From positions 3,233,129 to 3,265,128 of the forward strand of contig NZ_CP054475.1 of NCBI RefSeq assembly GCF_025345565.1: 32,000 nucleotides of DNA, in the 5' to 3' direction. The notes under the pieces were generated by a model. That model was not told the origin of the DNA, searched no databases, and saw nothing but the letters and a program-made list of their open reading frames with translations. This document shows positions 1-32,000 of this stretch, piece after piece. This DNA is from Thalassolituus hydrocarboniclasticus (lineage in GTDB: Bacteria > Pseudomonadota > Gammaproteobacteria > Pseudomonadales > Oceanobacteraceae). The position numbers and the translations under genes are program-made. The first letter of the stretch is position 1, and each line of letters opens with the position of its first letter.

Positions 1-76
1 CACTACTGATATTACAGCCGGCGAGGCCTGCGGTCGTGGCTGCGATGGCCAGACTGAGAAGGGTCTTCTTCACCAT
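1..76 (-). CDS. Lipoprotein, N-terminal fragment; the gene runs off the left edge
   Basis: The reverse complement of 1-76 reads ATG GTG AAG AAG ACC CTT CTC AGT CTG GCC ATC GCA GCC ACG ACC GCA GGC CTC GCC GGC TGT, giving MVKKTLLSLAIAATTAGLAGCNISS. That is a signal peptide with a canonical lipobox, LAGC. It is absent from the ORF track because the window edge truncates it. Confidence 0.5.
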   Translation of the reverse strand, partial: MVKKTLLSLAIAATTAGLAGCNISS

Positions 77-465
77 ATTGCTACCTGTCTGTTTTTTTAT
101 GGTTATTGGTGCACTTTCAGGGTTTGAGTGTATCCATACCCCCAAAGAGATGCCCATGACTATAATCTGGCCGCCTTGCACCCTCATCACTCAAAAGTAT
201 GATTCCTTACTAATCCCTTCCTCATTTTGTATCAGTACGTAACACCACCTTGGTCGCATACGCACAACTGCCGCAACTCTGTCGTGATCAACACCCCGGC
301 ATCCTGCACAAGATCCATGCATAACCGCTGATCAGGCAAACAGCACAGAAATCATGCCAGGCAAATAGTGACCAGCACTTATCCAGAGGCGTCTTAATTG
401 TTAAAAAGCGCCCCGTTCCACTAGAATGGCGGCCGATTTCAAGATATCTGACTCAGGAGCAGCAC

Positions 466-1653
466 ATGTCAAATCAAGATTCCGTGGTTATCGTAGCCGG
501 CGCCCGCACCCCAATGGGCGGTTTTCAGGGCAGTCTGGCCAGTGTCAGCGCAACCGATCTGGGCGCCCTGGCGATTGCTGAAGCAGTTAAACGCGCTGGC
601 ATTGATGCCGCCGACGTGCAGGAAGTTATCATGGGTAACGTGCTGCCAGCAGGTCTGAAGCAGGGTCCGGCCCGTCAGGCAATGCGTAAGGCTGGTCTGG
701 CTGATGCCACTGGCGCGACCACCATCAACAAACTCTGTGGTTCTGGTATGAAAGCCACCATGATGGCGCACGATGCCATCAAGGCTGGTTCCGTTGAGAT
801 CGCCGTTGCCGGTGGTATGGAATCCATGTCGAACGCGCCTTACGTACTGGAAGGCGTGCGTACCGGCTTCCGTATGGGTGCAGGCAACGCACCGCAGGAT
901 CACATGTTCCTGGACGGCCTGCAGGATGCTGAAACCGGCAAACTGATGGGCGCTTTCGCACAGGAAATGGCTTCCAAAAAAGGCTATACCCGCGAGCAGA
1001 TGGATGCTTACGCCATTATGTCTCTGACCCGCGCCAAAGACGCGATTGAAAAAGGCCTGAACAGCGCCGAAATCGTGCCGGTTACTGTTACCAGCCGTAA
1101 AGGTGAAACCGTTGTTGAGCAGGATGAACAGCCATTCAATGCCAACATCGAGAAAATCCCGACTCTGCGTCCGGCCTTCGCCAAAGACGGTACCATCACC
1201 GCCGCTAATGCTTCTTCTATTTCAGACGGTGCCTCTGCTCTGGTGCTGATGAGCGAATCTGCAGCCGCAGCCAAAGGCGTAACGCCGCTGGCACGCATCG
1301 TTGCCCACAGCACCCAGTCTCAGCATCCGTCTGAGTTCACCGTTGCACCAGTTGGCGCAATTGAGAAAGTACTGGCCAAAGCCGGCTGGAGCAAAGACGA
1401 CGTGGATCTGTTTGAGATCAACGAAGCCTTCGCCATGGTTGCCATGATGCCTATCGATGAACTGAAGCTGGATATCAATAAAGTGAACATCTACGGCGGC
1501 GCCTGTGCTCAGGGCCACCCGGTTGGCTCTACCGGTTCACGTCTGATCGTTACTCTGATGAACGCACTGAAAAACACCGGTGGTAAGAAAGGTGTTGCCG
1601 CACTGTGTATCGGTGGCGGTGAAGCGACAGCGGTTGCTATCGAACTGGTGTAA
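466..1653 (+). CDS. Acetyl-CoA C-acetyltransferase (thiolase II, AtoB/PhaA type)
   Basis: 395 aa with full-length thiolase architecture. The N-terminus is VVIVAGARTPMGGFQGSL, the active-site Cys context is NKLCGSGMKA, and the C-terminal motifs are NIYGGACAQGHPVGSTG and AALCIGGGEATAVAIE. A strong hairpin terminator follows. Confidence 0.95.
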   Translation: MSNQDSVVIVAGARTPMGGFQGSLASVSATDLGALAIAEAVKRAGIDAADVQEVIMGNVLPAGLKQGPARQAMRKAGLADATGATTINKLCGSGMKATMMAHDAIKAGSVEIAVAGGMESMSNAPYVLEGVRTGFRMGAGNAPQDHMFLDGLQDAETGKLMGAFAQEMASKKGYTREQMDAYAIMSLTRAKDAIEKGLNSAEIVPVTVTSRKGETVVEQDEQPFNANIEKIPTLRPAFAKDGTITAANASSISDGASALVLMSESAAAAKGVTPLARIVAHSTQSQHPSEFTVAPVGAIEKVLAKAGWSKDDVDLFEINEAFAMVAMMPIDELKLDINKVNIYGGACAQGHPVGSTGSRLIVTLMNALKNTGGKKGVAALCIGGGEATAVAIELV

Positions 1654-1693
1654 TCACCATAGCGTTATGGCTTGCGCCTGACGCAATAAAAAA

Positions 1694-1725
1694 GGGAGAT
1701 ACCGCGAGGTATCTCCCTTTTTTTT
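1694..1725 (+). terminator. Rho-independent terminator of the thiolase gene
   Basis: A 10-bp perfect stem gggagatacc / ggtatctccc with loop gcga is followed by a run of 8 T. An A-run precedes it, so it could also act on the opposite strand. Confidence 0.85.
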
Positions 1726-1741
1726 GAGCCGAACGTCGAGA

Positions 1742-1827
1742 GGATGTCGATGTCGGATGTCGGATGTCGGATGTCGGATGTCGGATGTCGGATGTCGGAT
1801 GTCGGATGTCGGATGTCGGATGTCGGA
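1742..1827. repeat. Heptanucleotide tandem repeat (GGATGTC), about 12 units
   Basis: Direct reading shows ggatgtc, then gatgtc (one G missing), then ten perfect ggatgtc units, then a partial gga. It is intergenic between convergent genes. The unit length is not a multiple of 3. Confidence 0.95.
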
Positions 1828-1976
1828 AGACTGAAGCGTTGGCAAGGCAGCCAGCACAAGGCGAAAATCTTTGAGAAAGCGGAGTTTACTGAAGTAATTG
1901 AGCATTTCGAACAGGCTTCCATTGCTCTTAACGGAGTATCAATAACTGAGCGTTATCGAGGCCGGCAGAGCGCGGC

Positions 1977-2037
1977 AAAAACAGGCCAAAGAAACGGAGC
2001 TTACAAATGCTAAGTGAGTATTCTTTGGCCTGTTTTT
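1977..2037. terminator. 17-bp perfect inverted repeat; possible bidirectional terminator downstream of purU
   Basis: aaaaacaggccaaagaa (1977-1993) is the exact reverse complement of ttctttggcctgttttt (2021-2037). The loop is 27 nt, which is long for a terminator. A- and T-runs form the outer ends of the arms. The purU stop is at 2064. Confidence 0.45.
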
Positions 2038-2063
2038 AACAAAGCTATGCCAACGCAGATAGC

Positions 2064-2915
2064 TCAGAAGACGATGGTCTTGTTACCATGCAGCAACACC
2101 CGGTCTTCCAGATGGCTGCGCACACCGCGCGCCAGCACCATCTTCTCTACATCCTTACCCAGACGCACCATATCTTCCACGGTATCGTTATGGCTGATGC
2201 GGATCACGTCCTGATCAATAATCGGGCCGGCATCCAGCTCTGAGGTTACATAGTGACAGGTCGCACCAATCAGCTTCACGCCCCGCTCTGCTGCCTGATG
2301 GTAAGGCTTGGCACCAACGAAAGATGGCAGGAAGCTGTGGTGAATATTGATTACCTGGCCGTGGTAACGCTCACAGAGTTCCGGCGGAATAATCTGCATA
2401 TAGCGCGCAAGCACAATGGTATCGGCCTTATGCTCTTCGACGATGGCGTTAACCCGGGCAAAGTGCTCAGCCTTGTTTGCCGGATCAACCGGCACATGGA
2501 AGAACGGGATACCGTGCCACTCAACCAGCGAACGCAGAGTATCGTGGTTGGAAATAACGCAGGGGATATCGCAGATCAGCTCTTTGCTGTGCCAGCGGTG
2601 CAGCAGATCCACCAGACAGTGGCTTTCTTTACTCGCCATCAGGATCACTTTCTTCGGCGCACCGGAGTCGTTTACCTGCCAGTCCATATCGAACTCTTCG
2701 GCAATCGGTGCAAACTCTGCTTTCAGTGTTGCCAGATCAAAGGGCAGCGAATCGGCACGGATACAGTGACGCATAAAAAAGCGCCCGGTAACCGGGTCAG
2801 AATAATGGTTTGCCTCAACAATCCAGCCACCGTGTCCGGAAAAGAACTGGCCTACTTTAGCCACAATGCCCACCCGGTCCGGGCAGGAAATCGTTAATCG
2901 GTATACTCGTTCCAT
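2064..2915 (-). CDS. purU: Formyltetrahydrofolate deformylase
   Basis: 283 aa. An N-terminal ACT-like segment (LTISCPDRVGIVAKVGQFF) is followed by a formyltransferase core (ILMASKESHCLVDLL, DTIVLARYMQI, INIHHSFLPSFVGAKPYHQA, GATCHYVTSELDAGPII). Length and order match PurU. Confidence 0.93.
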   Translation of the reverse strand: MERVYRLTISCPDRVGIVAKVGQFFSGHGGWIVEANHYSDPVTGRFFMRHCIRADSLPFDLATLKAEFAPIAEEFDMDWQVNDSGAPKKVILMASKESHCLVDLLHRWHSKELICDIPCVISNHDTLRSLVEWHGIPFFHVPVDPANKAEHFARVNAIVEEHKADTIVLARYMQIIPPELCERYHGQVINIHHSFLPSFVGAKPYHQAAERGVKLIGATCHYVTSELDAGPIIDQDVIRISHNDTVEDMVRLGKDVEKMVLARGVRSHLEDRVLLHGNKTIVF

Positions 2916-3035
2916 AGAAATCCACTACTGGCTCATACAGCTGCCACTCTGGCCCGAAAGGCTATTGCACCTGCGCGGGGGAAGTGATCAACTGAAGCCA
3001 ACTAAAAAACAATAATAAGTATCGGAGAGACGCCT

Positions 3036-3812
3036 ATGTTACTCCTTAGATCCCTGATTCTCACCCTGTTTGTCGGCTTTTCAGCACAGGCCAGCAGTAA
3101 TTCTCTGGAACAGAATGTTTTCGATCTCAGTGTCGGCGTCAAAACCCTGCTGCTGCGCTATTACCACCTGCAGGCTGATGAAGGTAATCAACAGCTGCTG
3201 AACGAGCTGAACCGTCACCTGCTGCTGGTTAACGAGCAGCAACTAAGCGTCAGTAATGAGCTGCAGAATATTCAGCTGAACAACGGCAGTAACCCCCAGC
3301 AAAATATCGACAGCCACTGGCAGAAATTCCGGACCCTGATGCAGCAGAATATTCATGAAATTGAAGTGAATGACTTCCCGGAGCTGCAGGTCGTGGCCAT
3401 GATGCGTGATGCTTCCAATGCCATGATCAGTGAACTGGAAAAAATCGGCGATGCCCTGCGCCAGAGCGGCGAGTTCTCAGTATCTGCGATTGAAGGCTGG
3501 ACCCGCAGCCAGAAACGGCTGCTGCTGGGAATTACTGAACGTTATCTGGAGCGTGCAGCCTCTTCAATGGGTGCCCCACTCAGCAACAATCAGGATATCG
3601 ACCAGCTCTGCCAGCAATTTGCCCGTGGTCTTGACAGCATTGACAGTAAAACTCTTGGCACAAAGGGGCAGGCTGCGCTACGCCGCATCCGCAGCCAGTG
3701 GTTGTTTGTCGAAAAATCCGCCACCGACACCGAAGCCAAGCTGGTACCCTTTCTGGTCATGCGTTACACCCATAACATGCTCGATCAGCTGAGCAGCATT
3801 GCTGCCAGCTGA
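3036..3812 (+). CDS. Secreted/periplasmic helical protein of unknown function
   Basis: 258 aa with signal peptide MLLLRSLILTLFVGFSAQA. The rest is Gln/Leu-rich and predicted helical. An RBS ggagag lies upstream. It is faintly reminiscent of PilJ/NarX-type four-helix sensor modules, but I cannot support that assignment. Confidence 0.55.
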   Translation: MLLLRSLILTLFVGFSAQASSNSLEQNVFDLSVGVKTLLLRYYHLQADEGNQQLLNELNRHLLLVNEQQLSVSNELQNIQLNNGSNPQQNIDSHWQKFRTLMQQNIHEIEVNDFPELQVVAMMRDASNAMISELEKIGDALRQSGEFSVSAIEGWTRSQKRLLLGITERYLERAASSMGAPLSNNQDIDQLCQQFARGLDSIDSKTLGTKGQAALRRIRSQWLFVEKSATDTEAKLVPFLVMRYTHNMLDQLSSIAAS

Positions 3813-3822
3813 TCAGATTGCA

Positions 3823-4494
3823 TTATTTTTCCAGAAGCTGGCGCGGATCGGTTGCCGGATCAGAGTTACTCTCTGCCGCTGAACGAATACTCTGACTCAG
3901 AATCCGGTCGGCGTCGACCGGCCCCAGACATTCACAAACACCAATATAAATAAAATTCAGCAGACGTTTTAAGTCAGTCAGGCCCACTGCGCTGAGATTC
4001 AGCGGATGCCGTTCATCCCCCCACAAATTAAAGGCATAAGCCAGATCCTGCGAAATGCTATGCCGCAGAGACTGTTCCATCGCATAACGCTTAACAACCC
4101 GCGCAGTATCCGAACGCAGTTGCCCGAACAAGGTTGTCAGTACGACATCGTAGACTTGCGTCCAGTCCTGCTGCTGAAACAATTCCATTCTATCCAGACT
4201 GTTACTCTGCGCCTGATCTGACTGAAATTTCAGCATGTCTTCCATAGGATCAGGCTGTAGCTGGGCACTACCATCCATCAGAACCCCGATCAGCTGCCGG
4301 TATAAGTTTGCCCGGTTTTCAGCCACCTCAGGTATATCGCGGCAGTCGGATAAAAATCCGTTTAATTCAAACTGAGACTTTTGGGCATAATTATTTTGCC
4401 AGCGCCACATTGCCCGCCATAAACCATCGCCTTCCAGAGTGGCATTAAGCACAGTAAATACAGCCCGTCTTTTCTGTTCAATCGTCATAGTCAT
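3823..4494 (-). CDS. Hypothetical cytoplasmic protein co-transcribed with amt
   Basis: 223 aa with no signal peptide or TM segment. It starts 10 nt after the amt stop on the same strand. I recognised no family. Confidence 0.55.
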   Translation of the reverse strand: MTMTIEQKRRAVFTVLNATLEGDGLWRAMWRWQNNYAQKSQFELNGFLSDCRDIPEVAENRANLYRQLIGVLMDGSAQLQPDPMEDMLKFQSDQAQSNSLDRMELFQQQDWTQVYDVVLTTLFGQLRSDTARVVKRYAMEQSLRHSISQDLAYAFNLWGDERHPLNLSAVGLTDLKRLLNFIYIGVCECLGPVDADRILSQSIRSAAESNSDPATDPRQLLEK

Positions 4495-4504
4495 GCGCAG
4501 CTAC

Positions 4505-5806
4505 TCATAATTCACGATGATAAGTAACGTTCTGATGAAACTCCGGATAACCCACTTCATCATGCTCGGTAAAATCAAGCCCCTGTTGTTCATGCTGAGT
4601 ACTGGCGCGCAACCCGATCACACGATCAATCAGGAAAAACAGAATAAGCGATAGTGGAAACGCCCAGAAAAAGGCCGAGAAAATACCAACCAGCTGAACG
4701 GCAATCTGCGATAAATCAAACATATTATCTTTCAGGAAAAGTCCGGCAGCCAGGGTTCCCCAGGCACCGGCAAAACCATGAACCGGTATGGCCCCGACCA
4801 CATCATCCAGTCCCCGCCGTTCAAGCCAGCCAGCACCATAGACAGAGATTGCTCCGGCAATAAGACCAGTAAGTGCAGCAAACTCAGGTGTCATTGATGC
4901 ACAGCCTGCCGTAATACCAACCAGGCCGGCAATGCTGCCATTAATTGTTGAAGTTAACAGCACCGGACGTCTGGTTATACGACTGAACAGCAAGGCTCCC
5001 GTTGCACCAGCCGCTGCAGCTAACTGAGTATTAAGTACAATCAGGCCGATTTCCGGACTGGCTGCCAGCGTACTGCCACCATTAAAGCCGAACCAACCCA
5101 GCCACAGAATAAAACCACCCAAAGCAACCAGCGAAAGATTATGGCCCGGAATACTCCGCGCAGCACCGGTGGTGCGATCAAAACGTCCGGTACGTGCTCC
5201 CAGCACGATAATGCCTGCCAATGCGCACCAGGCCCCCACGGAATGAACAACGGTCGATCCGGCAAAATCAATAAAACCCAGCTCAGCCAGCCAGCCTGAA
5301 CCACCGTACATGCCACCCCATACCCAGCTGCCAAATACCGGATAAATAAATGCAGTAATTACACAGGTTGCGATCAGATAGGCATCGTATTTTGTCCGCT
5401 CTGCCATAGCCCCGCTACAGATAGTAACTGCAGTTGCGGCAAACATAATCTGGAATAACAGCACGGTATAATCCCAGGATTGGCTTTCTGATGATGTATT
5501 AAAAAGTGCAAAATGACTGGCACCAAAAAAACCGGTAAAGTTCTCGCCAAACATCAACCCATAGCCAACCAGCCAGAAAATAAGACTTCCAAGGCAAACA
5601 TCCATGTAGTTTTTCATCATCACATTGACGGCATTTTTAGCCCGTGACATTCCACTTTCAAGCAGCGCAAAACCTGCCTGCATAAAAAAAACCAGAGCTG
5701 CCGCCATTACGACCCACAGGGTATCAATACTGCCTTGCGCTGCGGTCTCTCCTGCCAAAGCAGGAATACTGAGACTGCTTAAAACGACCCACATCATCCA
5801 CTTCAT
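4505..5806 (-). CDS. amtB: Ammonium transporter (Amt family)
   Basis: 433 aa, polytopic. Amt signatures include VVMAAALVFFMQAGFALLESG, DFAGSTVVHSVGAWCALAG and IPVHGFAGAWGTLAAGLF. An N-terminal signal-like segment is typical of AmtB. Confidence 0.93.
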   Translation of the reverse strand: MKWMMWVVLSSLSIPALAGETAAQGSIDTLWVVMAAALVFFMQAGFALLESGMSRAKNAVNVMMKNYMDVCLGSLIFWLVGYGLMFGENFTGFFGASHFALFNTSSESQSWDYTVLLFQIMFAATAVTICSGAMAERTKYDAYLIATCVITAFIYPVFGSWVWGGMYGGSGWLAELGFIDFAGSTVVHSVGAWCALAGIIVLGARTGRFDRTTGAARSIPGHNLSLVALGGFILWLGWFGFNGGSTLAASPEIGLIVLNTQLAAAAGATGALLFSRITRRPVLLTSTINGSIAGLVGITAGCASMTPEFAALTGLIAGAISVYGAGWLERRGLDDVVGAIPVHGFAGAWGTLAAGLFLKDNMFDLSQIAVQLVGIFSAFFWAFPLSLILFFLIDRVIGLRASTQHEQQGLDFTEHDEVGYPEFHQNVTYHREL

Positions 5807-5879
5807 AACATTACCGCCTGCTGCTCAGGTTCAGCGTATCCGCAATCAGCGTTACGCGTTATTTCCACATACACTGATC

Positions 5880-5896
5880 AGCAAAGCCTGTGCCAA
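5880..5896 (-). promoter_or_regulatory. Sigma-54 (RpoN) promoter for amt
   Basis: The minus strand reads TTGGCACAGGCTTTGCT, which is TGGCAC-N5-TTGC, an exact fit to the -24/-12 consensus spacing. It lies about 75 nt upstream of the amt ATG. Confidence 0.75.
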
Positions 5897-5954
5897 TCAC
5901 TGTGCGGTAAAAGGTGCAGAAAACAGGGCGGCAGCCTGCTTAAGCCTTCTGGCC

Positions 5955-5971
5955 GGCACCATGAAAGTGCA
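5955..5971. promoter_or_regulatory. Candidate NtrC-type enhancer site upstream of the amt sigma-54 promoter
   Basis: gGCACC-ATGAA-aGTGCA matches TGCACC-N5-GGTGCA in 5 of 6 positions in each half-site. It lies about 60-75 bp upstream of the -24 element. Additional half-sites are GGTGCA at 5913-5918 and GCACCA at 5987-5992. Confidence 0.45.
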
Positions 5972-6063
5972 ACAGAAAATGAATACGCACCAGCTGCAGG
6001 CTGACAGAACAACAGACGCACTGCTATATTGCAGATAGGTATCAGGGATCACGGTCAAAAGTA

Positions 6064-6678
6064 ATGTCATTAATCGTATTCGATATGGGCATCCGGGTTG
6101 AAACCCCTTTGCGGCCGGATAAAAACCGGATAAAAGCAACTGCCGCTTCATCGGCAGTGCAAAAGATTAAGCCGGGGGATGCTCAGTCTCCTGCCGAGCG
6201 CCAGGCTCAGCTGGTTCTGGAGCATTACGCTCATCCGCAAAAAACACCGGAATCCATCGCCTTTGCAGCCGACATTATGAATACACCGGTGGCAACCCTC
6301 ACGCCCGATAAGAATGTTCAGGATGCCTGGAACAAACTTGCAGACACTGGTTACCATCACCTGCCAGTCGTAGACAAAGACAATAAAGTGCAGGCCATTG
6401 TTTCTGACCGCGACCTGATGCTTGCCCTGATGCAACAGAATACTCACTCAACCAGTCTCGGCGACATCTGGGAAAATAATATTCTGGACTATGCCATTCA
6501 TCCGGTTATCTGTGTGATGAAAAACACGGATATCCGCCAGACAAGTAACATTCTTTTTGAATATAACATCGGCGCACTGCCCGTTATCGATGATAATCAA
6601 ATCCTTTGCGGCATTATTACCCGCACCGATATTCTGAAATTACTCCGCCATTACGGCCCAATGGAACTCTGGGCGTAG
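6064..6678 (+). CDS. CBS-domain pair protein
   Basis: 204 aa with two CBS-like modules (IMNTPVATLTPDKNVQDAWNKLADTGYHHLPVVDKDNKVQAIVSDRDL and VMKNTDIRQTSNILFEYNIGALPVIDDNQILCGIITRTDIL). The start codon is uncertain because there is no clear RBS at 6064. Confidence 0.75.
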   Translation: MSLIVFDMGIRVETPLRPDKNRIKATAASSAVQKIKPGDAQSPAERQAQLVLEHYAHPQKTPESIAFAADIMNTPVATLTPDKNVQDAWNKLADTGYHHLPVVDKDNKVQAIVSDRDLMLALMQQNTHSTSLGDIWENNILDYAIHPVICVMKNTDIRQTSNILFEYNIGALPVIDDNQILCGIITRTDILKLLRHYGPMELWA

Positions 6679-6704
6679 ATATCAGGCGGAGGTAAGGAGA
6701 CAGC

Positions 6705-8066
6705 ATGACAAAACACTATGAACTGATTCACCCTAAAACCCATCTGCGCGTTTTATCACGCTACGAAATACAGCAATTACGGGAAGTCGGAAGCGAAATT
6801 CATGAACTGGTACGGCGCTGCTGCTATGCCGTACTCAGCGCGGGCAGTCAGTCAGACAACTATCTGGAACTTAAAGAAGAATTCCGAAACTTTAACATCC
6901 AGGTCCAGCAGGAAGACCGCGGCATTGTTCTCAGCCTGAAAAACCCGCCACAGAGTGCCTTTGTTGATGGCGAAATTATCCGCGGCGTGCGCGAACAACT
7001 ATTCTCCGTTCTGCGCGATGTACTCTATGCGCAGGAATCGATTCTTAAAGCACACCGCTTTGATCTGAATAACGGTGAAGACATTACCAATGCCGTTTTC
7101 CACCTGCTGCGTAATGCCAATGTGCTTAAACCGGACCGACTACCGAATCTGGCCATCTGCTGGGGAGGACACTCCATCCCGCGCAATGAATATCAGTACA
7201 CAAAAGATGTAGGCTACCAGCTGGGATTGCGTGGTCTCGATGTCGGTACCGGTTGCGGTCCGGGCGCAATGAAGGGGCCAATGAAGGGTTGTGCGATCGG
7301 TCATGCCAAGCAGCACAACCGTGATGGTCGCTATATCGGCATTACTGAACCGGGCATTATTGCGACCGAAGCCCCGAACCCGATCGTCAATGAACTGGTA
7401 ATTCTGCCGGACATTGAAAAACGCCTTGAAGCCTTTATCCGTCTTGCCCATGGCATTGTAATATTTCCCGGCGGCCCCGGAACCGCAGAGGAAATCCTGT
7501 ACTTACTGGGGGTATTATCACATCCGGATAATCAGCAGATTCCGTTTCCGATTGTCATTACCGGCCCCAAAGAAACAGAAGATTATCTGCGTGCCATTGA
7601 CCGCTTTATTGGTACGGCACTTGGTGCTCAGGCGCAGCAGCGTTATCAGATTATTATTCAGGATGCAGAAGCGGTAGCGCGGGCAATGAAGGCGGGTATT
7701 GCAGAGGTTGAACAATATCGTCAATCCAGTAACGATGCTTATTTTTTCAACTGGGCTCTGACCATTGCTGAAGATTTTCAGCTGCCGTTTGATCCGACCC
7801 ATGAAGCCATGAGCAACCTGTGTCTGAGCAAATCACTGCCCGGCCATGAACTGGCTGCTAATCTGCGCCGGGCATTTTCCGGTATTGTCGCCGGTAACGT
7901 GAAAGAAGTGGGCATAACCCGTGTACAGGAGCATGGGCCGTATCAGATACAGGGAGATAAAAGCATTTTGGAAGGGATGGATGTGCTGTTAACCGCGATG
8001 GTAAAACATGGACGGATGAAAATCAGCGGCGAATATACCCCGTGCTACGAAATCGTGGCCCGCTGA
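6705..8066 (+). CDS. ppnN: Pyrimidine/purine nucleotide 5'-monophosphate nucleosidase (LOG-family, YgdH/PpnN type)
   Basis: 453 aa, collinear by eye with E. coli PpnN (about 454 aa). Shared blocks include ICWGGHSI, GTGCGPGAMKGPMKG, ITEPGIIATEAPNPIVNELVILPDIEKRLEAFIRLAHGIVIFPGGPGTAEE, RRAFSGIVAGNVKE and a PCYEI C-terminus. A good RBS aggaga is present. Confidence 0.9.
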   Translation: MTKHYELIHPKTHLRVLSRYEIQQLREVGSEIHELVRRCCYAVLSAGSQSDNYLELKEEFRNFNIQVQQEDRGIVLSLKNPPQSAFVDGEIIRGVREQLFSVLRDVLYAQESILKAHRFDLNNGEDITNAVFHLLRNANVLKPDRLPNLAICWGGHSIPRNEYQYTKDVGYQLGLRGLDVGTGCGPGAMKGPMKGCAIGHAKQHNRDGRYIGITEPGIIATEAPNPIVNELVILPDIEKRLEAFIRLAHGIVIFPGGPGTAEEILYLLGVLSHPDNQQIPFPIVITGPKETEDYLRAIDRFIGTALGAQAQQRYQIIIQDAEAVARAMKAGIAEVEQYRQSSNDAYFFNWALTIAEDFQLPFDPTHEAMSNLCLSKSLPGHELAANLRRAFSGIVAGNVKEVGITRVQEHGPYQIQGDKSILEGMDVLLTAMVKHGRMKISGEYTPCYEIVAR

Positions 8067-8069
8067 AAG

Positions 8070-8101
8070 AAAAAAGCGGCTGATGATCAGCCGCTTCTTT
8101 T
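8070..8101. terminator. Bidirectional hairpin terminator between convergent ppnN and the haem-motif lipoprotein gene
   Basis: The stem is gcggctga / tcagccgc, flanked by an A-run on the left and cttctttt on the right. Confidence 0.6.
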
Positions 8102-8105
8102 ATTA

Positions 8106-9842
8106 TCAATAGTAGCTGAGAATCTCTTTGATACCCGTATTCTGTTCAACCTCAACCGATTTATGTACTGTTTTTACCGGTTTAACAATGGCATCCCGGC
8201 CCAACTTATAACTTTGCTCTTTGACGACCACCTGATAAGCCTTATTAAGCATCAGGGCACGTTCTGGCTCCGGCAAAAGCAAGTGACCGATATTCTCAGA
8301 CAGTTTTTCAAATTCCTGTAACTTAGGGCTTCGGTCGTCATTAAAGAACTTATTCAGGACTTCTTTATTATCACGGAATTCATTACCGCTTGGGTTTTGC
8401 TCAAGATAATAAGCATACTCGCCGCGCCCATCCTCACGCATGGGATCAGCGACACCTTCGAGTCCTTTTTCCAGCCAGTGATACCAGCCATTGCGGAAAC
8501 TTCCATGATCAAACTTACGGAAAAATGAAATAGTAGTGTCATTCGATGCGCCGATATAACCGTGACATCCGGTACAGAAATACGTTTCTTCGTAGGTCTG
8601 AGGACGTAACTGACCGGCATCATCCTCAATAAAACCCTGATATGTCCATCCCTGAGCAACCGTTAATCCGGACTCCATATTTCCCAGAGCAACTTTAGTA
8701 CGCCATGGAAAGTCGTGACGTTCTTTAATTTCATCATTAACAATACTGCGTAACTGATAGTAGTTTCTCCAGGAGTTCTTTCTGGAGTAACGCACTTCTT
8801 TCATGCGTCTGGCCATGACAACTTTGCCATTGTTAACGTCCAGGTAGCGTACAGTATGAAGAAACTCAGTACCTTCAGGGTATAAGCGTGCTGCCAGATG
8901 AATGTCACCCTGCTCCAGAAGCTCCTTAGCCTGACCAACATAACTCATCATACGGTTTTCTTTTGGCGCCCAGTCATACTTAATGTATGTCGCCTTAGAC
9001 AAGGTTCCATTTTTATCCAGATCAACGCCATATAACGTTTCGTCAGTTTTTTCGATCGGAATATCTTTTTCCTTTATCAGTGATTCGACAATGGCAAAGT
9101 TAATTCTGTAAGCCAGCAGATCAAATTCTCCGTCTTTATTACGGCGAAAAGCTTCCGGAAGCCGGATCATCACATCATCCGTCGAACCGTTCGTTGGCAT
9201 AAAAGTTCCCAGAAACGGGTAATAGGCAAATACTCGCCAGCCGGTATATTCACCTGCCGGCGAGACATCAAAACCCTGTTCATCAAAAGAAAAATATGCA
9301 TCAGGGATATAACCATCCCAACGGCCGTTTTTATTACGGTCCCATTCTTTTGGCAGGTTGTTCAGTTTGGCAGCCAGGATAATACCGCCATTATCAGAGA
9401 AGTAGTTATCTTCTCTGACGTAATTAATAATCTCCTGATCTGAAACGTTAGCAATATCGTCTGTGCGATCTTTAAACAGATTATCCCAGTTGTTTTTCAG
9501 CCCTGTTTCAGGGAAGTTATAGCCGACCTGAACATCGGTATCATTAAGATAATTCGGTCGTTTACTTTCGGTATGACACGCATAACAAGGATTCTGAACT
9601 CCCTGTTCAGAAACCGGGTCGGTATAACATTGTGGCGGAATGTAAGCCACAGGATTATCCGTAGCATCAGCAGTAAGATCAACCAGTGTGCCGAAGGTAT
9701 AGCCAGTGGCAACCGGGTTGGTTTTATTAGCCGCAGCGGAATCATCCGCCGACATCATTGATCGCTCACCATCAGACGATGTAAAACAACCAGATAAAAA
9801 CAGGGTAAACCCGCCAACCAACAACAATGAGTGTGTTTTCAT
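8106..9842 (-). CDS. Lipoprotein with two c-type haem-binding (CxxCH) motifs, otherwise unknown family
   Basis: 578 aa with signal peptide plus canonical lipobox LSGC. CYACH is encoded at 9573-9587 and CTGCH at 8562-8576. Both were verified on the DNA by reverse complement (ccttgttatgcgtgtcat and ttctgtaccggatgtcac). Confidence 0.7.
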   Translation of the reverse strand: MKTHSLLLVGGFTLFLSGCFTSSDGERSMMSADDSAAANKTNPVATGYTFGTLVDLTADATDNPVAYIPPQCYTDPVSEQGVQNPCYACHTESKRPNYLNDTDVQVGYNFPETGLKNNWDNLFKDRTDDIANVSDQEIINYVREDNYFSDNGGIILAAKLNNLPKEWDRNKNGRWDGYIPDAYFSFDEQGFDVSPAGEYTGWRVFAYYPFLGTFMPTNGSTDDVMIRLPEAFRRNKDGEFDLLAYRINFAIVESLIKEKDIPIEKTDETLYGVDLDKNGTLSKATYIKYDWAPKENRMMSYVGQAKELLEQGDIHLAARLYPEGTEFLHTVRYLDVNNGKVVMARRMKEVRYSRKNSWRNYYQLRSIVNDEIKERHDFPWRTKVALGNMESGLTVAQGWTYQGFIEDDAGQLRPQTYEETYFCTGCHGYIGASNDTTISFFRKFDHGSFRNGWYHWLEKGLEGVADPMREDGRGEYAYYLEQNPSGNEFRDNKEVLNKFFNDDRSPKLQEFEKLSENIGHLLLPEPERALMLNKAYQVVVKEQSYKLGRDAIVKPVKTVHKSVEVEQNTGIKEILSYY

Positions 9843-9854
9843 AAACCTACCAGA

Positions 9855-9882
9855 AACAAAAAAGGGCAGCCGTAGCTGCCCC
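9855..9882 (-). terminator. Hairpin terminator (or attenuator) between the PhoX-like gene and the haem-motif lipoprotein gene
   Basis: The minus strand reads gggcagc-tacg-gctgccc followed by ttttttgtttct. Confidence 0.6.
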
Positions 9883-9901
9883 TGATGTTAAATATCAAAT
9901 A

Positions 9902-11734
9902 TTACTGTACGTTTACAGCCGGGAAAGGCCCAACGTAACCGGTGTAAGCACGGGCTTCACCTGAACCGGTATCTTTATCGTCGTCTGTCTCAACATATGG
10001 ATGCTGAACAACTGTCGTCAGATAAGACCAGCCATTGATGTTCGGATACCAGTATGGAGAGGTGGTTTCTGAGCCATACGGGGTGGTCAGAATGCGGGTC
10101 AGTTTTTTCTCTGAAGCAAAATCATAAGCCCACAAAGCATCATTCTGGTGTGTAGTACCTGCATCTTCACCGATGATCAGCATGTCATAACCTGAGATAT
10201 AGGTAACGTTATCCGGCTCGGCGATGCCATCAATATGGCAGCTGTTTTTGGCTTCAAAACCAGCAACCTGTGGGTCAGCAATACTGACCGGACGTCCGGC
10301 GACCAGGCCATACATGTTGTGAGCCACGTAATTGGAGCCGATTGCAGAGTCAGGACCAAGGTCCATCTGATAGACCGCGCCACATTTGTTTTCTTCATCC
10401 AGCTGAATATGATCCGGGCCACCGACATCACCGGAAGTACCAGCCAGCATGCCTTTAGTAACGTTGGACATACCTACGTACATTTTGTGACGCTTGCTGT
10501 CGTAGGTAATCCCTTCTTCTTTACGGAATTCAGTGGTTGCACCCAACATGGCTGCATAGCGACGGGTTTCCAGACGCGAAGCTACTTTTTCCATACCGGC
10601 TTTAACTTTCAGACACTCCTGGCCAACACCATTGGCATTGATCGACGTAAATCCTGCGCTACACGCATTGCCAACCGGATCTTCTGAATCAAAGATGTCG
10701 TTAAAGGTAACCTTGGTTTTACCATTGGTACCGTGCACATAATCGCTGATTTCAGCATTGGTAGCATGACCCAGACTGATCCAGGTCAGATCAGCTGCAC
10801 CAATACCGGTAGAATCTGTCTGGTTCCATTTAGCAGCGTAAGTAGTACCAGCACTCAGATCACCGGCGGTATCAGCCACAAACATATACAGACCAACGTT
10901 AGTACCATCATCAGTCATATAGGTTGTTTTTGAATCAGGCATTACATAAGCCAGTTCGTATGCCAGACGCCCCATTGCATAATGTTTTTCAGTAGTAACA
11001 GCAGCATTTTCCGCAACAGTTACTTCAATATTCCAGCCGTAGAAGTATGGGTTCCATTCGCTCGCTTCAGCATAGTAGTCGAGCATAGAAGCAGAATAAC
11101 TGCTCAGAGCAGCTTCAGCACTGGTTGGCTGTTTTTTAGCATCCGGTTCATATTCCTCTGACGCCAGATGAGTAGTCCATGGAGTAACAGAACCGGCACA
11201 GTGAACCCAGCCACCATCAATGCCTGATTGATCAATCTGAGTTAAGTTAGCAACGCTCAGCTTGCCGTTGTCTTTATCCTGATTCAGCTCCATCAGGAAC
11301 ATGGCACCAGGGCGATCTTCAAACTGAGAAACAGAATACAGTTTATTGCCAATTGGCAGCAGAGAAGTAAATTCGTTGGAATCAGAAATACGGACTGAAC
11401 CATCGTCTTCAGTCAGAACAGTACCCGCTTTATTGACCAGCTGACCAAATGCAACGCCAGAAATAACATCACCTGAGCGTGCCAGTACGTTATATTCACC
11501 GGCATAAATTTTGCCGTTTACAATGGCTTGTGAAACTGTAATTTCACGCTTTTCGGCATCGGTGGCCGGTGCGGCAACGCCTACAAACTTCATAAAGGCC
11601 GGGCTGCCGTTTACGCCATCAGCCCCGGTGTCACCATTAGAACCATCATCACCACCACAGGCTGCCAGGCTCGCGGCCGTAGCAATAACCATCGCCTGCA
11701 AAAGACGCTTTTTCTGAAAAAGTTCCATCGTCAT
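9902..11734 (-). CDS. PhoX/DUF839-family beta-propeller lipoprotein (putative phosphatase)
   Basis: 610 aa with lipobox LAAC after a hydrophobic signal. It has no twin-arginine motif. PhoX-family hallmark contexts are GGWVHCAGSVTPWTTHLASEEYEP and the C-terminal GIAEPDNVTYISGYDMLIIGEDAG. The start may be the second ATG at 11728, judging by RBS spacing. Confidence 0.72.
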   Translation of the reverse strand: MTMELFQKKRLLQAMVIATAASLAACGGDDGSNGDTGADGVNGSPAFMKFVGVAAPATDAEKREITVSQAIVNGKIYAGEYNVLARSGDVISGVAFGQLVNKAGTVLTEDDGSVRISDSNEFTSLLPIGNKLYSVSQFEDRPGAMFLMELNQDKDNGKLSVANLTQIDQSGIDGGWVHCAGSVTPWTTHLASEEYEPDAKKQPTSAEAALSSYSASMLDYYAEASEWNPYFYGWNIEVTVAENAAVTTEKHYAMGRLAYELAYVMPDSKTTYMTDDGTNVGLYMFVADTAGDLSAGTTYAAKWNQTDSTGIGAADLTWISLGHATNAEISDYVHGTNGKTKVTFNDIFDSEDPVGNACSAGFTSINANGVGQECLKVKAGMEKVASRLETRRYAAMLGATTEFRKEEGITYDSKRHKMYVGMSNVTKGMLAGTSGDVGGPDHIQLDEENKCGAVYQMDLGPDSAIGSNYVAHNMYGLVAGRPVSIADPQVAGFEAKNSCHIDGIAEPDNVTYISGYDMLIIGEDAGTTHQNDALWAYDFASEKKLTRILTTPYGSETTSPYWYPNINGWSYLTTVVQHPYVETDDDKDTGSGEARAYTGYVGPFPAVNVQ

Positions 11735-11794
11735 CTCTCTCTAAGACTATATGATCAGGAGTTATTTCCTGGGGCGTTAAGCTAGTAGAGAAAA

Positions 11795-11845
11795 ATGACA
11801 GTAAGCGTGCACTTTTATGACAGATATAAGACGATTTCATGACAG
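11795..11845 (-). promoter_or_regulatory. Array of three Pho-box-like heptamers (CTGTCAT) upstream of the PhoX-like gene
   Basis: On the minus strand CTGTCAT occurs at 11845-11839, 11823-11817 and 11801-11795, exactly 22 bp apart (two helical turns). The proximal segment reads CTGTCAT-AAAA-GTGCACG-CTTA-CTGTCAT, so it keeps the 7+4 periodicity of PhoB boxes. Confidence 0.65.
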
Positions 11846-11848
11846 CAA

Positions 11849-12523
11849 TCAGTAACGCCGTACCTGGACCACCACACGACGATTAGCAGCACGCTGCTGT
11901 TCAATTGTCTGGGCCTGATCCACTTCTTTCGGTCTGCTGTCAGCAAAGCCTGACGCCTTAAGACGTTCCTTGGCAACGCCCTGACTCATCAGATATTTAA
12001 CCACATGGGTCGCTCTGGCTGCTGATAATTCCCAGTTGGAGGGAAATTGCTCATTGGCAATGGGAATATCATCAGTGTGACCTTCCACTTCAATCATATG
12101 TGTTTCGTGGCTGGTATCGCGGATAATCGCGGATACCTTTTCCAACAGGGGAACTGCATCGGCTTTTAAATCGGCGGAGCCGGAGTCATAGAGTGCAACG
12201 TTGGCAAACTCCACTTTAACCCCTCGCTGATCAAGGACCACCGACAACTGATCCTGCAGGCCATTCTGCTCGATATAATCATCCAGCGCTTTTTTAATAT
12301 CGGTAAAGGGCGTTGTTTGCTGTCGATCTGTCATTACCGTCGACAATCCTTCCTGCAGCGCTTCTACTTTGCCCTGATCGATATCAGAGACCGACAGAAT
12401 CATCACAAAAAAAGCCAGCAGCAGCGTAATGGCATCAGAATAAGTGATAAGCCAGGAACTGGAGGAATCGTCAAAATTAGGCCGGCGACGGCGCAGGCCA
12501 CGACGCTTTAACGCATCATCCAC
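11849..12523 (-). CDS. MotB/PomB-like stator subunit (plug/TM plus OmpA-like peptidoglycan-binding domain)
   Basis: 224 aa with a GTG start preceded by GGAGG at 6 nt. The TM segment SWLITYSDAITLLLAFFVMILS carries the conserved channel Asp, encoded at 12434-12436. The C-terminal OmpA-like motif is VEGHTDDIPI...FPSNWELSAARATHVVKYL...NRRVVVQV. Confidence 0.85.
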   Translation of the reverse strand: MDDALKRRGLRRRRPNFDDSSSSWLITYSDAITLLLAFFVMILSVSDIDQGKVEALQEGLSTVMTDRQQTTPFTDIKKALDDYIEQNGLQDQLSVVLDQRGVKVEFANVALYDSGSADLKADAVPLLEKVSAIIRDTSHETHMIEVEGHTDDIPIANEQFPSNWELSAARATHVVKYLMSQGVAKERLKASGFADSRPKEVDQAQTIEQQRAANRRVVVQVRRY

Positions 12524-12546
12524 GGCATGCCTCCGGGTATATCAGC

Positions 12547-13347
12547 TCAGAGTTCTTCATCGGCAAGCTGCAGACGAACCGATGGTTTAAGAAAGGCATT
12601 CAGCCTGTCCTGAATAAACAAGGCATCACGCTTTTCCGCCAGCATAACGAAACCTTCGGTAATCAGCTGATGGCGGTAATAAAGTGCTTCCTGTTTTTCC
12701 GTAACCTGATTGGCTGCCGGTTTAAAAAATAAATTCGCCAGTACCACACCATAAAGCGTGGTAATTAATGCCAGCGCCAGCCCCTGACCTAACCCGGCCA
12801 TATCACCGTTCAGGTTATCCAGCATGATAATCAGACCAATAATCGTGCCGACCATACCAAAACCCGGAGCGTAGGTTGCCATGGTATTCAGCACCTTGGA
12901 TTCCAGCGTATGCCGCTGCCAAGTGGCATCCATGGCATCACTCAGCATTATGCGGATTTCGTGGTTTTTATAACCCGAACCAATCAGCTCCATCGCATGA
13001 CACAGGTATTCGTCTTTACTTTCTTCTTTATTCAGACTCTGCTCAAGGGCACTGATACCACCCTGACGATACAGGTTGCTCCAGTCAACAAAGCGGCTAA
13101 CCAGTGTGCGCAAATGCTTTTGCGATGTCGGAGTATGAAAAAAAGTCTGCACCATACTACGCATAGCAATCAGAACATCACCGCTGCTGTAGCTGATCAG
13201 TGAGGCCGCTAACGTACTGCCCAGTACCAGCGCCAGACTGGAAAGACTCATAAATATCTGGTGATGATCCGTACTGCTGACGATGGCAAATGCAAACAGG
13301 CTGATACCGGCGCAAAAGCCGATCAGGGTGCTGAATGAAAACATCAT
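12547..13347 (-). CDS. MotA/PomA-like stator subunit
   Basis: 266 aa with 4-TM MotA topology. It is collinear by eye with Vibrio PomA (YRQGGISALEQS vs ARKGGFLALEEM; YAPGFGMVGTIIGL vs VAPAMGMIGTLVGL; ALITTLYGVVLANLFFKPAAN vs ALLTTLYGAILSNMVFFPIAD). Its ATG abuts the stop codon of the upstream gene (TAAATG). Confidence 0.85.
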   Translation of the reverse strand: MMFSFSTLIGFCAGISLFAFAIVSSTDHHQIFMSLSSLALVLGSTLAASLISYSSGDVLIAMRSMVQTFFHTPTSQKHLRTLVSRFVDWSNLYRQGGISALEQSLNKEESKDEYLCHAMELIGSGYKNHEIRIMLSDAMDATWQRHTLESKVLNTMATYAPGFGMVGTIIGLIIMLDNLNGDMAGLGQGLALALITTLYGVVLANLFFKPAANQVTEKQEALYYRHQLITEGFVMLAEKRDALFIQDRLNAFLKPSVRLQLADEEL

Positions 13348-15255
13348 TTATTCCTGCCCCTGCGACTGTTTAGCAATAGGCGCCAGCTCTTCCATAGAGA
13401 AACGTCCGGCTTTCAGTACATCACGCATTTTCTGTACAACCTGTTTGCGTCCGGCTTCTACCGTTTCCTGAGCAATATCTGCTTCGGTTGTTTTAAGCTC
13501 TGCAATAACGGCTGCGCGCAATTTAGCAGGCAAGGCTGCCAGCACATGGCGTTTAAATTCCGTTGATGTATGACATAAGGCAGCGGCCAGAACACCGCGA
13601 TCTATATCACGCAGCTCATTCGCCAGTACCCGCTCCGGAGCGCGGGCCATATCGGCAAAGGTAAAATAGACCTGACGCAGTCGATAATAGGTTTCCGGCT
13701 TTTCACCTTTTAAGGTTTTCAGTAAGCGGGTTTCTTCAGCACTGTTCATGTTATCCAGCATACGTATCAGTACCGACAGGCCATCGGCACTGATATTCTC
13801 GAACGTTGGCACCGACAGTGACGCCTGTGCCAGACGGTCCGCCACGTCGCGGAAAGCAGAGACAGGGAGCGTATCGAACTGGCCGAGTTCATAAGCCACC
13901 GCCGCCTGATCTTTTTCTTTCATGCGCTGAATAATATCAGCAGCCCGTTCAGCCGGGAGCTGCGACATAACCAGAGCTTTGATGCGGGTATCCTCATCTT
14001 TAATCAGATACAGCACCTGTGAATCATTGAGTTTCTCCAGAAACGAAAACGGTGAATTACCCGCCGAGTTATCAGCTAAGCCCTGCTGAAGACGCTGCTG
14101 GAAAGCACTGAGTGATTGCAGCAACATCTCATTGCTCCAGTCAGTTTCGCTGCGCTGCTGCTCCAGCTCCTGCCACTCGGTACCGGTTAATGCGGGAACA
14201 AGGCTGCGCAATAACGGCTTACCCATCACTTCAAGCATTGCCGCTGCTTCAGAATACTGCTGTCGCTGCAGTCCCTGTTGCACCAGCTGCTGGAATAACT
14301 GTGGCTGAGACAATCCGGATGAAACCAGCGCCTGACGCACTTCATTAACCTGCCGTTTCAGTTCAACCTGCTGGTCATTTTCCTGTGCAACCACGGCACG
14401 ATTATCGCTATAACCGGTATCGGAACTTGCAGTTAAAGGAGCACTTACTGCAGGAATCATCCGGCGGCCTAACGCACGCATCCCGAAACCAATCACCAGC
14501 AATACCAGTAAAAGTGAAGCAAGCCAGAACCACAGCGCGTATTCATCCCAGATACTGAGCACAACAGGTTTTTCATTCTCCAGACGTTTAAATTCGGTAC
14601 GGACAATATTCAGCGTATCGCCACGTAATTCATCCAGCTGGGACTTGCGGGTAATCAGGTTACGCAGGAATTCAACCTGTTCATCATTCAGGGTACGGTC
14701 CACAACCAGAGTGATGGTCATTTTCTTGATGCTGTTGCGAAAGCCCAGTGTTTTCTCACGAATGGTCTGAATTTTGGTTTCGGCTTCCTGTTTCAGCTGG
14801 TCGGCATAATTGAGCACATCGGTACGCTCACGCTCCAGCTGTTGCACTTTATTCTGCAGCGCCTGAATTTCCTGCTCGTTTTCTTTCAAAAGCGGAAGCT
14901 CATTAACCGGAAGGCCTGGCAATGCTTCCAGCTCATTGTCATCAAAGGTTTTGATCGTACGTGGACGGATTTCCGCGACTGGCTGACGCACAGGAGGCTT
15001 AGGTAAAGCAGACCCAGGCGATGCCGGCTCATTGCTTTTCACCATAGTTCGGGTCTTTTGCAGTGTTGCTTCGACCTGAATAATAAAGCGGTTATCGCCC
15101 AGGTAAGATTTGATATCCCGTGCCAGACGCGCTTCCATTTCATTCTTAAAGCGCGCCTCTTCCAGATCATCTTTTTTAACAGGCACTTCATAAGCCTGCT
15201 CTTCTGCAACAACCAGAAGAGAGACAAAGCAAAGTAAGACAGTAAGAATTCTCAT
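13348..15255 (-). CDS. Bitopic membrane protein: FliF/YscJ-like ring-building motif (periplasm) fused to FliG-like middle and C-terminal domains (cytoplasm)
   Basis: The track ORF starts at a TTG (15261). I prefer the ATG at 15255, which has AGGAG 6 nt upstream overlapping the upstream stop codon. The N-terminal signal/TM is followed by RLARDIKSYLGDNRFIIQVEATL and MTITLVVDRTLNDEQVEFLRNLITRKSQLDELRGDTLNIVRTEF. The latter compares with Salmonella FliF LSVAVVVN...LTADQMKQIEDLTREAMGFSDKRGDTLNVVNSPF. TM2 is encoded at 14479-14541. The C-terminal 230 aa or so (13387-14055) are collinear with FliG_M and FliG_C. Confidence 0.7.
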   Translation of the reverse strand: MRILTVLLCFVSLLVVAEEQAYEVPVKKDDLEEARFKNEMEARLARDIKSYLGDNRFIIQVEATLQKTRTMVKSNEPASPGSALPKPPVRQPVAEIRPRTIKTFDDNELEALPGLPVNELPLLKENEQEIQALQNKVQQLERERTDVLNYADQLKQEAETKIQTIREKTLGFRNSIKKMTITLVVDRTLNDEQVEFLRNLITRKSQLDELRGDTLNIVRTEFKRLENEKPVVLSIWDEYALWFWLASLLLVLLVIGFGMRALGRRMIPAVSAPLTASSDTGYSDNRAVVAQENDQQVELKRQVNEVRQALVSSGLSQPQLFQQLVQQGLQRQQYSEAAAMLEVMGKPLLRSLVPALTGTEWQELEQQRSETDWSNEMLLQSLSAFQQRLQQGLADNSAGNSPFSFLEKLNDSQVLYLIKDEDTRIKALVMSQLPAERAADIIQRMKEKDQAAVAYELGQFDTLPVSAFRDVADRLAQASLSVPTFENISADGLSVLIRMLDNMNSAEETRLLKTLKGEKPETYYRLRQVYFTFADMARAPERVLANELRDIDRGVLAAALCHTSTEFKRHVLAALPAKLRAAVIAELKTTEADIAQETVEAGRKQVVQKMRDVLKAGRFSMEELAPIAKQSQGQE

Positions 15256-15264
15256 CAGCAACTC

Positions 15265-15966
15265 CTACTGCTTCAGCCGGTCAAGGCTGGCCTTGACCTG
15301 ATCAAGACTGGGATCAAGTTTAAGCGCCTGCTCCCAGCTGGAACGGGCTTCCGGCAACAGGCCCATCTTGTAATAGATACTGCCTTTTAATGCATGCGCC
15401 TGAGCGGAATCCGGTAAATTATCGAGTGCTGCATTGGTTTCATCCAAAGCCTGCCAATATTGTTTTTTATAGAATAATGACTGGGCATTGAGAATGTGCT
15501 TAGTGGTATTTTCAACCCTCTGATTTTTGTTTTTTTCCTGCTGCTGAGCATTCTCATTCAGATTTTCATGAATTTCTTCAGCCGTCTTATCATCCAGCAT
15601 TTCGGTTATGTCTTCGTCGGCCTCCTGAGGTATTTCTGCTTCTGGCTGAACCGTCTTACCCGGCAGATCCATGACGAATTTCACGTCACTGTCACCGGCA
15701 TCCAAAGTCAGCAACACATCGTAACCATCACCATAACGGTGAATATGCATCAGGCCATGCTGTTTTTTGGCTTGCTCAGCGATTTCAGATTGTTTCTGGA
15801 TTTCTTCTTCTACAACCTCTGTTTCAGATACCCAGCCGGAATTACCATAACCTTTAACCACTTCATTAGTACGCTGATAGCTACAGGCGGCAGGCAAGAT
15901 AAAAACACTCAGGCTTAACAACCGGAACATCATGCGTACCTGGCATTTTACGCAGAATTTCATCAT
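15265..15966 (-). CDS. Secreted (possibly lipidated) TPR-repeat protein with an acidic linker
   Basis: 233 aa. The signal peptide MMFRLLSLSVFILPAAC has a non-canonical lipobox. The true start may be the internal Met at about 15933. An acidic low-complexity middle precedes C-terminal TPR repeats (YWQALDETNAALDNLPDSAQAHALKGSIYYKMGLLPEARSSWEQALKLDP). Its start overlaps the upstream stop (TGATG). Confidence 0.72.
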   Translation of the reverse strand: MMKFCVKCQVRMMFRLLSLSVFILPAACSYQRTNEVVKGYGNSGWVSETEVVEEEIQKQSEIAEQAKKQHGLMHIHRYGDGYDVLLTLDAGDSDVKFVMDLPGKTVQPEAEIPQEADEDITEMLDDKTAEEIHENLNENAQQQEKNKNQRVENTTKHILNAQSLFYKKQYWQALDETNAALDNLPDSAQAHALKGSIYYKMGLLPEARSSWEQALKLDPSLDQVKASLDRLKQ

Positions 15967-17036
15967 CAGAAACGTACCCCCAGCGTCAGGTCATAACTTG
16001 AACCGCCGAATTTCCCAACCTCTTCATAACCGTCTTTTTTATCCCAGCGGGCATCGACTTCTGGCAGGTAGGTGACGCCAAAATCCATAAAGCCATCACT
16101 GAAAAACGGGAATTCAAATCCAAAGCGGAAGATAAGGGAGTTGCTGTCATTGAAGAAGGCCTGCCCCATGCCCAGATACACCCGGGTATCGATCAGCTCA
16201 TCCATACTTGGAATATCGGCAATAATCCGGCCCTCGAGATTTATTCCTGATACGTTAAATAAATCGGTACCGGAGAAATTTCGGAAATATTCAATCGCCA
16301 GAGTATATTCCAGACTGTCATCAATACTGGTGGTTTCACGCCGGCGCAGACCAAATACAGTTACGCCATTAACTTCTTCAGAGCTGCCATCTGTCAGGTT
16401 TTTCCGGCTGCCATCAATCCCCCAGGCACCCACTGTTAATTCATAGTTAACCGCATCGAATCCCTGCTCTTCCTGTTCACGGGTCGTTATCTTCGAATAT
16501 TCCTTAAGCCACAACAGCTGATTATTCCGGCCGTCAACCATGCGCAGGTTGATGGTAAATTTGTCTTCGTGTACTGAAGCATTCCAGAAAATAAAAGCAT
16601 CCGCGCGCACGTGTTTGGCCAGAGCCCGGAGAGCCTGATTGGATTCTGCTGCGTGGGATATTTCCAGCTTATCGGCACGCATCGCTACCTGTGTAGTCCG
16701 GCACTCAATACACTGAATAACCTCAAAGCGTCCGCTATCCATAATCCGGTGCATCAGTTTATTTTCAATCATCAGATGCACCTGCTTGGGAATCTGACGA
16801 TGGAGACGATCACCATTATGATAAAGGGCAACACGGCGGATATTGCTGTCCAGATCGATAAGTTCTTCCAGAACCAGCGTTTTATCATCATCCAGCAATT
16901 GCCCGAAACCGGTATATAAAGAGGGGGCCGGTGAACTCAGTGGCAGCTCGGTTTTGTTATCGGCACAGGCCAGAGAGGGCAGTAACAGCAGGCTGATAAT
17001 CAGCGATAGCTGTTGGAATAGCGTCGGGGAGTTCAT
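15966..17036 (-). CDS. Signal-peptide protein: periplasmic alpha/beta N-domain plus outer-membrane beta-barrel-like C-half
   Basis: 356 aa with signal peptide and an AxA cleavage site (LACA/DN). The C-terminal half has alternating hydrophobic beta-strand patterns and ends in ...YDLTLGVRF. A terminal Phe is typical of BAM substrates. The RBS is AAGGA, 6 nt before the ATG. Confidence 0.6.
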   Translation of the reverse strand: MNSPTLFQQLSLIISLLLLPSLACADNKTELPLSSPAPSLYTGFGQLLDDDKTLVLEELIDLDSNIRRVALYHNGDRLHRQIPKQVHLMIENKLMHRIMDSGRFEVIQCIECRTTQVAMRADKLEISHAAESNQALRALAKHVRADAFIFWNASVHEDKFTINLRMVDGRNNQLLWLKEYSKITTREQEEQGFDAVNYELTVGAWGIDGSRKNLTDGSSEEVNGVTVFGLRRRETTSIDDSLEYTLAIEYFRNFSGTDLFNVSGINLEGRIIADIPSMDELIDTRVYLGMGQAFFNDSNSLIFRFGFEFPFFSDGFMDFGVTYLPEVDARWDKKDGYEEVGKFGGSSYDLTLGVRF

Positions 17037-17354
17037 TCAATATCCTTTCGTCAGGAGTCCTGATTTTTCTCCCTCCAGCTTAGTTCATATTTCAGAAACT
17101 GAAGTTTTCGCCAGCACTTATTCCGTTTACTTAACATGAGTTAAACAATCAGCACTTTAATACCTTTACTGATTCGCCAATTTTTTTACGGCAAATACCG
17201 CAGACGGGCGCAGATATCCAGCCTCTCTGTTTCCTTCATTTGCAGAACTTTTAAAACAGTGAAAATCTGCCTTTTTTCTGGCGATTTATTCTCGAAAAAG
17301 CGACAGAAAAACATTAAATCGTTTTTGTTCGTACAATCAGACTCAGTTCAGAGA

Positions 17355-17672
17355 CTAACGGCGCAGCATTTCCGCAACTTCACGATCTGTCTGCACCGCC
17401 AGACGCAAATCCCGGGCGGAAATTCCCTGTACGTCGTGACTCCACCACAACACCTCCAGCCTCCCCCAGCTTAAAGTCAGCTGTGGATGATGATCCTGCT
17501 GCTCGGCATGCACAGCAATATTATTAGCCAGATGCAGGGCTGCGCTGAAATTGTTCAGCGTTATGCTGCGCAGCAATGCCGGCACACCGGCAACCTGGGT
17601 TAACTGCCAGTGCGGATGCTCCGCCAGCCAGCTCTGCAATTGCGTGTCATCTATACGGTCGTCAGTCATCAT
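17355..17672 (-). CDS. phhB: 4a-hydroxytetrahydrobiopterin (pterin-4a-carbinolamine) dehydratase
   Basis: 105 aa with PCD signature EQQDHHPQLTLSWGRLEVLWWSHDVQGISARDLRLA (the HHP motif followed by a TH/SH..G(I/L)(T/S)..D pattern). Confidence 0.85.
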   Translation of the reverse strand: MMTDDRIDDTQLQSWLAEHPHWQLTQVAGVPALLRSITLNNFSAALHLANNIAVHAEQQDHHPQLTLSWGRLEVLWWSHDVQGISARDLRLAVQTDREVAEMLRR

Positions 17673-17771
17673 CCATCTCCCCGGGCAGAATATTCACATT
17701 AGCGGGAAAATCCGGCTTTGCAGAGTCTTTTCTGCGCCAATGTCATTCATACGATGGCTTTACGACAGGCA

Positions 17772-17800
17772 CAAAAAAAGGAGCCGGAGCTCCTTTTTTA
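17772..17800. terminator. Hairpin terminator downstream of the fumarase gene
   Basis: The sequence is aaaaaaaggagc-cgga-gctcctttttt. A- and T-runs lie on both sides, so it can work in either direction. Confidence 0.65.
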
Positions 17801-17832
17801 TGTATCGCGGTTTAACGCTTATGCGCCTGCGA

Positions 17833-19341
17833 TCAGACTTCGGTTGCGTTAATCTTGGCGTACCAGGTTTGCGGGCCGGTCTTATGTACCGACTCACCTT
17901 TGGTATCCACGGCCACGGTTACCGGCATATCTTCGACTTCAAATTCGTAGATCGCTTCCATGCCCAGATCATCAAAGCCAACAACCTTAGCGCCTTTGAT
18001 TGCCTGAGATACCAGATAAGCAGCGCCACCAACGGCCATCAGATACACAGCTTCGTTATCTTTAATGGCCTCAATGGCGATGTCGCCACGCTCAGATTTA
18101 CCGATCATGCCCAGCAGGCCGGTTTTTTCCAGCACGGTACGGGTGAACTTATCCATACGGGTCGCAGTCGTCGGGCCAGCCGGACCAACCACTTCTTCGC
18201 GTACCGGATCAACCGGGCCCACGTAATAGATAAAGCGGCCTTTCAGATCGACCGGCAGCTCTTCACCTTTAGCGATCATATCGACCATACGCTTATGCGC
18301 CGCATCACGGCCGGTCAGCATCTTGCCGGACAGCAGGACGGTTTCACCGGTTTTCCAGTCTTTTACGTCTTCCGGAGTGATGGTGTCCAGATTCACACGG
18401 CGTACAGAATCACCCACTTCCCAGGTGATCTGTGGCCAGTCTTCCACTTTCGGCGCTTTGAGAACCGCCGGGCCGGAACCATCCAGCACAAAGTGAGTGT
18501 GACGGGTTGCGGCACAGTTAGGAATAATCGCCACCGGCTTGTTTGCCGCGTGAGTCGGGTAATCAGCCACTTTGATGTCCAGTACAGTGGTCAGACCACC
18601 CAGACCCTGTGCACCAATGCCCAGTTTGTTCACTTTTTCGAACAGTTCCAGACGCAGTTCTTCGGCGCGGTTCTGTGCACCACGAGCCTGCAGTTCCTGA
18701 ATGTTGATTGGCTCCAGCAGTGCTTCTTTAGCCAGCATCATGGCTTTTTCAGCGGTACCACCGATACCAATGCCCAGCATACCCGGCGGACACCAGCCAG
18801 CACCCATTTTAGGCACCTGTTCCAGCACCCAATCAACGATGGAGTCAGACGGGTTCAGCATGGCGAACTTGGATTTGGCTTCAGAGCCGCCGCCTTTGGC
18901 TGCCACATGCACGTCCACGGTGTTACCCGGAACCAGTTTCATGTGGATGATGGCCGGCGTGTTGTCTTTGGTGTTGGCACGTTTGCCATCCGGATCAGCC
19001 AGCACAGAGGCGCGCAGCACGTTGTCAGGATGGGTGTAAGCGCGGCGTACGCCTTCGTTACACATATCCTCAACACTCATGTCGCCTTCGAACTTCACGT
19101 CCATACCAATGGTCAGGAACACGGTAACAATACCGGTATCCTGACAGATCGGACGGTGGCCCATGGCACACATACGGGAGTTGATCAGAATCTGCGCCAT
19201 GGCGTCTTTCGCAGCCTTGGACTCTTCGCGCTCATAAGCCGCATGCACGGCATCAATGAAGTCTTTCGGGTGATAGTACGAGATGTACTGCAGTGCATCA
19301 GCGACGCTCTGGATCAGGTCTTCTTGCTTGATCACAGTCAT
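17833..19341 (-). CDS. Class I (Fe-S) fumarate hydratase, single-chain alpha+beta type
   Basis: 502 aa. The N-terminus MTVIKQEDLIQSVADALQYISYYHP...RPICQDTGIVTVF matches the Pseudomonas-type class I fumarase / tartrate dehydratase family. A beta-subunit-like C-terminal half is also present. Confidence 0.92.
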   Translation of the reverse strand: MTVIKQEDLIQSVADALQYISYYHPKDFIDAVHAAYEREESKAAKDAMAQILINSRMCAMGHRPICQDTGIVTVFLTIGMDVKFEGDMSVEDMCNEGVRRAYTHPDNVLRASVLADPDGKRANTKDNTPAIIHMKLVPGNTVDVHVAAKGGGSEAKSKFAMLNPSDSIVDWVLEQVPKMGAGWCPPGMLGIGIGGTAEKAMMLAKEALLEPINIQELQARGAQNRAEELRLELFEKVNKLGIGAQGLGGLTTVLDIKVADYPTHAANKPVAIIPNCAATRHTHFVLDGSGPAVLKAPKVEDWPQITWEVGDSVRRVNLDTITPEDVKDWKTGETVLLSGKMLTGRDAAHKRMVDMIAKGEELPVDLKGRFIYYVGPVDPVREEVVGPAGPTTATRMDKFTRTVLEKTGLLGMIGKSERGDIAIEAIKDNEAVYLMAVGGAAYLVSQAIKGAKVVGFDDLGMEAIYEFEVEDMPVTVAVDTKGESVHKTGPQTWYAKINATEV

Positions 19342-19371
19342 GACGGGTTCTCTCTCATAGGCTCGCGGGTG

Positions 19372-19397
19372 TAAAAACGCCCACGTCGGTGGGCGTT
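19372..19397 (-). terminator. Hairpin terminator downstream of the 234-aa lipoprotein gene
   Basis: The minus strand reads acgcccac-cgac-gtgggcgt followed by ttttta. Confidence 0.55.
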
Positions 19398-19431
19398 ACA
19401 GTCGGCCTATTGTACCCCAACTACTGCCGGT

Positions 19432-20136
19432 CTAGAACGGCCACCACTCCTCGGCTTTAGTTCTAGGCTTGGCTTTGGCGCCGGATTCATCGCTCACCTC
19501 TTCGCTATCGGCATCAGCGCTGCCACCGAAGACCTGCTCAGCCATTTCATCTTCTGCCACCGGACGTGGTTTAAGACGATCACGACCATGATGAATCATT
19601 TTAGTTACCGGCAACTCTGCCAGAGCAATACTTGGCGCCACCAGCTGTAATGGTCCATCCCCGAGAGGGATATCTTCCAGATCCGGCTCAACGGTTGGCG
19701 GGTCTATCTCAGAATAACGCAGGTAATACACTTTACCGGGCTTAACATCGAGTCTGAGCTGCGCCACCCGTTTAATTACAAAGTCGCCAACACCTTCAAG
19801 CCCGAGCAGACCGCGGCGGATGATGACATCGTATTCCCCCGGCTCCATTTCATACCAGGTGTAACCGCCGCCCTTAATATTGAACAGGCGCTCATCATTC
19901 ACATTAAAGCTCGGAGTTTCCAGCTCATCCATCGACCACTGGGTAGCCGGACGATAAACGTAAATGAGGGCTGTATTTTCATAATCCCAGCGATAGCCGA
20001 CGGCTTTAAAAGGCTGTCCATCCGGCTCGGATACGTAGGAGCCGAAACTGTCACCAATGGATTGATGGATGGTACATCCGCCCAGCAGCAACGACAGCAG
20101 CACGGAAGAAAGACCAAGCGAGACGATTTTTATCAT
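19432..20136 (-). CDS. Lipoprotein of unknown function (DUF2846-like impression)
   Basis: 234 aa with lipobox LGGC. The ALIYVYRP motif and beta-rich core resemble the DUF2846 family as I remember it. It has an acidic C-terminal tail ending EEWWPF. Confidence 0.6.
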   Translation of the reverse strand: MIKIVSLGLSSVLLSLLLGGCTIHQSIGDSFGSYVSEPDGQPFKAVGYRWDYENTALIYVYRPATQWSMDELETPSFNVNDERLFNIKGGGYTWYEMEPGEYDVIIRRGLLGLEGVGDFVIKRVAQLRLDVKPGKVYYLRYSEIDPPTVEPDLEDIPLGDGPLQLVAPSIALAELPVTKMIHHGRDRLKPRPVAEDEMAEQVFGGSADADSEEVSDESGAKAKPRTKAEEWWPF

Positions 20137-20328
20137 TATTATTTTCCTGCCCGTATTGGGTAAAAGCTGTACCCGGCGACATAAAGCGCCTGCTTTGCTG
20201 CATCGTCAGCCAGGGTCCCTGCCCGGCAAAATTTACAGTGCAAAACCGGCTCACCAGTGTACATAAAAAACTCAGCTTGCTATGATGACATACTTACAAA
20301 AAATAACAAAAACAAAAGGGGTCAACTC

Positions 20329-20820
20329 ATGGAAAGATCCTGTTTTATCATCGCCTGCATCCTTCTGCCACTGGCTGCTGCCCACACACAGGCGGCACCG
20401 GTGAATGAGTCTTACTATTCCTCTGATCTTGAGGATGCCGTTGCGGAAGCTAAACGCAATCCGGTCAACAGCGAGTACGTTGGCCGCTCCTGGTACAACC
20501 GCAGCACCTCCAAGAGCTTCCCGCTGCCGAAACTGCTGAATACCGAAATGGATGCCGAAGTGGTAGAAGGCGCTATGGGCCCGACCGCAGCCGGTGAAGC
20601 GGCCGCCCTCGAAGCTCAGCAACCTGTGCGTGATATCGCTCAGGGCCGCAAAAGCAAGCAGGAAACCCTGGCCGAAGCCAAGAAAAAGCAGGATAAGCCG
20701 GACGAAGAACGGGTTGTTGAACGCTCGCAGGAAATTCACGTACGCGAAGCCCGCTCGAGAGACAGCCGCGTAACGGACATCCGTGCCACCGTAAACATCA
20801 AGGCCACTTACAAGCCCTGA
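20329..20820 (+). CDS. Small secreted protein, paralog A
   Basis: I start at the internal ATG 20329 (MERSCFIIACILLPLAAAHTQAAP, a signal peptide) with RBS aagggg upstream. The track start at 20257 adds a non-signal extension. It shares a motif block of about 55 aa with the next gene. Confidence 0.62.
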   Translation: MERSCFIIACILLPLAAAHTQAAPVNESYYSSDLEDAVAEAKRNPVNSEYVGRSWYNRSTSKSFPLPKLLNTEMDAEVVEGAMGPTAAGEAAALEAQQPVRDIAQGRKSKQETLAEAKKKQDKPDEERVVERSQEIHVREARSRDSRVTDIRATVNIKATYKP

Positions 20821-20834
20821 GCGCCGAGGTCATT

Positions 20835-21242
20835 ATGAGAACAGCTGCGATCAGCCTGCTTACTCTGTTAGCCGCAACGACGCTCAGCGTCCGTGCGGCC
20901 AATCCTCATGATGAGTATTATTCGAACGATATTTTTACAGCAATCGAAGAAGCCAAGCAGCGTACCCACCATTACGACTACAGCCGGGCACAGCGCTATA
21001 ACCGCTCGACGTCGCAGAGCATTCAGTTCTCAAGGTTGCTGAACAAGGAGATGGCGCAAACCATCGTTGAAACACCGGACAGTATTGATGTTGATCCTAA
21101 AGCAGAAACCAGCGACAAACTGGATACAGACTCTCTGACACCACAGGACAGTGAGAAAATGCCGGCGATCGATACAGCACCACCATCCCTGCCCTCCAAC
21201 GTCAGCATCGGCACCACCTCGGTAACCATCACCGTACGCTGA
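20835..21242 (+). CDS. Small secreted protein, paralog B
   Basis: 135 aa with signal peptide MRTAAISLLTLLAATTLSVRAA. Its conserved block DEYYSNDIFTAIEEAKQ...YNRSTSQSIQFSRLLNKEM parallels ESYYSSDLEDAVAEAKR...YNRSTSKSFPLPKLLNTEM in paralog A. Confidence 0.62.
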   Translation: MRTAAISLLTLLAATTLSVRAANPHDEYYSNDIFTAIEEAKQRTHHYDYSRAQRYNRSTSQSIQFSRLLNKEMAQTIVETPDSIDVDPKAETSDKLDTDSLTPQDSEKMPAIDTAPPSLPSNVSIGTTSVTITVR

Positions 21243-21249
21243 CAGGCAT

Positions 21250-22110
21250 TTACGCCAGCAATGAAGCGCGGATCCTGACGCGTAAAGGTGTCGCCAGCTG
21301 CAACAGCATACGATCCCGTAACCAGAGCGGGCGCAGGTCGTCAGGCAGCTGCGGCTGCAGTACTTCCTGACAGGTCAGAACCTCTTCCAGAGCATCCAGA
21401 GCCGCCAGTGAATAGTGCTGTGGCGAGGCAGAGAAAATATCCGCCAGATGCCCGGCCGCTGCCAATAATTGTTCACCTTCTCCGCCGCTATGGGTATTTG
21501 CCAGCAACCAGCCACTGAATGCCAGCGCAACATGCACATCTTCCCAGTAGCGGAAAGGCTTATTCAGCTGACGATGAGCATCATGGCAACGGTAGGCCGA
21601 GGTGATGTTTACATTGGTGAAGCGTACCGGGGTATGGGGAACATCCGCTAAGAAAGGCTGCTCTTTACGCGCAGCCAGAACTTCAATCCCTGTCGCATCT
21701 ACCGCTACCTGCACACACAGCAGATCATCATCGCAGGCAGCAACCACATACAGCAGGTCGAGCCCACGGCTGGCCAGCATGACATGGGATTTTTCGCCAT
21801 TCAGACAGGAAGTTTGTGCGTCAAAGCGGGTCTGCATCTGCCGCAAAGAACGTAATCCGGCTTCAGAGATACAGAATGCCGCCCAGGCGTCGGCAGCAAG
21901 TTGCGGATCAAGCTGACGCATCGCCGCCTGATAACCGCAGAAAAACGCAGTGCCCGGCGTCGCCGCACGCTGACCGTATTGCCAGGCGACTTCTATGGAT
22001 GTGAGGGTGCAGAAAGAATTGGCAAGCTCACGCCGCAGCTGCGCCGCATCCTGCTCAAGAGACAGGCGTGGTGCCGTAGCACCACGCTGACATAATGCGG
22101 ACAGCGGCAT
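21250..22110 (-). CDS. Hypothetical protein with a divergent acyl-CoA-dehydrogenase-like middle domain
   Basis: 286 aa. LNGEKSHVMLASRGLDLLYVVAACDDDLLCVQVAVDATGIEVLAARKEQPFLADVPHTPVRFTNVNI resembles the ACAD beta-barrel domain pattern (G.K.w.s....d...v.a......f.v....G..v.......v.F.dv.v). It is too short to be a full ACAD. Its start overlaps the upstream stop (TAATG). Confidence 0.45.
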   Translation of the reverse strand: MPLSALCQRGATAPRLSLEQDAAQLRRELANSFCTLTSIEVAWQYGQRAATPGTAFFCGYQAAMRQLDPQLAADAWAAFCISEAGLRSLRQMQTRFDAQTSCLNGEKSHVMLASRGLDLLYVVAACDDDLLCVQVAVDATGIEVLAARKEQPFLADVPHTPVRFTNVNITSAYRCHDAHRQLNKPFRYWEDVHVALAFSGWLLANTHSGGEGEQLLAAAGHLADIFSASPQHYSLAALDALEEVLTCQEVLQPQLPDDLRPLWLRDRMLLQLATPLRVRIRASLLA

Positions 22111-22928
22111 TATTGTGCGCCGCCACCCAGCGCATTCTGAATGCGGTCCAGACGGATCTGAATATCTTCAATTTCCAGCTTCATATCGGCCAGATTACCG
22201 CCAGCGCCACTCTGACGCATCTTGGTCATAGCCGCTTCCAGAGACTGAATAGACTCGGTGTTCTGCGCCACGCGCAGCTCCGTTTCCGCAGGCATCGACA
22301 GCACCTGAGCTTCGACTTTGGCTATCTTCTTCTTCAGGTCAGCAATACCAGCATCCAGTTTCTTCTGTAATGCAGCATCGCTTGCTGCCAGAGCTTTCTG
22401 CTGTTTGTCATTGCTGGCCTTCAGTTCTTTATCCAGACCGGCCAGCGATCCTTTTAACGACGTGATGGCTTTTTCATTGCTGGCGATATCAGCCTTATTA
22501 CGCTTATTCGCCACATCCCAGAGTTTACGGATTTCGGTATCGTGTTCTTTGATAATTACTTTCAGAGCATCCAGCGACAGGTTGGCATTTTCACCAGTAA
22601 CCGACAGTTTCTCATTCAGCACATTAATATTGGCAGCCTGGCTTTTCAGCAGTGCTTCAGCATTGGCAAACTGTCCCTGCAGAGTCTGTAACTGCGTAAA
22701 CAAAAAGGCGGCCAGACCACCCATTGCCACAGCAACGACCAGCGCCACAACAGCCAGCGTCTGTTTCTGTACTGGCGCGGCTACAGTCGCTGCAGCCGAT
22801 GGACCGGCTTTTGCCGCTGCTGCACGCTGGGCCGCAATACGACGAGCCTGCAACTGCTTCTGACGCAGGGCAATATCTTCCTGCGATGGCTTCATATCCG
22901 GCACCAGTGGTTCTTTTTCTTTATCCAT
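22110..22928 (-). CDS. Single-pass membrane protein with a long periplasmic coiled coil
   Basis: 272 aa. It has a basic Ala-rich N-terminus, one TM segment (LAVVALVVAVAMGGLAAFLF), then about 190 aa of heptad-like Ala/Lys/Leu/Gln sequence. I recognised no family. Confidence 0.55.
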   Translation of the reverse strand: MDKEKEPLVPDMKPSQEDIALRQKQLQARRIAAQRAAAAKAGPSAAATVAAPVQKQTLAVVALVVAVAMGGLAAFLFTQLQTLQGQFANAEALLKSQAANINVLNEKLSVTGENANLSLDALKVIIKEHDTEIRKLWDVANKRNKADIASNEKAITSLKGSLAGLDKELKASNDKQQKALAASDAALQKKLDAGIADLKKKIAKVEAQVLSMPAETELRVAQNTESIQSLEAAMTKMRQSGAGGNLADMKLEIEDIQIRLDRIQNALGGGAQ

Positions 22929-23237
22929 TTTTTTGCCCCCACGAAAACGTCATCATTATTATTGCGCCCAGTATAACGGCATCTGCCGTCAGGATGAATT
23001 GCGGGCGCTGTTATTCTTCCCCGCCATCAGCACCAGGCCAAAGGCTTACTGCATGCGACAGAGACAGTCTGTTCAATACCCCTACAAACCTCATGAATAG
23101 CACCCTAAATACAGTGGTGCTATGATTCGGGCTCTAAAGAAGCTCTGCCAGCCTGGTATTGTAAAAGCCAATCCTTACAGAGCTTCGATAATTCAGCAAG
23201 ATATGCAACCTGACTCAGTAATGAATGGAGATACACC

Positions 23238-23819
23238 ATGGCATTTGAATTACCAGCCCTGCCGTACGCAAAAGACGCACTGGAACCACACATTTCTGCC
23301 GAAACCCTGGATTTCCACCACGGCAAGCACCACAACACCTACGTGGTTAAGCTGAATGGCCTGATCGGCGGCACTGAGTTTGAAGGCAAAACTCTGGAAG
23401 AAATCATCAAAACTTCTTCCGGTGGCGTATTCAACAACGCAGCTCAGATCTGGAACCACACCTTCTACTGGAACAGCCTGAGCCCGAACGGCGGTGGCGA
23501 GCCTACTGGCGCTGTTGCTGATGCGATCAACGCTTCTTTTGGCTCTTTTGCTGATTTCCAGGCCAAATTCAACGATATGGCTGTTAACAACTTCGGTTCA
23601 AGCTGGACCTGGCTGGTGAAAAAAGCTGACGGCGCTCTGGACATTGTTAACACGTCCAACGCTGCAACCCCGATCACCGAAGGCCTGACTCCACTGATCA
23701 CTGTTGACCTGTGGGAACACGCTTACTACATCGATTACCGCAACGTACGTCCTGATTACCTGAAAGGTTTCTGGGCTCTGGTTAACTGGGAATTCGCCAA
23801 CGCGAACTTCGCTGCTTAA
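23238..23819 (+). CDS. sodB: Iron superoxide dismutase
   Basis: 193 aa. [32 protein letters not shown]...[11 protein letters not shown]...[13 protein letters not shown] is a textbook Fe/Mn-SOD and the sequence is SodB-like. A strong RBS ggaga is present. Confidence 0.95.
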
Positions 23820-23837
23820 TCAGCCTTTGTGGTAAAA

Positions 23838-23867
23838 AGAAAACCGGGTTTTTACCCGGTTTTTTTA
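23838..23867 (+). terminator. Rho-independent terminator of sodB
   Basis: accgggt-tttt-acccggt followed by ttttttt. Confidence 0.8.
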
Positions 23868-23896
23868 TATCTGCGTATCTGCAAAACGGTAAAACT

Positions 23897-24484
23897 ATGA
23901 AGCTACTGCTCGCCTCCGGCTCGCCGTACCGCCGTGAACTACTGGCCCGGTTACGGATTCCTTTTGACTGTGCCAGCCCTGATATTGACGAAACACCATC
24001 GGCAAACGAATCGCCGCAGGATTATGTCGCCCGCCTGGCGTACGAAAAAGCCCGGGCACTGGCCGCACAATATCCGCAACACTGGATCATTGGCAGCGAT
24101 CAGACCTGTGTATTAAACAACCAGATCTGCGGCAAGCCCGGTAACCACGACAACGCCGTTGCCCAACTGCAACGCGCCAATGGCCAGCGCGTCAGTTTTT
24201 ATACCGGTCTGTGCCTGCTTAACAGTGACAGTGGTGAATATTATTCGCTGACAGAGCCTTTCCATGTGCATTTCCGCAATCTCAGCGATGCAGAGATCGA
24301 ACGTTATGTCACACTCGAGCAGCCTTATGACTGTGCCGGCAGTTTTAAAGTGGAAGGGCTGGGTATTAATTTATTTGAAAAACTGGAAGGTCGTGATGCC
24401 AACAGTCTGATCGGACTGCCATTAATCGGACTGTTGGATTTAATGCGCAAGGCCGGACTGCAGCCGCTGGAGCTTGCTCAATAA
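23897..24484 (+). CDS. Maf-family nucleoside triphosphate pyrophosphatase (YceF-like)
   Basis: 195 aa. MKLLLASGSPYRRELLARLRIPF...SPDIDE...IIGSDQ...GKP...SFKVEG are Maf-family motifs. The N-terminal SPYRREL favours the YceF subgroup. Confidence 0.85.
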   Translation: MKLLLASGSPYRRELLARLRIPFDCASPDIDETPSANESPQDYVARLAYEKARALAAQYPQHWIIGSDQTCVLNNQICGKPGNHDNAVAQLQRANGQRVSFYTGLCLLNSDSGEYYSLTEPFHVHFRNLSDAEIERYVTLEQPYDCAGSFKVEGLGINLFEKLEGRDANSLIGLPLIGLLDLMRKAGLQPLELAQ

Positions 24485-24502
24485 TTTAACAAAGCCATAA
24501 AT

Positions 24503-32000: not shown

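Follow-up and report, generated by a model that had tools for sequence, protein, structure and literature searches.

The window analysed here is a 32,000-nucleotide stretch of the genome of the marine oil degrader Thalassolituus hydrocarboniclasticus (contig NZ_CP054475.1) that carries, on its minus strand, an operon of five tightly coupled genes, g1 to g5, spanning positions 17036–11849 (Table 1). Direct reading of the sequence confirmed both the coordinates and the four junctions given in a preliminary description of the locus: g1 and g2 share one base in TGATG at 15966, the Shine-Dalgarno sequence of g3 overlaps the g2 stop codon in TAGGAG with the ATG 8 nt downstream, g3 and g4 abut in TAAATG, and GGAGG lies inside the 23-nt gap before g5. 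A TTG start at 15261 would yield a g3 product of 637 aa; the NCBI protein (P0001) has 635 aa. The operon is flanked by Pterin_4a and class I fumarase genes upstream and by PhoX downstream. A domain scan took in the products of all five genes together with 20 further open reading frames of the window, and no flagellar, export-apparatus or chemotaxis family was found among those 20, which bears out the earlier statement that the Pterin_4a and PhoX neighbours are unrelated and that the window holds no further flagellar gene. The species description of T. hydrocarbonoclasticus, which we take to be a variant spelling of the host name, describes cells that move by means of one polar flagellum (PMC9807766), and the operon is therefore an extra system.

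Table 1. Features of the five-gene operon and its upstream region, in positions of the window.
Feature	Position	Strand	Description	Basis
g1	15966..17036	minus	356 aa, secreted, SPase-I-type signal peptide; predicted outer-membrane component	ORF
g2	15265..15966	minus	233 aa, TPR lipoprotein	ORF; TPR repeats C-terminal
g3	13348..15255	minus	635 aa from ATG, natural FliF(RBM3)–TM–FliG fusion, presumed rotor subunit	ORF, profiles, structure, alignments
g3 periplasmic domain, aa 20–225	14581..15198	minus	RBM3-like alpha/beta module split by insertion	Pfam, AlphaFold, Foldseek
g3 single TM helix, aa ~240–263	14467..14538	minus		AlphaFold helix
g3 FliG-like cytoplasmic part, aa ~289–620	13396..14391	minus		Pfam, Foldseek, alignment
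g4	12547..13347	minus	266 aa, MotA/PomA-type stator A subunit	ORF, Pfam, NCBIfam, PDB alignment
g5	11849..12523	minus	224 aa, GTG start, MotB/PomB-type stator B subunit	ORF, Pfam, NCBIfam
Conserved upstream block GTTTCTGAAATATGAACTAAGCT	17059..17093	minus	candidate promoter or operator	

The block upstream of g1, GTTTCTGAAATATGAACTAAGCT, contains a sigmaE/AlgU-like GAACTA-N17-TCAGG element that ends 22 nt before the g1 ATG, and its T.A.CTA.GCT columns are invariant across 7 orthologous upstream regions. The sigmaE/AlgU-like pattern matches twice in the window against 0.09 matches expected, a figure to be read with a pattern written after the site was seen; a generic sigma-70 scan gave no excess. 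From these sequence features we tentatively regard the block as a promoter or operator.

The last two genes encode a stator-like pair. g4, a protein of four TM helices whose torque-generating insert is cytoplasmic, matches Pfam MotA_ExbB (E 1.1e-23) and finds flagellar stators as its top NCBIfam matches (MotP 5e-48, PomA 8e-38, MotA 3.5e-38), against 1e-3 for TolQ and 0.06 for ExbB among the non-flagellar models. It aligns over its full length with the PDB stators 8ucs, 6ysf and 8bri, and R88 and E96 of PomA align with R94 and E102 in its insert. g5 combines a channel aspartate (Asp30), a plug (Pfam MotB_plug, E 9.8e-15) and an OmpA-like peptidoglycan-binding domain (OmpA, E 5.4e-18); its top NCBIfam match is MotD (8e-53, under cut-off), and all stator and FliG matches of the operon proteins score under the NCBIfam equivalog cut-offs. 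D30, W24, Y28, N163, S167 and A171 of g5 are invariant (38/38), as is P210 of g4 in the 38 sequences compared, where R94 is kept in 32 and E102 in 33. Judged by sequence, all stator essentials are present in the pair: D30, the plug, the peptidoglycan-binding motif and P210.

Between the stator pair and the secreted proteins lies g3, which consists of a signal peptide, a FliF RBM3-like periplasmic domain, one TM helix and a FliG-like cytoplasmic part. The FliG and FliF/YscJ homology proposed earlier for this protein was recovered with Pfam profiles (FliG_M, E 1.3e-15; FliG_C, E 4e-14; YscJ_FliF_C at aa 52–224, E 4.7e-5, 24.3 bits where the cut-off is 23.8), and AlphaFold and Foldseek agree. The periplasmic domain of the AlphaFold model matches the FliF RBM3/S-ring (7cg7, 6sd3, 8z4d; Foldseek probability 1.0, E ~1e-3) and runs beta-alpha-beta, insertion, beta-alpha-beta, the 'RBM plus insertion' layout of ring-forming FliF RBM3, so that the small FliF-like ring module of the preliminary description stands as FliF homology and is narrowed to an RBM3-like module only. 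Its insertion holds a disordered Pro-rich stretch, LPGLP at aa 112–116 and a helix of ~40 residues (aa 122–164), and an RGD motif follows at aa 211–213. The cytoplasmic part comprises a helical N-region and the armadillo domains FliG_M and FliG_C; YFTF is its equivalent of the MFxF hinge, and K578 and E586 lie in the counterpart of the torque helix. The model aligns with full-length FliG over 310–330 columns (Foldseek E 1e-9) and with FliG_C at a TM of 0.88 and an rmsd of 1.6 Å. At residue level g3 was aligned with Aquifex and Thermotoga FliG; through the T. maritima alignment, K578 and E586 occupy what we take to be the positions of R281 and D289 in E. coli FliG.

Clustering of the g3 family at 50 % identity (E<=1e-30) gives at least 164 clusters. 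Among 146 new representatives inspected, nearly all full-length proteins share the order signal peptide, ~200 aa periplasmic domain, one TM, FliG M+C, and almost all full-length members have one strong hydrophobic segment at the TM-equivalent position. Of 191 family members, >95 % retain LPG, >90 % RGD and 171 an R or K at position 578. At each of the 27 gammaproteobacterial loci compared, position 586 is acidic. EHPQR, the motif that binds FliM, is not conserved in the alignment of g3 with FliG, nor is EHPQ across the 191 members, a loss consistent with a cassette that lacks FliM/FliN. Retention of the FliG-contact residues, claimed earlier, holds for the gammaproteobacterial lineage (R94/E102, K578/E586) but only partly for Fibrobacterota, in which g4 position 94 is K or Q, position 102 is variable and the rotor acidic residue of g3 has apparently moved to position 588. 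Documentation of an electrostatic interface of the MotA–FliG type is thus confined to the gammaproteobacterial branch.

The first two genes are predicted to encode two dedicated outer-envelope proteins, as had been suggested, and their nature can now be refined. g1 has an N-terminal alpha/beta domain that is weakly FlgO/FlgT_M-like; its C-terminal half is rich in beta structure and finishes, in the manner of outer-membrane proteins, with Phe. FlgO is matched by 6 of 11 g1 family members (best E 6.9e-4, all under the Pfam cut-off) and OMP_b-brl by one (E 0.031). Every g1 orthologue has a signal peptide, and all end in F except that of locus L013, which ends in L. The protein is homologous to a ~355-aa protein without Pfam domain in the Fibrobacterota cassettes (hhalign probability 97.4, E 1.2e-11); a sequence search found no PDB relative, and a single-sequence AlphaFold model was unusable (pLDDT 34). 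g2 carries TPR repeats (Pfam TPR_1, E 1e-7; TPR_2, E 2.5e-7) behind the lipobox ILPAAC, with Ser after Cys28, and a lipobox Cys ends the signal peptide in every g2 orthologue listed, in both phyla. Its matches in NCBIfam are weak ones to PilW, Tgl and PrsT-type TPR lipoproteins and stay well below cut-off. We predict that g1 is an outer-membrane component and that g2 is a lipoprotein of the same membrane, which may serve g1 as a scaffold or pilotin.

All five genes occur together in 37 independent loci of Oceanospirillales and Fibrobacterota, answering the question of neighbourhood conservation raised with the first description. The order is g1-g2-g3-g4-g5 in Oceanospirillales, g3-g1-g2-g4-g5 in eight Fibrobacterota loci and g1-g2-g4-g5-g3 in locus L057; at two variant loci (L048, L060) g3 has no adjacent stator. 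The cassette neighbours pyrG/eno, rpoBC, tyrS/trpS-type synthetases, PhoX and similar unrelated housekeeping genes. Among the loci examined it never lies inside a flagellar locus, and the flanks contain no flagellar structural or export genes, in keeping with its description as a stand-alone cluster. Compared with T. pacificus, the four genes with estimable dS have dN/dS of 0.02–0.08, values indicative of strong purifying selection on the operon, and together with the recurrence in 37 loci this places the association far beyond chance. No system of the same composition was found in the literature searched, Pfam, NCBIfam or PADLOC, as the preliminary description had presumed, and the recurrence of the cassette outside flagellar loci in two phyla speaks for an ion-driven envelope machine of an undescribed kind.

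What the analysis shows, namely the homologies and domain architecture, the conservation of catalytic and contact residues and a five-gene set shared between phyla, supports the earlier interpretation of the operon as an envelope-spanning rotary or PMF-transducing device. With guarded confidence, we think it probable that the operon encodes a flagellum-independent, ion-driven rotor–stator machine made of homologues of the flagellar torque core and connected with a complex in the outer membrane. In it, g4 and g5 would assemble into ion-driven stators of the MotA5B2 type, presumably with 5:2 stoichiometry, which the OmpA-like domain of g5 would anchor to peptidoglycan and its plug would gate. 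In the cytoplasm, the g4 insert would engage the FliG_C-like domain of g3, in which covalent fusion would stand in for the non-covalent FliF–FliG link, while the RBM3-like domains would oligomerise into an inner-membrane ring turned by the stators. A periplasmic collar (LPGLP, RGD, the long helix) would then couple this movement to an outer-membrane complex of g1, with its FlgO-like domain and predicted barrel, and the TPR lipoprotein g2. Such a machine has no FliM/FliN switch, export gate, rod or filament, and its output would therefore be some outer-envelope process and not a propeller. As the host is flagellated, there may be cross-talk between the machine and the flagellum.

The likeness to the flagellar core extends to the full length of the solved stators, with channel Asp, plug, peptidoglycan domain and R/E pair, and, for g3, to the FliG fold, the torque-helix equivalent, the MFxF-like hinge and the FliF RBM3 layout. 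The cassette differs in that hook and chemotaxis genes are also absent, its matches stay under the equivalog cut-offs and it is never found in a flagellar locus. Unlike FliF, g3 has a single TM and one RBM, without RBM1, RBM2 or beta-collar, the last replaced by the helical disordered insertion; unlike FliG, it has no EHPQR. Engineered FliF–FliG fusions (Salmonella; Vibrio, PDB 8z4d/8z4g) likewise join the MS-ring protein covalently to FliG, and a PDB chain of this kind is among the sequence matches of the g3 C-terminal half. One report describes such fusions as assembling rings (PMC6079021). These are laboratory constructs of full-length FliF and FliG (945 aa in PDB), whereas g3 is natural, has 635 aa and retains an RBM3–TM2-like FliF half only.

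The same parts could serve a non-rotary force transducer of the Tol/Ton type, in which a spinning g4 pentamer would grip the FliG_C domain of a few g3 copies acting as adaptors, like TolA/TonB or GltG/J, without a rotating ring; the g3 periplasmic domain would be pulled or cycled onto the g1/g2 complex, for gating, lipoprotein release or envelope maintenance. To our knowledge, all other non-flagellar 5:2 motors use a periplasm-spanning adaptor and not a large rotor. Tol-Pal (TolQR–TolA–TolB–Pal) and Ton (ExbBD–TonB) are, like this one, stand-alone operons in which a 5:2-type ion-driven inner-membrane motor is paired with a periplasmic partner anchored in the membrane, alongside outer-membrane or lipoprotein components, and by analogy an outer-envelope energising logic is likely common to them. 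The single pass of g3 through the membrane, its disordered Pro-rich stretch and its long periplasmic helix recall TolA/TonB, and the dedicated partners g1/g2 and the possible envelope-stress-type promoter also speak for a transducer. We nevertheless consider it unlikely, if worth serious attention: the g3 periplasmic domain resembles the ring-building FliF RBM3 and not the TonB/TolA C-terminal domain, TolA-, TonB-, TolB- and Pal-like domains are absent, the stator is of flagellar type, with a large torque-generating insert and the E values given above for TolQ and ExbB, and g5 has the MotB-type plug and peptidoglycan anchor of stators docking round a rotor. Tol-Pal and Ton, moreover, engage their partner through a TM helix inside the motor, the operon presumably through a cytoplasmic FliG domain. 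The GldLM/PorLM (type IX secretion, gliding) and AglRQS–Glt (Myxococcus gliding) systems also use MotAB-superfamily motors, placed in the non-flagellar 'GIT' group (PMC12505986), to drive outer-membrane-associated machinery across the periplasm; they have no FliG- or FliF-like component, and none of the five proteins matched their families in Pfam or NCBIfam.

That the operon is an accessory of the host's polar flagellum, supplying alternative stators and scaffolds that dock onto the canonical motor, like MotCD, MotXY, FlgOPT or PflAB, appears improbable, even though the host is polar-flagellated, flagellar stators are the nearest relatives of g4 and g5, and g1 is weakly FlgO-like, FlgO being a component of the Vibrio H-ring. 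The TPR protein g2 invites a similar comparison, as one report describes high-torque motors as also scaffolded by TPR proteins (PMC12054838). g1 and g2 resemble FlgO and FlgP as a pair of outer-membrane protein and lipoprotein, and several g1 members match FlgO and FlgT_M under the Pfam cut-offs; g1, however, is longer than FlgO, has the beta-rich C-terminal half and is not encoded with flagellar genes, and the operon has no FlgP or FlgT homologue. g3 already has a signal peptide, a TM helix and an RBM3-like ring module of its own, and an extra FliG, without the EHPQR needed for FliM binding, has no obvious place where FliF already binds FliG. The cassette never adjoins flagellar genes, and the same five genes co-travel in Fibrobacterota, including MAGs of Fibrobacterales, whose cultured members are non-flagellated as far as we know. 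A Zorya-type anti-phage or conflict system (ZorAB with ZorC/D or ZorE) would likewise place a MotAB-like 5:2 motor, here as envelope sensor, in a compact non-flagellar operon; the cassette is compact too and has variable flanks, and PADLOC ZorB models match g5 (E 1e-19) and ZorA weakly g4 (E 3e-4). We give this very little credence, since the matches reflect generic MotAB homology, g4 has no long ZorA tail, ZorC/ZorD-like, nuclease, helicase or other effector genes are absent, the flanks are syntenic housekeeping genes and not a defence island, and the operon is vertically conserved across Oceanospirillales with low dN/dS. Matches below every equivalog cut-off might suggest a flagellar gene set, once duplicated or transferred, that is now decaying and functionless, an idea we find scarcely credible. 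The reading frames are intact with coupled translation signals, dN/dS is low and the catalytic residues are invariant, and the retention of the five-gene set in two phyla strongly opposes decay.

A five-gene operon on the minus strand of the window (g1 to g5, see table) encodes a real, conserved five-component system that is derived from the core of the flagellar motor and is apparently uncharacterised so far. It comprises a secreted, predicted outer-membrane protein (g1), a TPR lipoprotein (g2), a FliF(RBM3)–TM–FliG fusion (g3) and the A and B subunits of a MotA/PomA- and MotB/PomB-type stator (g4 and g5). We refer to the same gene set in any genome as the cassette. The preliminary description, made from the sequence alone, had read the operon as a minimal envelope-spanning device built from flagellar motor parts, and homology, domain architecture and the conservation of the five-gene set support this reading. 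All five same-strand open reading frames are present together with the junctions it described: a TGATG in which one base is common to g1 and g2, a g2 stop codon lying within a TAGGAG Shine-Dalgarno sequence with the ATG of g3 8 nt further, a TAAATG at which g3 and g4 abut, and a 23-nt gap with GGAGG ahead of g5. The neighbours are indeed unrelated, with pterin-4a-carbinolamine dehydratase and class I fumarase upstream and PhoX downstream, and a scan of the 20 other open reading frames of the window found no flagellar, type III export or chemotaxis family.

Coordinates of the operon genes and of further features in the window and in other family loci
Feature	Sequence	Coordinates	Strand	Remarks
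g1	window	17036..15966	-	356 aa
g2	window	15966..15265	-	233 aa
g3	window	15255..13348	-	635 aa counted from ATG
g4	window	13347..12547	-	266 aa
g5	window	12523..11849	-	224 aa, GTG start
Conserved block upstream of g1	window	17059-17093	-	its GAACTA-N17-TCAGG ends 22 nt ahead of g1 ATG
Open reading frame between PhoX and nucleosidase gene	window	8106-9842	-	578 aa
Two adjacent open reading frames	window	21250-22928	-	286 and 272 aa
Partial type II secretion cluster	window	24554-28147	-	gspN, gspC (PDZ domain), gspD secretin
Cassette of a distant relative	L057	6392-12010		29% identity to g3
Ammonium transporter–MCPsignal fusion	L007	14568-16814		748 aa
Genes around a 710-aa g3	L048	571-6097		
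Genes around a 789-aa g3	L060	2053-7827		

The last two genes encode a stator of the flagellar PomAB type. The g4 protein carries a MotA_ExbB channel domain (Pfam, E 1.1e-23) with four TM helices and a large cytoplasmic torque-generating insert bearing an Arg/Glu pair, and g5 combines a MotB_plug (E 9.8e-15) with an OmpA-like domain (E 5.4e-18). Both the channel residue Asp30 and the peptidoglycan-binding motif N163/S167/A171 of g5 are invariant in 38/38 orthologues. End-to-end alignment of g4 with solved MotA and PomA structures places R94 and E102 on PomA R88 and E96, the residues in contact with FliG; they are kept in 32 and 33 of 38 g4 orthologues, respectively. The best NCBIfam matches of g4 are all flagellar stators (MotP 5e-48, PomA 8e-38, MotA 3.5e-38), compared with E 1e-3 for TolQ and 0.06 for ExbB among the non-flagellar models. 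Yet none of the flagellar stator models (MotA, PomA and MotP; MotB, PomB, MotD and MotS) reaches its NCBIfam equivalog cut-off, the best being MotP for g4 (163 bits versus 394) and MotD for g5 (180 bits versus 283). Since all scores lie well under the cut-offs, g4 and g5 constitute a divergent branch of flagellar-type stators rather than orthologues of a named one.

The partner of this stator is the fusion protein g3. Profile search finds FliG_M (1.3e-15) and FliG_C (4e-14) and, across residues 52–224, a marginal YscJ_FliF_C match (E 4.7e-5; 24.3 bits versus a gathering cut-off of 23.8); PF08345 is precomputed for many members of the family. An AlphaFold model built with 17 homologues (mean pLDDT 71.8) begins with a signal peptide, continues with a beta-alpha-beta / beta-alpha-beta module into which an insertion is placed, and then shows a single TM helix (residues 240–263), a helical region and two FliG armadillo domains. 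Within the insertion, an LPGLP motif stands between a disordered Pro-rich stretch and a 40-residue helix. Foldseek comparison of the model with the PDB agrees with the profiles: it finds full-length FliG (E 1e-9), matches the FliG_C domain, FliG from the MotAB–FliG complex 8ucs included, with a TM of 0.88 and an rmsd of 1.6 Å, and matches the N-terminal part to many FliF RBM3/S-ring structures (probability 1.0, E about 1e-3). The FliG and FliF/YscJ homology first proposed for the 635-aa protein is thus recovered by both approaches. Given the domain order, the model and the structural matches, we regard g3 as a natural fusion between the RBM3–TM2 half of FliF and a FliG-like protein.

Among known systems, the flagellar rotor–stator core comes closest, but several of the features that define FliG, FliF and the named stators are missing, and the cassette is therefore filed under none of them. 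FliG is a soluble protein of ~330 aa whose N-domain binds the C-terminal tail of FliF; g3 departs from this definition, since it is a membrane protein of 635 aa that has both signal peptide and TM helix, and it scores 60.7 bits against the TIGR00207 cut-off of 226.7. The FliF MS-ring, a ring of about 33–34 subunits, has two TM helices, RBM1 and RBM2, and a beta-collar. No match to PF01514 (YscJ_FliF, RBM1/RBM2) was found in g3, which has one RBM-like unit only and an insertion that is disordered and helical, not beta as in the collar. The EHPQR motif of FliG_M binds FliM. At this position g3 reads DEDTR, and the H, P and Q positions are unconserved among 191 family members, a loss that fits a cassette without a FliM/FliN switch. 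The hinge reads YFTF where FliG has MFxF.

Residue alignment of g3 with FliG places K578 at the position of R281 and E586 at that of D289, in what we take to be E. coli FliG numbering carried over through the T. maritima alignment. Comparison of 27 gammaproteobacterial loci shows R94 and E102 of g4, and K578 with an acidic residue at 586 of g3, in every one of them. In Fibrobacterota, g3 keeps a basic residue as R578, g4 has K or Q at position 94 and a variable residue at position 102, and a conserved acidic residue appears two positions further along the g3 helix, at 588. Position 94 of g4 and positions 585/586 of g3 show a covariation of charge that is suggestive and not clean, with few independent events and with the Fibrobacterota acid seemingly at 588. 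The proposal that the FliG-contact residues are retained therefore holds for the gammaproteobacterial loci and only in part for Fibrobacterota. Judged from these alignments, a MotA–FliG-like electrostatic interface is well supported as a prediction for the lineage of the window and less clear for the distant Fibrobacterota branch. Two periplasmic motifs of g3, LPGLP (residues 112-116) and RGD (211-213), rank with the best-conserved positions in the family as a whole: across the 191 members LPG is kept in >95% and RGD in >90%, outdoing the charges of the cytoplasmic torque helix.

Two outer-envelope proteins are predicted to accompany the motor parts, as the first reading had it. The g2 protein has C-terminal TPR repeats and a lipoprotein signal peptide that ends in Cys in every orthologue listed. 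The g1 protein combines a leader of the signal peptidase I type with a C-terminal half rich in beta structure, and its C-terminal residue is Phe in all orthologues but one, a terminal aromatic residue being the usual signature of outer-membrane barrel proteins. Its N-terminal domain gives weak matches to FlgO (PF17680) in 6/11 family members (best E 6.9e-4, all below 22.6 bits) and to FlgT_M in 3/11, also below threshold. Because every match is below threshold, the FlgO likeness is a lead rather than a family assignment; neither flgP nor flgT lies beside g1. PDB sequences searched by profile gave no relative of g1, and its single-sequence structure model was unusable (pLDDT 34).

When all of 1.84 billion representative proteins were scanned by HMMER with the g3 profile, 164 clusters at 50% identity reached E<=1e-30; a search of genome contigs with the single protein gave four close relatives, and a profile built from 40 distant family members matched 3 proteins. 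Among the 146 new representatives inspected, nearly all full-length ones have ~600 aa with a signal peptide, ~200 aa, one TM helix and FliG M and C domains. Named sources are Thalassolituus, Oleispira, Bermanella, Oceaniserpentilla, Bacterioplanoides and unclassified Gammaproteobacteria, joined by Fibrobacterota/Fibrobacterales and one MAG labelled Deltaproteobacteria. All five genes are found in 37 of the 63 loci fetched, and most of the others end at a contig edge. The order is g1-g2-g3-g4-g5 in Oceanospirillales and g3-g1-g2-g4-g5 in eight Fibrobacterota loci, whose ~355-aa protein without Pfam match hhalign identifies as a homologue of g1 (probability 97.4, E 1.2e-11). A third order, g1-g2-g4-g5-g3, occurs in the distant relative L057 beside ispA and dxs, which indicates that the five genes stay together through rearrangements. 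The flanks vary by lineage (PhoX, pyrG/eno, rpoBC, aminoacyl-tRNA synthetases, beta-oxidation genes), and neither the window nor the flanks of 10 Pfam-annotated loci contained a flagellar structural or export gene. The five-gene set is thus conserved outside flagellar loci, with three gene orders among unrelated flanks.

We propose that peptidoglycan-anchored, plug-gated MotA5B2-type units of g4 and g5 would turn ion flow into rotation of the g4 pentamer, whose cytoplasmic insert would push the FliG_C domain of g3. The RBM3-like domains would assemble g3 into an inner-membrane ring turned by the stators, and the g3 insertion may form a periplasmic collar through which the movement reaches the outer membrane, where g1 and the lipoprotein g2 would form a complex. 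Taken as a whole, this stator-driven relay seems to us somewhat probable. Engineered FliF–FliG fusions indicate that a covalent link is compatible with ring assembly (PMC6079021), and one such fusion, PDB 8z4d, is among the sequence matches of g3. In the main rival to the ring, the same parts would be used with g3 as a low-copy TolA/TonB-like adaptor and no rotor. The Tol-Pal, Ton, GldLM and Agl-Glt systems resemble the cassette in concept, with an outer envelope powered by a 5:2 motor, but their motors are non-flagellar and their adaptors are different. None of the five operon proteins matches a TolA, TonB, TolB or Pal family in Pfam or NCBIfam. We consider the adaptor unlikely, if a serious contender.

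The cassette could also be an accessory of the host flagellum. Thalassolituus hydrocarbonoclasticus, which we take to be the host species under a variant spelling, is described as motile by a single polar flagellum (PMC9807766), so a complete flagellar regulon must exist elsewhere in the genome and the operon is additional to it. However, g3 has its own ring and TM module and lacks the FliM-binding motif, and the cassette stands alone in Fibrobacterota. An accessory role is accordingly rather improbable. Stators of the MotAB/PomAB kind drive a flagellum and are encoded or co-regulated with flagellar genes; in the window and the Pfam-annotated flanks, g4 and g5 have no flagellar structural or export gene beside them. 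We give very little credence to a Zorya-like role in defence: Zorya pairs a ZorA having a long cytoplasmic tail with ZorB and with ZorC/D or ZorE effectors, whereas the ZorA match of the 266-aa g4 (E 3e-4) extends over about 75 residues only, and effector genes are absent. Least credible of all is a non-functional relic, against which stand the dN/dS values relative to T. pacificus of 0.078 for g1, 0.057 for g3, 0.027 for g4 and 0.019 for g5.

Returning to the stator-driven ring, the cassette may be the first non-flagellar machine that joins a FliF/FliG-type rotor with a MotAB/PomAB-type stator: a rotary ring standing by itself in the inner membrane, driven by ions, linked to an outer-membrane complex of its own, independent of flagella and widespread in uncultured Gammaproteobacteria and Fibrobacterota. 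We regard this as quite possible, if a little short of probable, and see a substantial chance that the cassette is a truly new non-flagellar rotary machine. Passages of a 2025 survey of MotAB homologues assign stators with a torque-generating insert to the flagellar clade and, as far as searched, make no mention of the cassette (PMC12505986). A proteomics paper on F. succinogenes names only ExbB/TolQ-type proteins, and Cavalier-Smith 2006 treats other MotB relatives. In the literature searched, we found no description of the cassette.

To our knowledge, all work so far on the FliG–MotA interface and on the FliF ring has been in the context of the flagellum. A stator with the insert, a membrane-anchored FliG/FliF fusion and outer-membrane proteins, without axle, export gate or switch, would show a second cellular use of them. 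Having five genes, and no type III export apparatus among them, it would offer a simple means of studying torque generation and transmission, and for flagellar origins it makes directly testable whether the motor core works alone. If the rotary ring is real, the torque-generating module of the flagellum is a device separable from it, or was at some time, and the cassette could be an exaptation of this module or the living kin of a stage that preceded the flagellum. Abundant marine hydrocarbon degraders (Thalassolituus, Oleispira, Bermanella) are among the hosts, as are Fibrobacterota, and we speculate that the output of the cassette may matter for life on insoluble substrates.

Several further observations concern the surroundings of the operon. 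A block upstream of g1, GTTTCTGAAATATGAACTAAGCT, has columns T.A.CTA.GCT invariant in 7 orthologous upstream regions. It contains a sigmaE/AlgU-like GAACTA-N17-TCAGG, a pattern written after the site was seen, so that its statistic is weak; conserved as it is, the block could place the operon under envelope-stress control. Scans of the window for generic promoters and terminators stayed at background level, and Rfam gave no match in it. The partial type II secretion cluster lies ~7.5 kb upstream, and a link with the operon was rejected because this neighbourhood is missing from the Fibrobacterota loci and from L007, the non-syntenic lineages. The 578-aa open reading frame has no Pfam family above threshold, its sole match being a faint Cytochrome_P460 (E 9e-4). 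The pair of 286 and 272 aa has no Pfam match; open reading frames alike in size and position occur at the same syntenic place upstream of the cassette in other Oceanospirillales loci.

Some family loci depart from the five-gene pattern. In L048, a ShlB/FhaC-type two-partner-secretion outer-membrane transporter (POTRA_2 and ShlB) comes directly after g1, g2 and a 710-aa g3, with no stator genes in the 5.7 kb downstream. L060 has a g2-like lipoprotein, a 430-aa protein without Pfam match that weakly matches the g3 profile, a 789-aa g3 and then a Sel1-repeat protein, with no adjacent stator and no recognisable g1. In L007, from a metagenomic gammaproteobacterium, an ammonium transporter fused to a methyl-accepting chemotaxis signalling domain (MCPsignal) lies ~1 kb downstream of the cassette and carries the sole chemotaxis-type domain in the cassette flanks.

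Follow-up and report, generated by a model that had tools for sequence, protein, structure and literature searches.

We found that one gene of Thalassolituus hydrocarboniclasticus fuses RBM3 of FliF, a transmembrane (TM) helix and the middle and C-terminal domains of FliG in a single polypeptide, and that it is the middle gene of a tightly packed five-gene operon (11849–17036, minus strand) in the order OmpA-like barrel, TPR lipoprotein, fusion, MotA and MotB. Coordinates refer to the window, i.e., the whole stretch of 32,000 nucleotides that was analysed. A fusion of FliF-like and FliG-like parts had been proposed from sequence alone, and this original prediction held in Pfam, PDB-profile and Foldseek comparisons, with similarity well beyond chance; databases annotate the protein as FliG. 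The reading frame gives 635 aa from an ATG, the start codon that homologues use, and 637 aa from an upstream TTG (13348..15261, minus strand); residue numbers below follow the 637-aa version. The gene is under strong purifying selection (dN/dS of 0.057 against T. pacificus; range 0.02–0.08), and its family comprises at least 163 clusters at 50% identity with E<1e-30, nearly all of 550–730 aa.

Table 1 Features of the five-gene cassette and of the fusion protein (window coordinates).
Feature	Coordinates	Strand	Basis
Promoter-like motif CTGAAATATGAACTAAGCT upstream of gene 1	17077..17095	−	Conservation
Gene 1: 356-aa outer-membrane protein	15966..17036	−	AF2/Foldseek
Gene 2: TPR lipoprotein, ≤233 aa	15265..15966	−	Pfam TPR_1 1e-7, TPR_2
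Gene 3: FliF(RBM3)-TM-FliG fusion	13348..15255	−	Pfam, PDB profile, Foldseek, alignments
Signal-peptide-like N-terminus, aa 3–21, ...SLLVVA|EEQ	15199..15255	−	Hydropathy; AxA-type ends across family
RBM3 N-terminal half, aa 24–75: strand, helix, long strand	15037..15192	−	FliF alignments; AF2 secondary structure
Pro-rich low-confidence linker, aa 76–121, at place of FliF beta-collar tip	14899..15036	−	pLDDT <50
Invariant LPGLP motif, aa 114–118	14908..14922	−	Family alignment
Long periplasmic helix/coiled coil, aa 122–166	14764..14898	−	AF2 helix H122–166
RBM3 C-terminal half, aa 169–224, including RGDTLN at 14608–14625	14590..14757	−	FliF alignments
TM helix, aa 241–263, FliF TM2 equivalent	14473..14541	−	Hydropathy; collinear with FliF
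Conserved helical region, aa 288–402, where FliF C-terminus and FliG_N would lie	14056..14400	−	AF2 pLDDT 81–88
FliG middle (ARM_M) domain, aa 405–484	13810..14049	−	Pfam FliG_M; Thermotoga and E. coli FliG alignments
FliG C-terminal domain, aa 492–622, YFTF replacing MFXF hinge	13396..13788	−	Pfam FliG_C; Foldseek
Torque helix, aa 578–593, PAKLRAAVIAELKTTE	13483..13530	−	Direct alignment to E. coli FliG
Gene 4: MotA/PomA-type stator A subunit, 266 aa	12547..13347	−	Pfam MotA_ExbB 1.1e-23
Gene 5: MotB-type stator B subunit, 224 aa	11849..12523	−	Pfam MotB_plug 9.8e-15, OmpA 5.4e-18

Hydropathy reveals only two hydrophobic segments in the fusion protein, aa 1–22 and 241–263. The first probably represents a cleavable Sec signal peptide rather than FliF TM1, with cleavage inferred from the AxA-type ends across the family, so that the mature protein would be single-pass; the original prediction of an N-terminal signal/TM is corrected accordingly. 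Between the two segments, the RBM3 N-terminal half aligns with Salmonella FliF 235–270 and with E. coli FliF from residue 232, and the C-terminal half with FliF 380–430 (...KRGDTLNVVNSPF); overall, FliF 235–270 and 380–477 correspond to fusion aa 41–72 and 180–272. The RGD is invariant even in distant members, and RALGRR follows the TM helix on the cytoplasmic side. The family profile matched Salmonella FliF among PDB sequences (1.2e-9) and residues 232–525 of E. coli FliF (38 bits). The Pfam match to YscJ_FliF_C was barely over the cutoff (4.7e-5, 24.3 bits vs 23.8), and Foldseek similarity of the AF2 model (pLDDT 75) to FliF RBM3/collar structures was modest (5e-4 to 3e-3). Nothing aligned to FliF 50–230, i.e., RBM1 and RBM2, which house the export gate, are absent, and the periplasmic part is only ~220 aa. 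The FliF beta-collar (271–379) is replaced by the linker, LPGLP and the helix. The periplasmic part is FliF RBM3 with a replaced beta-collar; that it forms a ring is inferred.

The linker is poorly conserved except for LPGLP, which is invariant in the A1 alignment and of which LPG is kept in members at 16–24% identity. One possible interpretation is that LPGLP is a docking site for periplasmic partners, but this is a guess. Aliivibrio/Vibrio members, as seen in the A. fischeri sequence, lack the long periplasmic helix.

The cytoplasmic half gave stronger matches. Pfam detected FliG_M (1.3e-15, 57.8 bits vs a cutoff of 25), which was matched in all 40 distant members too, and FliG_C (4e-14, 53.2 bits vs 23.3), and the family profile matched Aquifex FliG at 3e-20 and Thermotoga FliG at 8e-18 among PDB sequences. 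By Foldseek, the AF2 model matched full-length FliG at 1.9e-10 and its FliG_C part matched 1qc7 and 8ucs_H at TM 0.79–0.88; the FliG_C subdomain superposes on the MotA-bound FliG of 8ucs_H with a TM of 0.87 and an rmsd of 1.6 Å. In the torque helix, K580 corresponds to R281 and E588 to D289 of E. coli FliG; the former position is basic in 46 of the 47 related loci fetched and the latter acidic in 42 of 47, the acidic residue being lost in some distant members (L042–L044, L046). The FliM-binding EHPQ motif is replaced by E-D-T-R (family consensus eEdtR), FliG R160 aligns with an invariant Glu, and the FliG equivalog TIGR00207 scored 60.7 bits, far under its cutoff of 226.7. The positive-inside rule and collinearity with FliF TM2 make a cytoplasmic location of the FliG part likely.

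The region between the TM helix and FliG_M had been described as a Gln-rich linker, which proved wrong: it is a conserved, confidently modelled helical region of ~110 aa (aa 288–402), with G316, L317, P320, Q324, G347, L350 and S353 among its invariant residues. Foldseek aligned 305–323 columns of full-length FliG with the AF2 model, leaving room for a FliG_N-like remnant here. Sequence tests for it were negative or ambiguous: Pfam FliG_N matches fall on the FliG_M region in every member, hhalign against Aquifex FliG_N gave no significant match, and two weak HMM alignments, to Aquifex and E. coli FliG, differ in register. As such a remnant remains possible, the suggestion that the FliG N-domain is dispensable is unproven.

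The motif positions of the original prediction were all confirmed: RLARDIKSY... lies at aa 45–67, MTITLVVD...RTEF at aa 181–224 and RGDTLN as in Table 1, the coiled-coil segment was located at aa 128–150 and the TM at aa 242–262, and the FliG-like stretches were recovered at 13930–14049 and 13495–13635. The split ring-building motif and the FliF RGD motif before TM2 also held in the RBM3 alignments. The prediction would have been refuted by a better MgtE-N-type score without a torque helix, by a periplasmic region without an RBM fold, or by a FliG-like part placed in the periplasm. None of these was met: FliG_M and FliG_C scored 58 and 53 bits against 24 for MgtE_N in a protein that does have the torque helix, Foldseek and alignment both match the periplasmic part to FliF RBM3, and the positive-inside rule with collinearity to FliF TM2 places the FliG-like part in the cytoplasm. 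The MgtE_N match itself (24.1 bits, under the cutoff of 25.9) lies under the stronger FliG_M/FliG_C matches and was rejected as an identity; Pfam found no CBS or MgtE channel domain in the fusion protein.

Genes within the operon are separated by 0–23 nt or overlap. The start of gene 4 abuts the stop of the fusion gene. The gene 4 product belongs to the flagellar PomA/MotP/MotA clade rather than to ExbB/TolQ, judging from NCBIfam scores (MotP 163 bits and PomA 130 vs TolQ 19), and it is below the equivalog cutoff (163 bits vs 394). It matched PDB MotA 8ucs_C at 1.3e-29 and strictly keeps both channel prolines. E. coli MotA and FliG contact each other through the charge pairs R90/D288–D289 and E98/R281 (PMC12505986). 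R94 and E102 of gene 4 correspond to R90 and E98 with equal spacing and are kept in 45/47 and 46/47 loci, respectively; the charge pairs are thus retained on both partners in 42–46 of the 47 loci. The gene 5 MotB has the channel Asp (TYSD), conserved in all loci examined, a plug and an OmpA-like peptidoglycan-binding domain.

The two upstream genes encode envelope proteins. Gene 1 is predicted from its AF2 model (pLDDT 77) to comprise a signal peptide, an N-terminal alpha/beta periplasmic domain resembling LpoB-C/TolB-N and, at the C-terminus, a beta-barrel of eight strands that ends in ...LGVRF. Sequence searches against Pfam, NCBIfam and PDB gave no match for it, and Foldseek retrieved NspA (4.6e-6), OmpA, OmpX, Ail, LpoB-C (6e-5) and TolB (3.7e-5); 42 of the 47 loci have a homologue. 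Gene 2, the start of which overlaps the gene 1 stop by 1 nt, encodes a lipobox Cys, kept in most homologues, and two C-terminal TPR repeats. It gave only generic TPR matches among PDB sequences, where a search for MotX, MotY, FlgT and FlgO found nothing specific for either protein. Upstream of gene 1, the core of CTGAAATATGAACTAAGCT is identical in four related genera while its flanks diverge, and variants occur at the Oleispira, Oceanobacter and Bermanella loci. A scan for sigma-70 promoter and terminator consensus showed no excess over shuffles, and an Rfam scan of the window found no riboswitch or other RNA element. PhoX and the downstream dihaem lipoprotein were considered as further members and rejected, as they are not conserved with the cassette at other loci.

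All five genes occur together in 43 of the 47 loci, down to 22–30% identity, while the flanking genes vary and gene order is permuted in distant members; L042 lacks an adjacent MotAB and L045 lacks the barrel protein. No flagellar gene was found within the window and no flagellar neighbour, fliM and fliN included, was adjacent at any of the 47 loci. The host already has a polar flagellum (PMC9807766). In A. fischeri, the locus encodes a 343-aa protein, a TPR protein, a 573-aa fusion, MotA (43% identity) and MotB (40%) in the same order, and the fusion gene lies directly upstream of the published motA2B2 pair. Insertion mutants of V. fischeri motA2 and motB2 have wild-type soft-agar motility and the genes are not FlrA-regulated (PMC3948606), and motA2B2 mRNA, like that of fliA and chemotaxis genes, drops in a background that induces biofilm (PMC10804989). 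We consider it very likely that the cassette is non-flagellar. A plasmid or mobile origin found no support, since tblastn against 72,556 plasmids gave only canonical FliG at 23% identity. A Zorya-like defence system was also rejected: PADLOC gave weak generic MotA/MotB cross-matches (ZorA 17.6 bits) and no effector genes are present. Neither the fusion nor the cassette was described in the literature searched, which mostly excluded subscription journals, so that a prior description is not excluded.

The evidence establishes how the domains are arranged, that catalytic and interface residues are conserved, that the five genes stay linked and that selection is purifying. In the reading that we favour, they add up to a T3SS-less, switch-less rotor–stator module coupling ion flow to the outer envelope, but whether this is true is finely balanced; ring formation, rotation, partner contacts and output are all inferred. 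In this model, the fusion protein would be exported via its signal peptide and anchored through one TM helix, and the periplasmic RBM3 would oligomerise into a ring like that of RBM3 in the MS-ring, which FliF builds from ~33–34 subunits, setting a 1:1 array of FliG domains beneath the inner membrane. Cassette stators of the MotA5B2 type would be held on peptidoglycan by MotB; H+ or Na+ would pass the conserved MotB Asp, and the MotA R94/E102 loop would push the torque helix (K580/E588), turning or loading the ring. Because there are no export gate, rod, hook or FliM/FliN genes and EHPQ is lost, the module cannot build or switch a flagellum. Its output would be periplasmic: the extension that replaces the collar (LPGLP, sometimes with the coiled coil) may contact either or both of the TPR lipoprotein and the LpoB/TolB-N-like part of the barrel protein, and this contact would couple the inner-membrane ion-motive force to the outer envelope. 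Engineered FliF–FliG fusions assemble rings (PMC11481574; 10.1101/2023.02.06.527414). The earlier notion of a stripped-down rotor likewise remains an inference, and its best support comes from evidence that was not used then, the downstream MotAB and the conserved five-gene cassette.

Several observations stand against a rotor. Ring formation by an RBM3 with a replaced beta-collar has no model or experimental support; no output structure was identified, and it is hard to see what a rotating ring would be good for if it carried nothing; for none of the members is a mutant phenotype known. The similarity to FliF is modest by Foldseek (~1e-3) and barely over the cutoff for YscJ_FliF_C, and at some loci the acidic residue of the torque helix, an adjacent MotAB or the barrel is missing.

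A possible alternative is a non-rotary transducer resembling Tol-Pal or Ton, in which a few fusion copies per MotAB form no closed ring and stator action on FliG pulls the periplasmic extension. The extension would act on the TolB-N/LpoB-like barrel domain and the TPR lipoprotein, e.g., in outer-membrane tethering, peptidoglycan/outer-membrane remodelling or uptake. In its favour is a five-part parallel to Tol-Pal: the motor is of the 5:2 kind, a helical protein spans the periplasm from its anchor in the inner membrane, one domain resembles TolB-N, the TPR protein can be likened to CpoB, and outer membrane and peptidoglycan are linked in OmpA fashion. Moreover, the beta-collar that closes the ring in FliF is replaced, and the coiled coil is dispensable in Vibrionaceae whereas the short LPGL motif is not. 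However, Ton/Tol transducers couple through a TM helix in the membrane and not through a cytoplasmic FliG–MotA interface, both charge pairs are kept here along with the whole of the FliG middle and C-terminal apparatus, the hallmark of a ring-tangential gear contact, and RBM3 builds rings in every known context.

It is less likely that the fusion is a static scaffold or regulator, i.e., a non-rotating platform or decoy rotor that recruits or sequesters stators, or that senses envelope state or load through the ion flux of the stators, while transmitting no mechanical work. The lack of a recognisable output component and the loss of the FliM/FliN interface would fit this, and the fall of motA2B2 mRNA in the V. 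fischeri biofilm background hints at lifestyle-linked regulation (PMC10804989). However, a decoy does not need its own stator genes, barrel and lipoprotein kept together across deep divergence, motA2B2 mutants swim unchanged (PMC3948606), and the strictly kept MotB Asp and plug and MotA prolines favour real ion-driven work. A genuine flagellar component, serving as an alternative rotor/stator set for the polar or a cryptic second flagellum under some conditions, is very unlikely: all recognisable domains are flagellar, the database label is FliG and soft-agar assays cover one condition only, but the fusion lacks RBM1/RBM2 and the EHPQ site and is far under the TIGR00207 cutoff, flagellar genes are adjacent at 0/47 loci, the cassette is outside the FlrA regulon, and where rod or ring proteins would be expected as partners there are a barrel of the outer membrane and a TPR lipoprotein.

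FliG and MotAB are not known to work together outside flagella. If the rotor–stator reading is true, this torque-generating pair has a second biological use, fused to a minimal piece of the FliF ring and linked to outer-membrane proteins, and rotor–stator mechanics could be studied in a much simpler system of five genes, in which the 1:1 stoichiometry is fixed and both switch and export gate are missing. A bolder version, which we are inclined to doubt slightly more than to believe, is that this is the first stand-alone non-flagellar rotary machine on the FliG–MotA torque interface, a minimal fusion ring spun by its own stators without secretion apparatus or filament and driving outer-membrane partners via the LPGLP arm. 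It might then be a flagellar motor core exapted to serve the envelope, or else a relative of a pre-flagellar rotor that has survived. The cassette bears on the long-standing question of whether the rotor/stator core could have been independent of the type III export apparatus in flagellar evolution. It also gives the orphan motA2B2 of the squid symbiont V. fischeri, where the module would be genetically tractable, a concrete and testable context.

Like TolQRA-Pal-TolB-CpoB, ExbBD-TonB, GldLM, AglRQS-Glt and ZorAB, the cassette combines an inner-membrane ion motor with periplasm-spanning and outer-membrane partners, and its TolB-N-like and TPR components recall Tol-Pal; unlike it, the TolQRA, ExbBD, GldLM, AglRQS and ZorAB systems have no FliG-type cytoplasmic rotor domain and no RBM ring such as is proposed here. 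In Vibrio, the T-ring/H-ring accessories MotX (Sel1/TPR-like), MotY, FlgT and FlgO include a repeat protein and one with a TolB-N-like domain, which connect the motor with the outer membrane and serve as a scaffold for PomAB-type stators. The TPR and barrel proteins of the cassette may have analogous roles, the likeness being one of fold class and role only, without detected sequence similarity.

With flagellar FliF/FliG and MotAB/PomAB, the cassette shares the RBM3 halves, the RGD, TM2, both FliG domains (middle and C-terminal, torque helix included), an R/E loop in a MotA that resembles PomA/MotP, the MotB channel Asp, plug and peptidoglycan-binding domain, and a 1:1 FliF:FliG stoichiometry, here fixed by fusion. 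Unlike in the flagellar rotor, the rotor parts form one polypeptide without RBM1/RBM2, the beta-collar has given way to an LPGLP-bearing linker, in some members joined by a coiled coil, a signal peptide replaces TM1, and the FliM-binding EHPQ has disappeared. Genes for export gate, rod, FliM/FliN or anything else flagellar are absent, and the cassette instead brings an OmpA-like barrel together with a TPR lipoprotein as partners. The V. fischeri motA2B2 locus (VF_A0186/VF_A0187; Brennan et al. 2013, PMC3948606) is an orthologous cassette, of which that paper named and tested the stator genes alone, noting them as paralogues without a motility role; no description of the upstream fusion gene or five-gene unit there was found in the literature searched.

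The Chlamydiaceae FliF–FliG protein (Bergeron 2016, PeerJ; 10.1101/023564) is likewise a natural single polypeptide with a signal sequence, reduced RBMs, a TM segment and a cytoplasmic FliG-like domain in the absence of a flagellum. It has ~330 aa, RBM2 plus one RBM-like domain and the FliG middle domain only, no MotAB accompanies it and a role alongside the T3SS has been proposed, whereas the protein described here has 635 aa, RBM3, both FliG domains including the torque helix, and a stator of its own. Engineered or spontaneous FliF–FliG fusions of Salmonella and Vibrio alginolyticus (PMC11481574, PDB 8z4d) join full-length FliF to full-length FliG within a complete flagellar system, and are laboratory constructs or mutants rather than a natural stand-alone family. 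They show that a covalent FliF–FliG link is compatible with ring assembly, which supports the idea that the fused protein can make a rotor.

The original prediction was that one polypeptide naturally joins a FliF-like part to a FliG-like part, and every sequence stretch it quoted was found at the residues and coordinates it gave. Read from an upstream TTG, which is the start used here for residue numbering, the open reading frame spans 13348..15261 (−); homologues use an ATG two codons downstream, at 15255, and the identical 635-aa protein is annotated in a database record merely as "FliG C-terminal domain-containing protein". Pfam placed FliG_M at aa 414–484 (1.3e-15), FliG_C at aa 516–622 (4e-14) and YscJ_FliF_C at aa 52–224 (4.7e-5, barely over its cutoff). 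An MgtE_N identity for the FliG-like part was rejected, as its Pfam score was weaker than those of the FliG domains and under the MgtE_N cutoff. Searched against PDB sequences, a profile of 32 family members matched full-length Aquifex FliG (3e-20), Thermotoga FliG (8e-18) and Salmonella FliF (1.2e-9).

With a periplasm-only profile, aa 41–72 of the fusion paired with FliF residues 235–270, and aa 180–272 with FliF 380–477, a segment that includes ...KRGDTLNVVNSPF... and TM2. The E. coli genes fliF, fliG, motA and motB were fetched as alignment references, and the actual E. coli FliF gave the same alignment picture against the family (38 bits). From these aligned segments we conclude that the periplasmic domain is the FliF ring-building motif RBM3, in which a linker rich in Pro and modelled at low confidence, the invariant LPGLP motif and a 45-residue helix take the place of the FliF beta-collar (~110 residues). 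When the AF2 model of the fusion (pLDDT 75) was searched with Foldseek, E-values ran from 1.9e-10 to 2e-8 for full-length FliG structures and from 5e-4 to 5e-3 for some 20 FliF RBM3/collar structures; Foldseek and Pfam backing for the RBM3 half is significant, yet modest. The C-terminal helical bundle superimposed on a MotAB-bound FliG fragment (8ucs_H) with a TM score of 0.87 and an rmsd of 1.6 Å.

Only two hydrophobic segments are present in the fusion, aa 1–22 and aa 241–263. The first resembles a Sec signal peptide throughout the family, with a short h-region and an AxA-type end; cleavage there is inferred from the sequence alone. The second is collinear with FliF TM2 and is directly followed by RALGRR, and together these features place the FliG part in the cytoplasm.

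The stretch at aa 288–402, between the TM helix and FliG_M, had been taken for a Gln-rich linker. The region is more than that, being conserved and helical: G316, L317, P320, Q324, G347, L350 and S353 are invariant, and AF2 modelled six helices with pLDDT 81–88. Foldseek alignments of the fusion span 305–323 columns of full-length FliG, and this coverage suggests that a FliG_N-like remnant may lie here, a possibility that sequence tests do not confirm. Pfam FliG_N matches landed on the FliG_M repeat rather than on aa 288–402 in the window protein and 16 other examined members, hhalign against Aquifex FliG_N gave no significant match, and two weak HMM alignments differed from each other in register.

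Gene context had been left unused in the original prediction. The fusion gene is the third of five in a tightly packed minus-strand operon that also encodes MotA and MotB.

Positions of the five-gene cassette and of other features in the window
Feature	Position	Strand	Length	Remarks
Gene 1, barrel protein	15966-17036	-	356 aa	
Gene 2, TPR lipoprotein	15265-15966	-		
Gene 3, fusion	13348-15255	-		
Cys563 codon of fusion	13573-13575	-		
Gene 4, MotA	12547-13347	-		flagellar PomA/MotP/MotA type (NCBIfam, PDB match)
Gene 5, MotB	11849-12523	-		channel Asp, plug, OmpA-like peptidoglycan-binding domain
Promoter-like motif	17077-17095	-		CTGAAATATGAACTAAGCT, ~45-60 nt upstream of gene 1
PhoX-like alkaline phosphatase lipoprotein	within 8106-11734	-	610 aa	directly downstream of MotB
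Lipoprotein with two CxxCH haem motifs	within 8106-11734	-	578 aa	
DUF2846, fumarate hydratase, pterin-4a-carbinolamine dehydratase block	17355-20136			beside cassette
Antisense ORF	17551-19374	+	607 aa	antisense to fumarate hydratase gene
Class I fumarate hydratase gene	17833-19341	-		
Two neighbouring small secreted proteins	20257-21242	+	187 and 135 aa	
Type II secretion genes	24554-28147	-		GspD secretin, GspC-like, GspN-like

The gene 4 product scored 130–163 bits with flagellar-type NCBIfam models versus 19 bits with TolQ, its top PDB match was MotA from a MotAB-FliG complex (1.3e-29), and it keeps both channel prolines. The gene 1 protein has no relatives by sequence in Pfam, NCBIfam or PDB. 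Its AF2 model (pLDDT 77) shows an N-terminal alpha/beta domain like LpoB-C and TolB-N and an 8-stranded C-terminal barrel like NspA, OmpA, OmpX and Ail, with a typical ...RF C-terminus.

The core of the motif upstream of gene 1 is identical in four diverged relatives and its flanks are variable; loci of Oleispira, Oceanobacter and Bermanella carry the variants CTGAACTA[AT]GCTGA and GTCTATGCT. A role for its GAAC element as the −35 box of an ECF-type sigma factor is conceivable but untested.

Published contact pairs join FliG D288/D289 to MotA R90 and FliG R281 to MotA E98 (PMC12505986). By alignment, K580 of the fusion occupies the position of E. coli FliG R281, and A587 and E588 those of D288 and D289; the cassette MotA has R94 and E102, spaced exactly as E. 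coli R90 and E98. Across the 47 related loci fetched for comparison, a basic residue fills the R281 position in 46 and an acidic one the D289 position in 42. FliG K264, which belongs to a set of conserved charged residues close to the torque helix, has Cys563 as its counterpart in the fusion, and this Cys is kept in 38 of the 47 loci. The FliM-binding EHPQ motif is replaced by E-D-T-R.

When species-representative genomes were scanned, 35 loci turned up, distributed over Thalassolituus, Oleispira, Bermanella, Oceanobacter, Bacterioplanoides, Oceaniserpentilla and Gynuella. The full set of five proteins is represented by homologues in 43 of the 47 fetched loci. Three of the four remaining loci are truncated by a short contig end, and the fourth, L042, has neither adjacent MotAB nor a detectable barrel-protein homologue; two further distant loci are incomplete, and L045 lacks the barrel protein. 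Distant members (22–30% identity) have the same gene set, its order permuted in some (MotA-MotB-barrel-TPR-fusion in L044; fusion-x-x-MotA-MotB at the P0190 locus) and as in the window in others (L041, L043, L046 and L047). Among 1.84 billion representatives searched exhaustively with a profile, 163 clusters scored E<1e-30, almost all of them 550–730 aa long and matched from the C-terminal half of RBM3 through the end of FliG_C; taxa are mostly unidentified for the distant clusters. The LPG, RGD and PFxFL motifs persist in members at 16–24% identity, and dN/dS against T. pacificus was 0.02–0.08 for the four measurable cassette genes. Within the cassette, compared with loci L001–L037, the fusion diverges much faster (38–39% identity in the Bermanella group) than MotA/MotB (60–63%) or the barrel protein (51–54%).

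The genes flanking the cassette vary from locus to locus. Wza/Wzc/Wzy-type polysaccharide export genes adjoin it in L044 (9614-15819), a MoxR-DUF58-VWA (Bat-like) operon in L045 (11496-14573) and T4SS-like genes in L043 (1099-4501), with no consistent neighbour association across loci. The DUF2846-fumarate hydratase-dehydratase block beside the Thalassolituus cassette recurs in Bermanella-type loci (L001 1782-5497; L003 2903-5689), which suggests that the cassette has been inherited vertically, at one fixed place on the chromosome, in the Thalassolituus/Bermanella-type lineage. The PhoX-like and haem lipoproteins, both encoded immediately downstream of MotB, are not conserved alongside the cassette in other loci. 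Elsewhere in the window, the two small secreted proteins are paralogue-like, with a common YYSxD...A..EAK...NRSTSxS, and had no Pfam match; the GspD secretin (637 aa) equals the fusion ORF in length by coincidence; and the antisense ORF is almost certainly spurious.

The family also occurs in Aliivibrio fischeri, A. finisterrensis and Vibrio nigripulchritudo. In A. fischeri (homologue at L047 7001-8722) a MotA/MotB pair lies immediately downstream of the fusion gene; this pair corresponds to the published motA2/VF_A0186 and motB2/VF_A0187 (PMC10804989), and from gene order we infer that the fusion gene is VF_A0185, the whole cassette presumably being VF_A0183–VF_A0187. Brennan et al. reported that motA2 or motB2 insertion mutants swim normally in soft agar and that the flagellar master regulator FlrA activates motA1B1, not motA2/motB2 (PMC3948606). 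The A. fischeri and Vibrio homologues (549–601 aa) lack the periplasmic coiled coil and keep LPGL and RGD; the TPR protein of Vibrio sp. SCSIO 43136 has no lipobox Cys. The Thalassolituus host is motile through a single polar flagellum (PMC9807766) and no flagellar genes were found in the window; the cassette therefore comes on top of a normal flagellar system and does not belong to it.

The best-supported reading, held with as much doubt as confidence, is a non-flagellar rotor-stator module, whose ring formation, rotation and contacts with partners are all inferences. RBM3 would assemble a ring and the fused FliG domains would form a 1:1 array beneath the membrane; engineered FliF-FliG fusions form rings, so joining the two covalently does not stand in the way. 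Peptidoglycan-anchored MotAB units would use ion flow to exert force on the torque helix. Movement or load may then travel through the LPGLP-bearing periplasmic arm to the TPR lipoprotein, to the LpoB/TolB-N-like domain of the barrel protein, or to both. Such a module would work without an export gate (RBM1 and RBM2 are missing), a rod or a FliM/FliN switch. The main rival, less favoured but possible, is a transducer of the Tol-Pal kind that does not rotate: in its favour, the cassette has a Tol-Pal-like make-up of five parts and the fusion has lost the collar that closes the ring, but the FliG-MotA gear interface is conserved in full. That the cassette acts as a static scaffold or regulator is unlikely, and a true flagellar role can be all but dismissed.

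Neither the fusion family nor the five-gene cassette was found described in the literature searched, which left out most subscription-journal papers. What is new about the proposed rotor-stator module is the use of known flagellar motor parts in a flagellum-independent architecture and gene context, with an output that is unknown. The nearest studied locus is V. fischeri motA2B2, of which only the stator genes had previously been noted. The nearest natural precedent for the Thalassolituus fusion is the chlamydial FliF-FliG fusion, which differs in being half its size, in keeping RBM2, in having FliG_M only and in having no stator.
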